Numbered from the whole stretch's first letter, positions 1 through 62,680 are shown. The stretch: 62,680 bases of DNA, filler included, from Syncephalis fuscata S228 (GCA_025786725.1; 4 parts of 4 records of this genome joined end to end with filler, not necessarily neighbours in it); one strand, 5' to 3'. Numbers and translations: made by a program. The notes: generated by a model from the letters alone, not told the origin.

Positions 1-49
1 GGCGTATGGAATAAAGTATTTGTATGCTTATTGTGTTTTTGTTGGTCAG

Positions 50-1921
50 TTCTCTACAAAACTTTGATATTGGTGGTGATGCAGAGCGTATGCCTGAACC
101 AGTTGTGCGTGCCTTTGGTATTGTAAAGCATGCTGCCGCACAGGTTAACTTGACCTATGGCATGGACGAGCGTGTTGGCAATGCCATCATACAAGCAGCT
201 ACAGAAGTAAGTATACCTTTTAGTTTATTTGAAATAGACATGTAGAATAGACCATTAACTAACTATATCCACTATATTGATAGGTATCTGAAGGCAAGCT
301 GTTGGATCATTTCCCTCTAGTTGTTTTCCAAACTGGCTCTGGAACACAAAGTAACATGAATGCCAACGAGGTAAATAGTTATAATAATGAAATCTAGTAT
401 AAATGAGTTATAACACACATTTATTTAAAGGTTATTTCTAATCGTGCTATTGAACTATTGGGCGGAGAGCTGGGCTCCAAGAAGCCGGTTCATCCAAATG
501 ATCATGTCAATATGTCACAATCATCCAACGATACGTAAGTGTAAAACTTGTAAGGCTTATATCTACTTATACCTATTGCTATTAGTTTCCCTACGGTGAT
601 GCACGTGGCTGCCGCTACACAAATAGCTTACCGTCTTATTCCAGCAATGACCGAGCTACGTGATGAGCTGCAACACTGCTCAGAACGATTTGCTCATATT
701 ATAAAGATTGGCCGTACTCATTTGCAGGTAATTATTGTTAACTTATAGTTTTAATATGTGTAATTTTGTGTTTTATATTATTTAGGATGCAACGCCATTG
801 ACTTTGGGCCAAGAATTCTCAGGCTACGTACAACAAATGTCCTATGGTATCGAGCGTATCCAGTCAACATTACCTCGTCTTTATCTATTGGCACAAGGTG
901 GTACAGCTGTGGGAACTGTAGGTATAGCAGCTATGCTGTATAGTAGTGTTAATGAATAGAATACTAATTTGTCTTAAATAGGGACTAAACACCCGTAAAG
1001 GATTTGATGAAAAGATTGCTAGTGCTGTAGCTGACTTGACTAAATTGCCATTCAAAACGGCACCAAACAAGGTAAGTTAGCTGCTGATATTCATGGCGTT
1101 ATTTATCAACCTACTAACCAATAATACTGTGGCTTGTAAAATAGTTTGAAGCATTGGCTGCTCATGACGCCATTGTTGAAGCTAGCGGTGCATTGAACAC
1201 TGTGGCTGTATCGTTGATGAAGATTGCCAACGATATCCGCCTACTAGGCAAGGTTATTGTAATTAACGATTGGAATGTGTGGCTAATGACTATTGCTAAC
1301 GAATAGGCTCGGGCCCACGTTGTGGCTTGGGAGAACTATTGTTGCCGGAGAATGAGCCTGGCTCTTCTATCATGCCTGGCAAGGTAAATCCCACGCAGTG
1401 TGAAGCAGTTACCATGGTGTGTGCGCAAGTAATGGGCAACAACACGACTATTACCATTGCCGGCTCAAATGGACACTTTGAGGTAAGTAAACGGATATTA
1501 TGGTTAGTATTTACACTACTAATGCGCCACAGTTAAATGTGTTTAAACCAGTGATGATCAAGAATCTATTGTCATCTGTGCGCCTAATTGCCGATGCCTG
1601 CGACAGTTTCCGCAATAACTGTGTTGTTGGCATCCAAGCCAACGAAGAGCGCATTAGCGAAATTATGAACAAATCGCTTATGCTGGTCACTGCTCTGAAT
1701 CCTCACATTGGCTATGACAGTAAGTGCAATATTAGTTTGTTTTATATGTGCGTATACTGATCAATGGGTTGTCTATTGTGTATAGATGCTGCTGCCGCTG
1801 CCAAAAAGGCTCACAAGGAAGGCACTACGCTTAAAGAGGCAGCTCTCTCCTTAAGTTGCTTTCATCCGAAGAATTTGATGCTTGGGTCCGTCCCGAAAAT
1901 ATGATTGGCCCAAAGGCTTAA
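50..1921 (+). CDS. FUM1: Fumarate hydratase class II (5' part outside window), multi-exon
   Basis: Spliced translation gives [49 protein letters not shown] and the signature [15 protein letters not shown]; C-terminus [17 protein letters not shown] needs a 1-bp correction near 1850. Confidence 0.97.
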
Positions 1922-2386
1922 TATTTTTTAGACAATAAAGAATAGCTTATGCACTTACTTAACATGCAATCACTAACTGATATACTAGCTATTGAATAGC
2001 ACTTGAGAATAATGGTGGATTATTTGGCCATAATGACGAATTTGTTCTATAACGGATTTAATTGCCTTGCTGTTTATCTTTAATAAGTTGTGCACGTGCT
2101 AATTCATCATGTTTTCCTTTATTCAGTCTACAGCGCCACATTTGTTCAATTCAATTTAATATAATTAAATTAATAACTGCTATACACATTTACGTTCATT
2201 TTGATGTCATTGCCGAAATAAAACATTAAGCACGTTTAAAATACCAAATACATATATCTGCATGTGTTTGCTTGCAATAGTGACTAGCTCAGTATTAAAT
2301 GCAACACTTTTCCTGCTTTCTCCGTATTCTCAGCTTTATTATTTTGTCGCGTTTCTATAATATCAATTGAAAACATTATTGGTACC

Positions 2387-3228
2387 ATGTACTTTAAAAG
2401 TGGATTTATAAACTTTATTATTTATGCAATATTCGTACTAATAAGTTGTAAAAATGCTATGGGCATTCCTGGTTTGGAGGTTTATCGAGTTGGAAGTGGG
2501 TATGGCACAGATTAATCGACTTATGACTAAAAATCATTTAGGATATCACGCGTTAAAGAGAGGTGCACACTTTAGATACCCCGGCCTTGAGATTAAAGAA
2601 AAGCTTCCTGAATCAACGCAACAATTATTATTTGCTTCTGGGACTCTTCGTGCTGATCACACTGTACAACAAGTATATATTACATGTGGTGAAGAGACGG
2701 CACCGCTAAATACACTTTTATTTTACAAAGTAGCTTGCTTGCTTATAATAATACATTTGGCAATACTAATTGTAGATGTTTTTGCTAGGAGCTTTTACGG
2801 AGAAGCAATGCACAGGAGATTTCACGCAGCCTACGTAGATCAATTGCCATCCCAATAGGTACTTTCGCTGTAGCCGATTTACAATGCTATATTACATTGG
2901 CTGAATGCAGTATAACATTGGAAGCTTATCGAGAACTCGCTAACTCATTCGATTTTCCCTCGAATAGCTTTGATCCCATCTCTAAATCAATAGCAGAAGG
3001 TGAGTCGTTTAACAATGGTGAATATTAAACTAAATTTTATTTAGCTGTAGATTATGTTACATCGCTTGGATGGCTTACGAGTGTTAGTTCTTCTGGTAAG
3101 CTAGTAGTATGAATATAAAAAATCTAACTACCCGTTATTTAGAAATATGTATCAATGTTGACGATCTAGGCCAGCATGTGTCTATGTTTGCGTTAAATCC
3201 ATTTATATTTGGTCATCAACCTCATTAA
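2387..3228 (+). CDS. Secreted truncated pseudokinase-like protein, array copy 1 (5 exons)
   Basis: Signal-peptide-like MYFKSGFINFIIYAIFVLISCKNAMG; GT-AG introns give an open frame VYITCGEE...CYITLAEC...SIAEAVDYVTSLGWLTSVSSSEICINVDDLGQHVSMFALNPF, resembling kinase subdomains II-VII. Confidence 0.8.
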
Positions 3229-3670
3229 TATTAAATAAAATAAAATGCAATTATACTTGTGCAAGCATTGAAGTTATTTTACTGTTGAAACGCCGTCATA
3301 GTCGACTTTTGTGTCACAAGACTCCATGCTTTCAATTCGATAAAATAGCAAAGGATACTTATTGTGCAAGTCTTATCGTAGAAGACAGCGACACATCAAC
3401 AGTAGTTTTTTTTACAAATTGGGAACATTACTTTGAAGTAAAATACATGCTATTTCAAAACAACAGTCAACGGATATAGAAATTTGATTTGTTTCGCAGT
3501 TTAAAATAAGAAAATTGAATAAGTTGCGTACAAACTCGGAAAGATGAATGCGTGAAACATGCTGTTATTGTTCAAGTTAACGAGTATATAACTGACGCAC
3601 ATGTATATACACAGCATCTCTTTTCATCTGCTTTTTTATTTTATTTTTTAGATACTAGACAGTACACATT

Positions 3671-4539
3671 ATGATGATTGGAAACAAGCTGACTTTGCTT
3701 ACATACATGGCACTCTTACTAGCCAATGCCAGTTATGTATTCGCTGGAATACCAGTATTTAGACCAGTACCTGAAATACCTTCACTAAAACCATCGCAAA
3801 TTAGTATGTAAAGAAATAATACCAATTATTATTTGTACATGTTAACAACGATTTTTATAACTTTAACTTACCTAAATTCCAGAGTATGATGGGCTTCAGA
3901 TTGTCCTTGCATATGAAAATCCCCACCGATCTGAACAAACTTTCTACGGAAAATTTAACTGGCCAAAGCCCAACAGCGGTGTCTATGTTACATGTGGAGA
4001 TCAACGCTGGAAATCAAAAATACTTTTATTTTATGAGGTAGACTTTAAATATGGCTGATAAACTTCAATATTAAGTAGTATGCAATAGGATCTTATGATA
4101 AAAAATCAAAGGGGTGAAATATCAACGGAAATGAAGCGACTTATTGCCATTCCGTATGTTTCTTTTAAGGTCAATGTAATGACATGCTACATTACATCTG
4201 CCGAATGTAATGATACTTTGGGGGATTTTGAAAAAAGCGTCGTTCGTACAGGACAAGGTCAGGAAGCATTATTTTACCATATGGATGAAGCTAGTAAAGG
4301 TATGTAGGCTGCGGATTTGATGTGCTTTATTGACATACTATGTTTAGTTCAAACTAGAATGAGAGATTTTGGCTGGGAAACTCAGCTTGAACCAAGCCGT
4401 AAGTTGGAATGCAGTTTGTGCTTGATAAACTAACTGCTAGTTTTTAGATGTATGCTTAAACCTTGATGATAAAGGAAGGCACGTTTTTCTTTTTAATGTC
4501 GATCCATTGATACTAAGACACAATACGAACAGTTCTTAA
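3671..4539 (+). CDS. Secreted truncated pseudokinase-like protein, array copy 2
   Basis: Signal-like MMIGNKLTLLTYMALLLANASYVFA; same exon layout; VYVTCGD, AIPYVSF, CYITSAEC, FGW, VCLNLDDKGRHVFLFNVDP. Confidence 0.8.
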
Positions 4540-5165
4540 TAGGCTTGCTTGGATCTTGTTCAATAGCAAATGTTCTATTGCTTTTTTGACAACAATAAAA
4601 GCAATAATTTGATAGATTAGCTCAACAAGTAATATAGCGTATTTAAATTGATACTTTATTCAAATGTATACTATATATTTATTTTGCTACTAAATTTGCT
4701 CATGTTTTATATATTATATTGAGGTTACTATTTACATAAATGATCAAATTAATACAAGGCAAAATCGATGAAGATCCATTAATTGTAGTAGAAAACTTAT
4801 GAAGCAATTATAGCCACTTAAGCATAAGGGTAAGTATGGAAAGTTAATTATATAATCATCGATAGTACTGGCTATGGTAAATCCACTCGTCAGCGTTTAG
4901 AGCATTGTGTCGCTTAAACAATTGCCATGTATGTAATGCTATATTCAGCGCTGATGATTTGGATGGGTATAATTTTTTAAAGCGCGCTACTTGGTACAAA
5001 TAAAGCCATAAACACGTGGTATGTTAGAAATGGACAATAATTTATTGCGAAAATTGCAAAGAAAAATACAAACATCAATGAACTTTTTTACATTTAATAG
5101 TTAATTTTTTAAATAAAGTGTAATCTAAACGCTTTGATATAGGCAATAAACGATCAATAGTCATT

Positions 5166-6029
5166 ATGATTATGCCAAGTACAGTTATCGCCGTTGCTAC
5201 CGCCGTCTGTGCGACATTTTTAGTGGTTAATATCAGCTATGTCTCTGCTATGCCTGGCATACCTACACTATCATATTCATTAAACTATATCAGTATGTAT
5301 ATAAGCAAATAAATATAATACTTGGTAGTAATTAACATTTATTATCTTTTATATTATTTTATTCAAGATCAAGGATATAATGGGCTCAAGGTTACAAAAG
5401 AATATAGAAATAGACATACAGCAGAAAGGTTTTTTTCTGGACATCTTAATGATGAAAGATTCAATAACCCTGTCTACGTTACATGTGGAGATGAAAGCGA
5501 CAAAAAAGCAGAAACCATTTTATTTTACAAGGTAGGCTATTATTAGCGTGTTTACAAAAACCAGTGCTAACCTTTTAATAGGATCTTATGCAAAAGAATA
5601 GGGCAAATCTGCTTGCACCTATATTGAAACGGTATATTGCCATTCCATACGCATCTTTTAAGGTTGAAAAGATGACATGCTACATTACATCCGGTAAATG
5701 TTGCGATAATTTGGAAAATTATACAAAAATTCCTATGTTTGCAGATTATGGTGCTGATGCCTATGATGTCCATATAAGTCAGGCTGGAGCCGGTACGTAG
5801 ACTAAACACTTAATGCTATCTATTAATCAAGTTGTTTTAGTTGATAGTCAGATGGAGAAGATTGGGTGGATTATTGAGATTGAAGATAAAGGTAAGTATT
5901 AAGCTGTATCAATAGTTGATAAGTCTAACTATTTGATATTTAGATATATGTTTAAATATTGATGATAAGGGAGAGCATGTTTTTCTTTACGCATTTGATC
6001 CGTTCAAATTAACCAGCGGCAGAATTTGA
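5166..6029 (+). CDS. Secreted truncated pseudokinase-like protein, array copy 3
   Basis: Signal-like MIMPSTVIAVATAVCATFLVVNISYVSA; 5 exons; ends ICLNIDDKGEHVFLYAFDPFKLTSGRI*. Confidence 0.82.
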
Positions 6030-6411
6030 AGCTGAAATAAAAATTTAGATTTAGATTTGAAAATTTCACGCTTATTATTGAAAATAAATAATATGCTAGT
6101 ATATAGAAACATTAAGTGCATTACCTACTACTGGTACAAAATAGATTTTATAAAAACTGTCAACTAGCATGCTAAATTCAAACCCAATTATATGACTAAA
6201 TATAATTTTTAAACATTCTATTTAAATAAATTAAGCAATGAACACATGGTTTACTAGAAACGAACAATAGTTTATTGCAAAATAAAAATAATTGCAAAGC
6301 TTGTAAAAAACGCAAATTTAAATAAATATCATCTAAAACTAATCCTTTTTATTTTCAATTAACTATAGTTTAGAATTCTTGATACAGCCAACGAAACAAA
6401 CAACAATTATT

Positions 6412-7283
6412 ATGATTATGCTAAGTAAATTCATTGCTGCCGTCAGCGCTGCTTGTGCGACATTTTTAGCGGTTAGCATCAATTATGTCTTTGCTATACC
6501 TGGCATACCTACACTAGCATATTCATTAAACTATATCAGTATGTATATAAGCAAATAAATATAATATTTGGTAGTAATTAACATTTATTATTTTCTATAC
6601 TGTTTTATTCAAGATCAAGGATATAATGGGCTCAAGGTTACACATGAATATAGAAATAGACATACAGCAGAAAGGTTTTTTTCTGGATATCTTGACGATG
6701 GAAGGTTCAATAATCCTGTATACGTTACATGTGGAGATGAAAGCGACAAAAAAGCAGAAACCATTTTATTTTATAAGGTAGGGTATTATTGGCGTGTTTA
6801 CAAAAAACTAGTACTAAGCTGCTTAACAGAGTCTTATGCGAAAACGTAGGACAGGTGAGATTTCAGCTATATTAGGGCGATTTATTGCCATTCCGTATGC
6901 ATTTTTTAAAGTCAATGGAATGACATGCTACATTACATCTGGCGAATGTCGTGAAGATTTGGCCAAATACCAAGCACTTACCTTACTTATGGAAAATGGT
7001 ATTGAACTTTTTATGCGTACTAATAGTAGTATCTCTGTTGGTATGTAGACTATACGCTTAATATCATAAGTTAATAAGTTTGCCTTAGTTCATGAGCAAA
7101 TGAAAATCCTTGGATGGAATCTTAAAGCTGAAGATAAAGGTAAGTGTTGTGGTACATTGCTAATTAGCAAATCTAACTATTTAATATTTAGATATTTGTG
7201 TGAATACTGATGAAAAAGGTGATCATGTTTTTCTTTTCGCTTTTGATCCATTCAAGCTCACCAATGGTGCTATTTGGATTTAA
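6412..7283 (+). CDS. Secreted truncated pseudokinase-like protein, array copy 4
   Basis: Signal-like MIMLSKFIAAVSAACATFLAVSINYVFA; exon 2 nearly identical to copies 3/5; ends ICVNTDEKGDHVFLFAFDPFKLTNGAIWI*. Confidence 0.82.
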
Positions 7284-7662
7284 AATAAATTTTTAGATTT
7301 AGAATTAAAATAATACATCTATTATTGAAAATAAAAAATATAAGGATGTATAGGAACATTAAGCACGTGTTTATTAATAGCACAAGATGGATTTTATTAA
7401 AAAAACTATCAATAGCATGCTATATTCAATCTCAACTTTTTGACTAAATATAGATGTTTAAAATCGTGTTATTTAAATAAATACGGTAATGAGCACATGG
7501 CTTATTGGAAGTTAATAATATTTCATCATAATATAAAAGAATTGATAAACTTATAAAAATACAAGCATATACGAATTTCTTCACACTTAGTAGCTGCTTT
7601 TTATTTCCAATCAACTATAGGTTAAACGCTTTGATATAAGTAATAAACGATCAATATCCGCC

Positions 7663-8526
7663 ATGATTATGCCAAGTACAGTTATTGCCGTTGCTACTGC
7701 CGTCTGTGCGACATTTTTAGTGGTTAATATCAGCTATGTCTCTGCTATGCCTGGCATACCTACATTATCATATTCATTAAACTATATCAGTATGTATATA
7801 AGCAAATAAATATAATACTTGGTAGTAATTAACATTTATTATCTTTTATATTATTTTATTCAAGATCAAGGATATAATGGGCTCAAGGTTACAAAAGAAT
7901 ATAGAAATAGACATACAGCAGAAAGGTTTTTTTCTGGACATCTTAATGATGGAAGATTCAATAACCCTGTATACGTTACATGTGGAGATGAAAGCGACAA
8001 AAAAGCAGAAACCATTTTATTTTACAAGGTAGGGTATTATTGGCGTGTTTACAAAAACCAGTGCTAACCTTTTAATAGGATCTTATGCAAAAGAATAGGG
8101 CAAATCTGCTTGCACCTATATTGAAACGGTATATTGCCATTCCATACGCATCTTTTAAGGTTGAAAAGATGACATGCTACATTACATCCGGTGAATGTCG
8201 CGATAATTTGGTTGACTATCAATCACGCACTTTAGTTTCAGAAAATGGTGTTCAGCGTTTTATGCTTCATATGAATGTCATTTTAGCTGGTATGTAAATG
8301 ACATGTCTAATATTGTAAATTAACAAGTTTGCCCTAGTTCGTCAGCAAATAATAAATCTTGGATGGAGTGCTCAAGCTGCGAGTAAAGGTAAATATTGAG
8401 CTGTGTTACTAGTTAGCAAATCTAACTATTTGATACTTAGACATTTGTGTGAATGTTGATGCGGAAGGTGATCATGCATTTCTTTATGCTTTTGATCCAT
8501 TCAAGCTTACCAACGGTGTTATTTAG
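7663..8526 (+). CDS. Secreted truncated pseudokinase-like protein, array copy 5
   Basis: 5' part nearly identical to copy 3, 3' part closer to copy 4; ends ICVNVDAEGDHAFLYAFDPFKLTNGVI*. Confidence 0.82.
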
Positions 8527-8616
8527 ATTTAGATTTAGATTTATTATTAAAAATGAATAAAATAATATATATAGAAACATTGAGCGCAATAAACATCATA
8601 CAAGCTACTTGGTTGT

Positions 8617-10886
8617 TTAATCGTAGTCGTTGTATTCATCATATCCATAGTCTGGCATTTCATCGTCATCTTCCTCTTCATCTTCATCTTCATCGTATTC
8701 CTCCTCTTCCTCTTCCTCCTCTTCCACTGCTGCTGCTGCTGTTGCTGTTGTCGTTTCCTTTCCATCTGGTGTACTAGTTGTTGATTGCTGTTGCTGCTGA
8801 CTAGTAGTCAATTCATCTACAGACGATTTGTTACTATCAGGTGATGCTACTAATGCTGCTCCTTCCGTAATATATGGTTTAACCGGTTCTACTCCAGGTT
8901 CTTCAACCACCTCATACTTAATTGGGAATGCCATTTCTGTCTCTTCTTTTTCTATGGCTGTTGGCTCATCATCAAATAACGCATCAATCACTGCGTAATT
9001 AATTTTACGAGAAAATTTTTTAGAGTTTAACATCTTTTTGGCCGATTCGGCGGCAGAACGAGATGACTCATCAATGGGTATATCTCCACGACGTCGTCGC
9101 TATAATTCATCAGTAATATCAATTAATCCATTTGACATATACCGTCTAATTGTTACCTTTCTTGATGGCCGTAAAGCTGATTTCCCCTCAGCGGCTTCTC
9201 GTTTTGCCCGTTCTAATTACACATAATTAATCAGCTACTATTTAATACAGTATACTTTATACAACTTACCAGCCATTTTCTCAATGTAATCACGATTATT
9301 CTCTTCCCAGATCTCAGTTTTTACTGCCACTTCATCTTTAGTCAAAAATATTTGCTCGATTTCATCATCATCAACATCACTCCAGTTTTCTACATTTTCA
9401 TCAACTAATAACATGCCAGTTAATAAGTAGAATACAATCGTTGCTATAAATCACGTACTATTGTCGTCTTTGTATTCACGCGGCACCGATCCAGTCATTG
9501 ATACTAAAGCACTGGCTGCTTCCTTCAACAAAGCATGTGACGTGCTATCCACGGTGGCACTACCAATAATTTCCGATGTAACCGGCTTCATACGCAGTTT
9601 GCCCATTGTAAATGCCGGTGGGTCACACGCTTCTTCAAGTGACATGGTCTGAAAGTCAGCCATAGTCAATTTACTAGAAGGTGTTGCCATAAACTCTTCC
9701 ATTCTAATTGATTAATAACAAATGTAAATTACTTATTAAATGACTTTGTTATAGTACATCGTACCGTCTTTTCAGCGTAGCATCACCAATCTTAACTACA
9801 CGCATTACTTCAGCGGTTGTTCGCCGGAAATCATGCATTCTTGCCGCAATTAATAGGCCTAAATACATAAACAGTAGTTAGCCATGTTAAAGCTTAATCC
9901 CATCGTATTATATTTCTTACATGCACCACAAATACCCGCTGGACGTCTTCCCGTCTGGATCCAGTCACGATTCATACGCTGTACCAAACGCAATGCATCT
10001 GCTGCTACCGTAGGAGTTGCATCGCCAAATTCCAACATTGCAGCAAATCGATGGATATAAATCGATGGATCCACTAGCGGTAAACGTAGATTTAGTTCTT
10101 TAACTAGTTTAAGAAATGTGTTGCCCAGTGAAAACACATTGATCTAAATGTACGCTGGCTTAATACCGTATAGTATAGCTATTAAAGCTGTCAAATCTTA
10201 CCTGGAGTACATCAGAGAAATCAATCAACATATGGCTTGTACGTTCCATACGACAAGCAATATACAAACAGGCTGCACCGACGCTTTGTGTAGTACGTCC
10301 TCGAGTGAAATTATATGCCAGTGCCAGGTTGAAATATCTTTGTGCAGCGTCAACGTATCGTTCTGAAATACGTAATGCCGTAGCCAGTGCTTGAATACGA
10401 CGACGCCCTAATATTTCATTAATAGTATACATTGTATTATTAGTAAATATATTAACTTGGCCGATAATATCTACAATTCACCGTCTATACACTTACCGTT
10501 GGCTATACTTTGTTCTCGTGACTCTAGCGTTGTTTGACGTCGATTCAATCCGAAAGAAACAGCTCGTCCTAGTTATTAATACGCCGTTTAGCTACACTCT
10601 CGCTTTATTTCTGCCAGTAGCTGTATAGCACTATTCCTGCTAATCTTACCCTGACCAGCACTAATATACGAGCCCATTAATACTGCGGCACCATTGGATT
10701 TCTCGCCAAACTCCACCTCCTTCGACAAAGCGTTCTCTTCAAAGACCTAGAAACAAAACAGCTGTTTATTCACCGCTCATTGTCTACAAATCGACGTATA
10801 CTTACAATGCCACATTGCACGCAAAATGCATTGCCCTGAGCATCATCGTGCTCAAACGTGTTGCCGCCACAACCTTTGCACGGCAT
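8617..10886 (-). CDS. BRF1: TFIIIB subunit Brf1 (TFIIB-related factor)
   Basis: N-terminal Zn ribbon MPCKGCGG...FCVQCG; cyclin-fold motifs [47 protein letters not shown]; DPPAF; KKFSRKINY; acidic tail. Confidence 0.96.
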
Positions 10887-11150
10887 ATTAGACGTGAGAC
10901 GACAGGTTGTTAAATAGTAAGTATGCAGTAACAATCACAGCACAAATTCAATAAAAGAAAAACCTCATTCGGTAGTTGAAACTTTTTGTTTTATTTTATT
11001 CTGTAATAGCAACACGCCGTCTAACAACAAACGTAGTAATAACAAGAGTGGAGAGGGCGTGGTCGCCGTTGATATACGAGTTAGAATAAGCGACTAGAGC
11101 GCTTAAACAATAATAAACGTGAATGCTAAAGAGACGGTAAAGAATTGACC

Positions 11151-12071
11151 ATGACTGACCCAGCTGCTCAAGAAGGGTATCTAGTTTCCGCTTCACTTAA
11201 CTCGGACGATATTGGCAACAAGGTTGAAGACGACTATTTCAACGATGATGACACGCTTGACTTTGATGCTATGACAAGCGCACTTGAAATAACTGAACAA
11301 AACTTTTTATCCCAACAGCAACAAACATCAAGATCAAAAGAGTATATAGGCGAAAGTAATGATGGTGATACACAGCATCGCGAATTGACATCTACCCAAG
11401 TAAGTTGTACTTATAGCTATAATACTTTTCATTAGTATTGTAGAGTAATAGCATTAACATTAAGCATAATCTAATTTATATTTGTATAGACACTACGCAT
11501 TCCAATGACACAACCAGCGATAAGTCCATTGGAAATGAATATTTTACAAAAAGATGGAGAAATATCGATACTACGACAGAAATTGTTGCAAGTAAGTGCT
11601 GGTGTAATTAAAAGTGCTATCTATTTATTAACAGCTTATTGAATAGACGACCGACCAACTAGCAATGCTACAGCAGGAATTAACAACGCTAAAAGAAACA
11701 ACACATCAGGAACGACAAGAGCGCGAACGAGAATATCATCGAGAGAAGAGTGGATTGGAGGTTCAATTGCAATTTGCAGTAAGTAATACTACTACAACCA
11801 TTATAACAATAATAATAGGCATATTTATGAATTATATTAATTTACGTAATTGTATTTATAATAGAAATTGGAACAAGGTGCTCATGCTATGAATGGAAAA
11901 TTAATAGCCAGCAAAAGCAAAAGCAAGCCACCACCACCACCACCATTACCCTCATCCTCTCCTGCCTTTGACGATTCTTTTCCAGAAACATCTAAATATT
12001 GCACTTTTAAAGAACAGTATCAAGAAAAACGACAGCACTGGCGCCACTTTCAATCGCTTAAATACTTGTAA
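11151..12071 (+). CDS. ATRIP/Rad26-like protein, apparently only acidic N-terminus plus coiled coil (~230 aa, 4 exons)
   Basis: Acidic EDDYFNDDDTLDFDAM, then QKDGEISILRQKL and EKSGLEVQLQF, matching the ATRIP/Rad26 coiled-coil pattern GEI.ILR...EL.F. Confidence 0.6.
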
Positions 12072-12173
12072 TAAACATTATGTAATAAATAATATCAACT
12101 ATTAAAAAGTGGTGGTTAAATCAATCTCTACTTTAATTAATCTCAACTTTTCTTTAATAGCTCCAAAGTCATT

Positions 12174-13143
12174 ATGTCAGGGACAACAAAAAAGTTACTC
12201 ATTCCTTCAAGTGTAGACCAGACACTACTAGATGTATGTCTAACTATACCTGGAAATACGGATACTCGAATAGGACAACCAGCCGTTCTAATAACGCATC
12301 CATATGGTCCACTTGGTAAGAGACAATAGTAGTTGGCAGTATGGATTGTATATCAAATAGTATATGACTCGTATATACAGGCGGCAATAGTCATAATAAT
12401 GTAGTGCAAGCACTTCGATACCACTTTGTTGAACGGGGCTATGTAGCGGTTACGCTGAATTTCCGGTAATTTGTTGGTTTGATCATAGACGCAAGACTAG
12501 CATTATTAACACTAGTATCTAGGGGCTGTGGTCGTTCAAAAGGACGTACTAGCTGGCGTGGCCAGTCGGAAAACGAAGATTTAAACACAATTGTCAAGAT
12601 TATCTGTTCAGGTCAATGGCCAACTGAGAACAATAGCACACAGGCTATACCACTACTATCTCCTCCGTCTCGTTTACTGATATGTGTAAGTAAATAGGAA
12701 ATAACAATAATATACCATTCAAATAATAGCTTATTTATTACAACCATTCATCAACTATTAATTAGGGATATTCTTATGGTGCCATGATTGCCGGTGCTGT
12801 AGATCCAGATGCCGTTAATAATATACCATTTACTATGGTACTTATTAGTTATCCGTGTAGTGTTACGTGGTTTCTTACATTTGGACGGTCTAGCTACTTT
12901 TACGATGCATTAAAACAATGGCTGTCACGCTCGCCTACTCCGCCTATTTTAGCAGTATGTGGCAATCAAGATCAATTTACATCGACAAAATCATATCAAC
13001 GATGGATACAGTCGTTAACTGAGACAAATGCCGATGGCATAACACTAAGAATGCTGCCTTCAGTGGATCATTTCTGGTTTGGACATGAAAACGAATTACT
13101 TCAATTAATACAAGGTTGGCTCGATACAATTACAAATGAATAA
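12174..13143 (+). CDS. Small alpha/beta hydrolase
   Basis: Spliced motifs THPYGPLGGNSHNNVV, NFRGCGRSKGRTSW, nucleophile GYSYG, GNQDQF, DHFW. Confidence 0.9.
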
Positions 13144-13159
13144 ACATACATTTTTTATT

Positions 13160-15051
13160 TTATGGCGTAGCTGATTGTATAATACCACAGCCAAGACACT
13201 CTTCTCCTTGGTAGACAACAATAAACTATCGAATTGTAAGTTGATTGATTAGAGAATGTGACCGCAGTAATAGTGGCTAACAACTTACCTGTCCAGGTGC
13301 CGGTGCTCGTACCGGTTGTATAAAATAAACTTTAGCTTGATCGTTATTTCTATTTGTTTATTTCATTAGCGATATTAATCAATCAGTTAATTATAGTGCT
13401 TAAATAGTACTTACCCCACTTCAATATAACATTTTTCAGCTAATAGTTAGTTACATAGTCGGTTAGTTAGTGCCAAAATTAGAATTAAATAGATTAGTTT
13501 ACCTATTGCTTGTTGATATCTTATCTTTGCTTCTACTAAACCACCTAATGTAATATGTAAATCATTGGGTTGTCATATAAACTCAATAGTATATCTACCT
13601 TGTTTAATAACATCTGGACATGATTGTTGGATCCATTGCCAATGGCCCACTTGAATAGTAGAAGAGAATAAATTTGGATGATGTCTATATTATAACGTTA
13701 TTATTTATTCTATATAGTGTAAGTAAATACCTACGTTCCCGGCACAACAAATATTTGATTCTTGGTTATATCTTTACGACTAACAAACCATCTAATAGTG
13801 CCAATAAATAGTCGTAATGATTAGATGTATTAGGTAAATCGACCACTATTCAATCATGTAACATTTAGCTTACTTTTCATTACCATAGCAAATAGTTGCT
13901 CGTTGACCAATAGTCCAAGAGAAAATGCCTTGATGTGTGCCTAGTAAAATGTAATTATAGATCACCGTAATAGAGCAAATGACACAAATTACCAATGGAT
14001 TGTCCGTTGGGTGCAATAACTGGCCCTGGTGTCTGTGGCAAGTACTCGCCTAACATAACCGCATTATGTATTATTATATATGTGTATTATGTATTATATT
14101 CAAGTTATCCGTATAAACCTACCAAGAAATTGATTAAATTTACGTCTCTGTCCTACAAAACAAATACCCATACTCTCGTCTTTCTCGGCCGTTGAGAGTC
14201 TATTCTCTCGAGCAATCGATCGAATTTGTTTCTTAGTTAGATCTCCTAATGGAAATATAACCTCGATAGCCAATGTTAATATAAACAGCTATTCTAATTG
14301 CCACCTTCGCTATTCATCAATCGATTAGACTCTTACTTGTTGAAGTTGAGTACGAGAGACACCGCTTAAGTAATAAGACTGATCTTTACTACTATCGATG
14401 CCTAATAGACTTATAATTATCATGTCATAATATAATCATAGTAATTTACCTTTTAATAAATGAGCTTGCTTCTGTGCATCATATCCAATACGGGCATAAT
14501 GACCTAATGTACATTAGTACTGTTTAATCTATTTGAGCCGCATCTACTATTATTACCAGTAGCAAACCAATTATTTTTTAATACACATCGATCAAGCAAT
14601 ACACCAAATTTAATTTCTCGATTACAAGCAATATCAGGATTGGGCGTGATACCTGCTGCATAATCATCCAATGTTTGCATAAACACACGCGTCCAATATT
14701 CTTTTACAAAATCCATCTAATTACAACGTACTTAATACAATATTATAATTACTAAATAACAATCAATACCTGTCGACATGGTATAGACAATTGACGACAT
14801 ACAGTTTGTACATCTCTCCAGTCGCGTTCACCTGGACACTCGCCGCCTTCTTCAATATTATCCCAATTCTTCATAAAAACACCTTCAACATGAGCCCCCT
14901 TTTTATTTTTATTTTTATGTATATATTCCTTTTATGTTAGTTATCTACTCAAAGTATAATGGTATACTTTGACAACTTACATGTTGTTTTAATAGAAATG
15001 CTGCTACACTCGAGTCAACACCGCCTGACATACCCAGCACCACTAATAGAT

Positions 15052-15101
<50 letters not shown>

Positions 15102-15186
15102 GTAGTAGTAGTAGTAGTTATTGCACCTCAAACTATTCATTACCTCGTTTACCAGCCACTGCTGCCAACCGAGGAATACGTAACAT
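13160..15186 (-). CDS. SLM3: Mitochondrial tRNA 2-thiouridylase (MnmA/Slm3/Mtu1), many short exons
   Basis: [67 protein letters not shown]...ECLGCGII. Confidence 0.95.
15055..15119. repeat. Compound (AAT)n(AGT)n microsatellite in first intron of SLM3
   Basis: Directly visible. Confidence 0.95.
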
Positions 15187-15293
15187 ATTTGTAGTTAAAA
15201 TCTATAAAAAAAAGAAAAAAGAAAACATTTGAATTCCTTACTACTTGTTTTTATGTTCTTGCTACTTTGTCAATAATATCGCGTTAATACATC

Positions 15294-15635
15294 ATGAATT
15301 ACGATAGTTATGTGAACAACAACAATGACGCAACAAGCACAAGACATTGTGGTGTTCACGTAACATTGCGTCTAGTAAGCGGTACTGACGACGAGTTGGC
15401 TGCTCAAATATTAGCTACACTGTCGACAACACCACCTGCACCACAGTCGCTTGCTTTGTTAAACGGACATGAATTGCTAAAAAGACAATTAAATAAAAAG
15501 AAGGTTAGAAATAGCGAGAATGTCAAGATTGCCAGCTAATGGTCTGTATAAAATAGCTGTTGTAGGTATGCAAGTTGGTCTTAGATGGTATAACACTTTG
15601 GTACAAGTTGTAGTAGAGAAGATGGAACTATTACT
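15294..15635 (+). CDS. Hypothetical protein 5' fragment, cut by assembly gap
   Basis: ATG ORF divergent from SLM3 followed by a plausible GT-AG intron; no recognisable motif. Confidence 0.4.
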
Positions 15636-15735
15636 NNNNNNNNNNNNNNNNNNNNNNNNNNNNNNNNNNNNNNNNNNNNTTAATTAATTAANNNNNNNNN
15701 NNNNNNNNNNNNNNNNNNNNNNNNNNNNNNNNNNN
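15636..15735. other. Artificial contig spacer (N + TTAATTAATTAA + N)
   Basis: 100-bp linker with six-frame stop motif; identical at three places. Confidence 0.98.
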
Positions 15736-15744
15736 GAAGAAAGT

Positions 15745-16140
15745 AACAATATTAATGATCAAAGTGATGATGATTTGTAAAGGTCGAACTAAAGAAGAGC
15801 AATGCAAGAGAGTAATGTAAATAGTGTTTGTACCTAACTAGTAGTTGACTGACTACTAAAACTATCTATATAACATATATGAAGTGTACAAGTATATGCA
15901 ATGGATATATGCTGTCAAGTGTAAAGAAAGAGAAAGGAAATGTGATGACGTAGATTGTGAGATGTGGAGCCTGTCAGTCAATATTTATAAACAGCCGAGT
16001 TTAATTCATTAATAAATGGAGTGTGAAATAATAAAAGTCAATCTACCCAACATGTCGGTACATCATAGAACAGATTAATAGTAAATAAACAAATGTATTA
16101 AAAATAAAAGCCATTTGACTACCAAAACTACTCATTATTA
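15745..16140 (+). repeat. Dispersed non-coding repeat, copy A (inverted relative to 52521-52921)
   Basis: e.g. GGAGCCTGTCAGTCAATATTTATAAACAGCCGAGTTTAATTCATTAATAA matches the reverse complement of ~52638-52687. Confidence 0.92.
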
Positions 16141-16346
16141 TAAAACATACCAATTCTCCTCACATTATAAAAATAAAATGTATTAAATTATTCAATTTGG
16201 TTAAGTAATAACGTGTTAGTAAATTAAGATTAACAATATTTATTCATGAGATAAAAACACAAGCTTTATTAAATAATTAATATTATGGTTTGCGTAATTG
16301 TTAGCAAGTACTCACTTTTTATAAAATGGGTATTTAGTAAGGTGGG

Positions 16347-19016
16347 CTATTGGAAAGGCTGCACCCGTATGGCAGAATCTTGACGCTTGTATTTGGACTT
16401 GCACTGACGCGATGGGCATCGACGTAGACGATCAAGCGCTTGCCGCTGAACTCTTCTTGCTGCTGGTCCTCCAAGTGCTGTTGGACCTATCGCTGCTGTT
16501 AGTGTCGCTGCTGCTGCTAACACTGGCACAGTTGATGCAACTGGTGCTACCGGTGTTACTGCAGCAGCTGGCACCACAGGCGCAATAATTGCAGGCGTTC
16601 CAGTTGGCAGTGGTGGAGGAGCAACTGTTGTTGTTGTTGCAGTTGATGACGATGCAATTGCTGATACTGGTGATGGTGGTGGTGCTACTAGAGCTGATGC
16701 AGCTGGTGTAGCTTGCGCTAACGCTGTCAACATTGCCACCCTTGCTGCTGCAGCTGCTAATGCTGTAGCAGAAAGTGGCGCAGGTGGTGTAAATAGGAAT
16801 GGTGCCCGTGGCGCTACTGGTGTTTGTGTTCCGGCAGCAGCAGCAGCTAATGCGGCCGCCTCTGCTAGCGCTGTCGGTGTTGATTCTGCTGGCATTGCCG
16901 GTATCGCTAGTGCTGATAACGCCAGTGCTGCTAATTCTCCTAATGCCGGTAGTGCAGCAGCAACAGCTAAGCTTACTGTTGCTTCTAGTACATCTGGTCC
17001 TACTGATTCTGTTTCACTTAAGCCTGAACTGGGAGGTCGTGGCCCTATACCCATTATCCCTGACACACCATCAAACCAGGGAGAGCTTAGCGCCTGAGCC
17101 GCTGTATACCGCGTGCTGCTGTCAATGTCAAGTAGACCCGTTATTAAACGGATAACTACGCAATGTTAGTTATTGTCAATAAACAAATATTTAACTACTT
17201 TCATCATCGATCTGACCCGGTGGTCCAAAATTAAGCGGTGTTTGGAATATATCTTTTATATAACCAAAATACCCATTTTGGTAATCATAAGGATAGAAAC
17301 CTAATTACAGTATAGAATAATTAATCAATATTGTGTTTTGATTTTTTGTTTGTACTTACTTATTAATGCTTCATAAAGTATTACTCCCAAACTCCACATG
17401 TCGATGGGTGTATCATACCCACGGATATTTAATGGAGGTGAAGTTAGATGATTGTAGATTACTTGATCTTTCTCAGCTCTGGCGGCTGCCGGTATATTCA
17501 CACCTATGCTTGATGATAACAGCACTTCAGGTGCCATATATGGCATAGTGCCACAAAGAACATGTGTCATGGATGGTCTTATAAATTGAGTCATATTGAA
17601 ATCTGTATATGCAACACCAGGAAGTTTAATATTGTTCCATAGTAATATATTATTGGGCTAGTTAGTTGTTAATAACTATTCTTAACAATAAATAAACAAA
17701 TAAATTAACTTACCGCCATGTACAATATTCATACTATGCAAAAATAGTACAACGTTAGTAATTTAGTTACTAGTTATAATAATACTTACTTTAATATCTT
17801 CAAATGATTGCTTGAAGATATGTTTTAAATCATCCACTGGAAGTGGATAGCGATGGCCAAGATAGCTAGTCAGATTATCACCCTGCAAGTAATCAAGAAC
17901 CGAATAGACTTTGTAGAAAGTACATATTCCTTTTATCAGATTTACAAAGTGTCTGTCGCTTTTTACTGCCTTTAAAACATCAATTTCATTTCCAATTGAT
18001 ATGTCTTTAGCAGTATTGCGCTTTATGATTTTAATTGCAATGCGTTTGCGCTTTTTCAAATCAAATCCTAAGCGTACTCTGCTAAAGCTACCTTTGTTAT
18101 AACTCATTAGTTATTTAGTTATTACAATTAGTCTAGATACTTACTGGCCAACATATTTATCGGTGAGTGTATAGCGTCTATCAATTTTCTACGATAGCAA
18201 TAAATAAGTTATTTTAGTATCAAACTAAACTTATAAACTTACATCTATATACTCTTGTGTATACTCCTTTAATCTAATGTTAACGAGGCCAAGTTTGTAA
18301 ACAGTAAGCGTTGTTGCAGTTTATGGGTAAAAATGATAATAATGAACATTTGCTACTTACTTTTACGTTCAGATATTTTTATAAAACAAGTATCTGCATG
18401 TTGAATGGCTCCATGTTGAGACACACTATGATTATTGACTAAATTAAATATTAATAACCTAATTATTGTTATTTATTCGAACTAACCAAATAAAATTGAT
18501 AATCCAATATTCTAATTAATAGTTAGTAAAATGTTGTTAAATAATTATTTACTTACTGTAAATGTAATAGTTTGACGGTTCTATGTTAATTCATAATTAA
18601 TAACCGCTTATTAAAACGTATAATGTACTTACTGCTGATATTGTAAAACAAACTTGCGGCATGCCAGTCACTTTTAAAATACAAGAACTGTTTGCCATAT
18701 GCTATATAATTAGTTTAATATTATATATAGATGCCATTTATACTTACCATTATCGGCTGGCACCAACAGTAAACTCTTGACTATCTAGCGAGATAAATTT
18801 TAGACGCTTATTATTTAGATAGATTTATATTTAGCATTAATTTGATATACCTTGAGCTCTCCGACCAAACATCTCAACCCAGCCAACAGCGCCGTCCCGT
18901 TCTGTTTCGAAAAAATCGTCCCAGCAGCTTGGGACTTTTTCATGAAAAACATCACCACTTCTTAATTGGCTTGACGGTAATGTAGCGGTAGATTATTGTA
19001 TGTTTAAAAGATTCAT
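16347..19016 (-). pseudogene. Degenerating Ser/Thr kinase (CAMK/Chk2-like, possible N-terminal FHA relic) with Ala/Pro-rich tail
   Basis: GSFSRV, IAIK, NEIDVL, LHSMNIVHG, DFN, CGTMPYMAPE, DMWSLGVILY, RYTAAQAL..PWF. Catalytic D-x-K is missing, there is no AG acceptor before FLHS, and a TAA falls at codon 8 after the ATG at 19016. The 5' exon frame is uncertain. Confidence 0.65.
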
Positions 19017-21099
19017 GGTGTCAAAATAAAGTAGAATTTGTGACAGCAAATTGTTGCTTGAGGTAAAGAAGCAAAGGTTGAGATTGGGTAGCTGTTTGAA
19101 GTAAAGAAACATGAGTTGATAGTGAAATACTAGCAGTATTTAAACTAAAATAAACTTATGACTTATTTTAGAGCAATTACGTTTATTGGTTAAAAACAAT
19201 TAAAACAAAGCAATGTGTATAAAGAAACAATATAATTATATTGTTCTAGATGCATTATGATGTTTTGAGCATCAATGCTTAGAAGCTTTGATGCTATAAA
19301 TAAATGTTGAAAATATTTAGCACAAAATAGGTATGATTTATGCAGGATTATGCTTGTTTGTTAACTGAAACAACCAGAATAAATACGAGGTGTAAAGAAC
19401 AATGCATTTTTATTTTCTAGCTGCATTGCAACACTTTGAACACTAGTATTGAAGCTTTCTAGTGTCATACACACATACTGAATAAACAGGTACAAAGATT
19501 GGCATATGTACTTCCGTCGAATAACTGCACTAACGTGCTGCATGAATGTAAACGAATGGACAATGTTACAGTGCTATTTGGAGTTCAAAATAATAAAGCC
19601 GCAATACTATTTTATTATACAACTATTCTAATGTAGTATTTTGTACTATATTTTGTTACTAATATTACAGTGGTTTTTACAAATTGTAAAATAAACTATC
19701 TCGGCCATCAGTATTTTGAATAGCCATTTTGCCTGCATGTATGTACAATATTATTATGTTACATATTGACAATAAAACTAATAAAATTACATGTTTAACA
19801 TTGTTTTCATCCAGTTGACTACAACACGCCTTTGTTATGCAGTGTACGTGTTCTATTTATATCTCTACTTAACAATGTTAAAACTTAATGGACAAATCAT
19901 GTGTTAGAATCTATAAGCTTTGCCAAAAAGCGCAATTTACAATGTGCTCAATGACATACTTTGTGAAAGGCAAATAGAGACAAAGAAATATAGAAATTAA
20001 TTGTATTTTATTGCTGTAGTCGATAATCACGGTAAACCAACAAAAGTGATAATAATGAAATCGTTATTGCAATATTATGCTGCACCAATAAATAAACAAT
20101 TTTAATTGATAATTAAATATTATTAGGCAGTATAATGGTGTATAATATGATAAATATACAATGTAAGAAATATGAATGGCAATGTTGAAGCTGGAATGTA
20201 AGTGGTACAATAAATAGAATAAGCAAAATAAATTGTAACTTACAATCAATAAAGCAAATATCATACATTTTTTTTAATAATAAATGAATATTGTACAATA
20301 AAATTGTATATAGTAGAACGAATATATGATGAGAAATAATAAATAGATAAGACAAAATCAGTGCACTATTCATAGAAAGACTATGGATATATCAAGTGTC
20401 ACCAAGTGAATGACATCCAGGTTATCCTATGACAATAAAGCTTTTATAGGAATAACTATTGATTAATTACAATGATTGTGCGACAAGAGAATGGTATTGA
20501 CATATAAATAGCATTACGATTATCTTGCTGCTGCTACAAATAAATGCAAAACAATATCACCATGGTATATAAATAACAGTATTGATATAGTGTTTATATA
20601 ATATTGTTTATTGACTATATTATTTATGTGTTATCTTCGCTAAAAATCATATTAGTTGTGCCATATACTGATTTATGGCAAAGAAAGTGGCAATGTAGTC
20701 ATACACATTGTTATAAATCTATAAATTGCTCAAAATATATTATTTTATATTAAAAAAATACATAAAGTATAATGTAAGAAAATAATGTTTTTTAAAATTT
20801 TAGTCTATAGCCAAGTATCCGGTATAAGTAAAAAATGATGTAAAATAGTATTGCTTTACGTACATAAACTATGTAGGACCAAATATTTGGCAATGGTCAT
20901 ACCGGAACATGATACTATTGAGTAAATGATATAATATAATGTGGTAATTAAGTTACAACAAAAACCATATCATTTATATAAATACTTAGCAATAGGAAAT
21001 AATAAAGAGCTTGCTCAACTCCAATTTATTAAATAACTGTTGTCAAAATTATTATTGTTTTTATTGTAATGATAATCTAACAATAGTTATTTAGTAAGT

Positions 21100-22690
21100 T
21101 TAAACCAGTTCAGGTACAAAGCTTGTAACGAGCGTTGTCTCATTATTAGTCAATAACATATGGCCAAATGCAAATATACGATGCTGTACATTTGATATTG
21201 GAAACTGGTGGATATTTACACTTTCTGTTACAAAATCAATAATATAATAATGTTTTGCAAAATAATTATAACAGACAATTTTTGTATTAATAAAATGCTG
21301 AAAAAAACAAAGCCTGTTGACTGAGGTCATTATAGCAATGTTGTGAATAATTTATCCATTTAATAGTGAAATAACAATTAACAATGAGTTGTTATCCAAG
21401 TGGAATGCGGCCAAATTGTATGCTGAAATTAAAATTGAATATTCATAATTTTTACTGAATAAATACGTTCAAAAATAGTTTCTTTGTTTAAAGATATTAC
21501 TCGAATGTAGCGTTAATGATTCCTTATGTTGCTGTTCAATGTTTAACTGTTTAAGCAAAAATTGCAATAAGCCAATATTCGATCACAGTCAACTGAATAA
21601 ATTCCACATTTCATTGTTCAGTGAAATTGGAGAATATTATATGATCCAAAATAATTGTAGTTATTTGTGAAATGTAATGTTTAATTATTTTCAAATTTAT
21701 ACCAGTATTTAATGGAATGCAGACTACTTTGTAGCTAAGTTTGCATTTTCCATAAAGGTATCGTATAATAATTGTGTCATTATTGTTTGTTGTATGTAAT
21801 TTGTTATTGTAGGAGTCGCTGGGATTGGAAAAGATAATGGATTGAGGTTTGTACGACTGTGATGTCGAGTCAATGCTATAGATTAGTCGAGTATAGTAGG
21901 ATAGTTGTGAATTGTTGGATAAATCAATAATCTGTGAACAAGAAAACAACAAAGATGCAACTATAATTCTACCGTCCCAATAACCTTTAATATCGATTGA
22001 ATTCAATAATTGACGATTATTTGCGTTCCATATTTAAAGTACTTCAATGGTGGTTCTAACATATACTAAATTTATAATTAAATGCATATTTGCATCGGTG
22101 TCAGCTACTTGCTGTCGACATCGATAAAACTCCATATTTTCTATCAAGTTAGAAGTATATTTTTTCAAATTTAGTGAATGCACTTTCACTGTATTTTTAT
22201 TGAGAGCTTAATCAAATCAACAGAGGAATGATCGTAATCTGTTATTGCAATCCATCCAGGATAGCTTGCTCTGGTTTCAGCTCTATTACCTAATAATAAT
22301 TTATCTATTATAAGGGATTTTATATAAGTTGTTGATATTGGTTTATTCTTCTGCCAATTTATGCCCATGGTGATACGTTGACCATATTGCTTAAACCAAA
22401 TTAAGCTTGCTGTAATTCTATTCTCCACATCAGCTGCTGCTTCTGCTATTTCTGGTTTCTGTTCCAGCTGCCATTGTAACTAGTCAATATCGGTATCGGT
22501 ATCCCAAGGGGAATGTTGCTGGTATAGTATCTGCCAAAAGCCATCACATTTGATAATTGAGTTATACAATACTTTGCAGCTGCGTGCCGAAGCTACTGTG
22601 GTAGTTACCCCCACTAAACTGAGATACATAATGAACTATCTCGGTGACTAACCATATATTTGGCAAAGTGTTATTATTCTGTGTTGACAT
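21100..22690 (-). pseudogene. Intronless F-box protein pseudogene, related to the gene at 44949-47231
   Basis: MSTQNNNTLPNIWLVTEIVHYVSQF...ARSCKVLY...FWQILY...DID*LQW...IWFKQYGQRITMGINW; in-frame stops near 22480 and 22186. Confidence 0.7.
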
Positions 22691-23912
22691 TATGGAAACA
22701 AAACTGAGCAAAAAGAAATGCTTACTTGTAGCAAGCAAAGCCTTTGGGCTAAATAGGATGACGTATTAAACTGTAAATAGCGTCACTCAAATTAAATATT
22801 TTGACGTAAACAGTTACTTTTTTGTAAAATAGCTTAACTTTATATACACGCTTTAATTCAATTTTATTTATTGTACTTGAAATTTCTTTCTCGCCATCTA
22901 TTGTATAGTATAGCTATTATTAGAGTTTTGACAGTATTATAAATATGTAATACTGTCACTCAATAATAATAAAGGCAACTTTTTTATAGCCAATTCATTT
23001 AGCTTATTATCAAGTTTACACAGTTGGAATTTCTGTAATAAATTACTGATTCAACCTATTGATGGGCACTAAAGCTGCTAAAATATTAATTACATAATCT
23101 TTATTGATTTAGTATTTAATTGTATGACTGCTATTTTTCTCTTTTTTTCTTTAGTTGTTTGGCCGACGTTACGCCATAATATTCTGATGTTGAATACAAG
23201 CAATAGAAGCGTTTAACTCATAATCAGTTAACGTTGAAATTGTATATTAATACTGTAAAAGTATTTATTTATTATTTTGACAACTCGCTTATTCATAATT
23301 ATTTGAATTATCGTTCGAAATTATTAAAAAACAAAACAAAAATTTAGTCATGCTTTATTTAAGCGATTTTAAATGTATGAGTATTTTGAATTTAATAATT
23401 TATTAAAATGTGTAGTAGATTAAGTATTATTAACTAGTTATAATTGGCTTAATTAGTGTCCGTTAATTATAACTTCAATGGTATCCAAGTAAGCGATAAG
23501 GTATTTATAGGAATAGCAATTTAAAAATAAAAAAGTCAATATAAGAATAAAATAGAATATAAACAAATGAGATACAAATAACAATAGTATAATACTGTGA
23601 AAATATGATGATATTATGAACACATGCATATGAATATATGCGTATTGGATAATAATCTACAATGATGAGTATTTGATGATTGATGTCACTCACCACCCAT
23701 CATTATGTTCAATAGATTGGATGTTATTAAATGTTAGTCACTTGTCCCCCAAAAAGCAATAAGTGTGATGATGTGATGATTAAATCAAACTCACCACTTG
23801 TCCCCATGTTCAATAGAACAAAAATGTAGTTTAACTACGCGAATGTTACAAAAAAAAGTCATTTGACCCCAAATCACACTAAGCAATAAACGATTTTAGT
23901 TAAAAAAAAGCT

Positions 23913-24002
23913 ATAGTATGATATATAGTGATATATAGTGGTATATAGTGATATATAGTGATATATAGTGTATATAGTGATATATAGTGGTATATAGTGA
24001 TA
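23913..24002. repeat. 10-bp minisatellite (GATATATAGT)n, ~8 units
   Basis: Directly visible, with G/A variants. Confidence 0.95.
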
Positions 24003-24109
24003 ATTAAATAAAATAAAGATCAAGGTTAATAGAATTAGTATAAAAAGGTCGTTTATTAAATAATTACTTCCCCTATAACCAATCTGACTAAATAAATGGC
24101 ATTTTGAAC

Positions 24110-24225
24110 AATTAATTAACTATCTAATTAACTATTTAATCAACTATTTATCTATATAATTAACTATCTAACTAATTAACTATTCAACTATTTAATTAAA
24201 TATTTAATCGACTAATTAACTAATA
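24110..24225. repeat. Degenerate TTAACTAT-based low-complexity tandem repeat
   Basis: Repeated taactat/ttaactatttaa units. Confidence 0.7.
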
Positions 24226-24709
24226 AGAAATAATTTATTAGGTTAAAGTAAGGAAAGTAAAGCTTTAGTTTTTGCTTCAATTATAATAAATAGTAACATT
24301 TGTGCATTTTTAATATAAAGTGTTAATATTAACGTATTTTTAACATCAAATGTCAAAGCTTTACACTTTATTAATATTAAGTAACAATAACCTGTATTAT
24401 GTTAACTACAATCATATTAACACTTTGTATCAAAAATAAATAAATCTACATTACAGTCATAGTTATTATAAATAATAAAAATCATATAAATACTTTATTT
24501 AGATGGTGAGGATGATCATAGAAAAGTAAAAGTAAAATGTGCGTGTAACCAAAACAAATACATTAAATATTTTATCTAAAACAACAGCTATCTTAGATGA
24601 AGGTAAGTTGGTGGTAAAAATACTGTGCAACCAGATGTAATTATCTAGAATTATAGGCATATTCAATTGAAATTATAGTAAAAATAGCAGGGTTTTTTTT
24701 ACCAATTAT

Positions 24710-25420
24710 GTTCTATATAACTAAAAGATAGCAAAAAGATCACCGGATTTGAGTCCTTCATGCTTAGTTGTAATGACTGGTATAAGATTTAGAAGAAGAA
24801 TTTTTACAAAAAAAGTTGGCCAAAAACGCAATTTACGTATTTTTAATTTAGTTTTAAAAGCACGAATATTACTGGGTATAACTTTACGTATAATCAAGCA
24901 AATTGCATGATATTTTGCATGAATATGCGTATGATATATATACGACTATTGGTGAAGTACATTGTAGCCGCGTTGTGTGATGGCGTAGTTATAGTGATAA
25001 TACACCAATAAATATGCAAAAATGGCAGATTTTTAGCAATCATGGCCTATATAGTCGAAAGATAGCGAAATAATTGGCGGATTCGAGTTCCCCATGCTTA
25101 GTTATAAGGAATGGTATAGAATTTAGAACAAATTTTTTTGCAAAAAAAGTTGGCCAAAAAATTGTGTAAATTGATTACGAGTAAAATTTAGTATATATAT
25201 ATTATATTATATTGTTTTATAATGCTAAACAAAGCATAATATCAAGCTGAGATGTAGAAATATTGATGTACAGTGGCGATTTATGTCATATACAAAAAGG
25301 TGTCACGTGATGCAACAGTGACAATATACCGTTATTGTACGCATGCCGGCCTTTCAATATTAGCGATAATTGTGCCGGCTATGGTCTATACTATACAAGA
25401 GAGCGAGTAGAATACATTTG
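24710..25420 (+). repeat. Diverged direct repeats, period ~335 bp
   Basis: 24710-24826 matches 25045-25160 (GATAGC..GGATTYGAGT..CATGCTTAGTT..TGGTATA..AAAAAAAGTTGGCCAAAAA); weaker third start near 25382. Confidence 0.8.
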
Positions 25421-26400
25421 AATGCAGATAGAGTGTATTGCGGCGATAGTCTGTGTGCTAGAGGGGGGTGGTTGTGTATAAAAAGTGCATGTATAAACAT
25501 AGTGCGTAAAAGGAGTAAAAGGATAAAAGTTTAGCACGTTAATTATCGGTTGTTTATTTCGTTATATATATATTGTAATTAATAGATAGAATTGGGCTAT
25601 ATCGCTATAGATGGCCATGGCTTGGATGGCTATACAGCCATAATAATGCAGGTAAATGGACTGTATTATGTGGTAGCGATAGTAGTGTGGGAAGATGCGT
25701 GAAGCATTATACTAACTGATTGCACAGCGACAACATTGGATAGGTAGCGTATTTGCATGCTTCTAGCCATCGTAGATGAGCAACTGTTCAGCTAAGTGTC
25801 TAGTTATAGTCACGTGACATACACATTAAGGCAATTGTGAGTTGAATGGCAGTATTTTGATGGGAAAAATGTGAAACGGCCTAGTTTGCGTAAAAGTAGG
25901 CGAAGTTCGTAAATATTGCAACAAGTGGTGGAGAATAGACGGAAAGGCCCCCGGACTGGCGCAGTGCAATGCGGCGGAATCGGTCGGGAAATTAGCAGGC
26001 CATCCTGTAAAGGTACGATGATGCGGCGGTCAAAGCGGTATAAGGCTGTAGGAGCTCGGGATAGTATGACCGGTATCGATGGATAGCGCTTGCAAAAAAC
26101 GTTACAGATGACCGGGCCGTTTGGCATTTGATTACATATCCGTTAGGTAACTGGCTGTTGAGTGTAATCGTGTAAAATTGCCACCGTATTTATTGATGCA
26201 AATTATTAGCATAAATTTGGACAAGACTGTCACATTTTTGGTTAGCCGTCCTAATCCAATTTCCAGCCTGTGCTGTGTGATTTGGGACCCCCCAAACGAC
26301 CCTTTCTACTCAAAAAACACCCCTTTGATAAGTATGTAGAAAGGACATAACAAAACAGATTGGTGAAAACCGATCAGTAATGACTTGACTTTTCTCAACA

Positions 26401-26543
26401 AACATTTATGTTTAATTGACGATCTTTATTGTCTGATTCAGTTCGGACGACGATAATTGTCTCTATAATATTTATGTTTATAACATTTATGTTTAATTGA
26501 TGATCTTTATTGTCTGATTCAGTTCGGACAACGATAATTGTCG
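26401..26543 (+). repeat. Tandem duplication of ~60 bp, period ~82 bp
   Basis: AACATTTATGTTTAATTGAYGATCTTTATTGTCTGATTCAGTTCGGACRACGATAATTGTC occurs twice. Confidence 0.95.
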
Positions 26544-28116
26544 CTAATAACGTTCATGCTTATGTTTAATATATACAACTGTGTATATCCGCCCCAATTA
26601 CATTCGTCGATACACGTATTGTGTTTGTATATGAGGGATATTTGACCACGGTGTTAATCATGTCCAACTCTTGGCTAGATTACAACCGAAGTCAATGGTG
26701 CTTACACTTTTGCTTATAACACGGTACTAGTGTGCATCAGTCATTGTATCGGGCCTTTTGGTCGGATCAAAAAATGAAGCTGGTGTATTATTGTTACCAA
26801 ATGTTGGTATAAATAACACCTGGACAGTCTCTCGATGTACGTCGTCGACAGTCCAAGCTTCATTATTTCAACTCGCCGGTACCGCAACAAACGGTGTTAC
26901 ATATTTATATGTGATGCGCTGTGCGTTGTAGGTCGGCATGTTTCACGCAGATCTTTATGCCGTGTTTAATTGATATCTATATGACACACATTGATGTTGT
27001 ATAGTATTCGATTAGACCGTCGTATAGCATTTGTGACGAAAAAGGTTGAAAGACTAGCAATAAGCAAATGCTACTATTATATTACAATCAAAATTAAGAA
27101 ATAGGGGCGTATTTTTAAAGCAATATTTTTATTGTTGCAAGTTAGACTAAAATCTAATTGGCCACATTGCTTTAAAAAATACAATATTTTTATATTCAAA
27201 ATATTGTATAACACGTCTTCAATATGCACAAATGGCTGCTTATCTTTCAACAAAACATTAATTTCAAGGTTAGTAGTATTTATTATTATTTAAGCGTTAT
27301 CAAATAAAAATAGTTTAAAGTTCTAGCAGTAATTAAAAAGCTATGTATAAAATAAAGTTTTATTTTTTATTTTAAGGCATAACATTTAAATAATATGTTT
27401 TATATTGTAAATTAGTGCACTGTCGTTATTTTTACAACAATGGTCAATTTGCTGGTTGGATAAGACACCAAATAAAAGATAAAATCAAAGTTGGAGTAGA
27501 GTCAATACTAATACTTATAGTATTTGATCAAATAAATGTGACATTTAAACATTTTGAATGTGTTTTATCTGTTAAAAATATATAATAATGGCATCTGCCA
27601 AAACAAAAAATGATACACCTTAATAATACAAAGTATTAATATTAATACACTTATTGTTAACTTTAAATAGTAATTGTAACGATGTAAATATGCATCGAGT
27701 AAGAGAAAAAAACGTTAAATTTTATTTAATAAACCAAAATAATTATATATTTATGTAACTAAAACTTTCTATAACTGAGTGTTTAAGCAATTGTTAGTAA
27801 ATCTAGCATTGTAAATGTTACAGCAACATTAATGCATTTTTAATACCAATTAATATAGTCAATACATTTTCAACAATACTGGGAAAGAATGCTTTGGACG
27901 TTCACGTCGTCTTTCCTGTGAGTAGTAGATCTTAGGAAGATCTACGAAACTAACACAAAGCAAAATTAGATAGTGGTCTGACTAGCCGTTACTCTGGTCT
28001 GTAGAGGAGTTGATTGAATGTAGCCTGGAGAACTACAAAATATAAAATAAAATACATAACTAATGGTAAATTTTTAAAAGAATTTCATTGTGATCATATT
28101 ACAGTGTTTTTTAAAT

Positions 28117-28218
28117 AATAAGTTTTTGGAAAAAGAAATAGATGATATAATAACTGGAGGAGTAATAGAATTATCGAATAGCCCCTGGTAATTTCCAATA
28201 GTGTTAGCTAAAAAGAAA
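28117..28218 (+). mobile_element. Ty3/Gypsy reverse-transcriptase N-terminal relic
   Basis: Translates NKFLEKEIDDIITGGVIELSNSPW*FPIVLAKKK, matching the Gypsy RT consensus (EI..ML..GII.PS.SPW.SP.VLV.KK), with an internal stop. Confidence 0.75.
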
Positions 28219-29503
28219 TATACACATGCAAGGCTGTTTGTAAAAGCACTTTACTTGAAAACATACTTAAAAGCACTAGTAAATAATCCCTTTAAGCATA
28301 GAAAGAGAACATGAATAACCAACACACTTACTATGCGTGTAGTGCATCAACTGTCATATTGGCTATGTTTCATATCAACAGCGCTAATTACAATAAATGC
28401 GTGGCAAATGATGGTTTATTCAGCAGGGGTATAGTTATTTAATCTGGATTCAATTGCAATTGTCTAACAGCTTAAAGTGACTTGCTATGTGTAATCATAA
28501 AATATAGTTGTTATAGTTATACGGTTTTTACCATTATAAGAATTCAAAATTCACTTACTGACTGTTTTAAATGTTGATATGTTATTACACAAAAAACACT
28601 ATATAAAAAATATTAAATACTATAAATAAAGAAATACACTCTTTTAATCCCTTACATTCCTAACCGCTTTGTTAAGTTTCCTAAAACTATTATACTGTTA
28701 TTGCTTAACCAAATTATATGATTCAATGAAATTTAATTTAAACTTCGTTGTACGTAAATTAAGGTTTTCTCGTCAGGGTCCTTTGCCTGACTCTGCATTT
28801 TAACTGCCGACAGTATCATAAATACTTAATGCCGTGGGCCAAACATTAGATAAACAACTTTTTCTACTTCCAATTACTTTTAGCTTATTTTTAAGTTCAT
28901 ACAGTTGCAACTTCTGTGTAAATTACTGAATAAAGCTATTTATTGATAATAAGAGTTGTTAAGCTATTAATTAATAATATTTATTGCTTTAAATAATTAA
29001 CAATTGACTAAGCTACCTTCATTACTCTTTCTCTTTTATTCAAATTGCTTAGCAAACATTACATTACCATAAACCTAGTTGTGTAATAACATAACAATTG
29101 CTGCACCATGCACTGATTTATGATTAAAATAAAATGGACAGTATAAACATTACATTGTTTATAGATGCTATAGCATACGGTTAAAGTGTTCATAGTACAT
29201 TGCAACAATTACGTATTAATTTCGTAATTAAACATGTGTGAGACATGCATGCGAGATTTACAATACCACTTACTATTAGCCTTATTATCAGTATCTAGTA
29301 GTAACATTTTAATAAACGACATGTTTTTCTGTTTAAAATTTATATTTGTTTCACCACGTATACAAACCATTATCCATAAATCCTCCGTATTAAATGAATG
29401 TAAATTACGACAGGAATTTTACAATATATTAATAAATACACGACTCAAACTTAAAAAAGATAAATTTAGATTTATAGCACGTAATCATATTGTTATTGTT
29501 CTA

Positions 29504-30179
29504 TAAATTTAGATACAGCAACATTTGGCGAGCACACCAGGACCGACTTAAACCATATTTTCCGCCATGGTTGAGCATGAGGACGCACTCTAATCTAATG
29601 CGAGGGAATGTTAATGTTTTATAATTGTCAGGCAAATAAGAACATGACAAAGCCACACGAATATTATCATCATCAATTAGCGGGTGACGATGATAATGCT
29701 GTTATTATTACTAACATTGTCATCATCACCATCACCATCATTGTTATTACTATTAATATCAATACCTTTTATTTATAAAATAAATGTATATAAATCACCT
29801 GATAAGTCATCCAAGTGATGACCGGTCACTTGAACTTAACTAAGAATCACCTGAGCTATCCTTTCTCCCTCTCAATTACAATATATATTAGGCCCACTAT
29901 TAAATAACAAAATAAAAATTATTTGTTTTATTCTTAATTTTAGTTTCATTTAAAATTTTTTCACAGTTTACAAATTATATAAACTGTGCCAATACGCTAA
30001 ATAACTTTCAATTGATTATTTTAATTTATTAACACTACTTGACTAACACAAGACCAATACTGACCAAGTATTTGAGTTATCAAGATAAGGTGAGCAATTC
30101 TTGTACAACTAACTTGTTATTTAGGTACACAGTCAAGATTAGATGTTGTTTAGTCAATTTGTTGCTGTATCTAAATTTA
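29504..30179. mobile_element. MITE/foldback-like non-autonomous element (~680 bp)
   Basis: Perfect 20-bp inverted repeat TAAATTTAGATACAGCAACA (29504-29523) / TGTTGCTGTATCTAAATTTA (30160-30179) with imperfect extension; non-coding interior. Confidence 0.6.
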
Positions 30180-30797
30180 CAAAATAATAATAACATAATA
30201 TTAGGAATAAAAATAGACAATGCTTTATTATGTGTGTGTGTGTGTATTGTTAAGCTATTTTATAGCTGCAATATTTGTTGGTAAATGTATTGTGCTAACA
30301 ATGCTAAATATGTAATTTTCATATTAAAATAGTCAGGGATCGTCAGGGGCCGTCAGGGATTATTGGCTACATACCAATATTATTCATATAAGTGTAATGA
30401 AGGTGCTGTAATTAATATTGGCATACTTTTAACACTTGGTTTGTCGTAACAAAAGAGTTGTTACTACTCAACTTGTTACACGTGTATTCAATCTAAATAG
30501 CAAGTAACATTAGAGATCACAAGGTTAAATATACAATTATATTGCATCATATTACGAATAATTATTGTTTTAAAACATAATAATGTAGTTTATTACGTGC
30601 GTAAAAAGAAACTCATACAAAAGGACGAGCGTCTATTTTTAATTCAAGAAAATGCATGTATGCAAAAAGGGAGTGCTTGCGCGATCCTATAGTTGAAAAG
30701 AAACAAAAACAGAGAGAGAGAGAGAAAGGAAAGAAACGAGAAAAGGAAATAAAGCAAGTCTTGAAAGACTTGTAGTCTATGCAGTGTATACACGCGT

Positions 30798-32400
30798 CTA
30801 TGCAGGTTTCCGACCGGTAATGATAAGTACATCGATACTGGCGTCGAAGGCCGCCACTTCTTCTTCTAGCGCTTTAACTGCCCATGCAAGCTGTTCGGCT
30901 GTCACGCCCAGATGCTCAACACTTGCTTGGTAGCCTTGAACAAGAGCCTGGCGAACTCGCAGTGCCTGTTGACTATGCACACCATCCTTAGGATTAAGCG
31001 TAAAGCGCAAACGTAGACAGGTGACCTGTTCAAAACGTGCGTTTCGATACTCTGTTTGCTCGAAGATGGTCGAGGCGTATTCGCTTTTAGTGTCGTCTTC
31101 GTGTGCGGCATCATTATTATGGTTACTGTTATTTGACGCAAGACTAATAGCGGTAGAGCTGCTTGAAGAACGTGTGTGTCCATCGTTGTTGCCGTTACCA
31201 CCACTGCCACTACTGCTTCGATTATTGAGCCGACTTGATTTGCGTGAAATTGGCTTATCGGCCTGTGAGAGTAGCATGTCGCAAATGGCCGAAGCAGATA
31301 CTGCATTATTTACACCATCAGCCTCTGCGTTGGCATAGGCAACTGCATAGTCTACCGGTCGCATAATATCAACTTCGGTTGTTCCAGAATCGCCAACCAT
31401 AAGACCGGCTAGATTCTCCACCATGGCAACATCGACACCGCGTTTCTCTAGTACGCGCATGTGCCAGTCATTAAGCAGTTTACAGATGGGACCGCCACCA
31501 TGAATAAGATTGTCAGTTACAACTAGTTCGACACTGCCACCAGGGGCACAGACGCGACGCAGCTCATCAAGTAATAGTGGCCATTCGTCAGAGGGAACAC
31601 CCATTTCCAAAAATCGCTGATAAACAAAGTCAAACGATGCATCTGAGTAGGGAAGACCTGAATAAAACAATAGATATAGCGTTAATTATTTGATCATTCC
31701 AGTGTAATGTAATGCTTGCTTACCTTTTAATACATCGCCTAGATCAAATTGGCAATTTTTTGGAATAATATCACGTGGCTGTACATCGCTAATATCAATA
31801 CCAACACATCGAGTGTTTGGAAATTCACTGGCCATTTCCTAATAAATTGCATAGTCGCGATTAGCTGATGTGGTAAATATTACAGCTCGTGTTCTACTTA
31901 CCAATAGCCAGGCGCCAGACCCGGTGCCTACATCAAGAACGGAACTGGGCTTTTTCAGTTTCGTTACATAGTTGTTGTGTAAAATCTGCTTTAAATGAAA
32001 ATGCATTTGATCCATACTAAATTGCTAAATTAATTTAAAATCTATTAATAGCTGTTATTACTTACACTTCTAGCTGCTCATTATCGCTAGGAAGGGGGTA
32101 AGGCGTGGCTAACAAAGTTCTTTCCAATAATTGGTTATATGATTGTGACCGAAAGCGTGGCGAAAATGGAACGTGTTGCTGCAGCCAATTGGCAATGGAA
32201 GGCTGGCTGGATGGGGTGCGAGGACTTTTGAGCTCATGATACGGCTGATGATCTGCATTGCAGTTGCCCAGGCAGCATTCTGATGAAAAACTGCTAGTGT
32301 CGTCGATGGGCCCGTGAATACATTTGCCGAATGATTCAACCGCAGATTTTGAGCTACCACTGTTGCCAGAAAGGATAGAAAGTACGCCGCGAAATTTCAT
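30798..32400 (-). CDS. Class I SAM-dependent methyltransferase (LaeA-like fungal family), 4 exons
   Basis: VLDVGTGSGAWLL, MASEFPNTRCVGIDIS, NCQF, GLPYSDASFDFVYQRFL, ELRRVCAPGGSVE. Confidence 0.92.
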
Positions 32401-35400
32401 AATCAATATGTTATTGTTGTCGAAGATAAATTTAATATCAAAAAGTTGGGCGCAGTTGATTCTAAGTTCGCCTTAGCAGATACAGCTGTCTAACAACATA
32501 AAAGGGTACTGATGAAAAAGAAAAGAAAGATAAGAATACGACACAGTGGCGATAATTGAAAACGCCAGCAGATAATCGCAAATAAAATCGATAGACGCGC
32601 TAATAATAAGAAACGAAGAAGCTGGAATGGCGAAAGATGCCGTGTTTACGCATACTATATAAAGAATACAATACGGCTGGCGGAGTTTAAAATCAATCTC
32701 CGTGACTTGTGAGGCGAGACCAATGCGGTTGGCCTGGGCGACACCAAGCGGCAACACTGACAATGGTAAAAAAAGAACACCAAGCCTTGCCAAAAAATTT
32801 TGCATTAACTTGCATCTGAGACAAAGGGGATGTTCGTGCGTGTGCACGAATAATCAGCATCCATCAATCTTGCGTCGTCTGATCATGGCCAGCATGGCTA
32901 CAACGTGCACGACCCGCCATCATTTTGTCTGGTGCCTGTTTGTTCTCTATGGCGAACATCACTTATCTCTTAAACACTGCCATGCAGCCAAAAGTATCAT
33001 ATGACATGAGGCCCATTCAGTTTGTGCGCCCAGAAACTAGTTGGCAGCTCGTTGGAGGTTGCTATAAAATGATTTAGGAGTAAATCAGACAATAGATACT
33101 CAGTGTGCAATACACGTGTAGAATGAAAAAACATTCCGCTATTGGCCGAGGCCAAGGCGCTGCTACAACAGGTTATGCCACACTGATTGTTCGGCGGTAA
33201 TTCGACCGCTGCATACCTATTTTCAGCAACGGCTGATGCATGCCATTCTAATTTAATACACGGCACTATTACATGATCTGACGGCAGAATCGGACAATTA
33301 TACATTTGACACTTTGTAATAGATATCGCACAAGGAACCAAGCAGCCAAGTAATTAAAAATACACTGACTTGCGGTGCACATAAGTATACAGGGCCTATT
33401 GCACGTCATCATAGGCATGTGACGTGCTCGGCCAGGATCGTCGCTACTGCTACACAGCGGTGGTGTATTGCCGCCAGCGAGTAAAGCGTGTGTTGGGTAA
33501 TGTCAAATGATAGTGACACCTGTTTTCGTATTGGGCAAATGATGCATGGACCAAAAAGCAATCTGGTAATATTCCAATGTAGCATTTTTGTCTGGGACCA
33601 ACAGGAATCACTTCAAGGTAGTACAAATGAAAATGGCGCTATCTTTTTCTGTTAAGGCGAACATTCTATCAACCAATCAATAGAAATCAGCAATAAAGAT
33701 GCAATTAAATCAATACTCGTTAAGTGAACCAGGTGAAACACTACAACAGTCTCAAGCCATACGTTTCATTATTCGGCTTCATATGGTGTCTCAAGATTGC
33801 TTGTTTATGAGTTAGGAGGAAATGGACAGCGTGACAAATTAATATTTAACAACAGTTTGCTAATGCCGGCCATTCCGCTCGCTCAGCTGAAATAATACCA
33901 TGATTTAATTTTACTCGTCCCAATATAGGCAAAATATGATTTTACGGATGCACAAAGCACAGAGTATTTAATACTAAGGCCACAACGATAAATTTTAAAA
34001 ATTACAGCTTCTAAATAAAAACTGTTTGCCTTTAACCTTTATAGTGCTGTTTCACCAACATAGCATTTTATTCTTTTTAGAAAATATAAGCCTCCATTTA
34101 ACGGAAAAACTATAAAAATTTTAATAAGCAATTGGATATGAAACACATGGCATCAACAACAATGTTATGTATTCTTTAAAAATATCGTTTTCACATGGGA
34201 GTATTGCTTGTCATGCAATGTTGACTTGGCACCTTACAATGTATTTTGAAAAAAACAGGCAAAACAGTTAAACTAAACAACGAAAGCTCACAAAGCAACA
34301 AAAACTAAAACTATTATCATTTAATAAAAATAAACCCAATAAGTGATAACTCATGCGAATAACTATGATACTTGGCTTTGTATTAATTATATGAACTATT
34401 GAGAATATTCGTTATATAGTTATTGTGCCATTTTTAATTTTGAAATGCCAGAAGTAATGAACAAACAATACTTTAGTGTTGCAATAGCTCATAATTCAAG
34501 TTGTTTGTTGCAACAAAAATTTAAAATAGGCCTTGTACCAATTAAATGCCCTATCAGTCAAAACAATAGCAAAATGATTGTGCTACATTATTGCCGTGTT
34601 ACGAAAACACTTCATTCTACATGACATGGTCGAACCGTGTAATAATATAGCATAAATTGATATGTAGATTTCTACTGTGTACATGTGGGATTATTGATAG
34701 TATAGTGTTATCTATATAAATAGTAAGTATACTGGGGCAACCATTAAACTGTATATTACCTACACTACGAAGACACTAATAATAATAATTTAGTCATGTG
34801 ATTTTTAATATATCTTTATTACCATATATGGCAATAATAATTAATATTGCATATAATCACGTGACCAAATTACACACAACATTGATGTAGCCATCACCTA
34901 GCACGCGACTCAGTATCCCAACTAACATACTTAGTAAATAACCAGGACCTTTAAAAGGGCTCTGCCACTTTTATTCCAACATTCAATACATTAAACAAGT
35001 ACTAGTTTACATTAAGTAAACCAATGCTCCTATTCAACATCAAAAAGAAGAAATGAATAAGTTCTTCCTTTATAAATGTTTCTCAATGCAGCTTATTTTA
35101 GTACAAAAACCATTATTTGTTATTATCTTAAATAAACATTATCAGTTACTTTATTTTATTTTATATTAGTTTTATTACAAGTGCTATCTAATTTATTATT
35201 AAGACTAGCGTAGTCATGATTACTTAAGGATTATTATTGTCTTTACAAAATTACAATTGATCAAGTAAGCTACTGGTTATAACATTAATCTATTAATATA
35301 CATTAAAATTAGACATATGTCAGACCTTGAAAATCTACCTGACTGACCACACAACACCCATTCCAACAACTGGTGATATTTGCCACCACTTACACTTTTT

Positions 35401-36257
35401 ACCACATGAATAGTCATATGGATTATTCAACTATATGATTAATCTTATGACAACTCATATAAACAATATCACCTGAGCTCATGACAATTAAGATCGTCAA
35501 CATCATTAGCGACGTCATATTATTATCATTATTATCATTATTATGATTATTATTGCACTAATATACTAACTATTTGTTTAGTATATGAACCAACATATTT
35601 TGTCAATCAAATAAACATGATCTTACATCCAATCGTTCACTTTCCTATCTACAATACATATTTTGTTGCTAAAATACTACGATAGTTTGAAAATAGTGAC
35701 TTTGACAACAACATAGCATATATAATATATTCTGTTTGTGTTATTAGTATATTCATAAAAGTGAATGATTTGTATATTTAATACAACTAGATGCTGATAT
35801 CATTACTACACTTTTCTTTCTGTCAGATACCCAGTATTATCATCTAATTTATACTAAATATACTCTATCACATATTCTATTTAGTTATTGTATTAAACCA
35901 ATATTATTATAAGCATGTTTATTGCTGTTATTGCTACATAATTGTGCATCATTCGGCCAACACAGCTACTTCAATGCTAAATTAAAGCAAATCTATCATA
36001 CCCGACACATTATATATAAATAAAGCTATTAATAAATACACAATTCTTGTAAATAAAACAAAGCAAATAATGTAGATTAAGAACAAACAAAGGAATAAAA
36101 ATATATAAATTACATGAGATAAAGGCAACAATAATATATTTATTGATCACTCATGCATATGCGCAATTAACGTAGTGCCCATTATAATTTAAAATAATAC
36201 TAAAAGTCTATTATTCTAGCTGTATACTGTTGTACATAATTTATATCTATTAGCGTG

Positions 36258-37258
36258 CTATTCTATGAGGAGCTGACTGTATTCTAAACGAACTCGATGT
36301 AAGCTAGAAACTTGTTTTATATCTTGAAACCGCTTACCTTTGCATGATCACACTGACCAATTTCATAAAATCCACATACTGTGCCTCCGTCCAAGAGTCG
36401 CTGCCAAACCTTGCCGCCTCGTAGGCATTTACATAGACGCGTGCTATTTGACGATCAATGACCGAGTACGTGACAAGCATATCAAAGTATTGATGTGCTG
36501 TCATGCCAGGTGTTCGCTGCGGAATCGATAACTGTACTTGTGCCTCCTCGGCTATTATCGTTACATCAGACTAGAATTGCTTATTATTGTATATTTATCC
36601 ATATAACCTACCAATAATGTCAAATGTTTCACATGCTGATGCGGTAAATTGTACGTTATCAAGTGCACTATCTAGCAGAATTGATGATCATATATCAGTC
36701 AGCCATTGTATATTATATTTTTGTAAACTGTAATGGCCAGCAAACAATAGTTACCTGGTTGGCCCCAGCCTGGCCGTACACTTTCTTCCGGCAATGGTTT
36801 AATATCCGTGCGGATCTGATCAACTTTCGCCAACTCTTCATGCACCATAACAAAAAGCCGCTATTTATCAGATACCGCAAAGTGTTTTAGTTAGCTGATG
36901 TATGAATAGTATACTTACACTGTACCTTTGGAAGATCCTCAATACGAATTGGAATTGCACTTCGTGGAATAGCGTGTTTTGCTCGTCTCATAGCAAGTAC
37001 TCGTGTGCAGCTAAAAAGTGTAGCCAGAACGCCCTGAACAATAACACTCGGCATTAGTTGAGTAGCAATACAGTAGCAGGTTATAATCACCAAGAAAAAA
37101 TACGAAGAGCCTATTGCTAGCAAGCTTCGATAATCCCGGCCATCTGTGGCAGCTTGATAAAGAATATCATAGGCAGCACCGGCCAAACAGGCAGATGCCC
37201 CAAGTATGAATACGCTAAGAGAAGCACGGTAGAGAAGACCACGATGTGTACGCTTCAT
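36258..37258 (-). CDS. DLT1: DLT1-like (defect at low temperature 1) membrane protein
   Basis: Two N-terminal TM helices around D..YQA, then IPRSAIPIRIEDLPK, GWGQPG, RYRF: a fungal Dlt1 pattern. Confidence 0.7.
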
Positions 37259-38033
37259 TATACCGCTACTGCTACTGCTATTACCGCTGCTATTGCCACT
37301 ACACCGACTATACGGTTATTATTGCTTTGTAATTCCTTGACAAAACAAGGCAAGGGGTAAGAGGTTGAAGAAAAGTAAAAGAATTATATTACAGCCTATT
37401 TGGCTCTAGTGAATGACTGTTATACACTTGTCAGTGCACATTACAAATAATTTTACTTGATCTATTGACCAATTAATAAACAAAACTCCAGTATACTTAC
37501 AACTAAGTGATGTCCATCAAGATGATTGCTTTTGACTGTTCTTGTAATTACTATGTCTAGCATAGTAATTAATACCGTGGTGAAAGTAAATTTTATTTGC
37601 ATAATATGCTGCTAATATTAGTTGTAGTGAAAATGAACAGCATCAGCAGTTCTCATGGTCACGACTACAATTTTAACAGCACTCTTAGTTCATGCCAAGA
37701 GGGTAGCACGTACACTTTACATTGTGCAGTATCCATTTTACTATACTGCCAATTTATAGCAATACTTAAACTATCGTAATTGATCGATATTGGCCATGCT
37801 ACCAAGGATCATATGCCGTCTAGCGCATGTTGTCCATTCATATGACGACATTTGCATTACTTGCCACCTTATAGGCAGTGGCAGTCACGAGTGTTTTCAG
37901 TTCACCCTTTCGTGGTCGCCCACTTTCTTAGTTGCCCTCGGTTTTCTCGCCTTTCATTTTCATTAACGACAACTTTTATATTTCCTCTACCTTTGCCGTG
38001 TCTGCTATATTAGGCTGAAGCGATCCAGCCCTG

Positions 38034-39378
38034 ATGGCGACTAACAACTCGGTTGGAAGCCAACGATTGCCGTCGCTTATGGTGGCCGATAAGGCCCCAC
38101 CATCTCTTTCGGTGGACCGACCGCAAGTAACAGGATTGGTAAGTGTCTATGTCGGGTACTAGCTAGCGATTAGAAAACAAAGAGCGCCGATAGAACTAAG
38201 AAGCTAACCTGGTCTAATACTATTTATTAGCGGTCACCAGCACGATCTATACGGCACACCGACAGCGATGCCGGTTCTATAAGATCTCTATCGTCGGAAA
38301 CAACCTACGAGTTTGAAGCAGTCTACGAGAATCAACGAGGGTCAGTCGGTCTAGCGTTTATTTGCTTAAAGCTAACATTTGAGTAGCATGTTTGTATTTG
38401 GCGTTCCAAAATTCAGCGCCAAAATGTAAGTATTTGCTAAATGAGCGTCAATTTGTGATGGATTAATTTACGCTGTTGATCTATTTAGGCTCAATGTCAT
38501 CGATCCACCACCGTGGTCAGATAGTGAATTTCGGTAATGATAAATAGATTGTTGATTATTTGCCATTGCTTATTCAAAATACTAGATTTGTATCACCCAA
38601 CTTGCACTCCTACCAACTGCCAGATCCTAACTGGGAATGGGCACATCCTGAATGGACAATTGATATGTCGTATGACGTTGACGAAGAGGGCTGGGAGTAT
38701 GCCTTTCACTTTCATAATTCTTATTGGCATGGTACGAAATAATGGGTAGCGAAAATGACGACTAACACGTAATTAGGTACTTACAATGTTGTTCGGTCGT
38801 TTGTACGTAGGAGACGATGGGTTCGACTGCGCAGACGCAAGGTAAGACAAGCATTGGAGTGAAAGTCATTTAGTAATTAGCCGTGTCCATAAGTTGCATA
38901 ATGAAACAAATATCCATGGACATCCTATACGGTCACGTAGGCCATCGGCACAACCGAATGCACGTGTATCCTCGGTTGGATCAACGGACCAAGAGTTCAA
39001 TCGCCAGCAGAACTGGCTAGTTTCAATGCGTCGTATGCGGATAGACCGGGAAAAACTTGATTATTTGAATCAGTTATTGGAAAGTTCCGCGGGTACAGAG
39101 CGATGGTTAACCAACGAAATGGTAAGTATTAGGTGGAAATCAATCTAAATCGCAATTAACGCGATGGCTATTGTAGCTATTGCAATTTTTATATACGCTT
39201 GATTATCACGCCAATCGCTATCGAGCAATTGAGGTAAGCTGATAACCATTTGTATACGTCGTACTTATTTGCAGTATAGTTAATGAAAAACATGGATATG
39301 AACGCCATGGACGTCAGGTATTGACGCATTTACTTTTTATACCGACCGTATAGCATTACAACAACTCAGTTCAAATAA
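38034..39378 (+). CDS. Dysferlin (DysF)/Pex24-domain protein (Mug65/Spo73-like)
   Basis: VYENQRG, FGVPKFS, DPPPWSD, YQLPDPNWEW...WTIDMSYDVDEEGWEY, SFVRRRRWVRLR, IDREKL. Confidence 0.85.
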
Positions 39379-40388
39379 GGATTCTTGGCATTGTTTAATA
39401 AGATAGTTTTTATAGTTGTACCTATTCTTACTCAGTGTATATCGAATCAATTGGGTAGTAATATATTTAATAAATTATAAACATATTATACCGGCAGTTC
39501 TACTTGATAGTAATTACGTTTATCGCTATAAATCATTATATTTTGCTAGTATACCATATATTGATGTAGCTGTGCCACTTTCTATCCTGATGTAGAATCT
39601 ATTATATCATAGACTATTTATGGTACATAATCGTTATATTTAGTAAAACAACACCTAACAGTATGACTAATAAATGTTAATATATATAATATATATGTAC
39701 TGTAATATATTCTTTAAATCGGGCTTTATCTATTATTAAAGCTCTATACGATTGATTTGATTTTTTTCTGTCACACTTCCTCCGCTGTTTTAATTAATAC
39801 TATCTTGCAACATCGTCAATTATAAAGGCTTATGAAATTTCATGCTATTTAATGTACTTTTTCTTTTAAAAACAATGGGAAAATAATTTATGTATATTTA
39901 CTCTAAACGTAAATCATTGTAACAACTTAAAGTGTCATTTTATGAATAACTGTTATTTACACTGTGCATATCTGCATATCTGTTATAATTAGCGTATTTA
40001 TTTTCCCAACTCTACTTCTTTTGCATGTCACCATTTATAATTGACACATTTATATCAGTAAGTAACACGTCTATTAAACGCAAAGCTTTATACTTTCTAT
40101 CTATTAATCAGCCCATTCTATTTTAAAACGTATTTGCGGTGTGTGTGGTGTGTGGATGCTAGCAGTGCATTGTTGCCGTTTAGAAAGACGTCCACTCAAT
40201 TATCGAGTATTTCCTTTTCTCTCTCTTTCGTTATCATCTTTCAATTTTACTAGTTTCTCCTGCGCCTTTCACTTTGGACGTCATCGAGCTTGCTTTGCCA
40301 CGTTCAGACATTCAACTAGTTAATTTCTAGATACAGCGATCGCTATATGCGTGTATACGTGTGTAGAGGGTGGATGTATATTTGTTAT

Positions 40389-40488
40389 NNNNNNNNNNNN
40401 NNNNNNNNNNNNNNNNNNNNNNNNNNNNNNNNTTAATTAATTAANNNNNNNNNNNNNNNNNNNNNNNNNNNNNNNNNNNNNNNNNNNN
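40389..40488. other. Artificial contig spacer
   Basis: N + TTAATTAATTAA + N. Confidence 0.98.
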
Positions 40489-40551
40489 TGTGACACTGTT
40501 TTGTGTATTTATAGCATCGCAGCACAATTATTGGACATTAAATAGGTAAAT

Positions 40552-40733
40552 AAGCACTACAAAGACATGCACTACGTGTGGTTTTATTGATTCTTTTTTA
40601 GAAAGCAGCAATAGAATGATTTGACAACTTGTATTGAACGTTAAATAGATAAACAAGCACTGTAAAGACGTGCACTACGTGTGGTTTATTATTGGCTATT
40701 CTTTAAAAACAGCAATAGAATGATTTGACAACT
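40552..40733 (+). repeat. Direct duplication of ~78 bp, period ~104 bp
   Basis: AAGCACT..AAAGAC.TGCACTACGTGTGGTTT...CAGCAATAGAATGATTTGACAACT occurs twice. Confidence 0.9.
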
Positions 40734-41123
40734 GAACTGTTTACTAAATATTATGGAGTAACAAATAATATATTGCAAACAATAGATTTTAAATATACAA
40801 ATATAATAAGTGGCGCCATTTGATGTTTATACCTGTTAGGTAGCTAATGGCATTTGTAACATTCTGCGGTAATATACCTGCAAAGTCTGCTGTCTATCAA
40901 TCTTCCTAACCTGTCCTTTACAATAAATACTTGTGTACGGTACATACTCCGTTTGATTGGAATGTATCAAGCTGCCTATAAAATGGCATCTCATTAACAC
41001 ATGATCTCGTTTACAACATTCCACTTGAACAGTCTTTACCAGCCTCTCACTTTTCTATACTCTTACTTTCTGCTTTAAGCACGCCTGGTTTTTGTCAACA
41101 CAACCACCTATAATTTTAACAAT

Positions 41124-41615
41124 ATGCTGCACTACTCAAAGATATTGGCCATTGCCACCGTTTTAGCCGTTGTTCCATGGGTCAGTGCTGGTAAGTAGTT
41201 CTGATTTTATGTTACATTTTACTTACTTGTCAATCTAGATATTGTTGAAATTAACTCACCGGCACAATATAGCACCCAATGTATTGGCAAGCCAATAAAA
41301 ATTGCATACAATGTCTTATATAGAGATATGGCCATAATGACATCAGTTAAAGTCAACTTTGTTTCAGTAAACGGTAAAACTCGCTTTCTTAACATAGCCA
41401 ACAGTAAACGACCATCAGGTGCTGAATCATGGAAATACAGCAAGAGCTGGCCTACATCTGCAAACCTTACTCCTGGCGACTACAAACTTGAATTCAAGGG
41501 TAAAGCTGTCATAAGAAAAATACCAAGTCCAGGCGAGAAATATACCGATATTAATAGCGAGGAATATACCGATATTAATAGCGAGCAATTCATCAAACTG
41601 GCTAAATGTCACTAA
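41124..41615 (+). CDS. Small secreted protein (~147 aa, one intron)
   Basis: Signal peptide MLHYSKILAIATVLAVVPWVSA, intron ~41191-41238, mature DIVEINSP...C...PGDYKLEF...KCH*. Confidence 0.8.
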
Positions 41616-43111
41616 TATTAAATGCTGTATTGAAACATTAGCATTAATATTTTCAAGCTTTATTGCGTAATAAATTGCTCTTATTAATGACAGACAACTT
41701 AATATAATCAAATACTCTATAAATTTTTATAATTATACAGTGTATACTTGCTGATACAAATGCTGTATTATAAACAATTTACAAACAACGACATGGCAGC
41801 GGTTATGTATTTTTTAAAATGGTGTTAATTGCCATATTTTATTTAGATAAAATTTATAAAAAACAATGATAAATATGGTTAATGGCTAAGCAATCAGGTT
41901 GCAGAGTGTGCTAACACCGATGGTATAAGCTGGTGTTAATTTTTGTTGCTAAAAAGACGTTTTTAATTAATTAATGTTATCAATAAATGGTGTTGAGTGC
42001 GCAATCAAAGTATTATTAAATATTGCTATGCTGCACCCATTTACCCTTCCACCTATCTTATAATTAAACCATTGGCAATTACCAATTGCCCATGTTTTCT
42101 CAAATATGCTGTAGTCATTGGTACGTATTGCCAGCTTTAAGTAACTCTAGATTTGATTTATAGCTTCACTTTGCCATCTGGCAAACATAGTAATGAATGA
42201 TACCTTTTTCTTATCAGATAGTGCCTTGGCATGTGCCCTGTATATTTGCCATATTGCTGACGCCACAATACTTTGATTTCTAGAATGGATTTGTTCCATG
42301 CCCACAGTCCATTCAAAACATTTGCCCGTGTAAATTTCGGTATTATTTACTCTGAGTTTAAGTATTTACTAAATACGGCTTAACATGAAAATCCCATAAA
42401 TTAGCACGTTAGAACATCAATATTCCAATGCACCTTCCAAAAACCATAACAACTGTTTTATTACTGTAATTTCTATTCGTTTTACAGCTGTATTTATAGT
42501 ATAACCAGCAAATAAATAGACTAGTATTAAGCGTTGCATCCAATTTATATTGGATTATATCTTTGGTAATAATTGTATTGGAAGATAATAATTTTAAAAG
42601 GTACTATTTATAGCTTATAATTAAATTACAAATTATACATTTATATTAAAACATAGAGCTAATTATCCCTTCAATTATATACTACTTTTATTTAAACATT
42701 GATAAAAAACCAAATTTAATAAATTGTCGCAATTAATTCATCGGTTTTTTTCTTGTTTTTTTCCTAATCCATTTGATGCGATAAGAATACGTAACATTTA
42801 TCTAGCATTTAAAGATTAAATCTTATCAAAATTGCTTTTATTCCAGTTTTGTTCTATAAAAGTAAAATTTATCATTCTATTTTTATAAAGTGCTGTTTTA
42901 AATGGTATTTGGAAATATCATGCGGCGCATACTCAATTTAGCAAGTCCCAACTAACGAGTACCCGTAGGACTTTTAAAAAATTGAATAAATATTAGCAGC
43001 AGTATTACTACGCGCATCGCTTTTAGTTCTTCCTTTTTACGACTCACAGGCTCTTGCCATTGTTATTACTTTCCAGCCAATTATTTGACTTTAACGAACA
43101 ATTTTGTTATA

Positions 43112-44660
43112 ATGATACTTATGAAAAATAGTCAGCTTACTAAGTGGGCCAGTGCTTTGGCATTTATTTTATCTGCGCATCTTGCTTTAGCCACAGCGCA
43201 TAATATTAGCCAGCTCAAAAGTATAACTATTACTAATGCTCAGTTTTATAATTTGTGGCTAATAGCAAATTTTAGATGTTTTAATGAATCGTAAAAGAGG
43301 CCCTCCCGATGGAATCGGTGTTCCTGATAATCTTAATCCAACGAACCAAGAATACTCATGGACACAGAAATATAACTTTCAACGTGTTCTTGTGAAATGC
43401 CGAGCTCCTACTGCTTTTAATAATCAGTTTCAATTTTATCAGGTAATAACTACAAATATTCGGTTGCAAAGTTTGTCATCCTTTAATGTTTATTTTAGGA
43501 TTTTATAAATAAAGCATCTACGCTACGTGGTGTCGCAGGAAACGAATACATTACAGCACCTCTTTTCGACTTTGACATACACGGAAAACGCTGTTTTGTT
43601 CTATTAGACAATTGTCCCTTGTCATTGACCGTTTACTCAGGATATATATCACCGGCTAAAAAAACAGAATTATTTCCTCGTTTATTTAAGCAGTTAATAC
43701 AAGGTAGCTATCCATTGTTAATAGTTTGCTATGCATGTCATTATTAATTAACTACGTTTATTTAGGTGTTAACTATGTACATCAACTTGGATGGGCCAAT
43801 TTAAACCTTGATTTAAACAGTAAGTATTACTGTTTAACTAATGTTTATCGGTATACTAAGCAACAACAATAGGCATTTGTATTAAATTAAACCCAGAACC
43901 AACAATGATGATTTATCTTGATCGTATAAAAAGCTTGAAGCCACTTCAATATAACACCGACCAAACAGTTATACCTAAGCCAGCGTATGATCCCTTCCTA
44001 CTCTACCCAAACGAATGGGTCTCTCAAAATCTTGTAGATCCACGTAAAGCTGACTTATGGAACATTGGTGAAATATTCTACTATGCATTTTTTTCCAACA
44101 TTAAATATTACGAAGGATTAGAAGAGGCAAAGCAAATGGTTGATCACACATTCTCCTCGATTAAAATGCCACGACCAACATCTTCGGTCAATCTACAAGA
44201 AGCGTTTAAAACATTTTTGCCCAAGTTTAAGGATCTCATAAAACATCAATTAAATGATAGCTTAAATTCTTTAAATAGTAACAGTAAAAGCAGCAGTGAT
44301 CTAGCTATTTTGCTTAATTTACATGGCGGTTTCCCTCAACAGCTTATTACAACACGACCACAGACACCGTTTAACGAGATAGTGCTATCGCAAAGTATAA
44401 TCAACCTGTTAAAAACCAGTTTGGGTATTATCTACCATGACGACCATTTTAAACATTATACGCAGTTTATACTTAACGGATTTTATCGTTTGGGCATTAT
44501 AGGTGCTGTAACATTGGATTACACTCAACATCCTAAAATGTACGCTCCTGCACTCAAAATGATCTCTCAACTCTTGGTTTGGTATCCGCAACAACGACCC
44601 ACACCAGAAGATTATATCAAACAATGGATTAGTAGAGAAACTGCTCAAGCTACGTCATAA
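43112..44660 (+). CDS. Secreted full-length pseudokinase (5 exons)
   Basis: Signal-like N-terminus; VLVKC, RCFVL, KQLIQGVNYVHQLGWANLNLDLNSICI (HRD lost), YLD (DFG lost), YPNE, KADLWNIG, LLVWYPQQRPT. Confidence 0.85.
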
Positions 44661-44948
44661 TTAGTCTAATGATTATTTGGATTGGTTGTCATGTTCAAAA
44701 GCACATTATCAATAGTATGGTTATCAAATAGCTGCTTCATTTTACATATTTTACAATTGACTAATAATCATTTTAAACTTTAATACAAAATGCAAGTAAA
44801 ATATAAACGTAACATTATTATTATTGTTGTTGTTATTGTTATTATTACTATTTTAGCGATGGGCACTGAAAGACGCTATAAATGTATAGAATTGGATGGC
44901 AAAAGAGAAAGAAAGAAAGAAGAAAGGAAAATAAAATAAAGTGTGTTA

Positions 44949-47231
44949 TTATTCGCGGAAAGAAACGGTTCGTTTACGTAACGGCATGGCATCTTCCTTT
45001 GTTTGACCACGACGTGGACGACGTGTATAGTCGAGAATAAGGAAACGACCGCCATACCGATCAATTCGGCCAGTAAATGAAGGTGTAACACATAATTCAT
45101 CGTCACGAGCATGTGATCGACTAGAAATTTGTGTAGTGGAGGGAAGTGCTAAATTGCTGAATGGTGAACCTGATCTAAAGGCAGCATCTAACGCATTAAA
45201 TTGCGGCGATGATGTTGTTTGAGGAGCAATTAATGGCGATAAACGCGGTGAAACAGAACGGCTATGTGGTGCATGCGAATGTGGTGTAGGTGCACAAAGA
45301 TGCTGAGTACGCGTTTTTGGGCTTTCGCCCGATGATAGCTCATTATCGGTCGTATTATCAACAGGTTGACATTCCTCCCACTCTGTTGGCCATAGCCAGC
45401 GTAAAGCTAGACCCGTTGTTACATCTACAAGACAACGACGGCCTTCCTCGTTGCTTACTACAGCTACCGAACCAAGGACATGAGCTGGACGCGGTGTAGC
45501 CCATGGCCAATGGCACTGATAGCGTGGAAGGCCATTTGACAACGAAAGAGCTAGACAACGGGGTGGAGCAAGCGCGTCTACATCCAACGAGGCTGCATTG
45601 GCTGCTGACAAGTTATTGCCAACATCGGCGTCAGGATGTAAAAAGAACTGTGCTATACCAGCCTCGGCAAATACTTCAACCGAGTGTAGATCACGATGAC
45701 GTGCCAATTCGCGATCCCACAACAAACAGTTTAAACGTGTAGAATGCAAAGCAACACGAGAACGACGCTGACTATGCGCCACTGTAGCGCCGGATGGGTC
45801 TCTACACTGTGTGTATACCACAAGTACACGATCTGCATCAACGGCATAGACACGTAGCGTATCACGGTCAACACCTTCGATTGGCAACATACCCGCACGC
45901 GATGCACGACGTTGTCCATTGTGTTTAATAGGCGATGGATCGTTATTGGCACTGTTACGCGACCGAACCGACCATTGCTCCCAAAGCATCTGTAGACGAT
46001 GGCCTACAACACCGCAGGCATAGACGAGGAGCGATCGATCGTCGGATGCTTGTACACAGCCATGACCAAGACTGCTGCCGAAATTACCAACTTCGGTGGC
46101 ATTTCGAGCCAGATCGTAGACTGTATACCCGTTGACTGCAGCACCAGATAAAGGTGATCCATAAGTGCTGGTCGAATTGGCCGATCCAGTGCCTTGTGAT
46201 GAGCGTGGCGTCACTAGCCAACGACCACGTAATTCAGTCAATCTAGATGCATCAAATCCATCAACTCGATATGCCATATGTTGATGGCCAGTCTTCCATA
46301 CACAAAGTGTGTGACGGGGTGTAACAAACATTGAGCCGCTATTGTTGGGTACAGGCAAATTGATACCATCCGTAACAGCAGCGGCAATGGAATCAGCGAC
46401 CAACACCACAACAAATCGATCATTAATACGTGCATCTGCCACGCCGGGAATGCGGGCCACGCCCAACGCAGAACGACGAGCGCCTCGGCCACGTAGAACA
46501 CGAGGTGGTGGCGTAGTTAAAACACCAGGTATACCTTGCATACCTTTGTCGGATAATTCGTAGAATCGTGGTGAATAATCTCCCCGATGCTCAACAATGA
46601 TAACTCGACCTTCACGGGCCACTCGTAAAATTGTACCGGCTGCACCACTGGCGAGTACATTGACACGCTCACCTTTCTCGACGGGCAAAATGACTTCACG
46701 TAGACGTGCACGCAGCGGTGCCATTTCTGATGTTTTCTTTTTCAATCTACTCGCTCTACTCACTTCACTTGATTCATCTTGTAAGCCGCCATTACGCCAG
46801 GCCGTTTCTAATTGTCGCCGAGCCAGAAACACTTGATTCCAGCTGATTTCTATGGTATCGTTGGATGCGCCACCAAAGGTAGATACACTATCTTTAAGCC
46901 ACGAACGTAGCCAGTCGCGCTCCTCGTGAGCACTTAATAAATAAGCCGCGCGGTATAAACGACGACCAAAGCCTGGGTCCGCCATTACGGCACGGTGTAG
47001 TTGCCACGAACATGCAGCCAAACGAACAGCTGTACGTAAGTCATCAGGGCTAATAAACCGAACAATACGTTGTAATACTGCGTCTGGAATGCCCAGTGGC
47101 GCATTTAATTTCTCTATGCTTCGTTGATGTCGATGGCCCGATATTTTTACCTTTTCGCTGTAGCGGGTAAGTGTGGATTTACGTGCCGGATTACGAGCGG
47201 GCTTTGTCCAGGGAATCACGTCGGGAGACAT
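44949..47231 (-). CDS. Intronless F-box protein, 760 aa, probable beta-propeller C-terminal part
   Basis: LGIPDAVLQRIVRFI...VRLAACSWQLH F-box-like motif; SWNQVFLARRQLETAWRNG helix typical of F-box/WD-like proteins. Confidence 0.8.
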   Translation of the reverse strand: MSPDVIPWTKPARNPARKSTLTRYSEKVKISGHRHQRSIEKLNAPLGIPDAVLQRIVRFISPDDLRTAVRLAACSWQLHRAVMADPGFGRRLYRAAYLLSAHEERDWLRSWLKDSVSTFGGASNDTIEISWNQVFLARRQLETAWRNGGLQDESSEVSRASRLKKKTSEMAPLRARLREVILPVEKGERVNVLASGAAGTILRVAREGRVIIVEHRGDYSPRFYELSDKGMQGIPGVLTTPPPRVLRGRGARRSALGVARIPGVADARINDRFVVVLVADSIAAAVTDGINLPVPNNSGSMFVTPRHTLCVWKTGHQHMAYRVDGFDASRLTELRGRWLVTPRSSQGTGSANSTSTYGSPLSGAAVNGYTVYDLARNATEVGNFGSSLGHGCVQASDDRSLLVYACGVVGHRLQMLWEQWSVRSRNSANNDPSPIKHNGQRRASRAGMLPIEGVDRDTLRVYAVDADRVLVVYTQCRDPSGATVAHSQRRSRVALHSTRLNCLLWDRELARHRDLHSVEVFAEAGIAQFFLHPDADVGNNLSAANAASLDVDALAPPRCLALSLSNGLPRYQCHWPWATPRPAHVLGSVAVVSNEEGRRCLVDVTTGLALRWLWPTEWEECQPVDNTTDNELSSGESPKTRTQHLCAPTPHSHAPHSRSVSPRLSPLIAPQTTSSPQFNALDAAFRSGSPFSNLALPSTTQISSRSHARDDELCVTPSFTGRIDRYGGRFLILDYTRRPRRGQTKEDAMPLRKRTVSFRE

Positions 47232-47343
47232 GCTACGGTCACTACTACCACTAATACTACTAATATGGTTAGAAAAAGATACTAATAAAATATAAACGCA
47301 GTCTATTAAAGGACCAACGACTCGTCAAAGTGTAGAATAAAAG

Positions 47344-47345
<2 letters not shown>

Positions 47346-47374
<29 letters not shown>
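47346..47374. repeat. (TG)n microsatellite
   Basis: Directly visible; a related tract lies at 47925-47960. Confidence 0.95.
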
Positions 47375-47383
<9 letters not shown>

Positions 47384-50300
47384 AAGACAATAGTGCTTGT
47401 AAGAAGAAAGAATAGGAATGAGAGTGGAAAGTTAGGCCGTGCTCTGGTCGGCGAGAGAAAGGACGGAATATAACAACGAGATTCAGAGAACGCAATAGAG
47501 TGGCTAAAGATAAGAATATAGCTAAGCCACGAGATGAACGTCGTGGAGTCTGGACAAGTCGGTGGAGTCTGACTAAAAAAGGACAAGGCGGTAGAAGCGA
47601 AGGAGGTGCAAATAGATGGCAACCACTCTATTTGGTTGGCCGGTAAAAGATGGCCAAGGTCTAGTATGGAATGCACTCTCTGGTTAATAATATTGACCCG
47701 TAAGAATATTAACCTGCAAGGACACGCACGTAGATATGCACGCACGTACTGGTACACTCGCGCTCGCTATTACTCACGATACTTACAATGAACGCAAGTA
47801 AAAATAGAATAATAGAAAAGTGTGTGATATATTGGTTTAATAAATTATCAAAATACTAAGTAGTTGAATGAATTGATGGCGAGTGACAGATAAAATGCAA
47901 AGATCTAATAAACGTAGAATAAAGCGTGCGTGCGTGTGTGTGCGTGTGTGTGTGTGTGTGGAATGGTTTTACGAAGTTAGAAGAGTCAACTAAAGTACTT
48001 TTAATAAAGTAAAGTGTTATAAAGACTAATAATAATGCTACTATTAGAACTAGAACTATTAATGAGGCGATGACGGATGATGCTGATAAATGTACTATTC
48101 CTGGCGTGATATCATGCCAAGAGGGTTTATTTATGTCTCTGGACAAAGGCGAATTGGCCAGCAATAAGCTAAACATGCCCCGCATCACAGTCGTCGGTGA
48201 TAGGCGGGTACGGCTACACGGCTATGATTATTATAATACGCCGACAAATAATGTACATTATCACAGGTATTGTTGTTGTTATTGTTATTATTGTTATTAT
48301 TATGGTTATTTTCCGTGACTGTTCCGGAAATCGGTTTCGTATCCTTCCTTCCTTCCTTTGATAGAGAAAACGTCTGCCACTTGTCGCCTTGACTCTTCTT
48401 TTTGCTTGTTTCTTCTTCCTTGATTCTCCTTTATCTTCGGTAAGAGAGTGGCAACAGCGTAGGTGAGAATGCGTTGCGTTTGAATAGTGCTTCAGCCATG
48501 AAAGGCCTTCTCCTTGTACAATACTACTCATATTTACCGACTTTTAATCTAGTACCCTTTCCACGTGCGACTAAACTATTTTGAAATGCCAGGGCCGTGG
48601 CTTGTTCTGTTAAAGTTGCCTTTATTTTTTATTACCACAAGTCTATTGTCGTCGTTGTTGCTGCTGCTATTACTAATAGTACTTATTCAACGTGTGTCGT
48701 ACATAATTGTCTGGATTCAACGCAATCCTGATAGCCAAGCAATGATTCGATGTTTCAATCCACCCTTTGACCTGCAGCTCTTGCTGATCCATCTTTTTTT
48801 AGCAATTCATTGTAAAAATAAACATATTGTTTAGTTAGTTCTAGGATTAGTCAACAGCTTGGGCCCACTGCGTTGAATTAGACCATTGTTGTTGTGTGAC
48901 AAGCATTAGTGTATTGTTCTTAATCTATTTATACTGTCCTTGATCTATGAACATTGTCCGTACTAGTATTATTTAATAGTAACTGACTGCATCAATGATA
49001 GATAACAATAACAAATGGGCAAATCATACACACAAAACAACGCAGTGTATCCAACCAAATAACCAGTCTCCATTTGCATCGTTATTTCGTTGTCTACACT
49101 GGTACAATGGTTATTTCCATTATATCTATCGATCATTGTCATAAGCGGCCACTAGGATGGGCCATTTACAGCAATTGCTTAATTTAGTATAGGTCGTGTT
49201 TTCAATTTATCCTTTTCCGGTCAGTTTTCCCCCAATCCTTGAGATTCGTCAACGACCATCGAGCCATTTCACGTGTTGTTTAGTAATACCGCCGTTCTCT
49301 CTTGGCATATTTGCTTTACGACAAGCACGCGTGGATTTGAACGCACTGCTCCGACAAAACCTCGTTAGTACCGTTCTCTTTTTACTCAATTAACACTCCG
49401 TGCTGTATCGTCGCTATTCTTATTATTGCTGCTGTTGTCGCTGTTATTAATATTCTGTCTCTTTATTCTCTTTATCACATCCCGTGCTTACCTATCTGTT
49501 TAACCAACCAACCAACCATTCATATCGCTGGTATTACGCAGCTATTACATCTATACAGCTATATGAGCGCGTGAATACCAAGCTTTGCTTTCGTTTGAAA
49601 ACACCTTTGTCTTAGATACATTCTATTACCTTTCTTTCTTTGTTCTAACCAACACTACTACCACTACTACCTGTGCTCGTTTATTCTAGTAAGTAATCTC
49701 GCAATGGACTATTCATACCAGACAGTATTGCTATGATAAGGGGATGTAATTATTTGTAATAATTGCCATATTTTGGTAAATGGTTTATTATTGTTTGTAT
49801 CGTCTGTAAAGTCTATATAATATGAATAATAGACACATGCCATCCAACTCACAAGGAACTATGGCTACTCAAAACACCATTCGTAACTGCAGCACATGCC
49901 ATGCCTTTAATGCATAAGAATGCATGTTATCACGCAGGGAATATTGCATTTAAAGGATTAACGCCATATGGCTCCTTATTTTATGGTTTTTTGCCTTTTC
50001 TCAGATATTTTATCTTTGTATGGTAAAAGTAGTAATTATTTATTTAATTTTACATGTGATCATTTATATTGTATTGCATATTAACTTAATTTACAGCGTA
50101 TTTAAAACACAACAAAGACATGAGATAATAATAATAATAGCTATATATTATTCGTTTATTTATTTATACTATTGCTTAACGATCTATATGTTATCGTCGG
50201 TTATACAAAATTGTTACATCGGTATAAATTTTCTTTTTTCTCCGTGACTATCCGATCTGAAACTATTATATTAAAATGACGACTTTTGATTGGAACAAGG

Positions 50301-50678
50301 CCGGCACATCTATGCCGAAATGCTATCAATCTATGTTGTCGTTTTAGTAATATTAATTATAAATAAACAGGGATAGATGAACTATGGCAACGCAATACTA
50401 ACTGTTCTTTTTTGTCTTGCTTGTTTTAGATTGCATTGCTTAGTATTCCCGACAAGATTTTTTATTGTTTTACAAAAAATATTAGTCGAGTAAGTAGAAA
50501 TTTATAAATGTCACTGAAACCTTGTTCGCTAATGACGTTTCACCAGATTTCTTTTCTGTTTACCATTTGCATTCTTGCATGTGATGGTGTACCACCTTCA
50601 TTTCTAAATCGATATTCATAGCTCTAGATTCATTAGCAAACAACAAGTCACTGGACTGTATTTTAAAGCAATTACGCT

Positions 50679-52355
50679 ATGATTGGCAACTCTTTAGTGG
50701 CCCAAGTAGCACTTGCTACGGGTATCACACTATTGACAGCGGTAGCGCCCATCGCGTTCATTCATCATTTACTCCATTTGTTCCATGAGTCGCCACTTCT
50801 TCCGGCTCATGCACTCGATACACCATTCTCATTTTATTCGCTACTACACTACTGGTTGGGTGTTGAGCTTTTGTTTTATGTTTATTTTGTTACTACGTAT
50901 CGCCGATTACAACGCGGTTCACGCTACGTGCAATTGACCGACCATGAACGAAGTGCACTATTCTATCGCTGCTGTAGCGAGTGTGGCCCACTTGAAAAGT
51001 TCTTTCCTGGCTGGTTTAAACGGGCTGAACATGTACCGCGGGCTATTCGACACGAACCGATTATTCTTGACGAAATCTATCGCGAAAATGCTCGCGAATG
51101 GTTGGCGTGGGGCTTTTTCGGCGGTACTTTAGAAGACGCACAAGCACGAGCACGTACTTGGAAGCAGCTTAACTGGATGCTTGACTATATTGAAGAAAAT
51201 TTCCATCATCAATTTCCAAAAGGTTACAACATAGACTTGACAACTCTACGGCTCAACCTTGATCCGGTAAAGGCTGTACATAGACCGTGTTTCTTTTATG
51301 CAGTAAGTTACAACGAATGGCTTGTATAATTAATTATATGGCTAATGCTATTTATTCTGTATTGCTAGTTGATATTTGTTATAGATGGACTATGTAAAGT
51401 ATTACTTTATCTAATTGGCTTTCGTCGTTATGGGCGTGAACCACGTAAGCTTACCGTTTTCGCAGCCTCGTTGGCCGGTGGCTATTACGACAACGATACA
51501 GAGCTGGATGGGGATCATGACATAGATAATCCATCTGAAGATGGTAATAAGAACGCTAATGGTCGTTCCGTTCGCCGTAGACCTTTAGTTACTTATTGGT
51601 ATCGTCCTGGTCGTCCAGCCATGCCATTGGATAATGATAGCCAAGCACAGCAATCAGAATTAGAACAAAAACAACCATTGCCTATTGTTATTACCCATGG
51701 TATTGGTATTGGTATAGCACCTTATTTTAAATTTGTTTGGCGAGTATTAGTTGCTACAAATGGTTCTGCTCCTATTTACCTCGTCGAGTTACCGCATGTT
51801 AGTATGCGTTTTTATGGCCGTCCACCTACTGTGCCAGAAACAACTCGCGAGTTAGATGCTGCACTGGTCGAACACGGGCATAGCCAGGCTGTATTTGTCG
51901 GCCATTCACTTGGCTCGGCAGTCGTGGCCGGCATGTGCCGTAGTTCACGTAAACGTGTGGCCGCTGCCGTTTTGGTCGATCCTATTTGCTTTTTATTACA
52001 TCTACCGGCTGTAGCTTATGGATTCGTGCATCGTCGACCAACACGCGCCAATGAAAGATTTGTAGCTTTTTTTGCATCTCGCGAGCTATTTATTAGTCGA
52101 TTCATTAGCCGTAGCTTCCATTGGTACCACTCTTGCATGTGGGCCGATGACTTGCCAAGTGATGCTACAGTATTTTTATCACAAAATGATCTTCTCGTGC
52201 CATCACGCGAAGTAAGCGAGTACTTTAAGCGTCAAAACGTCAATCATCATATGATGCCACTAGATCATGCCCAATTTATGCTTAACCATGATTGGGAATC
52301 CAAAATTGTGCAAAATATTGCCGATTATGCTACCGGTGTTATTACTGCAGAGTAA
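50679..52355 (+). CDS. Membrane-anchored alpha/beta hydrolase, one intron (~51303-51368)
   Basis: N-terminal TM segments, LRLNLDPV..HRP, HGIGIG, nucleophile GHSLG, LVDPICF, DLLVP, DHAQF. Confidence 0.9.
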
Positions 52356-52520
52356 CATCGCAGCTAAGCCAGTCAACTAAAATAAGTTTTTTTTAGTTTT
52401 ATATTTGTGCGTGTTTGTATATGTATAAATGAATACGTACTAGTATTTATTTGTTTTAAAAAACATACATATACACTATAATTTTAACTAAAAATTTACC
52501 TGGACAATTATTTTATATCA

Positions 52521-52921
52521 TTAATAATGAGTAGTTTTGGTGTCTAATGACCTTTATTTTAATGCATTATTGCTTCACTTGTTGTTCTACGATGTACCGA
52601 CATGTTGGGTAAATTGACTTTTATTATTTACACTCCATTATTAATGAATTAAACTCGGCTGTTTATAAATATTGACTGACAGGCTCCACAGCTCACAATC
52701 TACGTCATCACATTCCCCTTTCTCTTTCTTCACACTGATAGCATATATCCATTGCATATACTTGTACACTCCATATATACTATTAATAGTGTTATTAGTT
52801 GAGTGCTTATTATTTAGGTACAAACACCTACGCTATGTACTTGCATTGCTCTTTTGTAATCTGACCTTATTTTACAAATCATCTTTACTTCGCTCATTGA
52901 CATTGGCACCATTATTAATAT
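52521..52921 (-). repeat. Dispersed non-coding repeat, copy B
   Basis: Reverse complement of 15745-16140. Confidence 0.92.
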
Positions 52922-53074
52922 AATAAATATATTTCTGACTTGTTTTTATGTTACCATATGCTGTGAAATCTCATTGTATGTTTTTCTTTACTATAAGTCA
53001 TACAGTCATTCAGTCTGTTACTAGCAAGATCTCAATATTAGCAAGTCGTGCTGCTGTGCTAGTATTAAGCACTG

Positions 53075-53174
53075 NNNNNNNNNNNNNNNNNNNNNNNNNN
53101 NNNNNNNNNNNNNNNNNNTTAATTAATTAANNNNNNNNNNNNNNNNNNNNNNNNNNNNNNNNNNNNNNNNNNNN
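53075..53174. other. Artificial contig spacer
   Basis: N + TTAATTAATTAA + N. Confidence 0.98.
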
Positions 53175-53848
53175 ACCATCAGATGTTGCCACAGCCACAC
53201 ATGCTGCATCCTGGATTAATTTCACCATTATTTTCCAACCATTTCCACTTTCTACGAACAGATGAACTATTACGCACTACTGGAGATACATTGGCTTCCA
53301 TTAACCGCTGTGTAATCTCGGGCCAGTCGCTTTTACCAAATACTGTGGTTTTCCACTTTCCCTTTCTCTGTCTTTGCGGTTCTAATGTTTTCCAACATAA
53401 CTTGATTACATATCCTGACTAATGCTTCACATTCCTGTTCACTCCATAAAGGCGGGCCAGTTGTATCATTTGATTTTTGATCTGATAATTCGTCTGCCGG
53501 TGCCAGTATAGATACATTATCCATTGACATATCTACATCAATTGTAGTGGTTGGATCAGATACAGAAGGCGTATTATCAATATTATATTATACTGGTTGT
53601 AGTGTAGATACAGCATCAGTTATTTCTTCTTCTTTATCTAAAATTGAAGTAGATTCTACTGCTGCTGTTGAGAATATTGTTAAGTTTGTTGAAGTGTCGC
53701 CACTTTGATCAATTAGTGAATCTGTTAGTAGTAGTAGTAGTAGTAGTAAAGTAGTTGGTGGTGTTGTTTGTGAAATCTCTACCCCATTAGCTGACAGTGT
53801 CTCTGAATTGGGCAGTTGTTCTATAGCAAATATATCGGTGGTTGACAT
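53175..53848 (-). CDS. Myb/SANT-like (trihelix) domain protein, 5' part, frameshifted and cut by gap
   Basis: Joining frames gives WSEQECEALVRIC ... DWPEITQRLMEA...RNSSSVRRKWKWL; at least two frameshifts near the contig edge. Confidence 0.6.
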
Positions 53849-54081
53849 ATTGTCTATTGCAACAAAGGAAACTGAAAGATAACGACGAGTGACCAATTCA
53901 GGAGTCAATGGTTAATATGACTCAAATATTCAAATATTTATATGGCGCGTTTTTATGTGATATTTTTTGTTCGTTTTTTAATTTATATTTATTTCAAAAT
54001 ACTGACTGTGCGTAACACTTTGAGTTTATCCATTGTTATTGTGGTACTACTAAGTAATGCTACTATTTGACTCGTAACAAT

Positions 54082-57000
54082 ATGCATGAGCACACTACAC
54101 CGTCTACTCCTCAATGGAGTGGGTTTAAAACGGCGGCAAATACACCATACGTCCACCGTCAAACGATGCTATGCGCGTGGCACGTCAACGACTAAAAGAG
54201 CTGGATAAACCAGCTCAACCAAGTTCAGGTAGAAGCTAATAGATCATATAGCACTAAATACTAATATATAGTATGTTGTTAGAAGGACCACCTGTAGTAT
54301 CTGGATTTAAAACGGCTGGTGGACGCAATATGCCCAACCCATCAGCCGCAGCATTAAAACGCGCACATGCGCTTTGGGAAAACGATAACGATGATACAGG
54401 TGTATCAAAACAATGTAATGTGGATCATATCATATTATAATAACAATATTTAGTTTATTATATATAGCATCTAAACGGAATCGAGCTACATCTTCAGTCA
54501 CCACACCAATTACACCAATTACGCCAGGTAAATCATAACAAACTGCATAATTGATTGATAACCATTAGTAGGTAATACATTTAGTAGACCATTGGTTAAG
54601 ACACCGGTTCATATGGTAACAGCGCCTCAACAGCCAGCTTTTCAATCAGCCAGTACACTGATAACACCTAACCATACCAGTCGTACTTTTATGCGTCCAA
54701 TGTTCGCATCTAATCTACGAACTCCTTTCAAGTCACCATTAAAGAAACGCACTATTTCTTTATCAACAAATACGAATGATCAGGATAATGCCGATAAATT
54801 AAAAGAGTTAGAGCTGAAAGAACGTAATAGTTTACATCTAGCACTAGTACCGACAAAACGATCTGCTTTATTTGACTTATCTAAAACTGAACAAAATCGG
54901 AAGTCAATGCTTAGTTATTTTGGTCGTTGTCCACGTCGATTAACCATGGAACAACTTTTAAATGCTAATGTGTAAGTCTAATCACTTTATTAAATAGCAT
55001 TAATAGCTCACGACTGATATAACACCAATAGACCCAGTGCAGTCATTAATATGACATGGCAACAAGCGGCCAACTACAGTTTTAACGCTGTAATACACGG
55101 ACAGCCATGTCTATGGAATGCTGAAAGTGCCTATAATGCATTATTAGAATATGGAGCTGAAAAATCGCGTCTTTCTATGGATTGGGTTGAACATCATTAC
55201 AGATTGATTGTATGGAAAGCGGCGTGTATCTATCGCTCATATCCGGAAGAACATGGTATATGGTCGGTTCATTGGATATTGAAACAATTAAGATATCGGT
55301 AAGTTATATTGATACCACTATTATGATAATATTAATATTAATAATAATATAATATTAATATTAATAATGGTTGTAATTATTTATTAGCTATGAGCGTGAA
55401 ATGAATAAACGAGAGACACCAGCCATTCGAATGATACTTGAGGAACTTGAATTACCGTTATTACCGCTTGTACTCTGTGTTATAGATATGCCACGTAAGC
55501 AGTTTAAATAATCGAGTAACCATAATTGTAATAACAAATATTTATTATAGAACATGGTGTTCTACGACTGACTGATGGCTGGTATATTATTAATGCAAGA
55601 TTAGATCGAGCATTAGAAGTAATAGTTGCTAAACAACGACTTAATCCTGGTGACAAATTGGTTATTGGATCTATTCAAGTAAGCGAACAACTAGACAATA
55701 GTTATGATAATTAACTGTAATATTTGTTAGTTACTGGAACAGCCTGGTGAAATTACAGCATTATCCTCTAATCCACGTCCATTATTAAATCTAGTTATAA
55801 ATAATACACGACGTGCCAGGTAGAATATGTTAAAACATAGTTATCCACTTATTTATAAGTATTAATGTGATATAGATGGGACACGCGATTAGGATTTATT
55901 AGACAACCCATGCCTATAATACATATCTCCAATATAGATCCAATGGGCGGTATGATATCGACACTTGATGTTGTAGTGGTGCGTAAATTACCCAAGTTAT
56001 TAATGGAAACAGAATTGGATGGACGTAAAATATTTACGCCATTCCGTTTATTGGGTTCATCGATGTCGAATGAAGAGGTAATAATTATGACTATTAACCT
56101 ATCAATATTAATACAAATATCTTATAGACATGGCTATCGGATCATCCTAATCTGGTATATTTGTGTGATCCAACATTTACACTGTCGGTTACTTTGGATA
56201 CAGCATCTGAACAGCAAGGTAAATAGTTCAATTTGTATTAGTTGTATATTTAACACCTACAATTGTTTATTTATTAGCAAGTGCACTGTGTTCTAGTCTG
56301 TTGCAAATGGACGATATTATAGAGTACTGCGACAATCAGGCACTTGACACGATAAAAAACCTATCAGCCTATCTACAACAGCATCCAAAGAACCAAAGTT
56401 TATTAATGGACAAAATAAGAGAACAAATTCAGGTATATAGAAATAGTTATTATTATAACAATATATATATACACCTTACTAATTTATGTCAGTCAAATCG
56501 GTTTAAACGACGACGCACAGGCCTATTCCGTGTACATGTGTGCGATGCTAGGATAAGTAATTACAATGCAACGCAATCCACTATGGCATGTATTACTATA
56601 TGGTCACCCCCTGAACAGTTATATGAAGAAATTAAACTAGGACAGCGCTATAAGGTAATGTAGAAGACTCAAAATGTAATATAGCATACTTATTCATTAG
56701 TAGATATCGTATGTTATGCCTTCAACAACTACCAATACTACTCATCAACAATACAATAGTATGCGCTATAATGAAATGTCACAGCTGCAAACAAATAGAA
56801 AGTCACGATGGACAGCATGTAAATTACCCGAAGATATGGAAGATATTGAAGAACGACTACCTACAATTAAAGGTCTTGATTTGCTATCCAGTCAAGCTAA
56901 CTACCGATCAGATTGGACCGATATTGTATTTGTTGTACTTTGTATCCTTGAAATAATAGATTATACATTCAATCAGGTATATCTTTAATTATACAACTTA

Positions 57001-57488
57001 CATTATTAGGTACGAGTAATAATAACAATAGTGGCTATTCAGGAAAGCCCAATACAATGGCTCCATTAGTTATTATAGGTGATGAATCTAATCGAATGGC
57101 ATTGCTACGCTTAGAACCAAATACTATTTTACTATCATCATTCAAGGCAAGTAGATCGTTGGTTGGGTTTATTTTAAATTAATACAATAATTATAGGAAG
57201 GATACGTGTACACGTTATGTAATATACAATCGATAGATTATGATGTAAAATTTGGTATGCCTGTTATACGTACTTTGGAAAATACCGAATTATTTGGACA
57301 ACAACATACGCCATCATTTGCACAATCTAAATTGCAGCAACTATTACAGTGGAAGCAGGAGTAAGTTAATAAAAGTGTAATTAAGTAATTGATTGATTAT
57401 TAATTGTATTATTAGACAAGTGGAGGACTATCGGGATTTAGAAGATACAGCCGTGTTAACAATGACTACCGTTTTTTCTACTCTATAG
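54082..57488 (+). CDS. BRCA2: BRCA2/Brh2 homolog, compact, many exons
   Basis: Two BRC repeats (GFKTAA, GFKTAGG), FKSP, LFDL, WVEHHYRLIVWK, QLRYRYEREM, LTDGWY, NNTRRARWDTRLGF, DPMGGMI; needs a 1-bp correction near 54153. Confidence 0.93.
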
Positions 57489-57657
57489 GCATTATGTTTT
57501 ATCTTTAATACATATTTGTTATACTAAATGAATCAATATGCATATAATACTGTTTATTGGCACATAGCTAGCGTATAGAATAACATAACACCTTTAGATA
57601 CATTGGTGCATATGTTGTCACTTGTATAGCATATCAGGTAACCTGTTAATTAGCTTA

Positions 57658-59651
57658 TTAATGTTTATGGAAACAGTTATTACAGCTTCCTTTCTTAAAT
57701 ACGTTAGGAGAGAATTCGTTGCAGCCACACTCGCCACATGGGCCAACGGCTGAAGAAGGAGGACCGTTAAGTGCATCCATCACCGATGCTGGTAGATATG
57801 CATGATTGCTGGGAGTAGATGTTACTGGTTGTGGTGGTGTTGCTGTTGCCGACATGGGTCGCATAGTAGGTGGTTTGGCACCAGTGGGTCTAGGTGGCGG
57901 TGCAGAACTACTACCGCTAGCATGTCCTGTACTTGCTACCGACGATTGTCGTGCGTAAGGTGGTCGTGGTGCTGATACTGCCGATGCTATAACTGAAGCG
58001 GCCGATGCTACTTGTGGAATGGATGGATAAACGGGTGCTGGAGGAGAAACTACAGCTGCAACAGGAGCAGGTGGAGCAGGAGGAATAGCAGCAGCAGTAA
58101 CAGTGGGTGGATTACAAGGTTCGCAATAGTTTGCCGGAAACATACCACGTCGTAAAACTCTACCACCATCACGAATCTCGCCAACCCACCAACCTTCGTC
58201 AATCTCTTCTACTACAGCAATCTTATCTCCTTTAACAATGGATAATTCATCCTCATCTGCGCCATCATAATTATACAATGCCTCCATGTATCGTTCATTC
58301 GTAGCCGGTGCAGCTACTGGTGCCACTGGTGCTATAATAAATTAGCAATAATCATTTAGTTAACGTTCATATTGTATTAATTAAGCTATTTACCTCTGGG
58401 AATGGATGCTGGAGGTGTGGCAGCTGCCTGATATGAAGGCTGACGTAGTGGATTAGCCAGTGTAGATGCAGTAGATGTAATAGGAGAATGAGGAACACGA
58501 CTAGCATATGCAGAATGAATACTTTGCGTATCAGATGGTTCAACATTAGACTCTTCCGCCTGACTTGTTCGTCGTTTTGATTCGGCAAATACACTAATGG
58601 TGTATATTTATACATAAGTATTTATGCTAAATAATAGCTCTTTAACTTACGGATCACCCAATGCCTGTTTAACAGTGGTCATAATTTCTAATCCTTCACG
58701 GAAAAAGTCAAGCTGGGCCTCTACAAAACCAACTAGATCACGGTGCTGTGTTTCCTATTATATAAATTCGTATTAATTACTATTCAATATACATATACAT
58801 ATACATATACATATATATATGTCTTGTATCCATTACCTCCAATTCACTAATAGCCACCATTTTATTGTGTGTATCAGCCATGGCTTCCTCGTAACGAGAC
58901 TGTGCTGCTCGCATATCTTCCTCTAATTCAGGCCGTTCTCTTTTTGACTTTTGCACTTTATTTGTTTTTGAATCAAAATCAAGTCGACGTGCCTCCAATT
59001 TTTTACGTAATTGCTAATAAATCATTTCTGATTAACATTGGCCAATCTTTGTATTTACAACAATTGTCTGCCTACCTGATAATCTTTAATTTCATCTTTA
59101 GCGCGTGCCAAGCTATCCATAAACCCGGCTTTTAATTTGACCGAATACTGCACTTGAGTTTCGGCCAATTTTTGAAATCCATCACCGGTTTTTACCAAAG
59201 ACTTGCCTATATACACTTAGTAAGTATAGACCCATACTAATTGTATCGTAGCTATCTACCATATTCCGAGTCGTTGCCTAGTTGCGATCCTAGTGTAGAC
59301 ATTGTAATACCCAGCGACTCCATTAATAAATATTTATCTGATTTGGTGCGTTTTACTATGCAATAGCGTATTAGACTTTAATGGAGTAGATTCAATAGCA
59401 TTACCTAGCGAATTCATGTACAGCTCCGCCACAGTACTAATATTATCGACAAAATCGTGCTTCAGGTCTATTTCATGTTCCAGTTTACGAAATTCCTCGC
59501 TTGTCTCCGTCTTGGAGGACATGCCTAGTCGCTCGCCCGTCCACTAAACACAATCATAAGCTATACTGACGATAGATATAATATCGGTTATCGCTATTTG
59601 TTTGTCGCTGTTGTTTACCTGACGTAATCGGGTTAGATTTTTAAAAGCCAT
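57658..59651 (-). CDS. Endophilin-like BAR-SH3 protein with C-terminal Cys/His motif
   Basis: LRQWTGERLG..KTETSEEFRKLE, KKLEARRLDFD (BAR); ALYNYD...ELSIVKGD...EGWWVG...GMFPANY (SH3). Confidence 0.9.
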
Positions 59652-59775
59652 GATGAAGGTAGGGCAGTAGAATAGGCTGAAGTTAATATATAATACGTCT
59701 CAGTATTCTTTAGTTATTTAATAAAAAGCGCTGCGTGACAACAATTAAAGAGAATTGAAAAAAGTAGAAACGTAG

Positions 59776-60004
59776 GTGGGAGCCGAGCAAAATGAAATAA
59801 ATAGACGTTTATTCAACAACCATCATAGTAATTACTAAATTGATCATATGGCTCAACTGACTTGTGTGTGTGTGTGTGTGCTCTACATAAAAATAGCTTG
59901 ATGGGATTTATCCTATGCAGATTGGTTGATTGACTATCTAACAATAACTATATCATTCTGTTTGTTGAATAAACGTCATCTTATTTCATTTTGCTCATCT
60001 CCAC
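59776..60004. mobile_element. MITE-like foldback in a divergent promoter
   Basis: ~35-bp imperfect inverted repeat 59785-59819 / 59962-59996 around a (TG)n tract. Confidence 0.6.
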
Positions 60005-60121
60005 TTCTTGCTGCTGTTACCGTCACTGTTTATCTCTATGTAAGTGAATGACGGTAGACATCGTTTGATTGTTTACTCAATCTATGCTATGCCATAGCTT
60101 CAGTCGTTTACAGTTGCTATT

Positions 60122-60525
60122 ATGAGGCCCTTCGTTTCTTATGGCAATGCTGCCTGTTGCAGCATTCTTAGCGTTATCGGTATCGTATTTCTGGTAAGTG
60201 TTGATGCATATACTGGCTATAGAGATGGCAACAGGCTTATTAACCATATATGCTGCGATTCTAGTTGATACTAGGCCATCTCTTTGACACTGAAGCAGAA
60301 CAGTATACCGAGTCGAAGAACTCGCCGGCTGATCCTCATGGCGTTGCTCATGCTTGCTATGTAGCTGCAGCCATCTATGCTGGATTTGTTGTCTGCTGTG
60401 GCGGTCAGGTAAGTTAGCAACAACACGATACAATGTATGCGTACAGCGTTTAATCGATCTTAATCTAGCTTCTGCTACATAAACGTATACCGCGCACCGA
60501 TTATGCTGCTTTACCCCAACATTAA
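60122..60525 (+). CDS. V-ATPase V0 subunit f (RNASEK / YPR170W-B family), 3 coding exons; not in the ORF track
   Basis: MRPFVSYGNAACCSILSVIGIVFL|LILGHLF...PADPHGVAHACYVAAAIYAGFVVCCGGQ|LLLH...*, closely resembling yeast YPR170W-B; probable 5'UTR intron ~60040-60097. Confidence 0.85.
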
Positions 60526-60922
60526 ATTACTGTTTTCTATTCTTACCATCATTGATTGTTTATAAGTTTATTAATTAATTTATTAATTAGCTGATCGCTT
60601 GATTGCTTAATAAGTGTGTATAATGTGTAATCAATGGCACTATAAACCATGCCAACATGGTAATAATAATAACGGTGATGATGATAATGAAAAACAGATT
60701 AACACCGGGCAATTCCGGACTCGACGCATAAATGACACCTTCAGAGCTAATAAGGGACACGCTATAGATAGCAATGACATTTCCCCAACGTGCATTGCCA
60801 CGTCATATCTGTGCCATCTATAAAAATGTATCAGTTTTCGCTATCTCGTCTCATTTCTCTTCGCTCAGCTCTTCTTCTTTTTCTTCGACAGCTTTTTGCA
60901 AACGTGCACGTGTGTATTTTGA

Positions 60923-62016
<1,094 letters not shown>

Positions 62017-62263
62017 CTTTCCAAGTATGGCTGATCTAGCTATTGCACAATCCATCAATAAATATGACTGTCGTCTGTTCAAATACATAACCTACTTAAC
62101 ACTGTCTGTATTTTGATAAACATTTGTTGCGATGGCAAAGATTACTAATAACAATAAACAAATCATATTATGCGACTGCTATTCATTGCTACTAGTCACT
62201 ACTTGGTTAATTTAAATCTAGATATACACTGATACATTATAGCACGGCGTAAAGGTTTAAACA

Positions 62264-62680
62264 ATGGTGAATACAGATCGCGGAGGCAGCTTATTGAACT
62301 CGCAAAACTTTATTGCATCCAATCGATTTTTAATTAGCCAACAAGTCGACGCAGTTTTATTTTTAATCCTATTCTGCTTTGCTTGTACGCTACATGTTTA
62401 TCGTTATATTCAAACGCAATCAAATTGTCATATTTTACTAATATGTAGCGCGTGCATTGAGATCATTGCATCAGTCGCTGTACTCGCTGGAAGTATCAGT
62501 CATAATGGTCCATTGGCCTTGGTGTCATTGCCGGCTGGTATATTTGCAACCTGGCTTATACAAGCAGTACTAGTCCATTTGCTGCTACAATGGTAGCTAC
62601 TTGGGATAATCATTATTTATTAGTAATCTAACACTTGAATTAGGAATCATTCTGTACGAGAAATAATAGGCAAGAAAACC
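62264..62680 (+). CDS. Hypothetical multi-TM protein, runs off window end
   Basis: ATG ORF with hydrophobic segments and plausible introns at ~62385-62448 and ~62593-62644. Confidence 0.45.

What the first reader, a model, noticed from the sequence alone, without database searches (positions are those of the whole stretch)
2387..8526. Tandem array of five secreted 'mini-pseudokinases' that stop right after the DFG-equivalent
Seen: five head-to-tail, open, 5-exon genes (~210 aa) with signal-peptide-like starts. Read against kinase consensus they give beta3 VY(V/I)TC (Lys replaced by Thr), beta5 CYIT, alphaE 'IAEAVDYVTSLGW', a catalytic loop with no HRD, 'IC(I/L/V)N.DD.G.HV' and 'FAFDPF' at the DFG position, then a stop. 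The activation segment and alphaF-alphaI C-lobe are absent. All five reading frames are intact despite high divergence, which argues for function. Inference: a half-kinase fold repurposed as a secreted, possibly disulfide-stabilised (4 conserved Cys) effector or recognition scaffold, conceptually like the Toxoplasma ROP5 tandem pseudokinases. I know of no described family with this architecture.
Basis: partly seen in the sequence, partly recalled or inferred. Interest (0 to 1): 0.88.

Follow-up and report, generated by a model that had tools for sequence, protein, structure and literature searches.

The report
Secreted half-kinase gene cluster in Syncephalis
Five neighbouring genes of the fungus-parasitising fungus Syncephalis fuscata encode small, apparently secreted proteins that are the front half of a catalytically dead protein kinase, cut off just after the DFG motif, an architecture found in none of the papers searched here.

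Summary

**The genes.** Window 2387-8526 carries five head-to-tail, intact five-exon genes of 212-214 codons. All share the same intron positions and phases (1,0,1,1). Each starts with a signal-peptide-like exon, and four Cys are conserved. RNA contigs confirm introns of three of them.

**The organism.** It is Syncephalis fuscata, an obligate mycoparasite. The window is a haplotig; the other haplotype has only three copies.

**The fold.** No Pfam family matches. Two AlphaFold models (S. fuscata g2 allele; S. plumigaleata orthologue) were searched by Foldseek and VIA-align, and the first also in the ESM Atlas. All hits were protein kinases (Z up to 11.3, 142 residues, rmsd 3.2 Å). The chain ends at the DFG of PknB, TBK1, CaMKI, FAK and BRAF.

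**The sequence bridge.** Longer paralogues in the same genome keep YLHS-G-H, APE-like, DxWSxG and DP..RPT motifs. One of them (P0012) matches a cluster protein at E 7e-9, Pfam Pkinase at E 0.002 and the IRE1 kinase domain at E 8e-4.

**Evolution.** The truncated forms form one clade shared with S. plumigaleata. The N-lobe and the β7-β8-DFG part are under purifying selection. The αD-αE/catalytic-loop segment evolves at dN/dS of about 0.6-1.4.

**Function.** The β3 Lys, the Gly-loop and HRD are absent. The most likely role is a non-catalytic secreted binding scaffold or effector. This is inferred, not shown.

The parts
2387..3228 (+). g1: five-exon gene, 214 codons, the most divergent truncated pseudokinase of the array. 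Exons 2387-2495, 2542-2729, 2789-2999, 3045-3095, 3143-3228.
   Evidence: Gene model. An RNA contig skips intron 4, at low depth and from the other allele. The allele on contig C135 has 1-bp deletions at the positions equivalent to 2446, 2957 and 3094. The DFG-equivalent reads ALN, with no Asp.
3671..4539 (+). g2: five-exon gene, 213 codons. Exons 3671-3803, 3883-4037, 4089-4299, 4348-4398, 4448-4539.
   Evidence: One residue different from NCBI KAI9594055.1 (P0002), which has the same five-exon model. RNA contigs skip introns 1-3 exactly. The AF2 model of P0002:26-213 matches only kinases and kinase-like proteins. BLASTP to the long paralogue P0012 gives E 7e-9.
5166..6029 (+). g3: five-exon gene, 212 codons, a mosaic. 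Its 5' part is nearly identical to g5 and its 3' part is unique to this haplotype. Exons 5166-5292, 5368-5531, 5582-5792, 5841-5891, 5944-6029.
   Evidence: identity profile. Exons 4-5 and the second half of exon 3 have no counterpart on C135. No RNA contig covers its specific 3' half.
6412..7283 (+). g4: five-exon gene, 214 codons, present only on this haplotype. Exons 6412-6538, 6614-6777, 6830-7040, 7089-7139, 7192-7283.
   Evidence: About 82% identical to the single C135 copy. No RNA contig covers it. dN/dS against g5 is 0.47 overall.
7663..8526 (+). g5: five-exon gene, 212 codons. Exons 7663-7789, 7865-8028, 8079-8289, 8338-8388, 8441-8526. Its stop lies 90 nt from the stop of the convergent BRF1 gene.
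   Evidence: RNA contigs skip introns 2-4 exactly. The NCBI models KAI9590880.1 and KAI9594056.1 (169 aa) read into intron 3 and are too short. BRF1 and TFIIB domains lie on the minus strand at 8617-10432.
5166..5701 (+). Tract of g3 that is 97-100% identical to g5 7663-8198, introns included. Identity then drops abruptly to about 50-60%.
   Evidence: The pattern fits gene conversion or unequal crossing-over, not uniform divergence.
8199..8388 (+). Fast-evolving segment, shown for g5: second half of exon 3, intron 3 and exon 4. It encodes αD, αE and the catalytic-loop equivalent. The same segment exists in g1-g4.
   Evidence: dN/dS is 0.64-1.40 here, against 0.22-0.59 in the N-lobe and 0.07-0.33 in exon 5. 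Assignment to αD-αE rests on the models, on hhalign of exon 3 against kinases and on the IRE1 alignment.

Best explanation
**What they are.** The five genes encode members of a Syncephalis-specific family of signal-peptide-bearing pseudokinases. In this subfamily the protein is a 'half kinase'. It keeps the five-stranded N-lobe with αC, the hinge, αD, αE, a degenerate catalytic loop, and β7-β8 up to the DFG position. It ends 8-12 residues later, so the activation segment and αF-αI are missing.

**Why they cannot be canonical kinases.** The canonical catalytic residues are gone: there is no Gly-rich loop, no β3 Lys and no HRD Asp or Asn. Only the DFG Asp is kept, in g2-g5. Phosphotransfer by the canonical mechanism is therefore excluded.

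**Proposed structure (inferred).** The four family-wide Cys sit at β3, β5, the hinge and β7. I infer that they form two disulfides that staple the N-lobe sheet and tie the hinge to β7, giving a rigid extracellular scaffold with the adenine pocket closed.

**Proposed function (inferred).** The proteins are secreted, perhaps at the haustorial interface with the host fungus, and act by binding rather than catalysis. The conserved N-lobe and β7-β8 form the frame. The fast-evolving αD-αE/catalytic-loop face, which is exposed because αF-αI are absent, would be the specificity surface.

**How the array evolves.** It evolves by tandem duplication, gene conversion and allelic decay, as expected of an arms-race family.

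**Shown:** gene models, splicing, fold, kinase ancestry, truncation, selection pattern, copy-number difference between haplotypes.
**Inferred:** secretion, disulfides, binding role, host target.
For: - **Gene models and expression:**
- **Organism and narrow distribution:** only four true hits, all Syncephalis, among 1.84e9 representatives and 5.8e9 clusters.
- **Fold, model 1** (pLDDT 64.5, pTM 0.59): the Foldseek top 50 are all kinases, E from 6.8e-4. VIA-align gives Z 9.4 over 141 residues, and every listed hit is a kinase or kinase-like protein. In the ESM Atlas, nine of the ten listed rows are clusters carrying Pkinase, TM 0.49-0.58.
- **Fold, model 2** (S. plumigaleata orthologue, pLDDT 77.8, pTM 0.69): Foldseek E 1.7e-4, TMq 0.53-0.58, all kinases. 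VIA-align gives Z 11.3, rmsd 3.2 Å, 142 residues, 106 chains at Z of 8 or more. The model's last residue pairs with PknB 158, TBK1 159, CaMKI 164, FAK 566 and BRAF 595, all at or next to the DFG.
- **Sequence bridge:** about 12 paralogues share exon 3 at per-genome E 1e-7 to 1e-2 and, where read, the same exon 3/4/5 borders (L022 and the S. plumigaleata genes). Some have long last exons with kinase subdomain VIb-XI motifs. hhalign of those exons against this genome's own kinases gives P 0.0014, collinear over positions 107-255. Family exon 3 against kinases gives P 0.025 at β4-αE.
- **P0012 as the link:** Pkinase E 0.002; IRE1 kinase E 8e-4; P0002 E 7e-9.
- **Truncation is real and old:** no C-lobe relic lies between the genes. 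Two S. plumigaleata genes have the same end and the same five exons. The truncated members form one clade, support 97/98.
- **Selection:** overall dN/dS is 0.29-0.59, and the αD-αE segment reaches 0.64-1.40.
- **Turnover:** five copies here against three on the other haplotype; g3/g5 mosaic; frameshifted g1 allele.
- **Signal-peptide-like first exons** in the array and in most paralogues.
Against: - Direct profile comparisons of the array proteins with kinases fail. Pfam gives nothing, hhalign of A7 against A8 has probability 0.7%, and the A3 profile against PDB finds no kinase. Kinase ancestry therefore rests on fold plus a transitive bridge.
- The alignments used for AF2 are shallow (25 rows, mostly exon fragments). 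In model 1 the C-terminal 30 residues are poorly modelled.
- Secretion was not tested with a dedicated predictor. The hydrophobic stretch of g3-g5 is long (about 17 residues) and has no basic n-region, so a signal anchor is possible.
- The disulfide pairing could not be measured because no model coordinates were available.
- No RNA contig covers g4 or the g3-specific half.
- dS is near saturation for several pairs, so dN/dS of about 1 may mean relaxed constraint rather than positive selection.
- No host-contact expression data and no binding partner exist.
Confidence: 0.6

Rival explanations
1. The same truncated pseudokinase fold, but not released. The N-terminal hydrophobic segment would be an uncleaved signal anchor, or the protein would be retained in the ER, Golgi or cell wall. 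It would then serve the fungus's own secretory pathway or wall, as FAM20A-type lumenal pseudokinases regulate partners, and would not act on the host.
For: The hydrophobic stretch in g3-g5 is about 17 residues long and has no basic n-region. The array sits among housekeeping genes, fumarase and BRF1. Expression is detectable in what appears to be an ordinary culture transcriptome.
Against: Small residues at -3/-1 (VSA, VFA, AMG, ATG), followed by a conserved [IM]PG motif, look like a cleavage site in all members and in S. plumigaleata. Copy-number variation, a fast-evolving surface and allelic decay are unusual for housekeeping lumenal factors. The family is confined to one parasitic genus.
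Confidence: 0.2
2. The array consists of decaying remnants of longer pseudokinase genes. The frames would be open by chance or recent origin, with no selected function.
For: The proteins lack half of the parent domain. One allele of g1 is frameshifted three times. g3 and g4 have no RNA contigs. The middle segment evolves almost neutrally.
Against: The same truncated end and exon structure are kept in two S. plumigaleata genes at about 30% identity, in one well-supported clade. dN/dS is 0.07-0.59 in the N-lobe and exon 5. All splice sites and phases are intact in five copies. g1, g2 and g5 are correctly spliced in RNA.
Confidence: 0.07
3. The proteins still bind a nucleotide or another small ligand in the cleft, or catalyse an atypical reaction with non-canonical residues, as SelO, SidJ, WNG1 or FAM20 do.
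For: The retained part (N-lobe, hinge, β7-β8, DFG Asp in g2-g5) is the minimal nucleotide-grasping core that kinases share with ATP-grasp enzymes (established knowledge). The DFG Asp aligns through P0012 with the IRE1 DFG.
Against: There is no Gly-rich loop, no basic residue in the β3 strand of any member, no conserved acidic or His residue in the catalytic-loop segment (the most variable part), and the DFG Asp is lost in g1 and in both S. plumigaleata genes. Conserved Cys at the hinge and β7 would, if bonded, close the adenine pocket (inference).
Confidence: 0.06
4. The kinase-like fold is a modelling artefact or a convergence, and the family has no kinase ancestry.
For: Direct profile searches of the array proteins find no kinase. 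The tool notes that Z values of 7-8 are common for unrelated folds.
Against: Every listed hit of five searches on two models is a kinase or kinase-like protein, apart from one unnamed Atlas cluster, with Z up to 11.3. Paralogues carry collinear kinase motifs from αE to subdomain XI. P0012 links both sides with significant E-values.
Confidence: 0.05

Closest known systems
Toxoplasma gondii ROP5 (and the ROP2-family rhoptry pseudokinases)
   Same: Signal-peptide-bearing, catalytically dead kinase-fold proteins of a parasite. They are encoded in a tandem, copy-number-variable, polymorphic array and act by binding host proteins (PMC3493473, PMC3682881). The selection and copy-number pattern here is similar.
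   Different: ROP5 has a complete bilobal kinase domain plus an N-terminal extension, and binds ATP non-canonically. The Syncephalis proteins stop at the DFG, have four conserved Cys, and show no sequence relation to ROPKs in any search. The host is a fungus, and no target is known.
IRE1 kinase domain (closest solved structure by sequence)
   Same: The long paralogue P0012 aligns from β5 to the DFG with human IRE1 (E 8e-4). The match includes the hinge Cys and the TL.EY..QK stretch of αD. The five-sequence family profile again finds only IRE1 among kinases.
   Different: There is no lumenal sensor, transmembrane segment or KEN RNase domain. The catalytic residues are lost. The scores are weak (17-22 bits), so descent specifically from IRE1 is only a lead.
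Secretory-pathway pseudokinase FAM20A, and secreted kinases FAM20C, Fjx1 and VLK
   Same: Kinase-fold proteins with signal peptides and disulfides that work in the secretory pathway or outside the cell (PMC5865150).
   Different: These are complete, atypical kinase domains with their own insertions. None appears among the listed structural hits, which are canonical ePK and ePK-like domains. They are not truncated at the DFG.
Minimal kinases Bud32/PRPK and RIO
   Same: Small kinase-fold proteins with a reduced C-lobe. Bud32 is among the structural hits (Z 7.4).
   Different: Bud32 and RIO keep Lys, the catalytic Asp and Asn, and the DFG. They are active, cytosolic or nuclear, and universal. Here the residues are lost, the C-lobe helices are entirely absent, and the proteins carry signal peptides.
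Bacterial pseudokinase-fold modules such as YukC/EssB of the type VIIb secretion system
   Same: Small, non-catalytic kinase-fold domains used as structural or interaction modules (bioRxiv 10.1101/2020.05.09.085852; PMC12599244).
   Different: They are cytoplasmic domains of membrane proteins in bacteria, with no Cys framework. They are unrelated in sequence and are not stand-alone secreted proteins.

Membership tests
Protein kinase-like fold (ePK superfamily) | N-lobe of five antiparallel strands with helix αC, a hinge, then αD, αE and the β7-β8 hairpin that carries the DFG | tested here: met
   Two AF2 models. Foldseek PDB, VIA-align and ESM Atlas return kinases or kinase-like proteins in every listed row but one unnamed Atlas cluster. 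Z is 9.4 and 11.3, TMq up to 0.58, 133-159 residues aligned.
Protein kinase-like fold (ePK superfamily) | Sequence match to Pfam Pkinase (PF00069) above the gathering score | tested here: not met
   There is no hit for any exon or for P0001, P0002, P0006 or P0008. The long paralogue P0012 reaches 18 bits, E 0.002, below the 31.7-bit cut-off.
Protein kinase-like fold (ePK superfamily) | Complete C-lobe: activation segment with APE, and helices αF-αI | tested here: not met
   The stop codon comes 8-12 residues after the DFG-equivalent in all five genes. No relic exon lies downstream. Model 2 ends at the DFG of aligned kinases. Longer paralogues do have this part.
Active protein kinase | Gly-rich loop GxGxxG between β1 and β2 | tested here: not met
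   The loop sequences, for example RNRHTAE in g3-g5, contain no such motif.
Active protein kinase | β3 Lys (VAIK) and αC Glu | tested here: not met
   The β3 strand reads V-Y-[VI]-T-C-G in all five genes and has no Lys or Arg in any paralogue. The candidate αC acidic position is not conserved.
Active protein kinase | HRD catalytic Asp and catalytic-loop Asn | tested here: not met
   The exon 4 segment after GW differs in every copy and is the fastest-evolving part. In paralogues the motif is degenerate: HNH, HKG, HTQ.
Active protein kinase | DFG Asp | tested here: inconclusive
   By the chained alignments P0002-P0012 and P0012-IRE1, the Asp of NVD/AFD in g2-g5 falls on the DFG Asp. g1 has Asn, S. 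plumigaleata P0008 has Tyr, and the second S. plumigaleata gene probably has Asn (my reading of the exon).
Pseudokinase (kinase fold lacking catalytic motifs) | Kinase fold together with loss of one or more of Lys, HRD Asp and DFG Asp | tested here: met
   See the rows above. The fold is met and the Lys and HRD are lost. The caveat is that only about 60% of the domain is present.
ROP5/ROPK family | Sequence membership in the coccidian rhoptry kinase clade, with a full kinase domain and N-terminal extension | tested here: not met
   There are no apicomplexan hits in 1.84e9 representatives or 5.8e9 clusters, and the domain is truncated. The resemblance is functional and architectural only.
Secreted protein | Cleavable N-terminal signal peptide, and no other membrane anchor | tested here: inconclusive
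   There is a hydrophobic N-terminal stretch (maximum Kyte-Doolittle average over 10 residues of 2.2-3.2) with small -3/-1 residues, also in paralogues. The C-terminus is hydrophilic. No SignalP or TMHMM tool was available.
Disulfide-stabilised small secreted protein | Conserved Cys that pair in space | not testable with these tools
   Four Cys are invariant across truncated and long members.

The most novel reading that the evidence does not exclude
The half-kinase may be a new kind of variable recognition scaffold. Deleting αF-αI exposes the αE/catalytic-loop face that is buried in every normal kinase. Syncephalis would diversify that face by duplication and gene conversion, to bind host-fungus proteins. 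The targets could be proteins that normally dock onto kinase domains, or host immune-like receptors. The disulfide-locked N-lobe would serve as the constant frame.
Probability: 0.15. Interest if true: 0.85.

Novelty: new variant of a known kind. Interest (0 to 1): 0.68.

Why it matters
Pseudokinases are known as intracellular regulators and, in a few parasites, as secreted virulence factors. All of these keep the whole bilobal domain.

A stable, conserved, apparently secreted protein made only of the N-lobe plus αD-αE-β7-β8 would show that this sub-structure can fold and function alone. That bears on kinase folding, on chaperone recognition and on the design of minimal kinase scaffolds.

It would also give the first structurally interpretable candidate effector family for Zoopagomycota mycoparasites, whose molecular interaction with host fungi is almost unknown.

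Finally, it shows how a family invisible to Pfam and HMM searches can be placed by fold plus paralogue bridging.

Tried and rejected
**Searches that gave nothing**
- Pfam on single exons and on the database proteins P0001, P0002, P0006 and P0008 gave only chance hits (DUF736, ubiquitin, PH, Ig).
- ESM Atlas by sequence features gave no usable hit.
- hhalign of the family alignment A7 against eight kinases of the same genome gave nothing. The same was true for exon 2 and exon 5 alone.
- The A3 profile against PDB sequences found no kinase.
- Word-indexed protein searches with P0002 and with the A3 profile returned only Syncephalis proteins.
- Paper searches for Syncephalis, mycoparasite secretomes, and secreted or truncated pseudokinases found no description of this family.

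**Technical dead ends**
- A brute-force enumeration of spliced ORFs was useless, with 42,399 paths. It was replaced by motif-anchored models.
- Two MAFFT alignments with many exon fragments were misaligned and were discarded before folding.
The kinase-like ORFs that the L018 last exon hit elsewhere in the genome could not be inspected, and I did not try to get them by another tool.

**Ideas considered before the fold search and dropped** (no tool result supported them): RNase/ribotoxin, ADP-ribosyltransferase, cerato-platanin, KP4/KP6 toxin, NlpC/P60 or PPPDE peptidase.

**Handling of spliced models**
- Joined spliced translations of g1-g5 were made only inside local scripts, to define and compare the models.
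Those used exon-by-exon references or the database proteins P0001, P0002, P0006, P0008 and P0012.
- The dN/dS counts used whole codons of each exon separately.

Full report
**What is in the sequence**

The window is AT-rich eukaryotic DNA with short GT..AG introns. Between 2387 and 8526 I modelled five genes on the + strand. Each has five exons, introns of 45-79 nt, mostly with CTAAC-like branch sites, and identical intron phases (1,0,1,1). All reading frames are intact, at 212-214 codons.

Each first exon encodes a hydrophobic N-terminus. It ends in small residues (VSA, VFA, AMG) followed by a conserved [IM]PG. Four Cys are conserved.

Joined translations were made only in local scripts. Every search or fold used exon-by-exon references or database proteins.

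**Organism, annotation and expression**

A profile of the five exon-3 translations was scored against 1.84 billion representatives. It found only four true relatives.
- Two are Syncephalis fuscata proteins. KAI9594055.1 (P0002, 213 aa) is the g2 allele with exactly my five-exon model. KAI9594056.1 (P0001) is a 169-aa model that reads into intron 3.
- Two are S. plumigaleata proteins (P0006, P0008).

Word-indexed searches of 5.8 billion clusters, with P0002 and with a family profile, added nothing outside the genus.

The 15,635-bp contig is itself in NCBI. A run that appears to be a transcriptome holds contigs that skip g2 introns 1-3, g5 introns 2-4 and g1 intron 4 at my borders. Nothing covers g4 or the g3-specific half.

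**Haplotypes and turnover**

The window is contig C126 of a 29.4-Mb assembly. It aligns at 97-99% identity with C135:57509-70651. C135 has only three copies, the counterparts of g1, g2 and g5. g3 and g4 are extra here.

g3 and g5 are 97-100% identical, introns included, from exon 1 to the middle of exon 3. Identity then falls to about 50-60%. This is a recombination or gene-conversion mosaic.

The C135 allele of g1 has three 1-bp deletions in exons.

The array lies between a fumarase-type lyase gene and a convergent BRF1 gene, whose stop is 90 nt from the stop of g5.

**Fold**

No Pfam family matches.

*Model 1.* I folded P0002:26-213 with an alignment of family members and exon fragments (A7). 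The result had pLDDT 64.5 and pTM 0.59, with a good core and a weak C-terminus.
- Foldseek against the PDB: the best 50 are all protein kinases.
- VIA-align against 48,161 chains, independent of Foldseek: Z 9.4 over 141 residues, and every listed hit is a kinase or kinase-like protein.
- ESM Atlas: nine of the ten listed rows are clusters carrying Pkinase, TM 0.49-0.58.

*Model 2.* This is the 30%-identical S. plumigaleata orthologue P0008. It is better, at pLDDT 77.8 and pTM 0.69.
- Foldseek: E 1.7e-4, TMq 0.53-0.58, all kinases.
- VIA-align: Z 11.3, rmsd 3.2 Å, 142 residues, with 106 chains at Z of 8 or more.
- The last model residue pairs with PknB 158, TBK1 159, CaMKI 164, FAK 566, BRAF 595 and EphA3 766. 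By my knowledge of those kinases, that is at or next to their DFG motifs.

The protein is therefore N-lobe, hinge, αD, αE, catalytic-loop equivalent and β7-β8, and then it stops.

**Sequence bridge to kinases**

Direct profile comparison with eight kinases of the same genome fails. The genome does, however, hold about a dozen dispersed paralogues. They share the exon-3 core and, where I read them (L022 and the S. plumigaleata genes), the exon 3/4/5 borders.

Several have much longer last exons. Exons 4 and 5 of L018, L015, L022 and L014 read as kinase subdomains VIa-XI. The recognisable pieces are ..YLHSIGWAHNHIRPS, an APE-like SPEW/STEW, DMWSIG or DMWNIG, and DP..RPT.

Supporting scores:
- Against an HMM of the genome's own kinases, eight of the ten best-scoring ORFs among 2,442 are family exons, and six of them match the profile in the order expected of a kinase.
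- Pfam Pkinase hits two of the long last exons at the same profile positions, E 0.2 each.
- hhalign of the long last exons against kinases gives P 0.0014 over positions 107-255.
- Family exon 3 against kinases gives P 0.025 at β4-αE.

The annotated long paralogue P0012 (326 aa) is the clearest link.
- It matches Pkinase at E 0.002, covering 92-252 against profile 85-237, though below the curated cut-off.
- It matches the IRE1 kinase domain at E 8e-4 from β5 to the DFG.
- It matches the array protein P0002 at E 7e-9 from β4 to the DFG-equivalent.

Chaining these alignments gives the following mapping:
- CYIT falls on β5 and the gatekeeper region.
- The next Cys falls on the hinge.
- ..GW falls at the end of αE.
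- Exon 4 is the HRD..N loop.
- [IV]C.N is β7.
- The Asp of NVD/AFD falls on the DFG Asp.

**The truncation is real, old and shared**

The gaps between the genes are 379-626 nt and hold no relic of C-lobe exons.

Both S. plumigaleata genes have the same five exons. Each ends soon after the DFG-equivalent (7 and 10-15 residues by my reading), with a convergent neighbour close behind.

In a tree of exon 3, all seven truncated genes form one clade (support 97/98) apart from the long paralogues. The caveats are a short alignment and long branches.

**Catalytic residues and selection**

There is no Gly-rich loop. The β3 strand has no basic residue in any member. The catalytic-loop segment has no conserved residue. 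The DFG Asp is kept in g2-g5 but not in g1 or the S. plumigaleata genes.

Whole-gene dN/dS is 0.29-0.59. By region it is:
- N-lobe: 0.22-0.59
- Exon 5: 0.07-0.33
- αD-αE/catalytic-loop segment: 0.64-1.40

dS is partly saturated.

**Secretion across the family**

Most paralogues have a signal-peptide-like first exon about 400 nt upstream of exon 3. For P0012 the NCBI model omits such an exon, which joins in phase 1 as in the array. No dedicated predictor was available.

**Interpretation**

*Shown:* a Syncephalis-specific family of degenerate kinase domains with signal-peptide-like starts. Within it sits a conserved subfamily that lacks everything after the DFG. In S. fuscata this subfamily has expanded into a copy-number-variable, recombining tandem array.

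*Inferred:* the proteins are secreted and are stapled by two disulfides. The first pair is β3-β5, which are neighbouring strands. The second is hinge-β7, the two sides of the adenine pocket. They would act as non-catalytic binding proteins in the parasite-host interaction, with the exposed and variable αD-αE face as the specificity surface.

The comparison with ROP5 is apt for mode of evolution and probable mode of action, but not for family membership.

*Rivals:* a membrane-anchored or lumenal endogenous role, decaying relics, residual ligand binding, and fold convergence. Each is weighed in its own section.

**Novelty**

No paper in the library describes secreted kinase-like proteins of Syncephalis or a stand-alone secreted half-kinase. 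I rate this a new variant of a known kind (pseudokinase), of considerable interest to kinase structural biologists and effector biologists.

Noticed in passing
window 1-15635 versus G000:C135:57509-70651: The whole window is an alternative haplotig, 97-99% identical to part of a 472-kb contig. The two haplotypes differ by a roughly 2.5-kb segment holding two extra genes, giving five copies here against three there.
   Followed up: yes
C135 allele of g1 (positions equivalent to window 2446, 2957, 3094): Three separate 1-bp deletions lie in exons 1, 3 and 4 of the other haplotype's g1. This is either a decaying allele or assembly errors. An RNA contig carries that allele's C>T at 3182, so it is transcribed.
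   Followed up: partly
window 8289-8297; NCBI KAI9590880.1 and KAI9594056.1; S. plumigaleata KAI8057255.1; S. fuscata P0012: Several deposited gene models of the family look wrong. The 169-aa and 155-aa models read into intron 3 and end in ..GM. The 155-aa model and P0012 also lack the upstream signal-peptide exon.
   Followed up: partly
window 5292 to 7865 (RNA joint): One RNA contig joins g3 exon 1 to g5 exon 2, skipping 2,572 nt with GT..AG ends. The most likely reason is that it comes from the single-copy haplotype or from the identical exons of g3 and g5. A real read-through or chimeric transcript is not excluded.
   Followed up: no
P0012 residues 81-154 against human IRE1: Among all solved structures, the IRE1 kinase domain is the best sequence match of the long paralogue, by about 8 bits over other eukaryotic kinases. 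It is also the only kinase found by the family profile. This hints that the family may derive from an IRE1-like kinase.
   Followed up: partly
G000 contigs C184, C350, C168, C31, C309 and others: The last exon of paralogue L018 (residues about 25-82, the APE to DxWSxG region) hits some twenty ORFs of 250-270 aa elsewhere in the genome at per-genome E of 5e-5 to 3e-3. They could be an intron-poor kinase or pseudokinase family.
   Followed up: no
window 1-1950 (+), 8617-10934 (-), 12784-13143 (+), 14100-14716 (-): The neighbours are housekeeping genes: a fumarase-type Lyase_1 gene, BRF1/TFIIB (with a long acidic, Glu/Asp-rich C-terminal exon), an S9-like hydrolase fragment (weak match), and a tRNA 2-thiouridylase (tRNA_Me_trans). 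The two S. plumigaleata relatives lie in unrelated neighbourhoods (Cyt-b5/OGDH; ABC1).
   Followed up: partly
ESM Atlas rows 3, 7 and 8: Clusters of short (150-182 aa) proteins match the model over nearly their whole length (TM 0.57-0.64 by target). Two of the three carry Pkinase domains, one of them from giant viruses. Other stand-alone half-kinases may therefore exist, unless these are fragmentary gene calls.
   Followed up: no
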